Below, piece after piece: positions 1 to 64,000 of a stretch of DNA of 64,000 nt. Each line of letters opens with the position of its first letter. The first letter of the stretch is position 1. The notes under the pieces were generated by a model. That model did no database searches, was not told the origin of the DNA, and worked only from the letters and a program-made list of their open reading frames with translations. The stretch lies in assembly GCA_002104905.1 (NCBI GenBank), contig MCFE01000422.1, forward strand, positions 1 to 64,000, read 5' to 3'. Made by a program: the position numbers and the translations under genes. The stretch comes from Basidiobolus meristosporus CBS 931.73. Taxonomy: Eukaryota > Fungi > Basidiobolomycota.

Positions 1-2332
1 TCCAGCACTTGAATGATGTTTTCCCAAGCGCTGTTGAGCAGTGGTCTAATGGCAGTCGGAAGAGGGCTCACTTGTAGTGGAGATGAACGCTGTGAACAGG
101 GAACGTTGGTTTTGATGGCCTCCAAGAAATCTGCAGCAGTGACCTCGATTTTCTTCGGCTCAATCAGAAGTTTCTCTGCACTATTGTATATCTGTGGGTA
201 CTTTCTTCGGATGGCTTTTAGCGCGGCTTCAGTGGATAAGGCCTTTAGATCGGCACCACCGTACCCCTTGGTCATCGTGGCTAATTGATCCTTCAGCTCC
301 TCGGAAAGCGGCGGACTCCATTTCCTGGTGTTGATATCTATGATGGTTCTCCTGGCCACATAACTTGGTAACGAGAAATAAAACTCTCTGTCGAATCTAC
401 CAGGTCTACGAAGTGCTGGGTCAATGGCATCAATCCTATTGGTTGCACCGATGACAACAACTTGGCCACGGTTATCTAAACCATCCATCAAGGCTAGCAG
501 AGTAGAGACGATAGAAGAATGGACTTGCTCTTGCTTACTAGATCGAACTGGGGCCAGTCCGTCTATCTCATCAAAAAATATAATACTGGGCTGCCAAGCC
601 TTAGCTTCTTCGAAGAGCAGTCGGAGTTGGCGTTCAGCCTCACCCACCCACTTACTCAAGCAATCCGCACCCTTACGCATGAAAAAGGCAATTTTTTGAG
701 AGTCGGTAGAACAGCTATTGGCAAGGGCACGAGCTACTAAAGTCTTACCGGTCCCCGGTGGGCCGTAAAACAGAACACCTCTGGGAGGCGTAATGCTAAA
801 TTGGGTGTAGATTTCAGGATAAAGCAGAGGCAGTAACACCATCTCTTTAAGCGACTGGATATGCGAGTCTAAACCACCAATGGAGTCAAACCCAACCTCT
901 TCGTTCACTGCGACAGGGTCGATGTCAGCTAGATTGGTAGTGCCTGAGCTAAGGCCCTTTGCTTTTCGCAATAGGCCCCTGCCTCGACCATTTAGTTGCC
1001 TTGCATTCAGAGGTAGAATCCGCTCGGACTCCTCGTCCTCCGAAACTCCGCCTTTGTTTGAAAGCATATAGCCAAAATTCCGTTTCTTTTGTGAATGCGT
1101 GAAATTTTCCAGATGTCGGAGCCGGCTATATTGCTCTTCGAGCTGTGCGAGTTTGATGATGTCTCGAGCAGAATCGGGCCCATATGACTCGTGTCGATTA
1201 CTTCGTAAATTATACGGACGCGAATTCCCAATGGAATTAGAGTTGCGGCCTCCACTGTATTGTATCCGTGGCCTGGGCCTCAAACCTGGCCTTCTTGGCA
1301 TGCTCCCGTCGTCATTTGGCTCAGCGAACGATCGGTTGTCGGAATTGAGATCGGTGTCGTCCATGGAATTGCCTCTAGCTCTCGAAGGGTTGCTTGCATC
1401 GTTCCCATCGTCAATTAATGTATGCTGTTTAGAGAATATGCGCGAACTTCTTCTGACCATGTTCTTTCCGATTGCGTCCACAATCGATCCGGACGCTAGC
1501 TCCATTTCTACCTCGTTACTACATTCAGCCGACTCCACCTGGTCCTTCGTTGACGCTGTGTTTTCATGATATGAGTGCACTCTGGCATCTTTATTCTCAT
1601 CTAGCTCCTTCTCCTCATCCTTATTAGCATTCTGATCTTCATTCTCGTCTTCTTTTTCGTCCACCTCGTCCTCGTCTTCCTCGCCAGTCCGTACCTCAGT
1701 CAAGTCACTCTCTTCACCGCTTGACATATGATGTATGATACTCTTGGACGCTCCACGGCTGCGTCTCATGGGCAATTCTTCTGGACTCATTACATGCTCA
1801 TCGGAGCTATGTGAATAATGCGACGAATCTGGTGCTTCATAATAGTTGACTTTCGAATCTTTTCTCAGCCTCAAGGAATGTCTTTGACTTTTGGGCGACC
1901 ATCTTGAAGAAATTCTTCCGCCTGATCGGCTTTTAGAGGCCCTTCTGTCATGCGAATAAATATCCGGGTCATCCAGGTGATTGTTCTACTTCTTCATTAG
2001 GAGCACTCTTCAACCTCAAGGGCATACGTTGGTCACATACCTTTCGTTTGTGAATGTTCTTCTGAGGCAACCTGTTAGATCGGTAGTCCGCCATGTCCTC
2101 TTCAGAATCGCCGGAAGTCCCACGATCTTGATACATTTGAGGCCTTGTACTTGCCCGAGTAGATCTCCGTAAACTCGCTATTATGCATATGTGTCATTAA
2201 GCCTTGAACCTGAAAGTGCATTATGAAAAGAAATGATACCTGCTTCCGACTAGGTCATAGTTGTAGTAGCGAAAAGGAGAATAATTATAAAGTTAAAGTC
2301 AACTCTGAAGAAAATCCTTCCTTGCTTGACAT
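1..2332 (-). CDS. YTA7: AAA+ ATPase of the Yta7/ATAD2 (bromodomain AAA) family; 5' part only, gene runs off the window start
   Basis: Minus-strand translation gives an acidic/Ser/Arg low-complexity N-terminus, then FDSIGGLDSHIQSLKEMVLLPLLYPE, Walker A GPPGTGKT (~741-764), FFMRKGADCLSKWVGEAERQLRLLFEEA, Walker B IIFFDEIDGLAP and the SRH IGATNRIDAIDPALRRPGRFDREFYF, as in Yta7/ATAD2. No stop before base 1, so the ORF track missed it. The ATG at 2332 and the 5' introns are tentative; the bromodomain lies outside the window. Confidence 0.92.
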
Positions 2333-3496
2333 GAAAGAAAACCACAATTACCTCGCTTCGATTTCGGCTTCCCATGATCAAATATTTGGACTAGCAATAG
2401 AATCGAAGATCTATGCGTACGGAAGTATTTTCGGTTGTGTGTCTAAGTGTATATGTCTAAGATAGTAGTTCAACGCGACGTGTGGGTAGTTGATTGTGGC
2501 TGAGGTGTGAGGGATTTAGTACAGATGAACCAAGCTTGAGGTTAACGTTCTCCAAACCAAGCTAGAGAGATTTACGGGTACTAAAATCGTGCAAATCACT
2601 GAAAGCTTCCAGGTGAAAGGGGTTAGGAGCTGATCTATGGGCTGAATAAATAATATCCACTTCGAATATCAATTGTATCACACGGAAGTCTCCGAAGAAA
2701 ACGCGTCGAGTCAAGATTCGCGAGATTCCTTTGTTCTTACTATAAGAAAAGATCTATCGAATAAACCGGTATGCTTCTAAGTAGCCTAGCAGCAAATAAT
2801 ACTAACTCTGTTCAAAATATACCGAATCGTCGAGCGTAACGTGAAGTTTTGAAAGCTCCGAAGTTGTGTCTTGTGAAGTATGCAACCTTCAGGAATTTCC
2901 TTTTTACTAATGATCGTTGGAAATTTTGGGAATTCCAACTTATTACAAGTATCGGACTTGTAGGTTATTTATGATTTAGATTGAATACATTCGCTCATTT
3001 TTTCAACGAAATTTCATTGAGGTTGTTTGACATTGTTTCATCCAAAATTTAATCCCATCGGATATTTGTACGAATCAGTATAGCTTAACGCATGAATAAA
3101 TCCTAAATCACTCATCCAAATTCACTCATTTGGTCTGTCACCCAGGCACATTCCAAACTCCCATTGCTGTACTGAAGAAACATACACCAAAAATGAGACT
3201 GCCGATTTACTACATATCTTCAGTCGAGGGAGAAGTAGCTACTAAAGATACGGCTGTATACAGACTGCGGGAGTAGGGCTGATAGAGTGGAGCATTGCAT
3301 CTTTCGATATGGTATTAATGGGTATAGACGGGGCAGAGTTAGATAAGGCTGTTGTAACAGTCTGGTGTGCTCCAATATTGAATTTTGGTATGCGTTTGTA
3401 GATGCAAATGCTCGGCACCTGTAGGTGCCCTTTATTGAAGTTCTTGTCGCAAGACATTGATGTTGAATGAATTATACAAACTATGATAATGATGTT

Positions 3497-4089
3497 CTAA
3501 TGACCAGAACCACCGCAACAACCACCAGAGTGAGTACCACTTCTCTTAACACGAATGCTATCATTATCGTTGATCTCGTGCTCCTGATCTAGGTTAAGCT
3601 CTGCAATAGGGTAGCGTAGGTTATATACAAATGTTCTCATTAAGATAGGAAAACAAACTTGACTTACTATAAACTTCGTTCTCTTTCTTGACACCTTGTA
3701 CAATATTATGGTGTAGTAAAGTGGCTACTTGCTTGGCAAGGTCGATTTTCTAATTCATATTATTATGTTAGCAAGGGATAGGCTAACTAGAGTCCTCGGT
3801 GCAACGTACCTCTTTAATGACTTTTTCATCAGTTTCCTCATGACTGTTCATGAACTCTTGGCGAGTTTTTGCGTAGGCAGCTAAAAGGGTATGAGTTGGA
3901 TATCGGTTCTATATCACCTGTCTGAACAAATGTGTAATGTACCTGTCAATGCTTGGGTATCGCCTATCAAGGTTTTAGTAAAAGTAGAAAATTTTCATTT
4001 AAGCGGGATTTTTTACCTTTAAAAGCGCGTCTTTGAGAGCGGAGAAGCATCTTGTAAGCTCCTAGAACCTCAACTCTTAGATTGTTCAT
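3497..4089 (-). CDS. MZM1: LYR-motif mitochondrial complex III assembly chaperone Mzm1/LYRM7 (5 exons)
   Basis: Spliced over 4 GT-AG introns: MNNLRVEVLGAYKMLLRSQRRAFKGDTQALTAAYAKTRQEFMNSHEETDEKVIKEKIDLAKQVATLLHHNIVQGVKKENEVYKLNLDQEHEINDNDSIRVKRSGTHSGGCCGGSGH*. It has an LYR-like AYK..LR..F motif and the N(I/L)VQG...Y.LN.....E..DN signature of Mzm1. Confidence 0.88.
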
Positions 4090-5077
4090 GTTGGCAGAAG
4101 AATCAAAATGACCAGCGTTTGTTAAGAATAAAATTCTGCGGGGTGGGGAGCATGTATTTATCAGCAGCAGGATGAAATTTTTCCAAACCTTATTAGAGAT
4201 TTTCGGGTTTCATGGTTAGAATTTTGATTAATATAAACCAAATCAACCTTGAAGCCACGTGCTACCAATGTGAAATATTGGGCCACAAAAAGCGTAGCAC
4301 TCGGTCAATCCTGCTGCTCTGGACGAAGTAACTTGGTTTTTCCGGTTTTTGCTCTACAATAATAGAGAATAAAAGTGTAAGATGATGTATGCTTACAAAT
4401 ACCCATTGGTATGTTTCCGACATGCTTATCACTATACCAACATTAAACATTCAATAGTCGAGCATTACTAGGCAACCAAGGCAAAAGATATGTGAATGGT
4501 TCAATTACATCATGATTGAATTAAATAACTAGCCAACCGAATCAAGAAACTACGATTGTTTTAGTGGAGACATCCCAGATCAAGTGATGAAGATATGCAG
4601 ATTGAGCTTGCTCAATAATCACTGTGTGCCGACTCACCAAGTGCGGGCTGGAGTGACATCGATTGCATGTTATTCATGTCAGTATCCATCCCCTAAACAA
4701 GAATTTACCTATTTACATACGGGATTTCTGTTGGTAATTAAAGCATCAATGTTTGTTACCTAGTGTGTTGGGTTCGGAGTATTTGCTGTTTTAAGCCAAG
4801 CCTACATTCACAAGCGTATTGGGTAGCCATATTTGGATTGAATTGGAATGGAGCTTTAGCATGGACAGATTACACTGCTCATTCAGGTGGAGATGTCAAG
4901 TTCACGTGGAACATCAGTTATACTTGTAGCTGTGGCCGGTTGTATCCAATAGCTGTCTTCTACTCTTTCCTTGGCAGATCTAAACCTTGCTTTTCTTCAC
5001 TCAACCTCCTCTCTGAAAAGGCCCAGCTCTGAGTTTCTGAATACTAAAACCCTATTACTCGCAAAGGAATCCTAACC

Positions 5078-6024
5078 ATGGAAGGAAAATCAACAGCCAA
5101 GTTGAATGCGCTTGCCGAGAATACACTGATGTTAATTCATGAACGCAACCGGAACCAGAATCTCGGCTTGAATTATCAGCAACAGGAGCAGACTATAAGA
5201 AAAAATCTGGAACGCCTCAAAGAGGGTATAGTACAGCTAGAACAGGAGCTGTCCCAGGATGAGGAGGCTGGCGTCAGGTATTTAGATATCCAGATATTTC
5301 TAAAAAGGACGCTTACCTATGTAGCCTTGTGTATATACAGTTCATTGGTACTAAAACAGAAGGAGGACAAAGTTATTAAGCTCTCTGAACAACACGAGAG
5401 ACTAGAGGCTTTGCTAAGCGGAGATAGAAGTGAAAGAGCTCGGTAATACTTCAAAATAGGTCAACGGCTGCCTCACATAATATCTGACAAAACGTCTACA
5501 CTTCTCTCTTCAAATAGTGATCTTCTCTTGGGGAGTAGACCTTCAAAAATTAGTAAATGGGAAACCAGCGTACAGATTGATGACGGACTCGAGAATGGGC
5601 CAATGCTTCAATTACAAGAGAGAATACTAGATGGTAGGTACCCATCAAATACATGCTTCCGCTTCCCACTAACACATCCTCGAATACATACCAGAGCAAG
5701 ATAGAAGTCTAGATCAATTAAGTGAAGCAGTCGGTCGACAAAGGGAATTGGGTTTGCTAATTACTGATGAACTGGATCGCCATATAGAGCTACTTGACGA
5801 AACAGATCAGGCAATCGACTCAAGTCAACGAAGACTTAATAGTGCTCGCAAGAGGCTGGATTATTTCCGGAGAAAATCCAGAGAAGCTGGTAAATATGTT
5901 TATCTTGCAATCTATATACTGAATGAGTATATTGAAAGGCATTTATATAGGGTCTACATGTATTATTTTAGTTCTACTCTTACTCCTACTAATGATTATC
6001 TTAATCGCGAGATTGTTTCGGTGA
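5078..6024 (+). CDS. SYN8: Qc-SNARE of the syntaxin-8/Syn8 family (multi-exon)
   Basis: N-terminal helical region, SNARE motif LQLQERILDEQDRSLDQLSEAVGRQRELGLLITDELDRHIELLDETD, then a final exon encoding the C-terminal TM GSTCIILVLLLLLMIILIARLFR* (stop 6022-6024). Confidence 0.8.
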
Positions 6025-6539
6025 AGTATAACTTTGTAAAGGTGCCAGTGTTTCTTATAGAAATAAAGTTGAGCAGACACAGAGCACTCCAACACTGGAC
6101 TTTCAAATATGGAGGATCGCCATTACTTGAATATCTATTGTCTATATTTATGACGCGATGATCAAGAAACCGTGTTTTTGGTATGCGGCGTTTTATCTTC
6201 AGATAATCATTTCGGTATCTTGACCTAAATATTGCTCTTACTTATCAGCCCTGTACTTCTGCATCTATACACACTTGCCATAAGCGCGAATAGTTGAAGC
6301 GGCAAGCTATTTCTGAAGACCCTTTCATCATGACATCAAGCTAGAAAGTGAGCGAGGCAAAACCAGTGACTGGCCAACTTGCTGGTAAAATAGCCACAAC
6401 ATTGGATCGACTCAAATATTAGATTAAACCCAATCAAATCTGAGTCAACGCGCTGCATTTTTTTTACAACACTGCTAATAATTGTTGCTGGCTCGCCAAT
6501 GGGTTGCACACTCTCCACCTAAGGGTTATAACTTCGTTA

Positions 6540-7068
6540 ATGGAGCAAGCAAGTCCTTTGAAGCTGATCAATGATTCCATTCAGCAACTACATCTCTTGA
6601 TCTCACAAGTAGCAATTATATATCAAAAACTTAGCGAGTATAAAGTCGACCAAGCAGCCGCCGGAGATATCGAAGATGCTACCCAAAAAGAAGTCGAGAA
6701 GCTGAAGGATGAGTATATGGCTATATCGAAGGACCTGCGCGAAAAGATGGAGAGTTTGGAGAGCAGGCTTTCTCAGGAGGTAATCAAAAATAATAGAAAT
6801 GGCAGGTCAAATAGAAATAGTAACCTTTACATCTGGCAACCAGAAAGTAGACAAGGACGTGGACAACTTGCGCGAAACTAGAGATAAACTAAGGGATGTC
6901 AGTATCCTTTCGATAGTTGATTTTGTCTTAGCTAGACGTCTTACATACTTTGCACCCATATTGCAGGAAGCATATGCGAAATCGAGAAAACTCAAACTGA
7001 TCCTGGACCGGTGCTACCAGCTACGCTTTATCAGCAGTAGTGTACTAGCTGCCTCGGAAAGCAAATGA
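6540..7068 (+). CDS. 131-aa coiled-coil protein, possibly Mediator subunit Med30-like (3 exons)
   Basis: Exons 6540-6779, 6844-6897 and 6967-7068 join in frame through GT-AG introns. The gene is well supported; the family call is only a visual resemblance. Confidence 0.6.
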
Positions 7069-7753
7069 TAGCACACGATCTCATTAATATGACCTAATCG
7101 ACTTGTAAGAACCACCATACTGCTTTGAAGGGTTTTCGTCACCATAGAGCGGGTGATAACTCCGATGTGTACCTGGGCCGATGTCAATAAGTCTGTGTGC
7201 CATGGGGCAGATTTCTATATTTGTAGCCCAAACACTAGCGACGAATAAATGGTACCCAGTGTACATAGTGCATACTTAACATTCCTGACTTCATCGACAT
7301 CTAATGAATAAGAAATGCTCAATAGCTCACAAGTGGACCTCATTATTAGATACACAAGCCAGTTTTCAATTTGGGCACACGAAGGTCATGACGTCCAACT
7401 ACCAAAACAGTCCAACGTATCCCCTTGGATACCTATGTCCATTATCCGTCTTCCATCGCCCTTGTCATGGAATTTCTGATTTCGTAGTGATTATACCATG
7501 GCCCATCTGGAGCCACTGTTGATGTCTAGCCAGAAATGTTCGGTGGATGACGCCATACAGATGGAGAATTTTCAAACGATCTAATGGCATTGCGAACCGA
7601 GAAGTACTATCCAATCGGCCTCTCCATTGTACCTAGGATTTGCTACACAAACTCTACAACCAATCAATCGCGTATCAAAGAATTTAGCTCAATAAAGTAT
7701 TAAAGTAGAGCGAAGCCATTCTATTGTTCAACATTCTTATTTCCCACTACAAA

Positions 7754-8281
7754 ATGTGGAAGCTAACAACTTTCATTTTGGCGCTGTTATTATGCCTTTC
7801 ACTCGCCCAAGCTGACTTGAATCTCCAGGAAGAGGAACTTCGCGATGACAGTGATTTTCTTCAGCAGCAGCTGTACGATAACCCCCTGGGTAAGCCCTTG
7901 GGCAACTCCCTCTTCGACTGTGGTGCACCCACGGATTTGCTCCGAATTGAGCATGTCAAACTCTCACCCGACCCTCCACGTAAAGGACAAGTACTTCGCA
8001 TCGAAGGGTCTGGGGTCTTTACGGACGAAGTAGGAGAAGGCAGTTATACCACTATTTTCGTCAAGTATGGACGTATTAGAATTCTTCAAATGAAGATAGA
8101 TACCTGTAAGGAGATAAAGCAAATTGGTGAAGAATGTCCTCTTGGCCCTGGTCCCCAGAACATCGATGTTGAGGTTGAGCTACCAAAAGAGATCCCCCCT
8201 GGTAGTTACACCGCCCACGCACAAGTATTTACCAAGGATGGACGTCAAGTTGCTTGCATCAACGGGCTAGTCAGATTTTAG
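7754..8281 (+). CDS. NPC2: ML-domain lipid-transfer protein (NPC2 / PG-PI transfer protein), secreted or vacuolar
   Basis: Signal peptide MWKLTTFILALLLCLSLAQA, then DCG....LRIEHVKLSPDPPRKG...V..G.I......DTC.......CP..PG......ELPKEIPPGSY...T.DG..VAC. Intronless. Confidence 0.9.
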   Translation: MWKLTTFILALLLCLSLAQADLNLQEEELRDDSDFLQQQLYDNPLGKPLGNSLFDCGAPTDLLRIEHVKLSPDPPRKGQVLRIEGSGVFTDEVGEGSYTTIFVKYGRIRILQMKIDTCKEIKQIGEECPLGPGPQNIDVEVELPKEIPPGSYTAHAQVFTKDGRQVACINGLVRF

Positions 8282-8740
8282 TTAAATTCTGTATTCTCTC
8301 AATTGTTAATAAATATCATTAATACCATGCTCATTCTACGACTCCTTATCACTAGTTGAAGTCTTGATGCACCCCCCCCCCCACACACAGACTGTTGTAT
8401 GTAGGCTTGTTTGCTTTCCAACATGACCCCTAGCAATCATCGAGCTGAGTTCCTAGCTCTTTGGTGCTCAAGAATAGCAAAATGTATCCGCCAGGAAATT
8501 AGTCACAGCAATTGGTGCAGCAAACCCTAGATGATAAGCCAGGTTCCCAAACCTGAGCAAGGAAAATCTCGCAATCTCGGTGATTTCTTTTTTTATTAGT
8601 TTTAATATTGGCAACAATAGTTGTATTAGTCAGGATTAGATGAGATGATATTTCGTATATATTTTCTCAAGAAAGGCGTGGGATGCGACGTTCTTTCTGA
8701 ACACCATATTGTGTGATTTTCCCAACCTTTGCACCAAAAG

Positions 8741-9635
8741 ATGTCTTTTCTGCGTACACTCAAGCCAGTATTGAGTTTCTCTTCCCGAAGCTTGGCCCAA
8801 TCCAACCGGAGACTCCTTCATTTAGGACAATCGACTGGTACTGCTGGATTGACTCCAAAGGTCAACATACTGAGAAGAAACCCTGCATTGTTGATTCAAG
8901 GTAAAAAAAGTAGTCCACATACACTTCAGGGTTATCCGTTTTTCCTACCCTTGCTTCTTAATTGCTAATAAGCAACAATGATGCGTTTATATATATTTAG
9001 CCCGCAACATGTTTATCAAGACTGAGGAAACGCCAAATGAAGATTCGTTGAAATTCTTGCCAGGCGTAGCTGTCATGAAGCAAGGAGGCACCGCGGAATT
9101 CTTAAACCCCAAGGAGGCGGCCACTTCGAACCTGGCCAAGGCTTTATTTAAAGTGGACGGCATCCAGAGTGTATTCTATGGACCGGATTTCATAACAGTA
9201 ACCAAGACCTCTGCCACCGCGTGGCACGAAGTCAAGCCAGACATATATTCCGAAATCATGAACTTCTTTACTACAAACCAGCCAATCTTCAACGATTCCA
9301 CGGTCAAGGAGTCTTCCGATACAACAATCAACCCTGAGGACTCTGAAGTGGTGGCTATGATCAAAGAGTTACTTGACACTCGCATCAGACCATCTATCCA
9401 AGAGGATGGCGGTGATATCGAATATAAAGGATTTACCGAAGAAGGCATAGTTCAGCTGAAGCTAATGGGCGCATGTAGAACATGCGACTCTAGTGTCATT
9501 ACGCTCAAAAATGGTATAGAGAATATGCTGATGCACTATATTCCAGAGGTAACCGGAGTGGAACAAGCAACAGACGAAGAGGACGAAGGAAAAATCGACC
9601 TTGAAAAACTTACCGATAGAGTGTTCAATCAGTAG
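8741..9635 (+). CDS. NFU1: Mitochondrial Fe-S scaffold Nfu1 (2 exons)
   Basis: Arg/Ser-rich presequence in exon 1, intron ~8902-9000, then MFIKTEETPNEDSLKFLPG, RIRPSIQEDGGDIEY and the CxxC motif GACRTCDSS. Confidence 0.95.
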
Positions 9636-12600
9636 TTACCGTGAATACAAAAGCAGTTACCACATTCACATTCCTGTTCATCACTTAATACTTGCATCAA
9701 ATGAGCTCAGTTAGCATACCGGGCTACGAATAAATTTCATTGAAACTTGCGGTAATGTTGGGTCTTTGGGATGGTGTTATTGTTCTTACTCGTACTTCCT
9801 AAAGGATGCTTGCCTCTCTAAGGCTACAATATCCAACGTAATGGGCCATGATAGGCAACACTATTCCAGGTTTACTCGGGCACACTTGGCCACATTCAGG
9901 ACAGAAGTGCGCCCATTTAATTGTGTGTATGAGGGATGTTCACCTCAGCAACGTGCAGCCCTAGAATGGCAATGCAAGTCCAATATATACGGACATCCTT
10001 CTCTGGTATGAGTCCCGAGGATGCTAAGGTAGTGCCATTCATCTTGCCATCATCAACATCACCACGCTTAGCACACAGCCTTTTCTGATTGATGCGGCTA
10101 AGACATCGGCACTATCCACCAACACCCGCCATTGGTCGTCGCAAGCTGGACTTATGCCCACCAACAGTGAGTCAATCCGCTGAGTCATCACTCGAGGTTC
10201 AGAACACCTTGTCATTCCTCAAGCTCTCGTGAGCCCGTGACATATCCAACCCATCATTTTGGAATCCACCAAATGCCGGCACGAATAATGTGTCCCCAAT
10301 AGCCGAGCGAATATCGATCTAGGAATACATATCCCGGTCTTACTTTCAGTGCGGAATAAGCTTGGATTGATGAGACCTTTTTGTTGACCGGAACAAGCTT
10401 CGATTGACTCTTGGAGGCGTATGTATCTATACAAGACTGGCAAATACTTGTAAGATCCCTTCCAGGCTTAGTGATGTTTCACTGACCAATTTACACCGAA
10501 GGATCTCGTGAACACCTATGCCTTACTGGCTAGGTGATGCAAGGCTGCCTAAACTTGATGTTTTAATTTCCAGGCAATCTTGCTACGTAGAGCAATATTT
10601 CTGAACGAGTTTGGTGATTATCGACTTGGCAGGCTTTGATTCACCCTCATCGGTGATTGTTTAACATATGATTCGAACCTCCGTAGCGCCTCATCGAGGT
10701 GTCCTTTATCCAAATATTGATCACCTACAACCATATGAAGTGCCACCGGTTTTTCTAACAGCAACATTTGCTAGGTTGGGTAAACACATGTTAGTGGCAA
10801 AGCCCTCAAATCCAAGATTTACGATTCAATTACTCAGGTGCATTCAATTCTTCCCACAGTTAATCATGGCAAAACTCATTCGTTCTAAATCCTGATTCTT
10901 CTGTTGATGTAACGCTAACATTATTGGTGTAGTCACAGTATGGCTGGCTTCACGTCATAGGCTGTCGCGCCTCCTTCCCAACTCCTTGTTGAAGGAATTA
11001 GGGATGAAGATGTTTCCTTGGATTTGAAGGCTGCTGTGACCCGTATACGCTTGTGCTTCAGATTGGACTGGCTCTGAACAGCGCAGGAACCTGCAATGTC
11101 ACGGAATCGGTGTTTACAGCGAGCCACCTAACAACCTGCGTCGTATTATCATTTTTACGAACTGGACAAAACGTGTGTATGTAGTATAAGCTTTGACTGT
11201 TTTCTCATCCCAAGCATTTGGCCTCCAGAGCGGTGTTCAATAGGTGAGGTCCCGAAGATTTTCGTCCCTCTCATACCATGTAACATACTTGTGAGAATCA
11301 CGATGACTACCGCCATGCTGAAATCAACAAGATCTACTATGAATGAGTTAAACCCCATCACAGACATATCGATGCACTTGTTTCTTGAAGCTTGTCATCT
11401 CACCAATTTCAGACAAGTTCGGATTCATCGGCCAGGGTAGCATCCACAGAGCTCAGCCTCAGCTTCTCCAAGTATATGTAGCCTATCACTTGGTATCTCC
11501 ATTCCCTCCCCAGGGCTCAATTTAGCAAAACCTCCACACTATCTTTGGAAGCTATGCAGGAAGACCAAGCTGGTTTTTGTCGTTTAATGAAAATGAGTGG
11601 CCATCAGATTGTCTTTGTACCAGTCCCTGAGAACCTCAATTTACACAAACTCAGTCATGAACTAGAGCGAGTATGACCTTTCCTGAAATGACATCACTGA
11701 CCAGTTTGTACTCAACTTCCCCCAAAGTCATCTGGAATACTAGATTAATCGGATGTACCAGCAGAGATTGATAACGTCGTGTGTTACCTTCGCACCATAC
11801 TCCATAAATACTACCAACTACCACACAACAAAATCATATCAAATTGGGATTCAAAAAGAAACCCAGACTATAAAGGAAAGAGGAGGAGACAGTGACGTGA
11901 TGGTTTATTTTTGGGTGCAGATTCGAAGTCTCTTTCAAAGATTATTGACAGCCCCTTACTCATCGTAAGGGTGAAAGTCAGGGATGACTCTCTGGTCTTG
12001 GCTGGGCCACTGAGATGCTAGTGTTGCGCAGACAATGTGTGGTGTCTGGGCTTCAGGGATACTGAGCTTATTCGATGTGAAAATACCCCACCTCGTCCTG
12101 TGCTATCAATGGTATGAGCAACTCGTAGCAATCTTCAAAGAATGGCGGTCTGAACGGCTGCCATTGGGATGACCCTTGCTCAAGTGACCAAAGATTGAAG
12201 CACAATGGTTGCAGTGTGCATATACATGATATCCATATACTTTTGCGCACCTTTCGAATGTTCCATACATGAGATTTGAATGATTTGTTTAGCGGAATTG
12301 GGCCTATTACGTCACTTGGGCATGTGTCATAGGCTGTGGGCAGCTATCTCGCTGAGGATGGAGATTCAAATCCCAAGCAATGCACAATATTGATGTCACT
12401 ATTTCACAGTCAATCTATTGTCCTGAACCACCTGACTGATTGATATTTGTTTGTACGGTTACCAGAGCGGACATTGGCTGACAATGGAATTCAAGCACTT
12501 CAACGGGATAGATAAGCCACCTCATCAGGATGGAGCAGCTGTATATGGATAGGAAGGGATTACTCCTTGTTACGGCTACTTCACAATTCCCCTCAAATAA

Positions 12601-13452
12601 TCCCTCTGCTGAGATAATTCAACCGTGCAAATCATTCACCTTAAGAGAGCGAATTAAGAAAATCTAGTTTATCAAACTTGTATTGAACTCAGTTACACCG
12701 GTGCCTACATCGGGAAAGTTTCAAAATATAACAAATCAAACAAAAGACCAGACCAATACTGTGAAGTGCCATAGCCCAATCACCCATTATCGCCTATTTA
12801 ATTTTGGGTTTTATCTCCTTCGCTTGACCAGGAAAAGAGTTTAAGCTGGTCGAAATCTATTTGCCACAACTTGCTTAATGATCACTTCTATATGATGTTA
12901 ATTTAGTAGCAGATAGAGATCCCTCAGTTGACATGGTTGGACAGATTACACTAGTCGAAAATCTTTTCGTGATTCATATAAGCAAATCCAATTAAATGAA
13001 CTCTATATATCTTCAATGGAGCAGAACAGAATGCTAATCAATTACAAAACTGTGTTGGAAAAACCTTGAGCCGACGTTTGTTGGGCTATGTGGGAGAATC
13101 CTAAACAATATATTGTTTTATAGTAAGGCACGATTATTAAATTTCAATGCATCTGGGGATTCAGTGGAGTTCTGTTGCTACTCTATAAAGCACATCTTTT
13201 AAAAAATCATACAATAATTGGTGTACATAGCTTAAAAGTATCACGCTAAAGATCATGATCATTGATTATATCAATGATTTTCAAGCAGAACACTTTCCTC
13301 GACTTGGATTGGTGATAGAGGCTGAGTAACGTGAGCATCGATTTCTATATAAAACCCCTTGATTTGACTCTCAGCTAGAATTGACAGGCCCTTCGATTCT
13401 ACCGTATATTTTCTGTTGTTTTCCACATCTCTTGTTAATGGGGTAAACCTTG

Positions 13453-14568
13453 ATGATTCTAAATCTAGCTCAGCAACAGCATCCACAAGACAACATGAGT
13501 TTAAACCCCAAACTCAAATCGTCGGCTATATCACAGTCGGAATACCACCAAAGATTTAGTAACGATAGAAGTACGCATTCAATTAAATACCATGGCCAGT
13601 CAACCGCCCATTCGCTACCTGAATCGTTGCCCTTCTTCAAACATTCGAAGAATGCAGTACCACACAGAGTTGAACACAGTCCCATAATGCTTTCTAGTAC
13701 TCTACCTACAGACCAATACTCGCACAAGCCAATCCAGCCTCATCGAGCATCCTCTCTGACGGCCCCATTTGATTTCTTCCAAGACAAAGCGGCGAACGGA
13801 AACCACCTCTCTTTTCACAAGCAAATGCACGCTTCACCTGCCCGAAGTATATCATTCGACTCGTCATACTATAATCTTCCGAAGATCAGTATGGATCCTT
13901 CAAGCAGTAGCCCTAAGGAGAAGCATTGTGCTCGCTCCCAATCTTACACCAGTACAACGCCTCCACCCTCACTACCACCACTTTCAGAGACATTGAACAG
14001 TATCTTTACTGATTCGCCTAGAGAATCATCTCTTTCCTGTGATACACATGCTGCAGATAACATCCCCACGCCGAACAGCATCGGCTGCTCCCGAACAATC
14101 TCACCTTTGATGGCTCCGGCCTCAAGGTCCTCCGATTCGCCCAAAGAGCTCCAAACTCTACCCCCCATTCACATTCACGAGAAGGCCCCATTACATGTAC
14201 CGAGCAGCCATCCCCTGACCACGCAATATCAGGAGAGTCAGCAGCTCGAATGTGATTATCCACCCGATGATGACAAAAAGGTATTTTCATTCGTGGCCTT
14301 ACCCGGGATTAACAGCAAAAAAAGACCAAGAAGAAAGTTCGATGAAATAGAACGGCTATACGGATGTAATTGGCAAGGATGCAACAAAAGCTACGGCACA
14401 CTTAACCACCTAAACGCTCACGTCATGATGCAAAAGCACGGTTCCAAAAGACTTCCGAACGGTAAGGGACAGTTAAACAAGGGTACCATTGACACATGCT
14501 AACCGGATCATGTAGAATTTAAGGAGTTGAGGAAGAACTGGAAAAAACAGAGAGACGACAGCAACTGA
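13453..14568 (+). CDS. Con7-like C2H2 zinc-finger transcription factor (2 exons)
   Basis: Ser/Pro-rich N-terminus, then KKRPRRKFDEIERLYGCNWQGCNKSYGTLNHLNAHVMMQKHGSKRLPN|EFKELRKNWKKQ, the Con7 family signature. Intron ~14462-14515; the start could be 13495 instead. Confidence 0.85.
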
Positions 14569-15980
14569 CGGCTGAACCATAGTCATCTAGCTCTGTTGCT
14601 ACATCCCTCAACAGATGTTTTACATACAACTACCTCTAACCACCTCTCCTCTCATGTATATACTTAATGTGTACTTTTTCTCCGTGTACCTTAGATAAAA
14701 CCATTGGTCAAGTTTTCTGTAAACATGATGTGACCCTGTTTGACTAATAGACCACGTACTGGCTTCCATAACCTAATGAATCACTCCCTCCCACAATTGA
14801 TACATATCAAGCTAGGTGTAGATTAATGGAAGAGGGAAAATACTGATGATTGGCATCGCCGTTCCCCGGGGCTATGTAAATTTGACGTCATGATGAGGTA
14901 AACGCCGCACCAGGACTGGTAATTATGGAAATCAACATGTATTAACCTTCGGGCTGCTTCCTAATGGAATTCTACCATCAGATCAGTCATTATCATGTCA
15001 TATCAATCAAAGGTGGGTAGATATTGAATGGCCAACATGAAAGTGAGACAGTGTATCTTGACGAGGGTGATATACATGGGGTTGATGTAAAGGTAATACA
15101 AGTGTCGTGGGATCGCTCATGGTCAACAGGGACTTTCAACGACAACTTTAATAATGGTGATCTAGACATACAAAGCATCGTGCGTCTATTAGTAAAGCTT
15201 CCAATCGAGCGCAGATGATGCACAAATTCGGAATATAGCATCATTTCCTGACTTGCCAAGGAAGGGATGCTTCCTCTGAGTTTGGGAATTCCCCAATCAA
15301 CTGTTACCCATGACGACACCGCACACAAATCTCCCAAAATGCTGCGTGCATAAACCATCGCCCATATGAGTCACTTTGGGCCTTACGATGGTTGGTTGGT
15401 GTTCTCGATAATCCAAATAGTCAGGATGCTCGCGTTTTTGGTAGATAGTGGTATGATTCCGGACGTATTTGGTCGCTTTGGGGTGGATTATCCTAACAAA
15501 TACCAAGATCTTAGTGTAGCGACATATCAGTAATGGCAAGGGCAAAGCCGATTCGTTACATACGAAAGCGTTAGATGTTTCATGCAACATCCAAATTCAT
15601 TATTCTGGATCTCGAAGCATACATGACCTGGTCTTTTACCTTTTCCTTTTCTGGAGGAAGAACCCAACATGCACCATATGAGGTTAATCAGGGTTAAGAA
15701 TCCCTAGATTGCTTGTAATAGTTTTAACCATACCAAGTTATATCAACGTTCAAATTGTTGAATGGGTTCCCGTTGAGTTTACTATTTGGAAGGGAGCTTC
15801 GGCAGGTTTGGACGGAATCACATGACTATGGGCAAACCAGAAAGGATATCGTATTGTGGAGATTGGATGCGGCTAAATGGGAATGGGGTACGTTTTAGAG
15901 TATATACTGAGCACTGAGAAATTCCGTGTTGAGAGCAACTGGGTTTATTTAACTTAGTTCATAACCGTTCATTTCCTTGT

Positions 15981-17945
15981 TTATTTTTTTACCAGGTCCA
16001 AATCCTTCTCCACCAATCTAGCACAGATGGGGTGATAGAAATTCTTGTGCTTGATGAAAGTCTCCTGTGCTAGTTGAGAGCCAGATGGGCATTTGTAAAG
16101 CGCTCTGTACAATGGGCGAGTGAACTTCATACGTCCTTGCTCAGTGATAAACTGGACTACTTTTGGATAGATCTGTTGGTATTCCGCCTTCAAACACACC
16201 ATTTGCCACTTGAATCGGATTTCAGAATTCTGAACTTCACTGAGTTGATACACCTTATCCATGGATTCAAGGAGAGCATGGGGCATAGGTTGGGTCTCAA
16301 GAACCTTTTCTAAGAAGAATACCTTTTGGCTTGGGCTGAATTCTTTGAGGTCGTTGGGTGAGGGCTCAAATGGTGTCTCCCGGCTCTTGTCCCATTTCCC
16401 GGCGAGATGGGTGCAAGCATGCGCAAGACTCTGATCGAAGCTGTTGTCGACAGGGGGCATGCCTGGGGTATGAAGCCATGCCTTCCAGTCTACCTGATCA
16501 AGTAGATCCACTTTCTCTTGTCCGTGTGTCTTCTCCATATAGCTGTAGAGGAAGGTTTTCCATTCGTCGGTGGTAAGTGCTTTTCCGGCGAATTCACGAA
16601 CATACGCTTTCATGTAAGGCTCGAAGACTTCAGGTCCTCCCAAATGTTGCTCTAAGTAGTACAGCAAATTGAAGCCCTTCTCATAGGGAACTCTTGAGAA
16701 TGCATCGTCTGGGTCAACTCCTCTGAGTCTAGGACAAAGGCACGTAAGGGGGTTTTCATGACCAAAGAAGTCGATATCACCTCTGAGGCTGATGACTCCT
16801 TGTAAAGCTCCGAATTGTCGAGCAGGCTCACCACGCAAGCGACCGACAATTTTACGTTCAATGAAGACAGTCCACCCTTCATTAAGCCAAAAGTTTTCCT
16901 AGATAATATTCATGTCAGTACGCAGCTTACAAAACAAACCGTAGAGTAGAATGAGTTACCCAGCTCTTTGTGGTGACCAAATTACCCATCCAACTAATAA
17001 AATGTTACTATTTTTTCAGTACTGAACCAACAGGTGAAAATATCCCTACCTGTGGGCAATTTCATGGGCAACAACGTCCACAAGAGATCTGTCGCCAGCT
17101 AAGAGAGTGGGGGTAACGAATGTAAGGCATGGATTCTCCATTCCACCGTATGGGAAGGAGGAGGGCAACACCAACAAATCATATCTGCCCCATTCATATG
17201 GAGTCAACAATTGTTCTCCGACAGTAATAAAGTCCTCGGTATCCACAAATTCCTCAGCACATTTTTTAACCATGCTTGGTTCACTCCAAACAGTAGTCCG
17301 TGGGCCAATTTCGATGCCTTCCAATTCTCCAACGACAAGGGCAATCAAATATGATGGCATGGTGGTTTTCTGCTCAAACCTGTAGATGCGCGAGTCGCCA
17401 GATACCTCAGGTTCTTCGTTTAGACGAAGTGCACTCATCAAAGCACGAAGTGGAGCAGGGGTATCAATTCTGGCGGAATAAGTGATCTTGATACCTGGTG
17501 AATCTTGGCAAGGAACAAGACTACGCGCATGAATAGGCTGACATTGAGTGAAAAGATATGGATGCTTTTTGCCAACAGTTTGGCTTGGCTCCAACCATTG
17601 TAAAGCACCACTATCTTTGGTGGTTTCGTAGCAGACAGTTATTTGGATTTTCTGGTTGGCTGAGGCTGGAGAGGCGAGGCTGATATGGAGGGCACGTCCG
17701 AATTTGGGATCTTGTTCACTCAAAGTATATTTCAAAGCTTTTTCAGGGTTCTCTCCTTCGTACACTCCGTTGATGACTAGGTGATTGGTATCAAGAATAA
17801 CCTCGTTTACGTTATCAACCAGGGTCTTCAAGGTTACCAGTACATTGCCTACTAGACGCTGTTTACTGAAATCTACTTTCAGATCGAGCGCCAAGTGCTC
17901 AGTGACAACTTGGTCGATGTTTGCAAGAGTATTGGGATCTGACAT
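15981..17945 (-). CDS. LTA4H: Leukotriene A4 hydrolase / M1 Zn aminopeptidase (3 exons)
   Basis: GGMEN motif (GGMENPCLTF), HEIAH spliced to SWMGNLVT..SW then HFWLNEG (HEXXH-X18-E), and a C-terminal GRMKFTRPLYRAL segment. Confidence 0.95.
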
Positions 17946-18762
17946 ATTCAACAAGAAGTATATACCTCAGTAAACATGGAATTGACCACCTTATGTTGAT
18001 ATATGTTGACAGCTGAGACCGAAAAAGATTGATTACGTATTTGTCAATAAATGACACAGAGTAGAAATTCCTCACATGATGAATATGGTAGACAATGCTG
18101 ATGATATTCCCAAATAATCTGCCAGAAAAATGAAGGCCTATTGATTGGGATCCCAAGAATCGTGACAATTCCTTTTTAACACATCTCGAACATTGATGTT
18201 GGTTTCTATACTGCTGTGAGGCCTTTTTTGATATATCTGCAAGACTCAAATCCAAGTGAAATCGTCAAAATAGATCGCTGTACACATACATACACTACAA
18301 TCAACATGACTCATCCTAGCGTACTGCAGGGATCTTCTTCCCCTTGAACAATATTTGAATAGCCCTAATGCTCAATCTGAAGCGCTGATGCTTGTCTTGA
18401 ATTTGATGGGCTTGTTCCCTTGTATGCCTCATTGGATCGATTGCTATCTCCTATATGGATGAGATTCTTGGGCTACAGTATGCCCTTGATGCCTGAACGC
18501 ACCCTATGACAGAAGCTATTGTAGCATCAGATATTGAGCAGGCAGTTATCATCAGTACATGGCAGTGGGGGTGTTGAATTATTTGAGCTATCCCAGAAAT
18601 AACACCTGAATATGTGCAGATATTGTCTTAATATCCATGTAGCTGTAGTAGCTGTGTTGTTTCCAAGGGGTGACTGTGTTTTTCCAAGTTTCAACATATC
18701 TATTGCTTTTATGTAATCAATTCTTGTACCAGCAGGGCTATTGATAATGGTATGGCCTATAA

Positions 18763-19144
18763 TGTTGTAAGAGTTTTGGAGATATTGGAAGTGACTTGGA
18801 GAACAAGTAGATGATGTGGTTTTCACTTAATGATATATTGAACGTAAAAGCAGCATTTTACTTTTACATGATGTTGGCAAGATAGACACGTACAATATGT
18901 TTGGGAAGGTCCCAAGAACATGTGTGCAAAGTTTGGGGCTGCTTGGACTGTTGCAAGTGTTTTGGAGATATTGGAAGTGATTGGGAGAACAAGTAGATTA
19001 TGTGGCTTTCACTTAATGATTTATTGAATATAAAAGTAGTATTTATACTTTTACATGATCTTGGCAAAATAAACATGTAGAAAATGTTTGGAAAGGTCCC
19101 AAAAACATGTGTGCGAAGTTTCGGGCTGATTGGACAGCTTGCAG
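18763..19144. repeat. Tandem direct repeat, ~186-bp unit x2, diverged
   Basis: GTTTTGGAGATATTGGAAGTGA..GGAGAACAAGTAGAT..TGTGG.TTTCACTTAATGAT..ATTGAA...AAAAG...TTTTACATGAT.TTGGCAA...GGTCCCAA.AACATGTGTGC.AAGTTT.GGGCTG occurs at 18773 and again at 18959. Confidence 0.9.
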
Positions 19145-19868
19145 AAATTTCATCTTCTAGGCACCTATTATTTGGTGAAATAATCCAAGTAAATCCCAAC
19201 AAGGAATTTGGCCAGAATTCGTTAGGGTTTGTAGACTATGATCTAAGTGAACAAGTGAATATTTAGGTGTATTTACGAAATATACAACATATAAATCGTA
19301 CGAGCATACAGACTCCCGATCACCCACCACATCAGCGAAGGACAATTTATCAAACCACAACTCACAACTCCAAGGCTCTTATAATAGATTTAATGTATTC
19401 ATCATAAAAAGAGTGTTGAAGTATGATAGGCCAAGTGCTTTGACAACAAAGAACACACAGGCCTCAAAGTTATTGCTGATTAAGTTTTATGAAGAAAATG
19501 GTACCCAGACTATACAAGCCCCCATTTTCACAGGATGCAATGGCAAGTCTGCTCAACAGAGTAGCGTTGGGCAGTTCTACTTTCTGCCATGACTAGTCAA
19601 TGCGGCCAGAAGTGTAGCCTACCCTGGCAGTAGCTGAGCACCGTGACTTAGAAGTGAGTATTAAATCAATCCAATCCATATGTATGTACATAACAGGGCT
19701 AAAGCCCAGAGGTTTACTGGTTAATACTCAAGTGAGCTTGCTAATTGTCGCCTCAAGCTGATGGATAGTTATCATTTGGAGAAAATGTACGGGCCAGCTC
19801 ATAAATACCATTTAACAGCTTCTTAAGAGGCTCACTGAAGCATATTATGGACCAACTGTCAGAAGCAA

Positions 19869-20937
19869 TCAATGTCTATTGACTCCAGACTTTGAGAAGC
19901 CAAACCATTTACCAACACCGATGGTCAGTGTTCCACCAATGATGAGTACTGTGCCAATAATGGAAACGGAATCAGGAACCTCCTTGAAGAGTAAGATTCC
20001 GAATAGAAAAGCAAATACGATGTCGAAGTTACGCATCAACATGATTGGTCCAGCAGGTGCAAGTTGGACCCCCTTGTTTTGCATACTTTGCCCGACAAAT
20101 GCAGTAACTCCTATCACCAACAGGACAACCCAAGACAAGGCGGTGTTGGGCACTGACGACTCGGTAAGGAAGAAGGTGAAGAAGCCAGAGAACAAGATGC
20201 TGGAGCCGCCGAAATAAACGACGTGAGTCATGAAATGCGCAGTTTTGCCCATTTGACGTAACATGACCACCGAGATGGAGGACATAGTAGCGCCCAGCAA
20301 CGACGCCCCAATTGCCCACTTACGTTTCTCCGCGTCAACATCATCAGAATTCGGAAAGCCATCTCCAAAGAGGAAACTGGGTTTACCTATCAGGAGAAAC
20401 CCGATCGTACAAAGCAAGCAAGCGATTGATTCGAATATCCCGTAGGGTTCCTTGAGAAAGATTCGGGCAAGCACAGCGGTCAAAACTGGGCTGATGAAAA
20501 ACAATACTGAAATGATGGTCGAAATTAGGATCAAGACCAATCAGATACCGCAGTGCGGAAAACTTACCTGTGGCGTCTGCAAGATACAGCTGAGTTATTG
20601 CGTAATAGTTCATGGCAAGCCCAATGGCACCGAAGAAGCCGCGGATGAATAAAGCCCAGCGCAGGCCAGGGACACCAAAGGTTGGTACTTGGAGAACACG
20701 GCACATTATGATAGCAAGAACAAACTGGATGATGCTTCGGATGAACACAATCTCCATCGAGGGGAACGCTTGGCCAGAGTACTTGACAAAGATGGCCATT
20801 ACTGAGAAGAAAAAGGACGAAAAGCACATTGCGACCAATCCTGCAATCTCTGACTTGCGGTCATTAGGGCGAGGCAAAAAGCCTCCACTTGCTACCAGAA
20901 GCGGCGAATTTTCCGATGCTCCTTCCTCTACAGACAT
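19869..20937 (-). CDS. EamA/DMT-family transporter (SLC35G1-like, 2 exons)
   Basis: Two hydrophobic EamA repeats; RGFFGAIGLAMNYYAITQLYLADAT|VLFFISPVLTAVLARIFLKE (intron 20567-20507); C-terminal FGILLFKEVPD..SIIG. Confidence 0.9.
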
Positions 20938-21571
20938 GATTCAATGGATGGGGGTTGGTTGGCGGGCTATTGGTTGGGCTTGCTCGTCTCTTATACTTCG
21001 ATCTGCTGGAATGCCGGTAGATTATCATCATCGTTTCTCATCACTGATCACGAAAGATCGATAACCGATAAATGATTATGGAGCATTGCCTCTCTTGGCA
21101 CATGAGCAGAGTGATGTAGAGATTCAGGTAAAACATTGATCCAGCAGCATGTATTCCTGATCGTGGTGGATGACATCCAATCATTCCCGAATGTCCAGCA
21201 GTCGCGCTACCGAATGGAGCTATCTCGCAGACTAATTGATAGAGTAGTCTATTCTTAATTGTGATTAGCTACCAATGAAATTTGTGCTGCGATAATAGTC
21301 TATTTGTCCACATGGTTGTCTTCCAGACTCTTGATTCAACCAGATTCCAAAAGAAGTTGTTTGCTAAGTTAGGGTTAAAATTGGTTGAAGCGGATCGTTA
21401 GTGGCCTTTCAATGACCTCAACTTTCCAAAGAATGGTCTTGATAGAACGGCGTCAAAGATCCAGTATTTCTGAATATATAAGCAGGCTCCATGCAGACAG
21501 CTTGTTTCATTCTTTTTCTCGGTTCACCAGCTAGTCCTTGGTGGCTTTATACTATAGTATCTTCTAGGAAC

Positions 21572-22912
21572 ATGCTTGACGCTGGGGCTATAGCTGCTGC
21601 CATTATTGGCCCTATATGGGTTATTCAAAGCGTTGTCATCGCAATCATGCTGTGGAAGCGCAGACATTGCGAATTCATACGCTATAGATCACCCAAACTC
21701 ACGATCCTCTCTATCTTCACAACCTGCCTGATACATATGGTCCTGGCGTTGCACTGGACGAACACATACGAGGTGCCATGCTTCGTAAACATGTGGGTTT
21801 TGCAACTTGGATATTACCTTGTTGACTGGGTCATCATCGTTAAATCCGTCAGACTTCTATTCATTTATAACCTGAGCGCGGCAAAACTGGCAACCACATT
21901 GAATGCGCCTGCTTCCCCGCCCTGGCCAAAACAAATCACCCAACAAAAGCGTGATTTCCTCAACCACTCCGAGATAGAGATGCCGGATATCTCTAGTATC
22001 TCTGCGGTCATTACCATTCCCAAGCCATCCGACCTCAGCAGTAATTGGTATCATCGGCACAAGAACCTAGGGACTCCAAAGTCATTGTTCAGGCTCATGT
22101 TTGGTGCACTGTTGGTGCACCTGATAGTGCTGGTTATTCAGCAAGCTTTGGGTTATAGTGTGAGTACCAGTTTCTACATCACGTCGGATCTATGCTTCGA
22201 TAGGTGGGAGTGGATCTCCTTTCAGATCTTTTTGGGCTTCTATAGTTGTATATTTATTACTTTGTTGATCCAGTCCAAAGACATCAACGACGCATACGGC
22301 ATCCGCTTGGAGCTGATCATTGTAACTATCGAGTCGCTGCTTTTCAACGGAGTGTTTATTGTATACTTCTCTGTATCTCGCATCAGTTTGTCAAGAGAGT
22401 TGGCGATATCTATCGGGGCCTTTGTCTTCTCCAGCGTCTATTACTTCTTCATGGCCATCAAGCCCGCTTTGCAGGCATATGGATTTTTCCATGGTGGATC
22501 CTTCGGGGCCCAACCCCAGCCTTTAAAGCTTGACAATGAGTCGTTCGAACTGGTGCTCAACAGTCCCGATTTATTCCAGCAGTTCAAGCTGTTTGCTGTA
22601 AAGGACTTCACAGTGGAGAACCTCCTATGCTACGAACAGTACCAGCAATTACATCAGATTCCCCCGGAGTCAGGCTGCTTAAATAACGCGTTGGTGAAGT
22701 TTTTCGAGACATTCGTCCATGTTAATTCCAATCTTATGGTGAATCTCACCTCCGCAACCCGGCACGAAATTGAAGACCTGGTCCAGAGACAGGAATGCCA
22801 TCTGGGCATGTACGACTCGCTGTACCTCGAAGTGAAAGACCTGATGTTTCGCAATACCTTCCCACGATTTTTACTGAGCGACGAGAACTCCTCCAACCTG
22901 TACTACCCTTGA
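21572..22912 (+). CDS. Multi-pass (about 7 TM) membrane protein with C-terminal RGS domain
   Basis: Hydrophobic segments with F.R.RSP.L after TM1 and PCF...W; C-terminal RGS FELVLNSPDLFQQFKLFAVKDFTVENLLCY...FV...SNLMVNL...EVKDLMFRNTFPRFL. Intronless; ATG 21572 preferred over 21491. Confidence 0.85.
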   Translation: MLDAGAIAAAIIGPIWVIQSVVIAIMLWKRRHCEFIRYRSPKLTILSIFTTCLIHMVLALHWTNTYEVPCFVNMWVLQLGYYLVDWVIIVKSVRLLFIYNLSAAKLATTLNAPASPPWPKQITQQKRDFLNHSEIEMPDISSISAVITIPKPSDLSSNWYHRHKNLGTPKSLFRLMFGALLVHLIVLVIQQALGYSVSTSFYITSDLCFDRWEWISFQIFLGFYSCIFITLLIQSKDINDAYGIRLELIIVTIESLLFNGVFIVYFSVSRISLSRELAISIGAFVFSSVYYFFMAIKPALQAYGFFHGGSFGAQPQPLKLDNESFELVLNSPDLFQQFKLFAVKDFTVENLLCYEQYQQLHQIPPESGCLNNALVKFFETFVHVNSNLMVNLTSATRHEIEDLVQRQECHLGMYDSLYLEVKDLMFRNTFPRFLLSDENSSNLYYP

Positions 22913-24129
22913 GACCATGTTCGATTTAGGAGCAATTGATTTACTTCTGGATACGAGGAAGCTCAACCATACATTAGACGCCACCTCCAGATCCCTTCCA
23001 AATTGTCTATACCTCAACCACCCTACCCGACCAACTGTAAATTCTCTGATACCCTTCCTTATCGTAAAATAAAATAGTGCTGCTAATGGTTTGTACAGTC
23101 ACCGGAACAACGTCTTGACTTCACAAATCGCCCTAGAAAGCGTCATCATCCCAATAAGGCAATCAAAGCCTACTTGAAATAAGCGGATCTAGAACCTCAG
23201 CGGGTCCAGGAAACCGCAAATTGATGAATGAGGTCAGATTTGGTAGCAGAAGCCAGCCTGCCAATCGAACAGACGCCCGCACTGGCATGGATCCCGTCGA
23301 ACAAAGGCACTTCTATCCGAGGCTGCTTTCTTTATCAGGCACTCCAGTCGCCTTCGTGTAGATCACTTCTGTCTATTCCCATATATATGGACAGAGTCAG
23401 ACCGATTTCCATTTCGATCGGTGGCAAATAGAATGAGATATCCAAGTGCGACCAGTACGACGTTTCTGGAACCCGATTGCCAATAAGACTAGGCTGCCAG
23501 TCTAGTACATTCTTTCCGTGGCCCACAAAGGTGGCAAGGTTCGAGAATCGGACGCTAAAATCACTTAGAGTGATGTTCGGTGGCTCTTGCAGCCATGGCC
23601 AACTTTGAGCATGTCCCATTTTGAGGAATCCCCGAGTAACCAGCTATCCACTGTCATCCTCGCGTGATGCCAAGCTGCATGTTTCCTTGGTGGTCGGCTG
23701 TGTTATGTGCAATTGTCTGTATTACGACTGTGGCATAAATATATGCCCCCTGTCCCACTTCGGACGGGGCAATCTATCAAGATCGATCCTCAGTGGGACT
23801 TCGATATAGTTAGCAATCCATATAGCGTGCGTATGGAAGTTCCATGGGAGCCACAGTTTCTCGTCAAGTATACTGCGCAAATTGTGTGATTGCAACGAAA
23901 ATTTTATTATTCGACATACTCGGTATTAAACAAGCGCGGAAACTACTTATATCATCGCTTCCCACAAGTGTCCGCAGAATCGGTAAATCAGGCTGGAGAT
24001 GACCAAGGAATTTGATATTCCATGTGGTTGACCACTGTCCCTGGGTAGTAATATAGCTTCACAGTGAATTGGTGATGATTGCAAGATGCCACCGATAAGG
24101 GGCGGTAAGGATTCACGCAAAACTATTCA

Positions 24130-25950
24130 CTAACTATACTGCCAGTGCTGTGATGCCCCGGCTCTAAGTGCCTCCTGGTATGAGGGCGGTAGGTCATCCT
24201 CGGTTTCCTGCGAGGGTGGAACTTCTTCGGCTTCATCCACCATATATCCTAGGTCGAGAGCGGAAGGTGCAGAAGGGATCGAGGGGCGACTATCCCGTGG
24301 AGTAGAGGTGCTTGCACTTGGCTCCACGGTGAGACTATCAAGTGGAGGTTTTTCCATCAAATGCATATGAGGAGCTGATGGCTCGGGATTGAAGGTAGCG
24401 TTTGGTGCGATGTTTTGGGAGGAATTCCGACGACTGTGGCCATTCCCAACCATAATTTGCTCATGAGAGCTGGCTCTACTTAAGTCAAAGCTATTCTTGG
24501 ACGTGCTCGGCTGTATGGAAGGCTCGGGGGCTAGCGTCTGATCTTGCCCTCCGGAGATATCGTACAGCTCCTGGTCCTCGGTCAGGTAAGGCAGAACCAC
24601 AGTCCAATCTCCCTCTTCTTCGGCGGCATGACTTGTGTAATCAGTGATGTCGGGAGTCACCTCGTCCTCTTCGAAAGATTCTCCCATAATGGGGTATGTG
24701 CCTACCACCAAGGGAAATTCATATTCCAATCTTTTTTTGTGAAATGTGCTAGGAACAAGGTCGACTTTCACATGAATCTCATATGAAAAAGATATAAGAG
24801 GTGATTTAATTGTTGTCGGAGGAAGAGAATGTGGAATACGAAGCTTGGCCTCCGCTGTAGTGGAAAGCGATGTGGAATCAACATTATATGCAAGGTCCTG
24901 AGCAAACACTACTGAAGCTTGCTTTTGCTCATATCTAGGAAGAATAAGGCGTGTTAAAGGATGGGTTGCGAGCCAAGGCGTTTCTAATTGCGGTTTACCC
25001 ATTAGCCATGAACGAAGACAACTGGAGAAGCTTCACATGAATCCCATTTGCATCTCTTATCGGTTGAATATGGCTGATGCTGATTTTGACCGGAATTATC
25101 TCACCTAAAAGAGTTTAAATTCATCAGATGTTAACTTGCAATACAGCTGTATCTAAACCGAACCTTTTGTAAATGCTTTTTTTGGTATAAACACTTTAGC
25201 TTTGACTGGTCCCTTGCTCTTCCGGAAGGTTCCTAGTGTGAGAATCGCTTCTTTCGTTTCCTCGAGAGGCGTCAGGTAAATTGGGTCCTGGGAATCAACA
25301 AAATCGGATACAAGGACAGGGCAAACACATCGTGGTGAGAGCGCGGTAGGAATCCATGGCTTATGATGGGTAGCGCGAAGTGTGTATTGAATCGACCCTT
25401 TGTTTCCCTAGGAATTTAGTTAGGTTGTGTAAATGGAGGCAACGGATCCACCTTAAGGAAGATCGCATTTACTTACGAGATAGCACGTTGGCAAAGAGAA
25501 AGACGAAGAAGTTGCAGGGAGATGAAATTCAAAAGGGAACTTATGTTCCCCTATAGACAGATTTGTTGCGGTGTCCGAATTCCGGGTCCCAAACAATATA
25601 AGCTCAGTATTAAATAGGGTTACCGTTTGAGTTTCATTAAATTTACTACAAATAGCGTGAATACGAGGCTAAAGAGGAGGATAAGTCAAGGCATACCGTT
25701 CAGTTAGTGACATCAGTGAAGTAGTGATCTCTCCGATAAATTGGAGAATCACGTACTTTGTGGAAGTATTTCGTGACATTCTCAATACCACATTGCCTAC
25801 ATGTTCACGCCTTTTCATAAGCCAATTTCTATATCTCGGTGGTTACGATGAGAAGAACGTACCGCATACTGCATCTCCTGGAAAATAGGTTCTCTCTTGG
25901 TCATCTAATTCAATGCTCAAACTTGAAGTGGAAGCCAGTGCCGATAGCAT
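24130..25950 (-). CDS. Alpha-arrestin (arrestin N/C domains with PY motif), multi-exon
   Basis: N-terminal SIELDDQERTYFPGDAVCGNVVL; C-domain LRIPHSLPPT.IKSPLISFSYEIHVKV and LEYEFPLVVGTYP; Pro/Ser tail with LPPSY (Rsp5/Nedd4-binding). Confidence 0.85.
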
Positions 25951-26388
25951 ATTTACAAAAACGAACAACCACAGACAATCTTATCTGGCTGTGAAATAGA
26001 ATTTTATTCAACAATTTGAGCGAACGGGATTAAATGTATTCAAAAGTATGGTCCTAAATTCGAAGATTCTCTTTTGTATATTATCCTAGTTCATGCTACG
26101 TCATACATGTGGGAGTTTTTCTGACTCTCAAACCATGTTTCGCTCAAGTGCTTTTAATCAATATTGGCTTTGTGTCTGGTACCCAGGCAATACAATCCGG
26201 TTCTCGGGAAGTCCAAGGGAATCTCTTTGGGCCTCCCAAAGAGATGTCTAACCGTTCGAAGCGACATCGGTGAATACTCGACTCTTAAATAAAAGCTTTA
26301 TTCCTGAGGTTGCTGATGGGTAGCAATGTACAAAACCATCCAAGTGGTAAATCAATGCATGTGATTCACAAGTTCTCACTTGTAGGTG

Positions 26389-28288
26389 TTAAAATATATG
26401 AACAAAAAATGTATACCAGCTAATAGCGAGCAGAACCAATAGGACTCCTCCAAAGACGCGGTTCCAGTTAGACGTTTCGCCCTTCTTTTCTTCGATGTCT
26501 TTCTTGACTGTACCCTGGATATGCTCAGCACGCTTTTTGTCACTCATATCCAAGATGGAATGCCAGGTGGTTTTGTTGGTGATCCAGATGAGAACGCTAA
26601 GGATCAATGCAACGATCCCAAGTGCAACATAAAATTTCATCACGCTATCGTATTTGTCAGAGCCTCTGTCTTGAAGTCTTCCGGCAAAGATATCAAAGAT
26701 CGTATTGCCAATGTTGTTGGCACTTTTGTAAACTCCGAAGGCAGTTCCAACGGCATCCTTATTCAGGACTAAAGGTATACCAGAGAGCACGCACACCGGT
26801 CCGATACTCAAGGAGATAGAGAAGACAAGCATCCCAATGATGGGGTGAATTGACGTAAAGCCAAGTGTGTACATAGAAAAGAGGAATGTCAAGGATGACA
26901 TTATGACTGTTGATGATATAATGGCATTTAGTATATTGCGATAATTAAACTGGGGCCAGGAAATGTTACCTGACAGAGTTCTCTTTCCGAAGCCATCAAG
27001 AACATAACCCATGAATGGAGCAATGAAGATGGGAAGGAATTGGGCGAAACTGGCATAAAAACTGGCATGTCCTTCGTCGACGTTGAAGCGCCTCATAACC
27101 AACTCACTAATGAGAAATTTAGTATAGAAATCATGTATTATTCTGTTTGAGCACACATACCTATTTATGTGAAGGAACGTGGTCCACCCACTACCGATTA
27201 TGAAGTTCAACCAAATCATGATCCATACGATACCAGGGAAATAAAGAAGGCGTGAAAATTTGAACTCCTTCTTATTGCGAAGGCGCAACAACTCCTCGGA
27301 GTTTGTGCTCTCATTCGACGCCCTGACAATGATCACATACAGAATATTGATCAGCATGGAGAGGATGCACAGTACGGCGGATAGCTTGGGAGCAAAGAAT
27401 GAGATATACGTTAATCGTTCAATGGAAATAAAATGAGATGTACCCAAAATGCTGCCCCATAGAATCCGACTGCTTTGTTGAGGGGGACAGCAGTTACAAA
27501 GGCCAAGTATGAGGCCTGATAGAGATGTATTTAGCCATGTTTCTACAGTAAAGTAGGAGACTTGCTTTACCAATCGAGATGTTGCTATTTGAAGTCCAAG
27601 AGCTATAGCCAGTCCTTTTCCTCGGAACCAGTGACTTATAATTGTTTCCTGAATAATTACAATCGTGCCAGACCCGATCCTGCAATATAACAAATTAGAA
27701 AACCACGTAAGCATGTTTAGCCAAAAAAGTATTTTGATACCCATAAAGTATACGGCCAACAATCATTGTCGGGAAAGAAGAATATGAGGCTGAAAAGGCT
27801 ACGAATACGTTTCCGAGAGCAATTAACGTTGTGGAAAGGATTGAGCCCATGTTTGTGCCAAAGGCGTCAATAAACGCCCCACCAAGAATCGGCAGTACTG
27901 TATTGACTAGAGAGACGGAAGATTGAAGTACTCCATACTCAGAGTTGGATATCCCTAGCTCCTTTACATAGAGGTGTCGAGTTAGCGATGTTTGTTTCTG
28001 AGACTGGTAACAAGTATTCTTACTTCTTTAATTGTGTTTTTCAAAGCACCAAGCGTATGTGCGGCATAATGGCTACCCACTTGATCATAGTGAATAAAGT
28101 ATCTAGTAGGTCATAAATAAAATACACTAACCTGAGAGGAGTAGAGCACAAAGCAAGGCAATAGCTTTATATTTCCATGGTTTATCCTCAAAATTAGCTC
28201 CTTCCCCTAGCTGTCTATTACCGGAGGAACCGATAAGAGGCTGCGTTTCTGAAGACGTATTCGCCCGCTGACTTTCTGTGGAAGACAT
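26389..28288 (-). CDS. MFS transporter, MFSD1-like (many introns)
   Basis: Exon 1 MSSTESQRANTSSETQPLI...PWKYKAIALLCALLLS; GSGTIVIIQETIISHWFRGKGLAIALGLQIATSRL; MGYVLDGFGKR (motif A-like); GTAFGVYKSANNIG. Confidence 0.85.
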
Positions 28289-29488
28289 GGAAACCCACTT
28301 AAAACAGGGAAAAAAATAAGATAACGATGCTAACGAAAGCGAGGTATCATTTTATAGTCAGTCAGTCTAGAATGAGCTTTAAGAAAACGGTTGAACTACC
28401 TATAGGGATAGGTATACTCGTCCTATGATTTGATAATGACCCAATATATTGTCAATGCAGTTTATCAGATCGAGTACCAATCATCACTTCCTACACATCG
28501 CGGTGATTATCACCAATATGGAATATACGAATCAACATTCCTTCCAGCCATTCAACTCACTCCGAACAGCTCACTTTTAAGGAAAAAATCCAATTTGTGT
28601 GCATACCTGATCTTCCATCATACCCTGTGGCATAATGTACAACACCACCTAGCCCATCGGACATCTACTAGACCCCTTTATGTTTTGTACCGGTGGGAGT
28701 AAAAAACCTATTGTTGGAGCAAAAACTTCAAATGGGCAAAATACGTTCCATGCTTTGACGTGAAAGCACAGAAGGCTCTCCGAATGTTATCAGATCTTGA
28801 ATCTTCTCAGTCAAAATAGGCAATCTTTCATTCCGATCAACAATTATCAGATCCTCTAGCAATTATTGAGAAGGTATTTATCTACTTTAAATTATAATAG
28901 TATACAATATACGCATTTACAACATTTGGATGTGGTGTCGAAGAAGGTTACATCGTAAGGGATAAGCCTTAATGAGACTTGATTATTAAGCTAGACAATC
29001 TGTTACTTGGTAGATATTTATTCCGTCATTATGAGATCTTGCGGTAGGTAACTCTTGCTCCTTTCAACAGCTCAGTTGCTGGGAAGCATGGATCAAAGCG
29101 AACAGGTATGGATGCTTTCGTCATGATTTCCTAAACACGCCCAAATGCAGAAAACATCGCCAATATATGGGTCAGCTCTCAGATCGATTGACCTCCACAT
29201 TACTACACGGTCATATGTTGTAAAAAGAGTAACCGTTGCTGTTCATGCGATTTTCCAGCCGTTATTCATTTAATAAAAATATAATGAGTAGCTCACAGAT
29301 GCATTGAAAATTAATATAAAAAAGGATCACTCGTGAGGTGATGAGGCTAAAGCGTGGAAGAGAAATGAACTACAGTCTAAAGCAGATTAAAATCTATTCT
29401 AATTGATGTCGTTTGGTGGGGGGGGAAGGGATTTGTAACCCGCTGGCATGAAAACCAAATCAACCAAAAGTAATCCCTGAATGGTGTA

Positions 29489-30969
29489 TTATACAGCAGC
29501 AGCAGTAGCTGCAGTAGGCTCCTCATCACCATTAGATGTAGCCTCGGTAATCTTGGCACTTTTAGATTTCTTGTAATTGTGGGTCTCGCATTGATGGCAA
29601 GTTTCATTCTTTCGACAGCATTGCTTGCAGGATTGGAATGGGCACTTGACAGAAGCTACATTCTTGCAATGGCTACAAAGTCCCTCTCTAATCTTCTTTG
29701 GCTTGGGGTTCTTTTTTGGAGATTCGTTATCCAATGGCTTTCTCTTTAACGACTGGTCGTCCTCGTTAGCGGCTTCGGGGGCTTTCACTGTTGGCTCGCT
29801 TTTGGGCTCAGGAAGTGGAGGTCGGAAATAAGGCTGACACAACCAATGAGGAATATTTAGAGTTCCGTCTTCATTAGTAGTAATCTCACTAGGAGTATTC
29901 TTGGCAGTTTCTTCCAATCGTCGTTTCAACTCTTGAACAATCTTTTCGAACTCTTCAATGGTTTTAACCTTTCCTAATTGCTCGCGCATATCCGTATGGA
30001 TATGAAGACAGGGGCGGAAGATTTTGAATAAATGGGGGCGAATCATGTGGGTCTTTGTGGGAATCTCCTTGCAGATATCAAGATACTCTTGCGCCATTTG
30101 CCATACAGGTAACAGTTTTCCAGAAAACAATGCTGGGTTGTATAAATTTCCTTCAGCAGACATAACTCCATTGGCACCAGTATAGTCTAGACATTTCTGA
30201 ACGTCTTCGTGGTATAAAATATTGCCATTGGCAAAAACGGGAACAGAAACAGCCTCACGGACAAGTTTGATTTGCTCCCAGTCAGCCAAACCTGTCTTGT
30301 GGCCCTTTTGCTCACGCAAACGCCCATGAACAGTAAGAAGCTGAGCACCTGCATCAACCAACATTTTAGCGTACTCAATGGTCTTGTTTACATCCGGGAA
30401 GATTCGGATTTTGCAAGTGACGGGAATTGAGAGCTCTTTGTGTAGCAGGGAAACTATTGAAAGAGTTAGTAATCCTATTAAAGAAAAGCATAATATATAG
30501 CAATACATACCCATTCGTTTCAGCAGATCCCAGTCTTCCATCAAAAATGACCCATAGTGTCCCCTTTTGGCAATATGCTGAGGACAACCAATATTTAGAT
30601 CAACGGCGTCACACTTGTCTTGAACCAAAAGGGCTGCCTTGAGTAGAGTTTCCGGGTCATTGGCACAAAATTGCACTACTAACGGACGGTCTTGGGGGCT
30701 GGTAGTGAATTGTTCGTCTCGATAGTGCTGACTCTCTGAAAAAAGTCTAGCATGGAACATGGGTGTATAGCAAAGGTCTGCGCCATATCTACGGCTAAGT
30801 ACACGCCAGGCCTGCCGATCAGAGAATACAGGTTAAACCTATGAAGTACTGTGGCTTCCTATAAGAAATATACCTCTTCAGATTGATCTACCATCGGAGC
30901 AACAACATATTTTGCACTCTTCAGGGATTTCTCCCAAAATTCGAAACCGGTTGGCTTTTGAATGGTCAT
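29489..30969 (-). CDS. DUS1: tRNA-dihydrouridine(16/17) synthase Dus1 (3 exons) with C-terminal Cys-rich domain
   Basis: [32 protein letters not shown]|[24 protein letters not shown]; [13 protein letters not shown]; [21 protein letters not shown]; LTVHGR; ANGNI. Confidence 0.95.
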
Positions 30970-31774
30970 CCTGGACGTTGATACCTAGTGAGGGGGCTCC
31001 ACAAGAGATGGGATTTATGTATATTTCAGAAATACTGCACTTGGAAAAAAAAGCATGATACTGGTCATGAGATTCCAAAATCATTGGTGAGTATTTGTAT
31101 TCCAGAATCCCCAAAAAAAGTGGAAGGTTTGGACCAATTACTACATAAAGGAATACTGGAAGATATTCGACCAGATTGATTGCGGATGGATACTCAAGAG
31201 TAGATTTAACGTTAACTGATTTCAAATCTGGATAGTTTAAATGGCGTAGATCAGCAGTCATTATAAACCATCTCTACCCGCACCTTGACAAGTCGGATGG
31301 TTTGAGGCATTGTGTGAAAGTCAATGGTCTCCCAGTTAGAAGCCATTTGTAATTGGAGCTAATTCCTACGCTCCGATCACATTGGTTGGCTTTTCCTTTC
31401 TAAATAAAGTCATAATGAATGATACTTAGGGTTAGATCTTCTTGTGTGAGATTAATTTCCAATTGATGGAAGCTATTTTCCACCTCGCTTGTGCTTCTAT
31501 CTTCAGATATCACGTGCGCAGGAAACCTGGACCACCAATGATTAGGGTCATGCTACTGCTGGCTATTAAGCATGTCGTTGGAAGTACATGTATTATTGTT
31601 AATTTACCATATATTCTTGCCTCACAGCAAAGCCTCTAAGCCCAACTATATTTTAATAGAGTTACAAATTCATAGCCTGGACGCATACAACTAACTAGAG
31701 CAGCGTATAGTTGGCAAAGCATATCCTTAAAGTGGGTGACTTGAGCCTAAACACATTTTTTCGAAGTGAACAAT

Positions 31775-32710
31775 ATGTTATCCAAGGAAACGAATTTACA
31801 AACTGATCGGTACTTCTACAACGCAACGATTTCTAAATCATTCTCAAGGGACTAGTATTTACTTCAACCTATTGTAGTCATTTCGATTTGACTATTGTTC
31901 AGCAGCCAGATAATGGATGCGCTTGTGGAGATGACACTAGAGACCGCGTACCCCTTGATCCTCCTTTTATTGTCCAATTGGTAATACGTGATGGGCATGG
32001 AAATGAATTACCTTGGTAATGTCTGCATTGGCTAAACTTATATCGGTGCCTTTATGCCTTTCTTTGCCTGACTTTAGATAATTCGATATTCTATACTCCT
32101 CTGCACATTGAGATACTAATGCGGGCATTGCTTAATTGTTTATATCCTTTTGCATGGACATCGACATACCTTGTAGTGGAGAAGATATTCCCTTTCTGGT
32201 GGCTCACGTTAGCTTGTGGTCAGAAGATGGCTCTGAGCCTCGTGATATTATTCAAAGCGCAGAGGGAGCCACTAGATTGTTGTTGGGATCTTCCGCCTCC
32301 TCCGTAAACACCTGTGCTGATCCAGAGTCCGAGCTGAGGCAGGCCTCATACTTTGTCTTTGGTGATCTTTCTGTGCGTGTTAGCGGAAAATATCGACTAG
32401 GAGTATCCTTAGCCAACATCAAAGGGTAAGACCATGACACAATTCCGGTTTGTTAGATTGACTAATAACTTAGTGCCAATAGAAACCTGCTAATGCGACA
32501 GGGTCCAACTACAACTATAGCCTCGGTGCTCTCGGAAGCATTTGTAGTCAAGGAGAAGTACGAGTATACCGGGTTTGGAGGTTTGTTGTCATTTCGTTCG
32601 AATTAGTATTCGATTTATTAAAGCCAAGCCTGTTGCCAGAGCCAACGCCAATAACCATTCGATTGGCCTCACAAGGTGTAAGATCATTAGCTGGATTTAG
32701 AGCACAATAG
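31775..32710 (+). CDS. Velvet-domain regulator, divergent (about 5 exons)
   Basis: Spliced: HFDLTIVQQPDNGCACGDDTRDRVPLDPPFIVQL...FLVAHVSLWSEDG...LLGSSASS...YFVFGDLSVRVSGKYRL...VLSEAFVV...PTPITIRLASQG. All velvet blocks are present and in order. Confidence 0.85.
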
Positions 32711-33894
32711 CCCTCTAGTCCAGCACCAAATTCTTAATAAATTCTAACAGTAGACGCCTTTTACATAATTGCCAAGCCTTTGAAGTCAAGTCGATTCCTG
32801 CGCAAGTAACAATGGTTAATCAACATTTGGTAATTGGTGGTAAATTGGTTGAGCTTATATTTATTATCTATTAATCGGTGGCCAAGCAATCATGGTTCAG
32901 TGCTCATCAGTATAGATTTGTATCTGATCTGTAATAAAACCCCGTGCTGTAAACATATGTTGGCATCTTGTATTTACCAAAGCAACCGAGTATGATCGAG
33001 GCATTCATTTAGTACACTACTATCATTGCTTGGCAATCACCCAAGTCCCCTGATTGAAAAACAAGGGCCGAAGGAGATCCAAGTCTGCATTACGTAATAG
33101 AGGTGCGGCAGTCAACTGAAATGAAACCTCTGGAATATCTGGAACGCGTAGCTTTATTATGTGTTACTCGAGATTCGCTTCGCTTTCGGCAAAGCCTAAG
33201 CATGGCAATTATAATCGAATAAACATTGAAACGGCAGTTGATCCAAGTAATAATAGCAATAGAACCCCAGAGATCGATGAGGTGTTTCGAAATCTCACCT
33301 CAAGGAAAGGTAATCCAATCATTTCGACGAATCACTGGTAACTGATTGGCTTCATGTGATTAGCACCAATGTCATACAATCATTCAACAAACTGTAACCA
33401 TTGACCAGAGCACATTGCCCTGAAATCCTGGCTTCAGTGGTAATTTCTTGGCTAGTCGTGGGATGAGGTAAGCGTTTTGCTGCCCCTCTGTAGATTTCAT
33501 TGTGCAAAATATATGATTATCCATATTGACATAATGGGAGATGCGTGGTGAATATGGTATGAGTATGTGATCACAGGTTACTCTGTGAAACAGACAGTCT
33601 GATAACTAAGATCAAACGTTGATCGATAGAGACACATTGGTCAGTATCCCATTCATGTATCGAGACAATCCTAACTGTCAAAGGATTGACGAGAATATAT
33701 TTACCAGGTTGCTCCAGGATGCGAACTTGCTTGATCGTTTCTTTTTTTTCGTGCACATCATCTCTAACATCGACTCAAACTGTCTGGGAGTGGAATCATC
33801 TAACAATACGTTTTATTCACCCTGCCGATTTCCTTGAATGGAGGCTTTGCTATAATTGATATCCTTAATCCAGCCTTTGCCTCATAGCTTCAAC

Positions 33895-34513
33895 ATGGTT
33901 TCTATACTTCGAGGTTACCCTATTCCCATTGTAGTTATTCTGCTTCAATGTGTGATATTCGGGTACATTTCGTTCGTTTATTACAAAGAGCTACCCGACC
34001 CTGTCCCTACACGATTCTCCAATCAGGAGGGGACTAGCTTCCAGACGAAACACAAATTCTTCTCCATACATATCACAATCTTCTACTTAATCACCTTTAT
34101 CTTTATGTTTGCTGGGGTCATAGTGGCTACCAGACTGCCTGCAAAACATCTCAAAGTCCCCGGAAAAGAGAATTGGCTTGGTATTCAGGAGCGAGAGAAA
34201 ATAGTCAAAGTCCTCACTTCCAAATATTGTCTGTGGATCACTGTTTTCACAGCCCAGTTTCTTTTAGAGCTGAATACACTTCTGTATGAGGTAAGCCCAG
34301 CACCCACTTTGGTCTTAAGCTAAATCACCTAAACCACTTCCTGAACTCTAGCTATCGCTTAGGAAGAGTAATGAGCTATTCTGGTTTTTTTGGGTATTTC
34401 TATGTATATATTTAGTCGAAATCATCATCACTACTTTGATTGGATATTTCAAGATACGCTCAATAGGAAATCTGCAAGAAATCGAGGACTTTCAGCCATC
34501 TTTTTTTATTTAA
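33895..34513 (+). CDS. 185-aa four-TM protein with bacterial-type DUF1648 motif (2 exons)
   Basis: TM1 followed by YYKELPDPVPTRFSNQEGTSFQTK (DUF1648-like Y..LP..vP.hF...G......K), then TM2 and LPAKHLKVPGKENWL; intron 34291-34351 (GTAAGC...CTCTAG); exon 2 encodes TM4 FWFFWVFLCIYLVEIIITTLIGYF. Confidence 0.72.
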
Positions 34514-35749
34514 TTTCAAAGTGGACGTCCTACATATCAGATGTCGCGCTTCCAAGCATCAAACATTTTGTAAATTCTTCACGAGAATACTTTATTCTTC
34601 ATGACAGTCAAAGTCCTTGCTGCCTATCCCTCACTTCAAAGTTGTTGTGTATATCCCCAAAAGTGGCTTCACACCCCCTAATTTATTGTGATTTTGTAGC
34701 CGTATCTTGGCCACTATCACATTTCTATTAAAAAGCTAATAAATGTTGGCGTAGACTTGAACGATAACACCCATCCGCAAAATGATGTGCTATTGTTGGG
34801 GTGGTGCACTGGTAATGCTGTAGGATGTACAAAAGTAGGTTACATCCACTAGAATGAAGCTAATAGCCTATAACTGTGTAGGTGATTTCCATTCGAGCGT
34901 TTTCTGAGGACATACTTGCCCAGTGTGGTATGGGGCTATTCAATACTTATTGTAGATATATCGAATCTTATCTCAAGTACTATTACACACATGGTCATTC
35001 CCAGTAGGATGCAAGAACGATACATACGACGAATCTATTGATTACAGCTGCCATCGTGCATTGCAACCGAATTACTCAATTGTTTATTCCTAACAATGAT
35101 CCAAGGTAGCTTCGTTAAAGCAACGTAACGTTTTAAAATAATAGTTTAGAACATGAAACGAAAATTGCTTACAAGCTGAGATGGTGAGGCTTTGTTTCAT
35201 ATTCACCAACGCCAATATACTCCTTGCTCCTGAACCTCGTCAGGGTTTTGCCTTTGCTGACTATTAGGTACCTGATTTTGGGCGAAAGGTAATGCAATTT
35301 ATGCTCTAGTTGAACGTGTATGCAAAATCCTAACTGGATACTAGCGTATTAATACGTTGGAGTAACTCTCCAACAGTACTATATGTTCTTATGCTATAAT
35401 ACTTTCAACGTGCAGTGCTCCGCAGTTGGAAGCATGTAACTATATGCAAATGCATACAGTCGAATCATATACGGATATGATACATGAAATGGAGTTACGG
35501 CAAGCAACAGTTGTATCAGAATGAGTGCCTCAGCTTTTTCCGAGTACTTTTGTGAGCCTGCTAAAATCATAATTGTTTCTAGAGAAGTAATATATTACTA
35601 TCTTTAGGTAACAATATTTCTCTTGGTTGTCCTTCAGTAGTCCCTTGGGTACCAAGTTTGATTTACTAGAGAGGTCTCGACGTGTTCATAAATTCAAAAT
35701 AGAGTTTCGTAAATCCCTTGTGGCTGGTCATTGTTAACACCGTTCCAAA

Positions 35750-37056
35750 ATGCTCATACAGTTTTCTCATTTGCTCAAGAATTCAACTTCAAGATCGGGT
35801 ACAGTCTTCCCAACTAGCTGCTCGAAAGCAGATATTGATGATACCAATTCCGCCGCAATTATTTCGTCAAAGAGCTCACCAACTTTAATTAGCGATAGTA
35901 GCTCAAGTTGTAGTGATTCAGATATAGAATCGATAGACCTAAATAGCAGTTTCCTGCTCGCTCCGAGCATCGTACCAACACCAGGTTTTCTAGAAACAGC
36001 GACCTTCACAGAAAAGACAGACTCCTTGCCTACTACAGAATTTTACTCAGATTCGGAATTTTGGAGCTGTGTTATCAAGGATTACCCCTTGATGTTAACT
36101 CGTTACCGTTACAAGGTTGCCCATAAGATTTATCGTGGAATCCCTAAAGAACATAGAGGATTGGTTTGGCAGACAATGTCACAATCAAGGACTACGTATC
36201 TAGATACTTTGTATCTACAATTACTCGAAGAAAAATCCCCTTTTGAAGCCGACATACAACTGGACTTACCAAGAACATTTCCGCGGCTAGAGATGTTTCA
36301 AAAGAAAGCGGGGGAAGGACAGACACGTCTGTTTAATGTGTTGAAGGCGTATTCTGTTTACGATCCAGAGATTGGCTATGCACAAGGTCTTGGCTATATT
36401 GTGGCAGTCCTACTTATTCATGTAAGTTAAACAGAACAGTGTATTCTATTCACTCAAATAACACGAAGCGGTAGATGACCGAAAGCGAGGCCTTTAGCGT
36501 ATTCGTAAGGTACGTAATTCGAAACTATCTTTTGGCTAGAAAACAACCTCACAAAAGCCTTATTTACATCAACAGACTCATGCAATCTCTGGATCTTAGA
36601 GAAATGTTTCTTGTGGATTTGGAAAAATTAGAGTGTAGAAACTATCAATTCCGGTGTCTGCTAACAAGCCATTTTCCAAAACTTGTAAAACACCTTGACA
36701 CGTACAACGTTCGCACTGCGATGTACACAACCTCCTGGTTCCTGACTCTCTTTACCAATCTCCTTCCGCTCCCAGTAATATTTCGTATGTTAGACGTGAT
36801 GCTGTTGGAAGGGATAACAGTTACAGTGATGCGTATGGGGCTAGCACTAATCCATCAAAATTCACAAAAGTTGTTGAACTTGAAGGATTATCACGAATTA
36901 ATGAATGTGCTAACAAACACTATGTTTGACTTCCCAACAGACAAGGTTGAGGAGCTCATACAGGCCATCCAGTTGTTTACCAGTGTTACTGAGGAAGAGT
37001 TGAGTACACTATCCAGGCGCCATAGATTATTAAGGAACGTATTCATCAAGCGATAA
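35750..37056 (+). CDS. TBC-domain Rab GTPase-activating protein (Evi5/Gyp5-like, 3 exons)
   Basis: GIPKEHRGLVWQ, IQLDLPRTFP (IxxDxxR), LFNVLKAYSVYDPEIGYAQG (YxQ), MYTTSWFLTLF. Confidence 0.9.
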
Positions 37057-37549
37057 ATCATCAAGATACGGTATACATTGGACGCCCAACTTGAAATGCT
37101 ATTTTTGGAGTACTTAGAATTTTACCCAACGTCTATTGGCAGCTCTCGGACATCCCTATTTTTATACACTATCAAGCAAGCGAAATTCAAAGATCCCGAT
37201 GGCTACTAGCCTCGTGTGCAATAAATCAAATTAACCAGTAATTTTCCATTTCTTGATGCACGCTATATGCTATCAGAAATGTCACTCCTTTGGAGATAAT
37301 AGCAAAACAAATGCCTAAAATTCCTATTGTCAATGGTAAAAGCCTGTTATCTGATTTGAGTGGATCGTTTTGAAACCATCTACTTTTGGAATGAATCAAT
37401 TGGCTACAATATGTACAAGGCGGTTTACCCACAAATCAAGCTGACTATTTCCTTGTTTGCCTGGAGAGAACGGCTCTATATTTAGTGCTGGCCTGGGATT
37501 TGTTCAACTATATATAAGCAGTCTTTGCACTTAACAACGCTTGAAAAAG

Positions 37550-38434
37550 ATGAAGTCGATTGAATACTTCATATGGCTGTGGATAACCCTAATTCCCACT
37601 TTGGCCCTGCTCCTGCAAAACCCCCCATCAAAGGATAATCTGCGCCCTGAAGATATAGTGATTGTAATGGCATGGGACGAAAAAGTACAACAATCATGGT
37701 TGCCACGATCTCTAAATAACAAACGGCTGTATGCCGATCGTCATGGATATGAGTACCTTATGACCAACGTGACCAGCCATGCAAATGGAAAAGCCCCTGT
37801 AAGTTGAGATAAATTGCACATCTTCTTGTCCCCCCACTAATGGTCCATGTTTTATTAGAGCTGGTACAAAATCGAGGCGTTGTACAACGCGTTTAGGCAA
37901 CACCCAGACAAGCAATGGTTCTGGTGGCTAGATATAGATACACTGATTATGGAATTAGATGTGCGAGTAGAAGATCTATTAGCGAAGGAGATAGAACAAA
38001 CCTCGACAAGCACGAAGGATATCTTGATTTCGTGGGATTGTTTTGGGTTAACTATGGGAAGCTTCATGTTACGTAACACCGACTGGAACAGACGGCTGTT
38101 GTTTAGAATGAAGGAATCATTGCCCCCAGGTAGTGACAAAGTCATGTTTGGAGAACAGCGCTACCTTCAGTCAATCTTCAACCTGGGTGAAGATATGGCA
38201 GAGAAGTTTTACTTCATCCCGCCAAGGAAAATCTCCGCTGCATTACAACGACCCTGCGAACTATACGACAAAAATTCTCGTGAAATTTACGACTTTCAGC
38301 GGGGCGATTTTCTGATCCACTTCTCCGGATGTGGTGCAGAAGGCTGCGAAACCGCTCTAGACTTTTACTGGAATGGTATCACTTACCAAATGAACGTCAC
38401 CTCTCCCCACTGGAATAAACACCCAGATATTTGA
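37550..38434 (+). CDS. GT34 glycosyltransferase (Gma12/Mnn10 family), 2 exons
   Basis: N-terminal signal-anchor; NKRLYADRHGYEY; SWYKI...QWFWWLDIDTLIM (DxD); ISWDCFGLTMGSFMLRN; EQRYL; GDFLIHFSGC. Confidence 0.88.
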
Positions 38435-38731
38435 TTGCAGAATACTCCCCAGCGTGATCCGCTGATTAGCACTCATACATCCATACATATCAAATACATG
38501 TATATCAATACAATTTATTGCTGATCATTTGAGTTCATGAAGTGGCTACTGTTTCAAAGAAGCCATCCTGATGTATAAGTCGACTAAATTGTGTAGTTGA
38601 ACGCTGTTCTAACAAGCTGAGACTAAAAGAAATGTTTCACTTGAGCGGAATTCAACTGTATATTCCTTAAAACAATGGAGCCTTTGTACCAAAATCCCCT
38701 TATGCAAACAGAATTACTGATGCGTGTGAAT

Positions 38732-39183
38732 TTAGCAGCATGCATCGAAGCAACAACAAAGACATGCACCAAGAGCACTATTGAAGGGAAAAGGTGAGAA
38801 CATGGCTAACAAATGCATAAAAAAGTGGATTTGCTTACCATCCTAAACATAACCCATCATTCTGTTGCTGTGCTGGCTGTTGAACAACAACAGTTTGTGG
38901 TTGTTGCTGTGGTGGATAGTAGCCTTCGGTGTAATAGAAAGGGTGAGTTACGGAACCTGCATTAGAAAGTTCACAAAAATCCTATACCTTGTGGTGGTGG
39001 AGTGTAGTGAGCGCCACCTTGATAATGAGCAGCTTGTCCAGCGTCTCCATAATAGCCTTGGGCAGGTGGCTGAGGATAGGGAGAATATTGAGGTTGACCA
39101 GGTTGACCGTATTGCGGCTGACCGTACTGTTGTTGTCCATATTGTGGCTGGGCACCATAGGGTTGGTATCCTTTATCACCCAT
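38732..39183 (-). CDS. CYSTM-type Pro/Gln/Tyr/Gly-rich tail-anchored protein (3 exons)
   Basis: PQYGQ repeats, YYPPQQQPQTVVVQQP, spliced C-terminus DGLCLGCALGACLCCCFDACC* (stop 38732-38734). Confidence 0.82.
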
Positions 39184-40337
39184 GATTAGAAATTACCGAT
39201 TACGAAGTTAAAATGTAGAAGCGAAGCGAAAGGATGAAGAAAGTGACAACTTTCAGACAAGGATAATTTATATTAGATGGTAAGTAAAACTGTATCAAGA
39301 TAAGGACAATGAGGCTATGGAAACAAAACAATCGATAGATACTAGCTATTTATACATAATTTCCCCGACATATGTCTGTAGTGGCCCATCCGTTTCAGCA
39401 GTAAGTAAATTATAGCTTTGGATGAAACTGATGATTTTTTGTCGAATGTACGATAATCATTTATATCCACAATATATCACACTTATCAATAGCTCATGAA
39501 TATGATAATTTACACAGAGCACGCTGCTTTCAGCTTCGTTGATTGGTTCATATTTATATGCTTCTGTAATAAGAAGTCTCCGGCAGGATTAATAATGAGG
39601 AGCAGCAGCAGCATGGAGAAGCAATATATACAATACAAATAATAGGTATATCGGGTGAATGATTCGAATCCATGCCATGCTCCTGTTCACATATCGGGAA
39701 ATAATTAAGGACTACTATGTTTGTAGAAATAGCCTATCCAATTCTAATATTAAGGTGGATAAAATAAGAAGCAGCCTCCAATTCGATGCCAAGCTTTCAA
39801 TATCTTTCATGATGGACTGTCTTGCTGGTAGTGAGACATGTACATCTCTTCTTTTTAGAATAAGATGCAAACTCCTCCCACCTAACAGATTCAGCGATAG
39901 TACAAGTCTTGGCTCAACATCACTCATTTGGAGCCGAAACATCAGACAAAGTATCACCAAAAAAAAATTGTCACAATGGAACTGTTTCAACGTGGGCAAA
40001 TAAAACGGCCAGACCATTGATTGGCTAATGATGTACATTCCAGAAATTCTTTTGATATTGTCATTCATTGATTTCTTTTGAATCAGTTTAATATACTTCA
40101 TAAATTCAATGATCATCGCTTCGTATAATGTTGTGGTTTAACTGGATAATCATCTATATATATAGATGCACTGCTGTCGTACATAAAATCAGGTTTATCG
40201 TATTGCACCATGCCGACCTAACAAATTATTTAATCACGTACTTGTGCATTACTTTAAGTGCAATCCATATATATACGAGCCAAGAAATTTTTTTTTTCCA
40301 GTATTCGTGGGTAAAAGTATGTCTCAGCAAATGAATA

Positions 40338-41310
40338 ATGGCGAACCTATTCTGCTTCAATGCCACCGAAAAAAAGGTAAAAGCTGAAGTACGCTATAGG
40401 TCTGGTGTACGCAACCGACTCATTACTTGGTTTTAAGACTAGAGGCTGAGCCGAAAACGCGCGTAGTATCGCGTGCTAATTTATATGACGACAGCAGTAG
40501 TGATGAGGAAATGCTGGTGGAGGATACCCAGGAGAATGAGGCGTTCCAGGCATTGATGGCAAAATCTTTCTCTTTAGAGGGTAAGGGCATCATTGCATGG
40601 CTTATGTGTAAACGATCTAACACCTGGTCTACGTAATAGCTCAACAAAATTCTGTGCCTGAAGAGAAACCTGAGGAGGAGGAGGAGGAGGAGGAGCCTGA
40701 GGAGATTGGTACGAGTGTATAGACCACATCATGGTCAGGAATATGCCTGTGATTAGTAACCTCTCTACAGTTTTCCGACTATTCAATACGCCCAAGATTG
40801 AAAAGGTTAAGCTAGCAGTACCCGAACCCGAGCCTATAGTATTCCCTACAAGACCCGAATCCGACGACGAATTTGAGTAATATAGTCATATTCAGATATG
40901 CAGTATACGTCCCAATTCTAACCAATACCACATAGAGTTACTGATGAAATGAAACTGCAATTCGAGTCTGTTGCTATAACTAGTGGGCAAATCATCGAGG
41001 AATCAAAGCTCCCCTGGGTGAATATCGAAATTCATCTCCATTTGACGAATATGTTCTAATGGATAGCTTCATTCAGGAGCGACAATTCTTTTTGCACAAG
41101 GTCATTGAGGTACCCTTGAAAACACCAAAGCGTAAGCGCATTCGTAAAAGCAAAGCAAAGAAAGAATGGGAGAAGAAGGTCGCGCAAGGTCTCGCCAAGC
41201 CGCTACCCCCCAAGCCTCAACAAGATGATTATAGTCGTGGATATCATTTCAACAGATTTGACAGAAAGTCTCTTCCACACAATCCTAGATTCAACAAGTT
41301 TAAGCGCTGA
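40338..41310 (+). CDS. Conserved fungal protein, DUF2011-like (about 6 exons)
   Basis: Exons join in frame: RVVSRANLYDDSSSDEE...PEEEEEEEEPEEIVFRLF...RP...FESVAITSGQIIEESKLPW...KRKRIRKSKAKK...NKFKR*. The FRLF / F..VA..G..I...S..PW pattern resembles DUF2011. The basic tail suggests a nuclear or nucleolar location. Start uncertain. Confidence 0.6.
40671..40703 (+). repeat. (GAG)n microsatellite encoding poly-Glu
   Basis: GAGGAGGAGGAGGAGGAGGAGGAGCCTGAGGAG within an exon of the DUF2011-like gene. Confidence 0.85.
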
Positions 41311-41462
41311 TTGCTATCATGGTTGAATCAAACAAACGTGAAATATCACCACAATCACTAGCCCGAGTACTGACGAGTACTTAATTTCTGTAATTCCTTG
41401 TTTATATTTCCCTAACAGTTGTTGAAGATGCACTATACCAGTGGTATTCTTATACACGATCC

Positions 41463-42424
41463 TTAAGCTTTGCTTACCGAAGATCTCAATAAAGCGCATA
41501 TTCCTCGTCTTTCGCAGAGTTGCCAATCAGTGCCATTTCTTAAGGCGTAAGTATCAGCGGTCTCGGTTAGTCGTGGCATTATGTCGAGGGGATTTTCATG
41601 CTGAAAACCACATCTTTGGATAGTTGAAATCAATTTCTTCACCGCCTCAATATATTTGATCTCTAACAGATCGGAAGTTGGGTAATTTATTAAATGACTG
41701 TTTCCTATTAACATAAAAAGAGTGTATAACACATTGATCAAGGGGATTTAATGAGGGAATATGTTCAAGATCCAAGTTCAGCGTTTTAGAGCAGCTGGTT
41801 AACTAACAAGGATTTCACCATCGTATATGCCCAGGTCGCGCCATTATCAGTTGGTGTTGATAAGATTCTGACCGATTCCTCGCTATTTTGAGGATAGGGA
41901 TTGGATCCGGTAATTCTCCCATAATTGGGATTGGGCTTGTTGCCAGGAACCGCCTTGAGGCCATGGATTAGGATCTCCCTCTCCTTGGTGAATGTTGCGT
42001 CTTTCTGGCTTCCCTTCTTCTTGTAGGTGTAAGTCATCTGTAGTCGGAAATGATCGTTCACTTGATACGGATACTGAATGCTTTCGGGAATAAGCCACTC
42101 GGCCAGTTGTGTGGGTTTGGATTTCAACGGCTCGGCAGGTTGGGCAGGTCCAAATATGTCAACAAGGGGAGTCTTTCCAAATTCATCATAAAGCTTTAAT
42201 GTTACAACAGGTGGGCCAACTAGGTCAGGCTCATTGGTGGTGTGCACTTCAATATACATATAATCGCCAGCATTATAGACTGGGCGTAGGGATAAATAGT
42301 CAAACTCGATACCAGCTAAACATGAAGGATTAGAATGATATTTACGAATCAAGAGTACATTCCAAGAAGACTTACCGAGTACATTACAAACGCCAAGGAG
42401 CATGAGAACGCATTTTTTCAACAT
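41463..42424 (-). CDS. Putative secreted protein of unknown function (multi-exon; 3' structure uncertain)
   Basis: Signal peptide MLKKCVLMLLGVCNVL|A across a GTAAGT...TTTAG intron; ~170-aa beta-rich/Pro-rich body; downstream open frames with a Cys-containing segment. Confidence 0.6.
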
Positions 42425-43553
42425 TTTCAATAAACTTGATGAGACTGAGAGACAGTATAAGAGCGAATCAAACTCAATAATAGTACAATTGGAATCGTGA
42501 CCATCCCAGACTTTATAGCATTGTGGTGGGCGTTAAATGGCGAGTCTAGACAGGCAAATTCATTAAATCGACAAAAGAAGTCCAGACTTCGTATCGATCA
42601 AGTGAAATAGAGTTTGTGTAACATTATTCGAGTACTAATGAAATTGGACCCATAATGGAGAAAGGTTTCTTATTCAGAAGGTCAGTCACCATAAGCATTG
42701 GTAATAGCAATTCATAAGTATATACTGAACGGACCCTCTTTGTATCCATGCACTGAATATAGTTGTGAGAAGTAAGGCGTTGGTAGATATTGATGCCCAC
42801 CACTAGGAAGCAACAGGAGCTCATGTTTGATAACTTGAATGAATATCTTTTGTTATTACTCCCGTGAATGAATGACCCAGAGTCTTGGCCATATTTGTTC
42901 AATTGTAGCATTTCTTACGCCATGAGGTAACCGTGTGGGATATTTATTCAGAAGCCATTCGTATGATGCCCTCAGCCTACACAGCCGGAATCAGAAAACC
43001 TCATTATGCCTGTTCTGGACTTGGTCTCGTTTTTACCTAGGGTCAATGCCCAACCAAAAATAGTGAAATGATGAACTGCTTAATTAATTTGCTATAATTA
43101 AGGATACGGACTGGATTAATTTTTCCATATATCTCAATGATTCGGCTACCACCTGTAGACACACATACGAGAACGATTCGTCATGGCTGAGGTGGAATCC
43201 TAGCTTCGCAGCAAGCTGCAGTCGTGGAATTGCACTTTAATCGTAGATATATTCAACATGTTATGTTTGATTTCTAATGGATAGATCTATATTTCCTATT
43301 TTATCTACTTCGAAAATGCCTTAAATCTTGGGTTAGGATCATAGACAGATGTCTGTCCTTACACATCAATGGATTTAAAAATAGGCATACACTCACCATC
43401 ATGTATTCATAAGTGAAATGAGAGGAATTGCGGCCACCGATATTACCACCGGAAATTGCGGCTCGTTGTTAGAGCCATTTTGCATATCGCTTTCTTATCA
43501 ACGTATTTTACAGACAAATCATTTCAACGATTGGCGACTGAGAGTTCCAACGT

Positions 43554-45644
43554 ATGCTAGAAGATATCCCCACCTTCGATGAGGCTATCAAAATACTTCA
43601 AAGCGCCTATAGTAGCGAAATTAGCTGTAAGTTACTCCTTAACATCGTTGGGTGACAGTGGTACTAAACCTCCACGTGTCGGAATCATCAAACAGCCAAA
43701 AACAAACTGATCGAAGACTTAAAGGCAGAAATACTCTCCAAGAATGATTGCATCCGCGAGCTTGAAGAGAATGTAAAGGTGTCGGGGATGCCCCACAGCG
43801 ATAAACACTCATTAAAAAAGGATAGATTTCCTTTCAAGAAGGCACTGGTTTCGTCAAAGGAAAGGGAAACACAAACAATGAACATGTCCGAGGTTCTCGC
43901 TGTTGTGTTTGAAAATGTGGAGTGCGTTTTTGAGAGGTTACCTTCAACTAGTACGAAGGGAAAATCAACTTCCGAACAACAACAGTAAGCCAACAATCAG
44001 ACTCGTACCAAGCACCAGTTAACCTTTGTATGAATGGGCACTAGAATTCGAGGCGGATTATTAAGGATACAGCTACTGTATGACTCTCTAGAGCGAGATT
44101 ATCAAAAGCTAGTCAGCAAATACGACCATCTCTATATTTCCTTTGAAGAATTGAAAAGGCTTCATTATACTAAGAAAGCTAAATGGGAAGAATTCAAAGT
44201 ACAACTGCAAGACAGAAAGAACTCTTCCATTATAAGCGTAGAAAAGGAACATAATGGTAGTTGGTGTTATCCAGTTCAAGTATGTTTTGTTAATTTGTAC
44301 TCAAGCCTGTTCTATCCTAGGTGTGAGTACTCTGCAAAAGATGTCCATAGCTGAGACTCCCAAAAATCCTGCTACTGTTGGCTCGAATGCCAGTGAAAGG
44401 TATCTCGCATCAGTTACATACACTTCCGTAAATAGCGCTGATGTTGGGAATATTGTCAGTGGGGCGGTTTCTTCTGCTTCTAACGAACAGCCTGCGATAA
44501 ATGATACTCTTCTTGAAGATGATAGCGATATTGCACTTCAAGAATCAATTGTCTATCCATATACCTTGCCCAACTCTGAAGGAGCCGAGTCTAATGCGCA
44601 AATGTGTACAACAATGCCAGAAAACGAATCCAAAAATAGCGATGTTTACGCGACTAAGAGATCATTCAACAAGAGCAAACCACGAAACTTATCGATTGCA
44701 GATTCTAAATCCGAAATTCAGCATCAAAAACTTAATCCAACACAGCACCGATCCGCATCTGATGCCGATTCTGATGTAACCGACTTGGATGTCTGTGATG
44801 ATACTCAATTAGTGACAGCCAACGAAAGTGATTTCACTGATTCAGAAGCAAGTTGCATGGCTACATCCATCACAAATGATTCAAATGAGCGAAGTTACTC
44901 TTCTCATCAGGGGAACCGATCTCCACTATTTCTTAACGCCTCTGTTGATGACGAACATGTCCCGACCCAAATTGTAGAACATAGTCAGGATCTCAAGGAT
45001 ACCCCTCTGAATTCTGACGAGCCTGATATCGCCAATTTTTTTAGCACGCCTAATTCCCAGTCAAAAAGACGGAAACTATTGTCGCTGAACAATCGATTAA
45101 CCCGAGACGGTCATACCGGGGCCCCAGAACGGACGCCATCTCAGAATGAAGGCAACTTAACAAAAGACCGGATCACGAGAAAGAAATTGTCCCCAAACCA
45201 CAGCGACAATAAGTAATGAATACAAACCACATCGGTTCTGTGTGTTGGATGGCTAATTTTTCCAGTCTATCTTCAAGTTCTCCGGCTCTCAAGTACTCCG
45301 AGGTTGTTCGAAACAAGGATCAGCGGAAAAAAATGCATGGAAACGATTGCTCTTGTTGTAAAAAGGTTTGACCCACTGGAAATCGAAATGGTGTTGAATT
45401 TAGGTGGCTAACATGATTCGAATTTTCGAAGTTCTACGAAGTTACTGGCTCACTCCCCATTCCCGATGAGCTAGGTCTCCCAAGTAACCAGACTACAACT
45501 ATGGAGCAGCGATTGAATCGTGTATCTCGCCACCGCTACGTTTATAAGCCACCGGACACTCCAACCGACTTTTGGGACGTGGATTTCCCAAGCACACAAG
45601 CAATTGAAAAAGCTCGAAAGTCCTCCAGTCGAAAGCTTAAATAG
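43554..45644 (+). CDS. SAE2: CtIP/Ctp1/Sae2 DNA end-resection factor (multi-exon)
   Basis: N-terminal coiled coil and long Ser/Asp-rich linker; spliced C-terminus YSEVVRNKDQRKKMHGNDCSCCKK|FYE...NRVSRHRY...PDTPTDFWDVDFPSTQ, i.e. the CxxC, RHR and TP..FW...FPSTQ motifs of the SAE2 domain. Confidence 0.88.
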
Positions 45645-47111
45645 TCATGTGAAACATTGTCAAGCAATAATTGTTCTCATGGTAACCATTGTACCACAGT
45701 CCATCCATTTTTAGATGATTGGAACGATAGTTCCAGGTAGCCGTAAAACCCTAAATGTTATTTTGGCCAGTTTTTTGTAGAAAGTCAAGTGGACTAGATT
45801 GAGCCGAGTTTGTAGAAATAGATAATTTAACCTCAACAACATAGTGTATTAAATTTGCGCTTGAAAGTGATGTCTACGGATGATGGTTTTGATATCGCGA
45901 TCAGGAAACCGGTGTTCAGTCTTGCCCAAACGTTGGCACTGAAGACCATCATCACTATTATAGAAATCAAGGTTCATATAGATATCACTAAAGCAATTTA
46001 AGATATAAGCATGCGCCCAACTACAGAGATATGCGAAAACCGGGCTTCAGTTCTACTCTAGATGCGACAATATAAATAGCCAATAGTTACTTTGGGCCGC
46101 GCTCGCCAAAGCAAAATTCATATAGACCAATGTAAGCTACCATGATTGTTTGTCGTGGAGTGATGATCTGTTGGTAAAAGCCCCTCAGCTTCGACTCATC
46201 CTCACTGGCCATCAATTTACCATTTTTATGCCGAGTGAACTTCAGTAGGTAGGGTAGGGATGAGGAACTGGTGCCGATTTGTGACTTGTTGGCACCTCAT
46301 CAACTCCACCAATATCATTTCACTTATGATTTGTTATGTAAACTTGGCTGTCCCTATTAACTTCATATTATGTACCTCATCTCGTTACCCCTTAAAATGC
46401 CATGCCTTAAATTCCCAAAATAGCACAGGCATGCTTCGGGTAAATATACATTCCTATTCCCCATCCTTCAGATATGATGATATGCTTGTGGAAATTTTGT
46501 GGACATAGGACAAGTCAGATCCGAGTGCATTGATTCGGGTGGGATAAATGTGCCGCGACATGATGCTGGCAAAACTTGCCTGGCATACATCTGTTAGGTT
46601 TATGAAGGTGGTGTTCCCATGAGAATATGTCGTATTAGCAGCCGAAATCTCCCGGCAGTAGCTGCGGAGTTGGGCAGAGTTGATCATCAGATGAAAATTT
46701 GGTGAGGTAAGAGGGATCCACAAAGGCCACACTATCGTGTTTTCGCCTTTAATAGGGAACTATTCCTATTCACATTGTATCAGCCCAAATTCAAATGGGC
46801 TGGCTCGTCCTCTGATCAAAGCTAATTACATGCCTTTCAAGACAAGGAAATACGTCAAATCGAGATTTTCAATCGAGGTGTGCTATGCATGCACAGCTCG
46901 GAACACGCGATGCCAATTTGGGAGAATACCTAATCCGGTCGAAGGGGATCCGTAGCAAAATAGTGGGGTATAAACCCCTGGTAGTAATACCGCTAATAAG
47001 AAAGGTGCTAAGCATGCATTCTTAGGGTTCACTGCTCAGTAAATAAATATACCTGGCCCGCCTCCAGGTGTCGATACCTAGTTGCCTTTCCTTTTTTTCT
47101 CCGGTACTGCC

Positions 47112-48065
47112 ATGTCCATCACAGCCAGATTTATTGCCGCTTCTGCCAACGAGGCTGACAAGCCAACTGGTGCTAATTTGTATGCTCGCTGTGCTTTTGC
47201 TGGTGCCGTGTGTTGTGGTATTACTCACGGCGCCCTTACCCCTGTGGATGTCGTGAAGACTAGAATCCAGCTTGAACCGACTGTTTACAACAAGGGTATG
47301 ATCGCTGGTTTCCGTCAAATCATCAAGAATGAAGGAGCGGGTACCTTGTTGACCGGATTCGGGCCCACTTTCTCGGGATATTTCATGCAAGGAGCATTCA
47401 AATTCGGTGGATACGAGTTCTGGAAGAAAACTTTTATTGATATTCTTGGACTCGAAACTGCCTCCGATAATCGTACTGCCATCTACCTCGCCTCTGCAGC
47501 CATTGCCGAGTTCTTTGCTGATATTGCTCTTTGCCCAATGGAGGCTACTCGTATTCGTCTGGTGTCCCAGCCTACATTTGCTTCGGGGCTTGTTTCTGGC
47601 TTCACCAGACTCTTAAAAGAAGAGGGCGTCATTCGTGGTTTCTACTCTGGTTTTGGCCCCATTTGCTTCAAGCAAATTCCCTACAACATGACCAAGTTCG
47701 TTATGTATGAGCGTACTTCTGAAGCCATTTACAAGACCATCGGTACCCCCAAGGACCAATTGAGCACCGGCACTCATACTGGTATTAATCTTGGCTCTGG
47801 TCTTATTGCTGGTATTTGCGCTGCTATTGTGTCACAGCCTGCCGATACTCTTCTTTCCAAGATCAACAAACAGAAAGGAGCCGAAGGCTCAATTACTAGC
47901 CGCTTGATCGCTCTATCCAAGGAACTGGGTGTCAAGGGACTCTTCATAGGTCTTGGACCTCGTATTGTCATGGTTGGTAGCTTGACAGCACTTCAATTTG
48001 CCATCTATGGTGACATCAAAAGAATGCTTGGTGCTACTCAGACTATCGAGATTTCCAAGAACTAA
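47112..48065 (+). CDS. MIR1: Mitochondrial phosphate carrier
   Basis: [45 protein letters not shown] (three Px[DE]xx[KR] repeats); [14 protein letters not shown] and KQIPY. Intronless. Confidence 0.95.
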
Positions 48066-48508
48066 ATGGGTTCTGTTGCATTTGCATGCAATTGGTCAAC
48101 ACAATTTATTCATTATCCTAATCACGTGGCCTCCAATACAACCTAACTGGGAACCACAATTTATTGTAAAACCCTCCCCTCAATATTCGGTTACGCGTAA
48201 TAAATCCACTTTCCATCCCACAAATAACTTGGCCGTCATGAATTGATATCATCAGGGACGGAACGCATGACCATCCATGAGATTCCGTGCCCTGATGTGA
48301 TGCGCTCAAAGCAAATGGCTATTTTCGAGTTGGTTGGTTGGTCGGGCCTACGTATTTTTTTGCTGGCAGCCTTTAATAATATCACGGTGGGTACAGGAAT
48401 CTATCTATGATTGTGGTGACCCCAATTGAATTTGAAAACTTTACATATTAATCGATACAAGTTACATGGCATGATATGACCCATTTGTAAAGAGAATGGC
48501 GACAAAGC

Positions 48509-48931
48509 CTACTCCGGTTTTTTCATGCTCAACACGATGTGGATGGCCGAATTGACGCGTGGGTTGGTTTTGAGATCCTCTTCCTGTGAAAATAACAACC
48601 GATCAGTATTCAATGGTGGGAGGGGATTTTAGGGGAGAGATACCTCGTCTTCGGGGATGAGATCATCCACCAATTTTACACTGGAAGTGGTGCAGTCCAT
48701 AGTCACTTGATCGTGCAGCACATCCTGTAACGTAGTTGCCAACAAGATGGCTTTGCCTACTGCTTTACCCAGACCATGTATGGTCACTGTAGGCACTTTT
48801 TGCTCTAGTAACAGGAGCTTCATGCGTTGCAGCTGAGAACCAAAGGATTGTTTACTTGATACATATATATCTGTGCTAAGAGTAGCGGGGCGTTGTGGAG
48901 CTCTCTTGCGCAATGAGTAGCTTTTCGACAT
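48509..48931 (-). CDS. POP7: RNase P/MRP subunit Pop7/Rpp20 (Alba-like, 2 exons)
   Basis: LRKRAPQRP....DIYVSSK..F.SQLQR..LL...V.IHGLGKAV.KAI.LA...T.SVKLVDDLIPEDE|EEDL....RVNSAIHI. Confidence 0.85.
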
Positions 48932-49313
48932 TACTGGAAGATGTATTGTATTGTATTCGGCGCGCAGTTTTGCCCGTGGTATTTTATTACTTATAGTCCC
49001 ACTAAACTTCGACCGATTTTTTTTCGTAGCAAAATATTTCGCTCACCTCTCGGAAATACGCGAATTCTGGAACTGGGATGATTTACCCTAAATTCGATCT
49101 TAAAATGGTGAATGCCGGAATGGGCTGGAGATCATAAACGAGGGAATGCCAATTGTTCCATCAATACTACAAGGACAGTAAAAAATTCTATTTCCTTGGT
49201 AGTAGTCCCAAGTGATACAGTAGTCATATAAATGGTAGATAGACTGAGCTGGCGGCTCAGAAGTTTATTTGAACGCGGATATTCTATGACTGCGAAGTAT
49301 GAGAAACAATGGA

Positions 49314-49514
49314 CTAGATTTTGAAGCCGTGGCTACGAAGACATTCCTTATGGGCTTCGATGAATTTTAGGCAATTCTCTTCGCCATTCTCAAAAACGCA
49401 CTGATCGCGTGCTTTCTTAGTCTCGGGACAGGCACAGCATGGCTTCAATTTCTTCTCCTGTGGTTGCTCTGGGGTGGTGCTTGTGGGCTGAGTGGTTTGG
49501 GTCTCGGTAGTCAT
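49314..49514 (-). CDS. COX17: Cytochrome c oxidase copper chaperone Cox17
   Basis: [16 protein letters not shown]...[19 protein letters not shown]: Cu-binding CC plus twin CX9C. Confidence 0.97.
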
Positions 49515-50354
49515 GTTATGCAGTAAGGTTTACTCTGAGGTCGTGGTATGAAAAGAACAATGAAAAGGTATGCAAATGAGTTTTAGCAAACCAAGTCGAT
49601 CTTATGTACTGAAATTTTCTTTACCCCATTTCGATCCATTTCCAATTACTGCGACATCGTATTATTAATCGGGGATTTCAGGTCCGCTAAGCGCATGTGT
49701 AACTAGCCCAATGATTTTCAATGATTAGCACATCAACCTTTTTTGCCAGAGGTATTTGGATTTCATCATCTCTGTGCCATCCAAAAATCGAGGTTGGGGT
49801 ACAGGATGCTGTCCTCCATCGTGATACTATCCTTATATATCCAAATTCACCTACCCGTCATATCCTAGCGAAATCTAGAGTGTACGCATTGCTAAAATGT
49901 CAGTTGAGGGGTTGAATTGGGCAAACTGCGGTCATGGAGATGTACCAACAAATAATTCAAATATCTATTGATGTATGAACACCCGTATTTATATTCACGT
50001 ACTGAACATCTTGGAATCGTTGCACATGCTTCAAATGTCTTTTTGGTAGGGTGTATTCAGAAAGAGATTGAAATATAGCATCGAAATTTCTCCGGGATGC
50101 CTGCGTAGAAACAGAAGGATAATGAAAAACCGAGTCAAAGTATGTAAGCCGAGAGCGGCTCGCGGGTATGCCAGTATCAGTTAAAGGGGGTCTTGCAAGA
50201 CCAATCTCGCCTCATTTGGAACTGTGGAGCGTGTTTGGGCACTCGACATCGTTTTTGGAGGATGTCCAGGATTTTATTTCATTAATGAAGCACAACTTGT
50301 GTATCATAAAAACCAACTTGAGTTGTTATGTGTGTCTATTGGCTTCAATATCAT

Positions 50355-53300
50355 TCATTCGATAACCTTCCACTAATATTGATCAGTATCTCTTTGTTCG
50401 AATGTTCAGATATATTTAGTAACAAAAAACCTACTTGAAGGATGCTGCCATCCATCCCTCCAATGGAAAGCACATGCTCACCGTTGCAAGAAAAGGACAC
50501 GTTGGTGACGAAGGAAGAGTGTCCTTTGTAGATCTTGCCAGGGGTCTAAGAAATAAATCATGGTCAGTTCGTGCTATGTAAAGGGTTATATCAATTTTGC
50601 TTCTGATTCTCTTACATTTGCTTTGTATGCAGGATACACATGTAGGTTGACTTGTGAACGGGTATTTGCACTCACCAATAAATTTCCTCTTGGGTTTCTC
50701 GATACCGCGTAGATCTATTCAGAAAATTACTTGGTTCAGAGATTCAATGGGTGAATACAGCATCTGAATACTTACATCTCGTCCGTTCATCCAGGATTCT
50801 TGAATACCTATGGTTGGCCATCCAATGGGGCATTCAAAGGTGCTCCACTCTACATCTGACAGCTTAGATGGATGCTTTTCTTGCTCACAAGATGGGAGCT
50901 TCCCTTCATTATCACATGATCGCTTAGCCGTGAGTACGCCAACAGCACATAATCTCTTCAATCTACTCACAAAACAACAGCTCCGAATCTATGCTATTTG
51001 ACTGCAAATATTGAGAGTCACTTGACCAGTCCATTCGAATAACTCTGCTCGAGTGTCCCTAAAGAGAAGCAGCATAGTTTAAAGTTACCGACTAGACTCA
51101 TTCGGTCACCTAGAGGGTGCGTTTCTGCGAAAAAATCAAACCTGGCAGGTGCCGAGGAGTTTCCAATTCTTTGTCAAGTATACATCGATCCCGTTATCCA
51201 TCGAGAATGCTCCAATCGCAAGGAATTCGCCATTTGGTGAGTACTTGACAACATGTTGCCAATTATCCAACGTCCCAGGGTTTCTTGGTTTGATCTCATG
51301 CAACTTGGTGAGTTCTTGCGAATCCAAAATAAACACCTTTGTAGTTGTGAAGAATCTGTCGTTCAGTATGTACTGACCTAGCATGATGTTCAGGGGATAT
51401 GTACCTGATCTGTAACGGCAGTTACCGCTATTTGGGTTGCATCGGGATGAACGGAGATTGAGCGGAGCGAAGTGCCTAAGTTAACTTTACGAATCTGGAC
51501 TGGATGTGTGAATGTGAATCTGAAATATACAGCATTGTTGAAGACTTTACCATCCTTTTCTTTGACATATCCCAACGCGCAACTACTTGATCGTCAGAGC
51601 ACGTGAAAAATTCTGGCGCGTCTGGATGTACAGCCAAACCCCATAGTTCTTGCATGCGGAAGCTATCATGTGCCTGAATGAAGTAATTATCCATCATGCA
51701 AGTTAGCCCAAGGTGAGCCTATTGCTGAGTTTAGATTCACCAAAAGCTAACCATAGAAATCGGCTCTACGCTAGCTGGTTTGGTCAGTTCTATTTGATAG
51801 ATGGCTGAATCTTCAGTGCCCACCACTAGTGTTTTCTCCGTGTATCTTGTCAAAGCACGTACACTCTTCTTGACTCCTTCCCATACGATCTGTGAGGACT
51901 GGTCAGACACTTGATGTTTTATAATTCTCCCATCCTTTCCGCTACTATAAAAAACGCCACTTGTCTCCCCAGCGGACAGAACAAAAATTGCTCCCTTGAT
52001 ACAAATAGTTAGTTTGCATTCTGGCAAAGCATCCAGGCTATCTCCTTACTTTGTGGGCCTTGCTTTTGACGTTGATGACTTGGCGTTTCGTGATGTCCCA
52101 GGAGTAGATATCTCCGTCCATACACCCAGTAATGAGCGTTCCTTTATCAATATACGCGGCACTCAGTATGGTCTAATGCACAAAGATTGACTTTCGTAAT
52201 GAGAATCAAATTATTTACGAGGATGTGTATAGCAGTATCAAACCTGAATCTTCCCCTTTGGCCCGAAAATACCTCGTTTGCTGCTCAATGTCCGAGTTTT
52301 GTCGTCAAGATACCAGAATTTAAGATGCTTCACACCAAAGATGACGAACTCGGTCCTGTTGAATGGGTTAAACAATATATCCAAGACCTAATGTTGAATG
52401 GTTAATGTTGAGACAGCTCTTTACACTGGGTGATGCATCATACCAGATCAGAATGACCGCTGGTAGAGACGAACGGCTCGGCGCTGGATTCCCAGTCAAA
52501 GACTTCGATCTAATGAAATATGTGGGTATATACCGCCTCGCTTTGGAAATTCCCTGGGTCCATCTCTTACCGTATGATCCTTATCTTTACAGACAGCAAC
52601 CAAGAATTTTCCGTCTGGGGAAAAGGCAATGGCCACAACCCCCTTGTATACGGTTCCAGGTCCACATTTTAGTGTAGCCACAGGAGGCTGCTCCGGCTCA
52701 TCTGCCTTCCAAACATGAACCTTCACACCACCCTCCGGGTCAATCACCGAAGCAACATCACCAGTTGCAATGTAGGCCCCAGAAGGGTGTACCGCTATAC
52801 TGATCACATCATCGTTGTGTCCAGTGAAGAAGCGTTGTGTATTTGTACTGGGATCGTAGATGATTCCCACCGAGCCAGCGAAATATGCAAGACGTGGAGA
52901 TCCATCATGCCCAGCCAAAGTATGGATATTGTTGCGGCAGTCACGGGTGCGATATCCGTACACATGGTCCAGCTGAAGCGATTCTCTGGGTAGGCTATCG
53001 GCCAACGGGACAAATTGGCTGGGTGGATAAATGGCTCCTGTCCATGGACGATTAGCCTGAAGCCGGTTAGAATGGTATCTTCTACTTGACCAAAGATGCG
53101 CTACTTACAGCAGTGTTACTGAGGCCATCAGAAAGTGTTGCATTCTTTTCTAGAACAGATATTCAAAATTAGCCATCTCAGCTTCTTCTATAAACCTCTC
53201 TTTGAATACTTACTATCCCCTTCAACCAAGCGAAGACCAAAGTGCAACTTTCCCTCCTACACGTAGGGTATGAATGGAACATTAGCATCATAACCAGTGT

Positions 53301-53825
53301 GCACCTCAACTTTCGAAAAAGTCGTACAGATGTTTACCTCGCTTTCACTGATAGGGACCCACTTTCTAATTGGAGTTTCCAACGTTAACTCGGAGAAATC
53401 GTATTCCACCTCTCCCAAAGGGTCATCCGAAGAAAGAAAATCATGGTCCAGCAAAGTGAATTTAACCTTCCCTAACTGTGAGTCCAAACGCCAACATAAA
53501 GCCTAAAAAAGTCTCTGGACCGACCTTGGAGTCCCCTTCTGTCAGGAACAACTTGAACGTGGAGTTCCATACCGGATTCAGATTTGCGTGGATGATTTTC
53601 GACTGAACTCGCTGGCCATTTTTCCCTTGGCCCACCGTAATAATTACATAAGGGTCGGAGGAGCCTGAACAATTATGTTAAATGGTACCCGTTTATTACA
53701 ATACGCTCAGTTCAAGCTCTGGAAGAGGTGTCGAACTAACCAGTATCTTCATCCATAGGGGCCAATCCCTTGGCTTCGAATAACTTGACTTCTAAATAAG
53801 TTATCTTTTCACTCTGGACCACCAT
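50355..53825 (-). CDS. C2 domain fused to an EML/EMAP-like HELP+WD40 (TAPE) module; heavily intron-split
   Basis: Exons 1-3 encode C2: LEVKLFEAKGLAPMDEDTG|SSDPYV...NLNPVWN...LDHDFLSSDDPLG. Then PWTGAIYPPS...LQLDHVYGYRTRDCRNNI (HELP), GHNDDVISIAVHP, FGVKHLKFW...KRGIFG, ELWGLAVHP, VKYSPNGEFLAIG, GHSSRVIRMDWSSDSQYLQSNS, FECPIGWPTIGI, GHSSFVTNVSFS...GGMDGSILQ|WKVIE* (stop 50355-50357). Confidence 0.88.
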
Positions 53826-54183
53826 TTGGTTGTATATCAAGGTATCACCTTAAAAGCGCTACTCAGTATTGTCCAGAAATTAGCACCTCTACACTGCCAA
53901 ATTGACGTCACATGAAACAAATCTCGTGGTTAACTAATGCCATAATTCAGCCACCATTTACCTCAATTCAGAGGCACTGCACTGATTCCCGCTTCGCACA
54001 GGTGAAGAAAATGTGGTTTGAACACCGCAACATTGCCAAGAGAAGACCAAAGTACACTTTAAAGATGGGAATCAGGGAGCAAACTATATGGCTGTGAATT
54101 GCGCATGATAGGATGATTGTTCCAGACTGATATTTATTATTGCATGTGCTAAAGCGTATTGATGAACAGAATCAAGAAGAAAC

Positions 54184-55378
54184 CTATTGTGATTGAGTGG
54201 CGGAAGCAAAGGCGCTTAGCACACTCTTCGCTTTACCAGAGCGAATCGCTTCGCGTGCTAGCGCCACACCCTCCTTAAAGTCGGCGGCCTTTTCGTCTAA
54301 TACAAGCAACGCAGAGGTGTTGATCAGAATGAAATCCAGGATTGGTCCCTCATATTTGTTATCCAGAATCTCATTCAAAATCTTGGCATTGTATGTAGAA
54401 TCGCCGCCGGCCACTAAACTTAGGCTGTGTCGGGGCAGCCCGAAATCGTCTGGGGATATCTTTCTCTCGGTGATTTCGCCATTCGAGAGCTCCCACAACT
54501 TTAATATTTTTTAAGGCAATCAATATGTGTAAATCAAGAAACAAGTGGATCCAGGACTTACATGTGTTTCCAATTCAGGACTGATCTCATCCAATCCCTC
54601 GGATCCGTTGACTACAAAGGCTTTTTCTACGCCCATCAGGTTCAAAGCCTCTGCAATAAGGTGGCCAAGCTGGTATGAGTGTACACCTAGAACAATCCTG
54701 GATGGTTTGGCTGGGCTGCTTAATGGGCCGAGGATGTTGAAGATAGTGGGAACTCCGATTTCCTTTCTTGTAGAGGAGATCTGTCTCATGGCAGGGTGAT
54801 AGACTTGCGAGAACAAGAAGCAGAAATTGGTCGAGTCAATGATTTCCGGAACCCTAGGAGGGGTAACATTTTCTAGGACACAGGATAGAGACTCTAGCAA
54901 ATCGGCTGAGCCAGAACTCGACGAGGAGGCTCTGTTTCCATGCTGTAAGACGAGAACGAGCTGGTTGAGTACTTAAGGTTTGGGGGCAGGTTTCATAGGA
55001 GCATACCTTGGCGACCTTGCTTCCTGCACCAGCAGCGATAATGGCGGCGGAGGTGGACACATTAAAGGTGTTGTGACCGTCACCTCCTGTGCCTACAATA
55101 TCTACTACGGAAGAAGACAGTTGAGGGTGTGAGGAAAAGTCGACATACAAGGCATGGTCACGCATCACGGTAGCACATGCAGCCACAATTTCAGGTTGAC
55201 AGTCAAATTGTTGTAGACGTAAGGAAACCAGGAAAGCTGACATCTGTGCAGGAGTAGCCCTATGTTCCATAATTTCGGTAATGGCAGCCTTTGCCATTTC
55301 CGGAGTAAAGGCCTCAGGATTAAGAACTATGGTCTTAATGATGGCTTGTGTAGCATTGTTTGGAGAAGCAGTTGCCAT
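54184..55378 (-). CDS. TRP4: Anthranilate phosphoribosyltransferase (multi-exon)
   Basis: ATPAQMSAFLVSL, VDIVGTGGDGHNTFNVST, KHGNRASSSSSGSADLL, YHPAMR, PTIFNILGPL, EGLDEISP. Confidence 0.96.
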
Positions 55379-58300
55379 TCTAAAATATTTCTGTTGCAAA
55401 TATCAATAACAAGAAAGAATTAAACCTAAAGACTTCACTAAGTGAACGAAGAGAATATTAATGTCCTTATAAAAAAACAAGTATGAACCGGCTGAGCTTC
55501 TGTTGCGAGCAAAAGGACAACACTGTTTAAAGTTATAGTCTGCTTCTTCTCAAACCCAGGCTATTAAAGCCAATCAACACGAACACAATTCATTGTCGTT
55601 AGTGCAACTATCAGATTTAACAAATCCAGTCTACATAGAACACTGGGTGTCATCATTGCAAGAAATGACTCATAATGGTTCCTGCCACCAAACAGGCCAA
55701 TCTTATTTGATTAGTTGATTTATAGAAATTGAATGTGATAGGGGTCAGATCAAAAGCTAAATGCACAATTGTAGCGGGGCAAGCCTTCATGCCCAAGTGA
55801 TCCAGCCGCCAGCATAAATGATAGGGTATTTGACATCCAGCATTGGGTCCAAGATTAAATTCGGTCAAGATTCGCATCGATCCACAATGACTCAACCTCC
55901 ATTATTGTGACTCTATCTGGCACTTCGCACACGATGGGAAGCCCCGGTCATTCGACATCGAGTATACCATCAGGAAAGATGGAATTTGTGGTGCCAGCAT
56001 TCGGCTTGGTGGTGGACAACACCATCACATTGAGGGAGCACAATGATGGAAATTGTAAGATATAACATGAGAATAGATGTTGAGTGGCTATCCCTCATGG
56101 AATACCATGTATGGATCCAATAGTGTTAGGGCAACCAGATTCGAGATTAGATTTGATATACTATGGCTTACTTTTCTAAACACCAATTGATGGTTGAACC
56201 AACGGAGGTTTGATATCATTGGTATGTGCTTAGCTTTTAATCACAATCACCTCCACGGCTCGATAATATGAATCATGTGTACATAAAATACGCGTATACC
56301 ATTGGACATAGTGGTCGTAAATGACATATTCACAGGCTCAATCATGCGAAGAGAAATAGAAACAGAGTTCAACCGGCGGTCCATGTTACAAATTGCAGGA
56401 CATAGTTCGGAACCTCGCGGCTCTGAGACCTTATTCTGCAGACTATGGCTCAGTCTACAGATACTTGGCTAATATACATTTGCGATCTCCATAAAGCATA
56501 TTTGCACTATGCGAATTCTCAACGCCGGCGGGTAGCAAGTATACCATTGGATTTCTAGCCTACTCCAACTAGTAGTCCAGATACTAACAGAGCGCGTCAT
56601 ACTATATTTAATTATATGGAAATGCCATATAGGACCTTCCGTTTAGGAACAAAACGGCTCATTCTTTGACAACAGGAAAGTAAAACTGTAAATAACATGT
56701 GTCGACTCAGACTTTACAAGCGGTATGCTACAGAACCTCATGACAATGAATAAACTTGTAAACTTGCAAACTTGCGAACGTTTCAGTCAGATGGTGTCTA
56801 TCTGGATCCTAGGCCTAATTTTCTATAACTAACCTCGCAACAGCAGCCAGTAAATGAGGGTAGACACGCCATGCTGCCTTTGGTGTTTGGTTAGGGTTTT
56901 GGCTAATAACGAAGCTTCATCTCCTTACAACTGGTACATGAAACTAAGAGACCATTTAAATTCACATCTATTGACATGGCTGCATTCCAGGTGATAACTA
57001 TATTGTACTGGTTCTCGGACACTATGTTCTAGAACGGCTGATACTCGGTACAAGAGTTCCACCGGATTTTTAGCACACCTGCTTTGATTCTGACCTTGGT
57101 ATGAGTGGTAAAAATGGGGCTGCGCATGTGGGTACGGTAACACAGCCGAGGGAAATAGGTATACATATTCACACCTAACATATGGGTACGAACACGACTG
57201 GCACAGGTAAGAATAGGGCAATCAAAGCGCTCATATTTGTAATAGGAGTCGTGTCCGGGTAAACCAACAATGACAATGATGATATGTTTTTGTCTACTCA
57301 TGGTCTAGACCGAGACCGTGAGGTTGTTGCTGGTATGTGGAGGACACTCTTTGAGGCATGTCTAATTTTAGTAACCCAGATACGGATTCTTCGGGCATTT
57401 GTGACGTACCCTAGCAGGAAAGCATTGCCAATTGGACTGGTAGCAATTTAGATTAGAGGTTTGGGGAATCCCGCTTGGATGACGAATAGAACCAAGATCA
57501 AACAGTCAACATGAAATTGATTTCATAAAATTGGCTTGACATAAAAGGTAAGCAGTCATTCACACAGTACCTGACTCCCACTGACCACATGAATTCCATG
57601 GCAACACCAGTCAAATCCATCTCCATTGGATTGGTGACCAGGAGAATTAGATGCTCTATCGCATCAAGACATTCTGAAGTAATACCTTAGATAACTACCA
57701 TGCTCCACACTTGTATCTATACCTGGCTTCGATTCAATCCAGGCCCCATTCAATCATCATGGGCCAATCGCTGGACTACGACCACAGTCAAGGGGATTTG
57801 AGGTTATTTGAGGTAATGTGGTGTGCGTATTTCGTGATAGTATGGCAATTTGTTGGACCATTAATCCTCTGATAATTGGACTCTTGAAAGGAATGGAATC
57901 AGTATACTGGTTCTCGTGTAAGTTGTACCAGCCAGAGTAGCGCACAAGCAGATAGCAGAATATTGAATTGGTGAAAACGGGCCTAGGAAAAGGAGAATAT
58001 TTCGTAGAAGGAAATATTACCTCCAATTCCTCCATCCGTACCACCTTCACAGACCGTTCATCGACTGTATAGCAGGTTTGATTCATGCAATCATGCTCGG
58101 TCAAAACCTTGGTGAAGTCAGTAACAAACAGTATTTTAGGTTCATATATACATCTCCGCTTCCCGGTATCTATTTAGCACATAGCGATCGAGTCTAGATT
58201 ATTGAACATTGCATATGCTTGCATCGTCTGGGCTTCTAGATTCAATCTTCGTTTCATTATGTGCGGATTGACGCTTTGTGTACAACTCGACGCCTCTCGA

Positions 58301-59146
58301 ATCTTATGCGATTACAAGGTGCCACCTTCAGACATCTGGGGGCCGCTTCGCAAAGAAATGGATTGTTCTACTGTTTGAAGCACTTGCTGTATCGCCCAGC
58401 GCAATATTATTTGGCTAAATACTGGGATAGCCTGTAGGATGATTGGTTTTTCTTGCCAATGAAGAGTGACGATATCAGGTGTAACCCTCTGGGTCCCATG
58501 TGTAATGATGGAAAAATGTAGTAAAATAGGTTTAATGAGGTGTACTGTACAGCGTAACACTGACAGTTCTGAAAAGTAGGTTGAGGGTTTCTATTCTCAC
58601 TATATTATAATAAAAATGTGCACATTACGTTCCCTTGATCTTGTCGAGAAATAATCAACTATAGAAATGGGGTTTGTGTCTTTCATCCAATTATCTATTA
58701 TCTGGCAGAAACGGGCTTTGGCTTGCGAAGTCTCCTTTGCAACAGTCGAATAGAAAACAATGCGTACTAATGGATATTCATGTTTCACTCTGTACCAAGG
58801 TATGCCAGGAGTTAATTAAATTCAATTCATGCCTGTTTATCCTATTTGGGCCATCCTCCGATGAATACAGCGGTCTTCCTCATTTCTTGGTCAATACTAA
58901 GTTTTAATTATTTTACAGGCTGTGGAAATTACAGGAAATACGATGCACTTTGGCTAATAAGGGTTTTAAATAAATTCACATTATAAAGATTTCACGGTTC
59001 ATAGAGAAAACGAATCTGAGAGACGCCAAAATTGGATATTCCGATAGCTTCTGCTGGATACTTCATCTTGAGATGACGAAGGAGGTATTACATTAGCTGG
59101 AAGACTGTCCCGGGTATTCCAGGGTGCTTTTGCATCACACTGCGGC

Positions 59147-60244
59147 CTAGTAGGACGCCAATACTTGGGTCATTGTGACTTTGTTCCGGTACTCTTCATG
59201 CTCCTCTTCGTCGAGTGTTATTATAGGGCTACTATCGGTTGGAAAAAAGCTATCATCGTGATTGTTAGGATTCTTCGACATTTCAAAGGAGTCCTCCCAA
59301 TCCTCTTTCCCACCAAATGCGCTGGATTTCTTGGTCCACCGCCGGTACATCTTATAGAGTATCGGGTCCATGAGGAAAGCAAGAAAGTTGAAAACACCAG
59401 GTGAGCTGGAGGTCAATGTCATGATAAAGTCAATAGTATAGTTGTGCTTCGCTGGCGTGAACGAGTACAGGGTCTTGACAATAGTGAAAGTGTATGTTAA
59501 TATTGGTACCATGGGATAACCAATAATCCTCTTGACAGCGCGGTGCACTTTCTTTGATGTTTCCTGAGCTCGGCGCTCCATTGCACACTTGGTATAACCA
59601 GGTGTAATGGAGTTGTTTTCATGTGTCAGCGACTTGAGTAATTTGTTTTTTCCTTGGTACAGCTTTCTGGCTACTATAAATACTACTATAAGGCAGAAGA
59701 GTACTCCGATAATCATCCAAAAGAACATGCTGGCAAACTCCCATATTAATTCCTCAACAGAACCGCGGTTGTAAAACCAGCAAGCGTCGGTAGGCACATC
59801 ATAGCCATATTTGTTGAGTACTAGCGGTATTGCGCTGCAAGCCGTTGAGAGAATCAAAGTGGCAATGATGTAGAACTTCTGTAGGTTTTGTGTAATGCGA
59901 TTGAAAACAAAAACCAACAGGAGATTCAGAGCGATGCAGGCTGAGAATGCTACAAGCATTATGGAGCCAAAGATGTAGAGGAAAAATGTTAGTTTGCAGC
60001 TTAAGTCTAAGTATTGGTTGTGCGGCAGATTTGCTGATGCCAGGACAGTAATGACCAATAACAGGTCGGCATAGCACATGCAGAGCTGTAATCTGAAGGA
60101 CACTCTATTTGCATCTTTGGGAAATTTGCGAGTCAAGTATATTACTGCCAAAATTACAGTAAGTGAGCAAACAGCTGACAGTGGACAACACACTTTGATC
60201 AATGTGGCCAGAACCTTGTGTTGCTCGGGCGTTAGTTCTCCCAT
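59147..60244 (-). CDS. 7-TM GPCR, cAMP-receptor-like/Git3-like
   Basis: Seven hydrophobic segments with NRVSFRL...ADL, C..., IALNL, YGYD....ACW, KRIIGYPMVPI and G.FNFLAFLMDP; acidic C-terminal tail. Intronless. Confidence 0.82.
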   Translation of the reverse strand: MGELTPEQHKVLATLIKVCCPLSAVCSLTVILAVIYLTRKFPKDANRVSFRLQLCMCYADLLLVITVLASANLPHNQYLDLSCKLTFFLYIFGSIMLVAFSACIALNLLLVFVFNRITQNLQKFYIIATLILSTACSAIPLVLNKYGYDVPTDACWFYNRGSVEELIWEFASMFFWMIIGVLFCLIVVFIVARKLYQGKNKLLKSLTHENNSITPGYTKCAMERRAQETSKKVHRAVKRIIGYPMVPILTYTFTIVKTLYSFTPAKHNYTIDFIMTLTSSSPGVFNFLAFLMDPILYKMYRRWTKKSSAFGGKEDWEDSFEMSKNPNNHDDSFFPTDSSPIITLDEEEHEEYRNKVTMTQVLASY

Positions 60245-61456
60245 AATTAATGCCCCTGTTCTTGTGAGTAGGCGTAAGCAAAGACAAGTAGCTTAGAAAA
60301 AGAGGGTATAGTGGTCAGATATGGGCAGAAGAATGAAGCAGTGATCCTTGGGATGAAGGCAGGTATTATATATATAGGGGGGTTCCCCGGGTAATATCAT
60401 CATGCTAGTTTGATGTGGGCCCGCTCTTTCTTAAACAATTCTATTAAGTCGTAGAGGTGTGACACGAGATTTTTCGAGGTCACAAGCTTGTTTGGGTGGA
60501 TATTGTACCCGAGGTTGTAATTGGAGTAATATGCCATTTGGCTCGTTCATCAGCCAAAGGAATAGAGATTTGGCCAAGACCAGGATAGGACGATGACTAT
60601 TCATTTTACACTAATGTTGTTGTATGCCTAAAAGCGACGAACTAATTAGCTCCATTAATTCTCACGGAGCCTCTTTGTTGTCCCACAGTCGTATCGCTAA
60701 AGAGAAACGAGAAAATAATTTTGCCATTTATAGCTTTCCGCTTTTCAAGTTTCCTCATTGATGGCATTGTAGTATATGGGAATGGGGTTGCAACAATCAT
60801 CTGTCACAAGTTTGCTTAACCACATGATCGAAAATCTTAGCCGAGCTGAATTTGCTGATTCCTACCTGCTGGGGTAAAGTCGAATATCTATTCCATTAAT
60901 GATGTGCCTAGTCTTCCATCAAGATTGCTCAGCAGGTCACAGCATAAAGAGACAGCTTCTTTTTATACAGAGCCGGCTCAGCCTGATCCTGAGCCTCTAT
61001 ACTAGAATTCTGGACTCGGGAATATTATTAAACAAATGGCTGAACGAATCGACGGGAAAATATATTAAATGATTGATGGCTCACTTCTATCACTGGGAGG
61101 GATTTGCGGAATACAATTGCACTCTGAGGAATGGAAAGAGACGGCGACTTGCTCAGTGCACTAGGGATGCCTTGTGTTATGATTAATTCTTCACAGTATT
61201 CGCCGTACAAATAATCGGCTCATATAAAAGTTTACTAACAAAGCAAAGTCTGTCCAAAGCGGTGCATAAAGGGAAAGAGATGCGCGATCTTAAACCGACA
61301 GATTTATTAATATAATCGAAATGGAAGCTAGGTGGTTATCCAGAAAACACCATACATCATAGTCCTGCTATATCCATGAAGGGATTGCACCGGCCCTTCC
61401 AGGTAGTATCCGTCTAGGAGCATGCTTTATAAACTCCATAAATGTGTAGACCCCCT

Positions 61457-62248
61457 TTAAATGGTCTTGATTGACCTAATGTTTAATTTGGCGCGTTTCT
61501 TATGCTGGCCATGGAATGGTCTATGTCTGGCTCCTGTATGCTGGGAATGCTTGTTGCCGAATAAACCACCTCTTAGAGGTATTGGGATGGCACCACCAAC
61601 CTCCATATCCTTCCCATCTTCTCTGCTTGTGGAGGTAGGCTGTCCATGAACATTCGCTGAGATTCCAACTTGACCGATCACTAAGTAGGGGACCGCTTTA
61701 TCGGTAATTTTTGCGAATACTTGAGTCCAGTAGTTTCCATCTTCGCTAAACCCAACACCCAGATGTGTAAATTGTGGATTAAGAATATTTTGACGATGGC
61801 CTTTTAAAAAAATTAATGCGGGTCTTCGATTAATGGTTAATCGCAACTAACCAGGAGAGTGCATCCAGCTATCCATAACTTTTTCATCGTCTTCAAATCC
61901 TTCAGCCACATTCTCCCCGATGTTAGCCCAAGCTACATCTACCGCTTCAATGCGTACTTCTAATGGCCTTCCAGGCTCGTCATGAGTCATCTTCCTGGTT
62001 TGTGCTTGGTAATCTGTATGGCGTTGTGCACATTCAACTAGTCTCCTAATGGCATGGCTTAATACCTCATACGCAAGATAAGCTTGGACAGCGAAATTCA
62101 TGTAGACTTACTTATCTAATGCTAACGGTGCTGCGCCAGACTTTTTGCGTTCAGCATTTACCAATTCTAGCTGCTGCTGTGGATCGCCGAAAGCTGAACC
62201 CAGGAAAAGAAAGTAGATGAATACTTGAACGGCGATGTATAGATGCAT
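61457..62248 (-). CDS. Secreted CAP/SCP-domain protein (YkwD/bacterial-type CAP), 3 exons
   Basis: Signal peptide MHLYIAVQVFIYFLFLGSAFG; LELVNAERKKSGAAPL; AQRHTDYQ...MTH; IGENVAEG...VMDSWMHSPG|HRQNILNPQFTHLGVG...YWTQVF; Gly/His/Arg-rich tail. Confidence 0.9.
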
Positions 62249-64000
62249 AGATGTGATGTTCAGGTAGTATGCGAGTGAGGTGCCTTAGTGCGTCCTCACT
62301 AGCTTTTATATTGCTTCTGACAAAATTAATATATCTAAATAAGAGATCTTTTGATTGATGCAAGACGAAGTGCAGTAACCCTCTCGTGTTATTATGAAAA
62401 GTTGCAATTCAACCTTCGTTCCTGAATTATGACATCAAAATCCAGCTAGTTCTTCAAAAGAGCATTGGTGTAGAAGAAATATTTGAGGGCTTTATCAAGG
62501 TGCGTTAAGGGATCATCAGTCGATTTGCAGAATGCTGCATAATTCCACATGTGGCATCGAAGCGCATGAGTTTCAAATAAGGATGAGATGCAGATTAACA
62601 GCTGCGAAAGTCATCAATATATTCTCTACATGCAATGCTAAGGAGGGTGACAAATCAGTACTTTGAACAGAAGTCAAGTGGGAACTCATTCGTTGTAAAA
62701 TAAGTGTCGTAAGTAGATTTGTATGCATGATTCACACAAAACTGTATTGATCCATGAAGGGGATTTTTGTTGCCAGTTTATGACTTTGGGGTTCATATCT
62801 GTTGCAAAATTTTGTGTTACACCTGGTCATGAATTTAGGCCTCTTGTAGATATACTGCAGACTCTTTTAATGCTCCTAATTGCTTTCAAGTTCCGTTTCT
62901 ACTTGCTACTCACAGATCATTCCCATATTGGATATAACCTCCAAGACCCCACCTCGACTTGTTTAAAAGCTGTCTTTTCCTAAACATACATGACTCCGTC
63001 AAATTCTTCGTTGCCCACAACACTGGTTTCCCCAGATAACAGTAGATGATGATCCATACCAGAAGGTGCCATTCCTGAACTCCAACTATCCAACTGCACA
63101 CAAATATGCAGCTTTCACATTTGTTAGTTATAGTTTATCAGGATTCTCCGACTCGTCTAAATAGGTCTAAACCTTGCACATTGCTTTTTCAGTCATTCTC
63201 AATACATACTTATCAGTATTTTTACAAAGTTCTCTTATATATATTAGTATATTATTTGAGCTCAAGAAAGCAACAAGTAAATGCCATGCAAATCTTCTAG
63301 TCCTTTAAATCACCTACATCACTCCTAGTCATCTTCCAGTGTAGTAAACATATTTTACATACTAGACTTATTCCACTGTGCCATTGATCATAGAGCCAGA
63401 TGGTGCTGTCTATTTTGTTATCAATGTATTATATTGATATTGGGATCATATATAAGTCATTTTTGTCATGACCTGGCATGACAGGCACTCAATGGCCCTC
63501 TGCGGCATTATGATCAGCCAGAATGATGGAACAAGTCCACTATCCTTGTGCTACTAAAGTAATTTGGAAGCAAAAATCATGCTTTCTCTTATATCATCTT
63601 TTAGGTGAAACTTCTCAGAATGCATTAATTAATGAGAACTTGCATGTCTACTGTCTTATACATCTGATTAACGCAAACGTAAGTTAACTTCATTTATAAT
63701 AGTCTGGCAAAAAATAGCTCTGTAGCTAACATCATGGCACTTTACCATAATATATGGAATGTCGCGTCTGTTACAAATAATCATGGTGGCACCTAATTAT
63801 TTATGTAATACTTTTATGCTTGATTAGTATCTGGGAAGCAAATTTAGACTCGGAATTAATTTGGTTTAGGAAATACTACAAAGATAGATTTATATCAAAG
63901 TGTTCTCAATGACATTATACATTGCACGTCCATCGCATAGCTTTCCAAAAGAGGTGAAAACCTCCTTTTATTCTCCTTATCATCAAATTACTTTAGAGTT

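Follow-up and report, generated by a model that had tools for sequence, protein, structure and literature searches.

A single gene of the fungus Basidiobolus meristosporus CBS 931.73 is predicted to join an N-terminal C2 domain to one complete TAPE, the module of a HELP motif and tandem atypical β-propeller that characterizes EML proteins. The gene lies on the minus strand at 50355..53825 of the window, a 64,000-nucleotide stretch of contig MCFE01000422.1. The best explanation for this architecture, which we hold at a probability of about 0.45, is that it would allow Ca2+-gated membrane recruitment of a tubulin-binding module.

EML proteins have been studied almost only in animals, where EML4-ALK cancers and the cortical malformations linked to EML1 and EML3 have drawn attention to them. 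A literature search covering C2 with EML or HELP in fungi and Basidiobolus with EML found no published description of the C2-EML architecture, as a preliminary description of this locus had also supposed. C2-EML sequences are already public under generic names, and the architecture has apparently never been studied. Its value at present is as a hypothesis generator: a natural variant swaps the microtubule-binding and trimerizing N-terminus of animal EMLs for a C2 domain of the Ca2+/lipid type, and the swap is kept in deep fungal lineages and one protist. Being conserved, it offers a simple, monomeric two-module protein for asking what a membrane-delivered TAPE does, and it raises the possibility that Ca2+ controls EML function in organisms other than animals.

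Gene structure

The gene consists of 18 exons and 17 introns, with a coding sequence of 2352 nt for 783 amino acids. Translation starts with an ATG at 53825 and stops with a TGA at 50357-50355, exactly where the preliminary description had placed the gene ends. On the minus strand, the exons run 53825-53741 (exon 1), 53664-53525 (2), 53466-53338 (3), 53256-53214 (4), 53149-53109 (5), 53056-52571 (6), 52509-52444 (7), 52387-52244 (8), 52172-52050 (9), 51994-51752 (10), 51673-51551 (11), 51494-51405 (12), 51336-51142 (13), 51058-50971 (14), 50903-50776 (15), 50714-50616 (16), 50545-50435 (17) and 50372-50355 (18). Every intron is of the GT..AG type and measures between 52 and 83 nt, and a single open frame is kept throughout. 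Introns 3 to 5 (53337-53257, 53213-53150 and 53108-53057) match the junctions first proposed near 53330, 53230, 53140 and 53030.

The spliced translation is identical, residue for residue, to ORX89794.1 (UniProt A0A1Y1XWS2), deposited as "WD40 repeat-like protein". With 18 GT-AG exons and this identity, the proposal of one spliceable gene for a C2 domain, a HELP motif and a complete TAPE holds. The motifs on which it had been based are all present: exons 1-3 carry MDEDTG, SDPY and LDHDFLSSDD, exon 6 carries YGYRTRDCRNN, exon 8 carries GVKHLKFW and exon 14 carries GHSS..DWSSDSQYLQSNS. The accompanying concern that automatic annotation could break up or overlook the gene proved unfounded, since it was deposited whole, as a single product of 783 aa that starts and stops at the same positions.

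Two alternative acceptors were considered and rejected. Exon 3 begins at 53466, where all orthologs back the acceptor; the first AG in intron 2 lies 9 nt upstream and would start the exon at 53475 and add K-L-G, residues missing from all orthologs and from the deposited protein. An intron-12 acceptor at 51372 would shorten the intron to 32 nt and insert 12 residues that no ortholog has.

A gene model of this kind could also arise if two neighboring genes, one with the C2 exons and the other with the HELP-WD40 exons, had been wrongly merged. Retention of intron 3, 4 or 5 introduces an in-frame stop right after the C2 domain, so unspliced RNA could in principle give a C2-only product. Such a merger is nevertheless extremely improbable. 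The C2 exons and the HELP exon are separated by only ~280 nt, the mini-exons 4 and 5 are kept in frame among orthologs, and the same fusion recurs among independently annotated orthologs: in both Basidiobolus paralogs, in another four fungal genera and in one protist. In Neocallimastix, moreover, five independent intron-less contigs bearing UTRs and A-runs align to a 5.9-kb genomic gene in 14 collinear blocks, which places C2 and TAPE together on one spliced mRNA there.

HELP motif and β-propellers

The HELP motif (aa 169-211, exon 6, 52862..52990) is recognized by PF03451 at 6.5e-12, with 45.2 bits against a cutoff of 27 and 45.9 bits for exon 6 alone. It is followed by a first EML β-propeller (aa 219-486, exons 6-10, 51794..52840; Beta-prop_EML, PF23409, 4.6e-61, 207 bits) that covers profile positions 1-266 of 267 and a second (aa 510-781, exons 11-18, 50364..51646; Beta-prop_EML_2, PF23414, 4.6e-105, 351 bits) that covers positions 1-266 of 266. 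When exons are scanned one by one, exon 6 gives HELP and Beta-prop_EML, and exons 13, 15 and 17 give Beta-prop_EML_2. The similarity to the TAPE of EML1 (4ci8) extends end to end, both in phmmer (1.7e-93 across residues 55-655) and in Foldseek (E 8.2e-57, TM 0.89, rmsd 2.5 Å, identity 32%). The protein therefore has both sequence hallmarks of the EML/EMAP family, a HELP motif and a complete tandem atypical β-propeller.

With one TAPE per polypeptide, the protein resembles animal EML1-4. It shares with EML5 and EML6 the absence of a coiled-coil; those proteins differ in having three consecutive HELP-TAPE repeats and no C2 domain, whereas the 783 residues here hold one HELP, one TAPE and a C2. 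Orthologs in B. ranarum have been automatically named "EML-like 5", a name best explained as a best-hit artefact, since there is one TAPE and the fungal clade stands apart from the EML5/6 clade in a phylogenetic tree.

To our knowledge, tubulin binding by a TAPE has been demonstrated only for animal EMLs, and identity to EML1 is limited to 32%. The module could thus be a generic WD40 scaffold unrelated to tubulin, and the protein an adaptor recruited by Ca2+ or membranes for something else. We regard this as very unlikely in view of the end-to-end, EML-specific homology and the very strong scores for HELP and both EML propeller profiles. The next-best structural relatives after EML, CFAP52 and CFAP251, are also microtubule-bound axonemal proteins.

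The C2 domain and its predicted calcium-binding loops

Exons 1-4 (53214..53825, minus strand) encode the C2 domain, which spans aa 10-113 by Pfam and aa 7-132 by the eight strands of the AF2 model. On the full-length protein, C2 (PF00168) scores 6.5e-24 (84.6 bits against a cutoff of 22), and the exon-by-exon scan detects it twice, at 6.3e-9 for exon 2 and at 1e-4, also above cutoff, for exon 3. Structure prediction, one of the checks proposed in the preliminary description, gives a confident eight-strand domain (pLDDT 87) with a strand order that suggests type-II topology. Foldseek returns a probability of 1.00 against many C2 structures, and the best matches are Ca2+-bound C2 domains with TM values of 0.74-0.79. 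At the sequence level, the domain matches the C2 domains of Syt7, Syt1 and PKC-alpha/gamma with the loop-3 Asp triad aligned, and E-values against Ca2+-dependent lipid-binding C2 domains are 1e-13 to 1e-17. Like synaptotagmin C2A, the PKC-alpha/gamma C2, plant CAR, the Trichomonas C2 and cPLA2, it is predicted to be an eight-strand β-sandwich with acidic loops 1 and 3. Instead of a kinase, a lipase or a transmembrane anchor, the Basidiobolus C2 has a TAPE joined to it.

The predicted Ca2+-binding loop 1 (D25-E26-D27 ... D32; 53654..53753) is split by intron 1, and predicted loop 3 (D82-H-D84 ... D89-D90; 53422..53448), in exon 3, aligns to D225/D227/D233 of Syt7 C2A. Sequence alignment recovers all five acidic ligands, the equivalents of Syt1 D172, D178, D230, D232 and D238, in agreement with the original observation that the domain carries the Asp residues typical of Ca2+-binding C2s. 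D32, D82, D84 and D90 occupy canonical Asp positions. By the usual D-x5-D spacing, the first ligand position falls on E26, which has D25 and D27 on either side. Having Glu rather than Asp there, in a loop 1 that is one residue longer than in Syt or PKC, makes Ca2+ stoichiometry and affinity uncertain. A further difference from Ca2+-dependent lipid-binding C2s is that the domain, which has a net charge of -9, shows no obvious polybasic β-groove.

Across C2-EMLs, D32 and D82 are invariant, 16 of 17 sequences have an acidic residue at position 26, D or E occupies position 84, and conservation of D89 reaches at least 90%. Every Zoopagomycota sequence and Anaeramoeba keep all of the acidic ligand positions; Neocallimastigomycota keep most of them as D or E and carry D84E and a Leu at position 90. 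At 78% identity to the B. ranarum ortholog, against 72% for the remainder of the protein, the C2 is no less conserved than the sequence outside it.

Many C2 domains with acidic loops work via proteins or independently of Ca2+. In the present case the C2 may be a constitutive, Ca2+-independent lipid- or protein-targeting domain that localizes the TAPE scaffold with no Ca2+ switch. The non-canonical register of loop 1 and the two ligand substitutions in Neocallimastigomycota fit this possibility, as do structural matches that include the Ca2+-independent C2s of PKC-epsilon/eta and intersectin-2. However, one would expect the retention of acidic ligands just described only under selection for metal binding, and a C2 with no Ca2+ switch seems rather improbable to us.

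Linker and proposed function

A flexible linker (~aa 132-166; 53003..53217, minus strand) connects the two modules. Its coding sequence begins in the last part of exon 4, takes in exon 5 and finishes early in exon 6, and is interrupted by introns 4 and 5. The linker comprises roughly 22-35 residues, has pLDDT values <50 for residues 132-153 and carries a net charge of 0 (3 K+R, 3 D+E). No coiled-coil or basic region was found in the 783-aa protein, and in the AF2 model nothing ahead of the TAPE, before residue 167, is helical. In EML1-4, by comparison, this part of the protein is an N-terminal coiled-coil trimerization domain and a basic, Ser/Thr-rich linker; the Basidiobolus protein has a C2 domain at residues 1-132 and an uncharged linker. 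Animal EMLs bind the microtubule lattice through the coiled-coil and basic region, and their intact TAPE associates with soluble tubulin (PMC4761370). Animal EML1-6 are without a C2 domain, a point on which the preliminary description and the literature agree (PMC4761370).

With no helix before the TAPE and no net charge in the linker, microtubule lattice binding cannot be assumed. The original idea of a tether between membranes and microtubules is consequently weakened on its microtubule side, where the lattice-binding module of animal EMLs is missing; Ca2+-gated membrane recruitment of a tubulin-binding module is better supported than a membrane-to-microtubule linker. In such a mechanism, a rise in Ca2+ would cause the C2 to bind anionic phospholipid and move an otherwise soluble, monomeric TAPE onto the plasma membrane, the nuclear envelope or vesicles. 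The membrane-held TAPE would then bind α/β-tubulin dimers, as the EML1 TAPE does, and many copies concentrated on the membrane would replace trimerization as the source of avidity. Local capture of tubulin or microtubule ends could in turn bias microtubule assembly or anchoring at the membrane.

It is also conceivable, if unlikely, that the C2 itself contacts tubulin or microtubules instead of membrane. C2 and TAPE would then be two tubulin sites in a soluble, possibly Ca2+-modulated MAP and would functionally stand in for the basic region and trimerization domain of animal EMLs, whose microtubule-binding module occupies the exact place of the C2. There is precedent in dysferlin, whose C2A and C2B bind α-tubulin and microtubules independently of Ca2+, and in synaptotagmin I, whose C2A and C2B are reported to bind tubulin (PMC2853571). 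A dysferlin C2 domain is, in addition, the top PDB sequence match of the Basidiobolus C2. The domain matched, however, is a C-terminal one (chain residues ~1580-1715) and not C2A or C2B, conservation is concentrated in the Ca2+/lipid loops, and a net charge of -9 would be unfavorable for binding acidic tubulin tails unless Ca2+ bridges the two. Dysferlin and synaptotagmin resemble the Basidiobolus protein in coupling C2 to tubulin or microtubules (PMC2853571), but in them the C2 itself binds tubulin and membrane anchoring is achieved otherwise, whereas here a separate TAPE is covalently attached.

Taxonomic distribution and origin

Each Basidiobolus genome contains two paralogs with the C2-EML architecture, which also occurs in Syncephalis and Piptocephalis, in Neocallimastigomycota and in the protist Anaeramoeba. 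Judging from these sequences, the architecture is kept under selection across Basidiobolus, Zoopagomycotina, Neocallimastigomycota and Anaeramoeba. The rarity implied in the preliminary description does not stand, and a fusion specific to Basidiobolus or to fungi is ruled out by the Zoopagomycota, Neocallimastigomycota and Anaeramoeba members.

The EMLs of Chytridiomycota (Quaeritorhiza, Synchytrium, Blyttiomyces, Obelidium) fall within the same fungal EML clade, which is well supported (SH-aLRT 99). Their N-termini are long, of low complexity and without a Pfam domain, and hence without a C2; these four proteins rule out that all fungal EMLs carry one. Among the matches listed (150 representatives), there was no EML from Dikarya or Mucoromycota. 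Metagenomic EMLs with N-terminal EF-hands occur as well.

A broader and fairly improbable reading is that C2-TAPE is the ancestral fungal EML, possibly older given Anaeramoeba, and that it seeds or anchors microtubules through Ca2+-gated concentration of tubulin on membranes. If so, membrane clustering would do the job of coiled-coil trimerization in animals, the EF-hand EMLs would represent a parallel solution, and Ca2+ control would be a general, overlooked trait of non-animal EMLs. A quick tree requires at least three state changes for the C2 fusion and places Anaeramoeba on a long, unsupported branch. The Zoopagomycota members document that EMLs persist in this non-flagellated group.

Gene Model and Transcript

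The C2-EML locus is a real gene and stands as one gene in public annotation. On the minus strand, its frame runs from an ATG at 53825 to a TGA at 50357-50355 through 18 exons, separated by introns that are all GT..AG (17/17) with lengths of 52-83 nt (mean 66 nt). The gene ends proposed in the preliminary description, 53825 and 50355, match this model exactly. The locus was identified by an exhaustive representative search with exon 6 as the query, followed by a word search with the best match as the query. Both searches returned Basidiobolus proteins sharing the C2-HELP-TAPE layout, among them ORX89794.1 (UniProt A0A1Y1XWS2) of B. meristosporus CBS 931.73, deposited under the name "WD40 repeat-like protein". 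Its gene is 50355-53825 of MCFE01000422.1 (GCA_002104905.1, 78,048 nt), with DNA identical to the window, and translation with exon 3 starting at 53466 yields ORX89794.1 exactly. Since these coordinates were deposited as one gene, an early fear of fragmented annotation proved unfounded.

The boundary of intron 2 and exon 3 (53466-53476, minus strand) contains two AG acceptors, both in frame and separated by 9 nt (...cacag/ttagggaag/gtt...). Use of the upstream acceptor would insert K-L-G in a bottom loop of the C2 domain; this version of exon 3 was rejected, as the residues are missing in all orthologs and in ORX89794.1. Alternative splicing could occur at this pair; the orthologs favour the downstream acceptor.

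Strong, if indirect, evidence suggests that C2, HELP and TAPE share one transcript in B. meristosporus. C2 and HELP are bridged by mini-exons 4 and 5, both kept in frame in orthologs, and the fusion has been annotated independently in B. ranarum (twice), Syncephalis fuscata (C2, 1.4e-26), Piptocephalis tieghemiana (C2, 1.4e-19), Neocallimastix, Piromyces and Anaeromyces. The Neocallimastix gene covers 5.9 kb of genomic DNA. Five short contigs, independent of one another (four from JGI samples and one from an SRA run), contain an identical, uninterrupted 786-aa ORF with UTR-like flanks and terminal A-runs, and match the genome in 14 collinear blocks. These contigs are therefore spliced mRNAs that carry C2, HELP and TAPE together.

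Domain Architecture

The domains composing C2-EML are textbook domains. By exon, Pfam places C2 in exons 2 (6.3e-9) and 3 (1e-4), and exon 6 holds HELP together with the first of the EML propellers; matches to the second propeller fall in exons 13, 15 and 17. Exon 6 alone matches 4ci8, the EML1 TAPE crystal structure, at 8.7e-20. In full-length ORX89794.1, Pfam assigns C2 to aa 10-113 (6.5e-24), HELP to aa 169-211 (6.5e-12), Beta-prop_EML to aa 219-486 (4.6e-61) and Beta-prop_EML_2 to aa 510-781 (4.6e-105), with end-to-end coverage of both propeller profiles. By phmmer, aa 167-782 align with residues 55-655 of EML1 (1.7e-93). An AlphaFold2 model of the full-length protein, built with 21 homologs as input, has a mean pLDDT of 87 and finds 4ci8 as its best PDB match (E 8.2e-57, TM 0.89, rmsd 2.5 Å, 32% identity); the next matches, to tandem-propeller proteins of the axoneme (CFAP52 and CFAP251 among them), are much weaker. 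Residues 132-153 fall below a pLDDT of 50, the linker at aa 132-166 has a net charge of 0, and no helix N-terminal of the TAPE appears in the model.

Modelled alone, the C2 domain forms eight strands (pLDDT 87), and the structures it matches best are those of C2 domains with bound Ca2+ (Trichomonas C2, plant CAR4, Munc13-1 C2B, cPLA2 and E-Syt; TM 0.74-0.79). Its first strand is the one preceding loop 1 and an extra strand lies at the C-terminal end, a strand order that suggests a type-II topology. Sequence matches include dysferlin, Syt7 C2A (5.7e-17), Syt1 and the C2 domains of PKC-alpha/gamma. In these alignments, D82, D84 and D90 align with the loop-3 Asp triad and D32 with the second Asp of loop 1. 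One extra residue in loop 1, relative to Syt and PKC, puts E26 at the first ligand position of that loop, with D25 and D27 on either side. Across 17 C2-EML sequences, D32 and D82 never vary, position 26 is acidic in 16, position 84 is D or E, and conservation of D89 is at least 90%. All Zoopagomycota sequences retain the complete D-E-D...D / D-x-D...D-D set, and the Neocallimastigomycota proteins have E84 and L90. The predicted spatial clustering of these acidic residues is read from the alignment, not from model geometry, and a rival explanation is that the C2 serves as a Ca2+-independent targeting domain.

Possible Function

In animal EMLs, the propellers bury the HELP motif between them, and the intact TAPE associates with soluble tubulin (PMC4761370). 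Compared with these proteins, the Basidiobolus C2-EML has the TAPE but neither lattice-binding element (N-terminal coiled-coil and basic region). The membrane-to-microtubule linker first envisaged for this gene therefore gives way to a narrower reading. In this best-supported reading, a Ca2+/lipid-type C2 would bring a tubulin-dimer-binding TAPE to anionic membrane via a flexible tether, and concentration at the membrane surface may stand in for trimerisation. The membrane-delivered TAPE might capture or seed microtubules, or merely sequester tubulin. Contact between tubulin and the C2 itself is a serious rival, for which there is precedent: the C2A and C2B domains of dysferlin contact tubulin, and those of synaptotagmin I are reported to do so (PMC2853571). 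Another rival assigns the TAPE a role unrelated to tubulin. C2-EML may prove useful as a naturally occurring test of TAPE function, and it hints that EMLs outside animals may be under Ca2+ control.

Distribution and Evolution

The gene and its orthologs are held in GenBank/UniProt under automatic names ("WD40 repeat-like protein", "EML-like 5") with their Pfam matches recorded. Recognition of the C2-EML architecture as a conserved family appears to be new; full-text literature searches found no description of it.

A TAPE-only tree (IQ-TREE quick search, with SH-aLRT support only and without bootstraps) places all fungal EMLs in one clade (support 99) with three strongly supported subclades. 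C2 is present in Zoopagomycota (two Basidiobolus paralog pairs, Syncephalis and Piptocephalis) and in Neocallimastigomycota. The Chytridiomycota members have long low-complexity N-termini, and no Pfam domain was found in the 180-385 aa extensions (low-complexity or Q-rich) of P0165, P0175, P0184 and P0143; either C2 was lost or 5' exons were missed by annotation. A word search with only the C2-linker-HELP part found a 795-aa protein (P0289) of the anaerobic protist Anaeramoeba flamelloides that combines C2 (4.1e-24), HELP and both EML propellers. It shares the LSSDD loop-3 motif of the B. meristosporus protein and has a longer linker of ~85 residues. Together with one metagenomic C2-EML fragment, P0289 falls outside the fungal clade on long, poorly supported branches. 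The tree needs at least three gains or losses of C2, and the fusion may be either ancient with losses or of repeated origin.

Two metagenomic single-TAPE EMLs from eukaryotes, P0084 (aa 66-94) and P0114 (aa 27-56), have an N-terminal EF-hand instead of C2; the EF-hand_6 match is above cutoff in P0084 (27.2 bits) and below it in P0114. Judged from these matches, TAPE would have been joined to a Ca2+-binding module a second, independent time.

Paralogs and Neighbouring Genes

The neighbours of C2-EML are ordinary housekeeping genes. Upstream lies anthranilate phosphoribosyltransferase (54184-55399, minus strand), whose stop is only ~360 nt from the C2-EML start codon. Downstream are COX17 (49314-49514, minus strand) and, within 47082-49514, an Rpp20-like gene and a mitochondrial carrier with a single 327-aa ORF on the plus strand. 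The second B. meristosporus paralog, P0157 (750 aa; 1501-4912 of L009, from MCFE01000352.1), is deposited 33 residues short. By tblastn, the C2 strand and linker absent from the deposited model (LNPVWNSSF..., GQLRFGLRVV...) are encoded in the paralog DNA. A full C2 is therefore kept in both paralogs, and the model probably passes over small exons. Next to each paralog lies a Mito_carr gene, suggesting a segmental duplication, and since B. ranarum also has two copies, the duplication is older than the split of the two species. Both B. ranarum proteins, P0001 and P0156, carry the automatic name 'Echinoderm microtubule-associated protein-like 5'. This name misleads, since EML5 contains three TAPE repeats but lacks a C2. 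The N-terminus of P0156 is extended by 26 residues that are missing in all other orthologs, probably because its start was mis-called.
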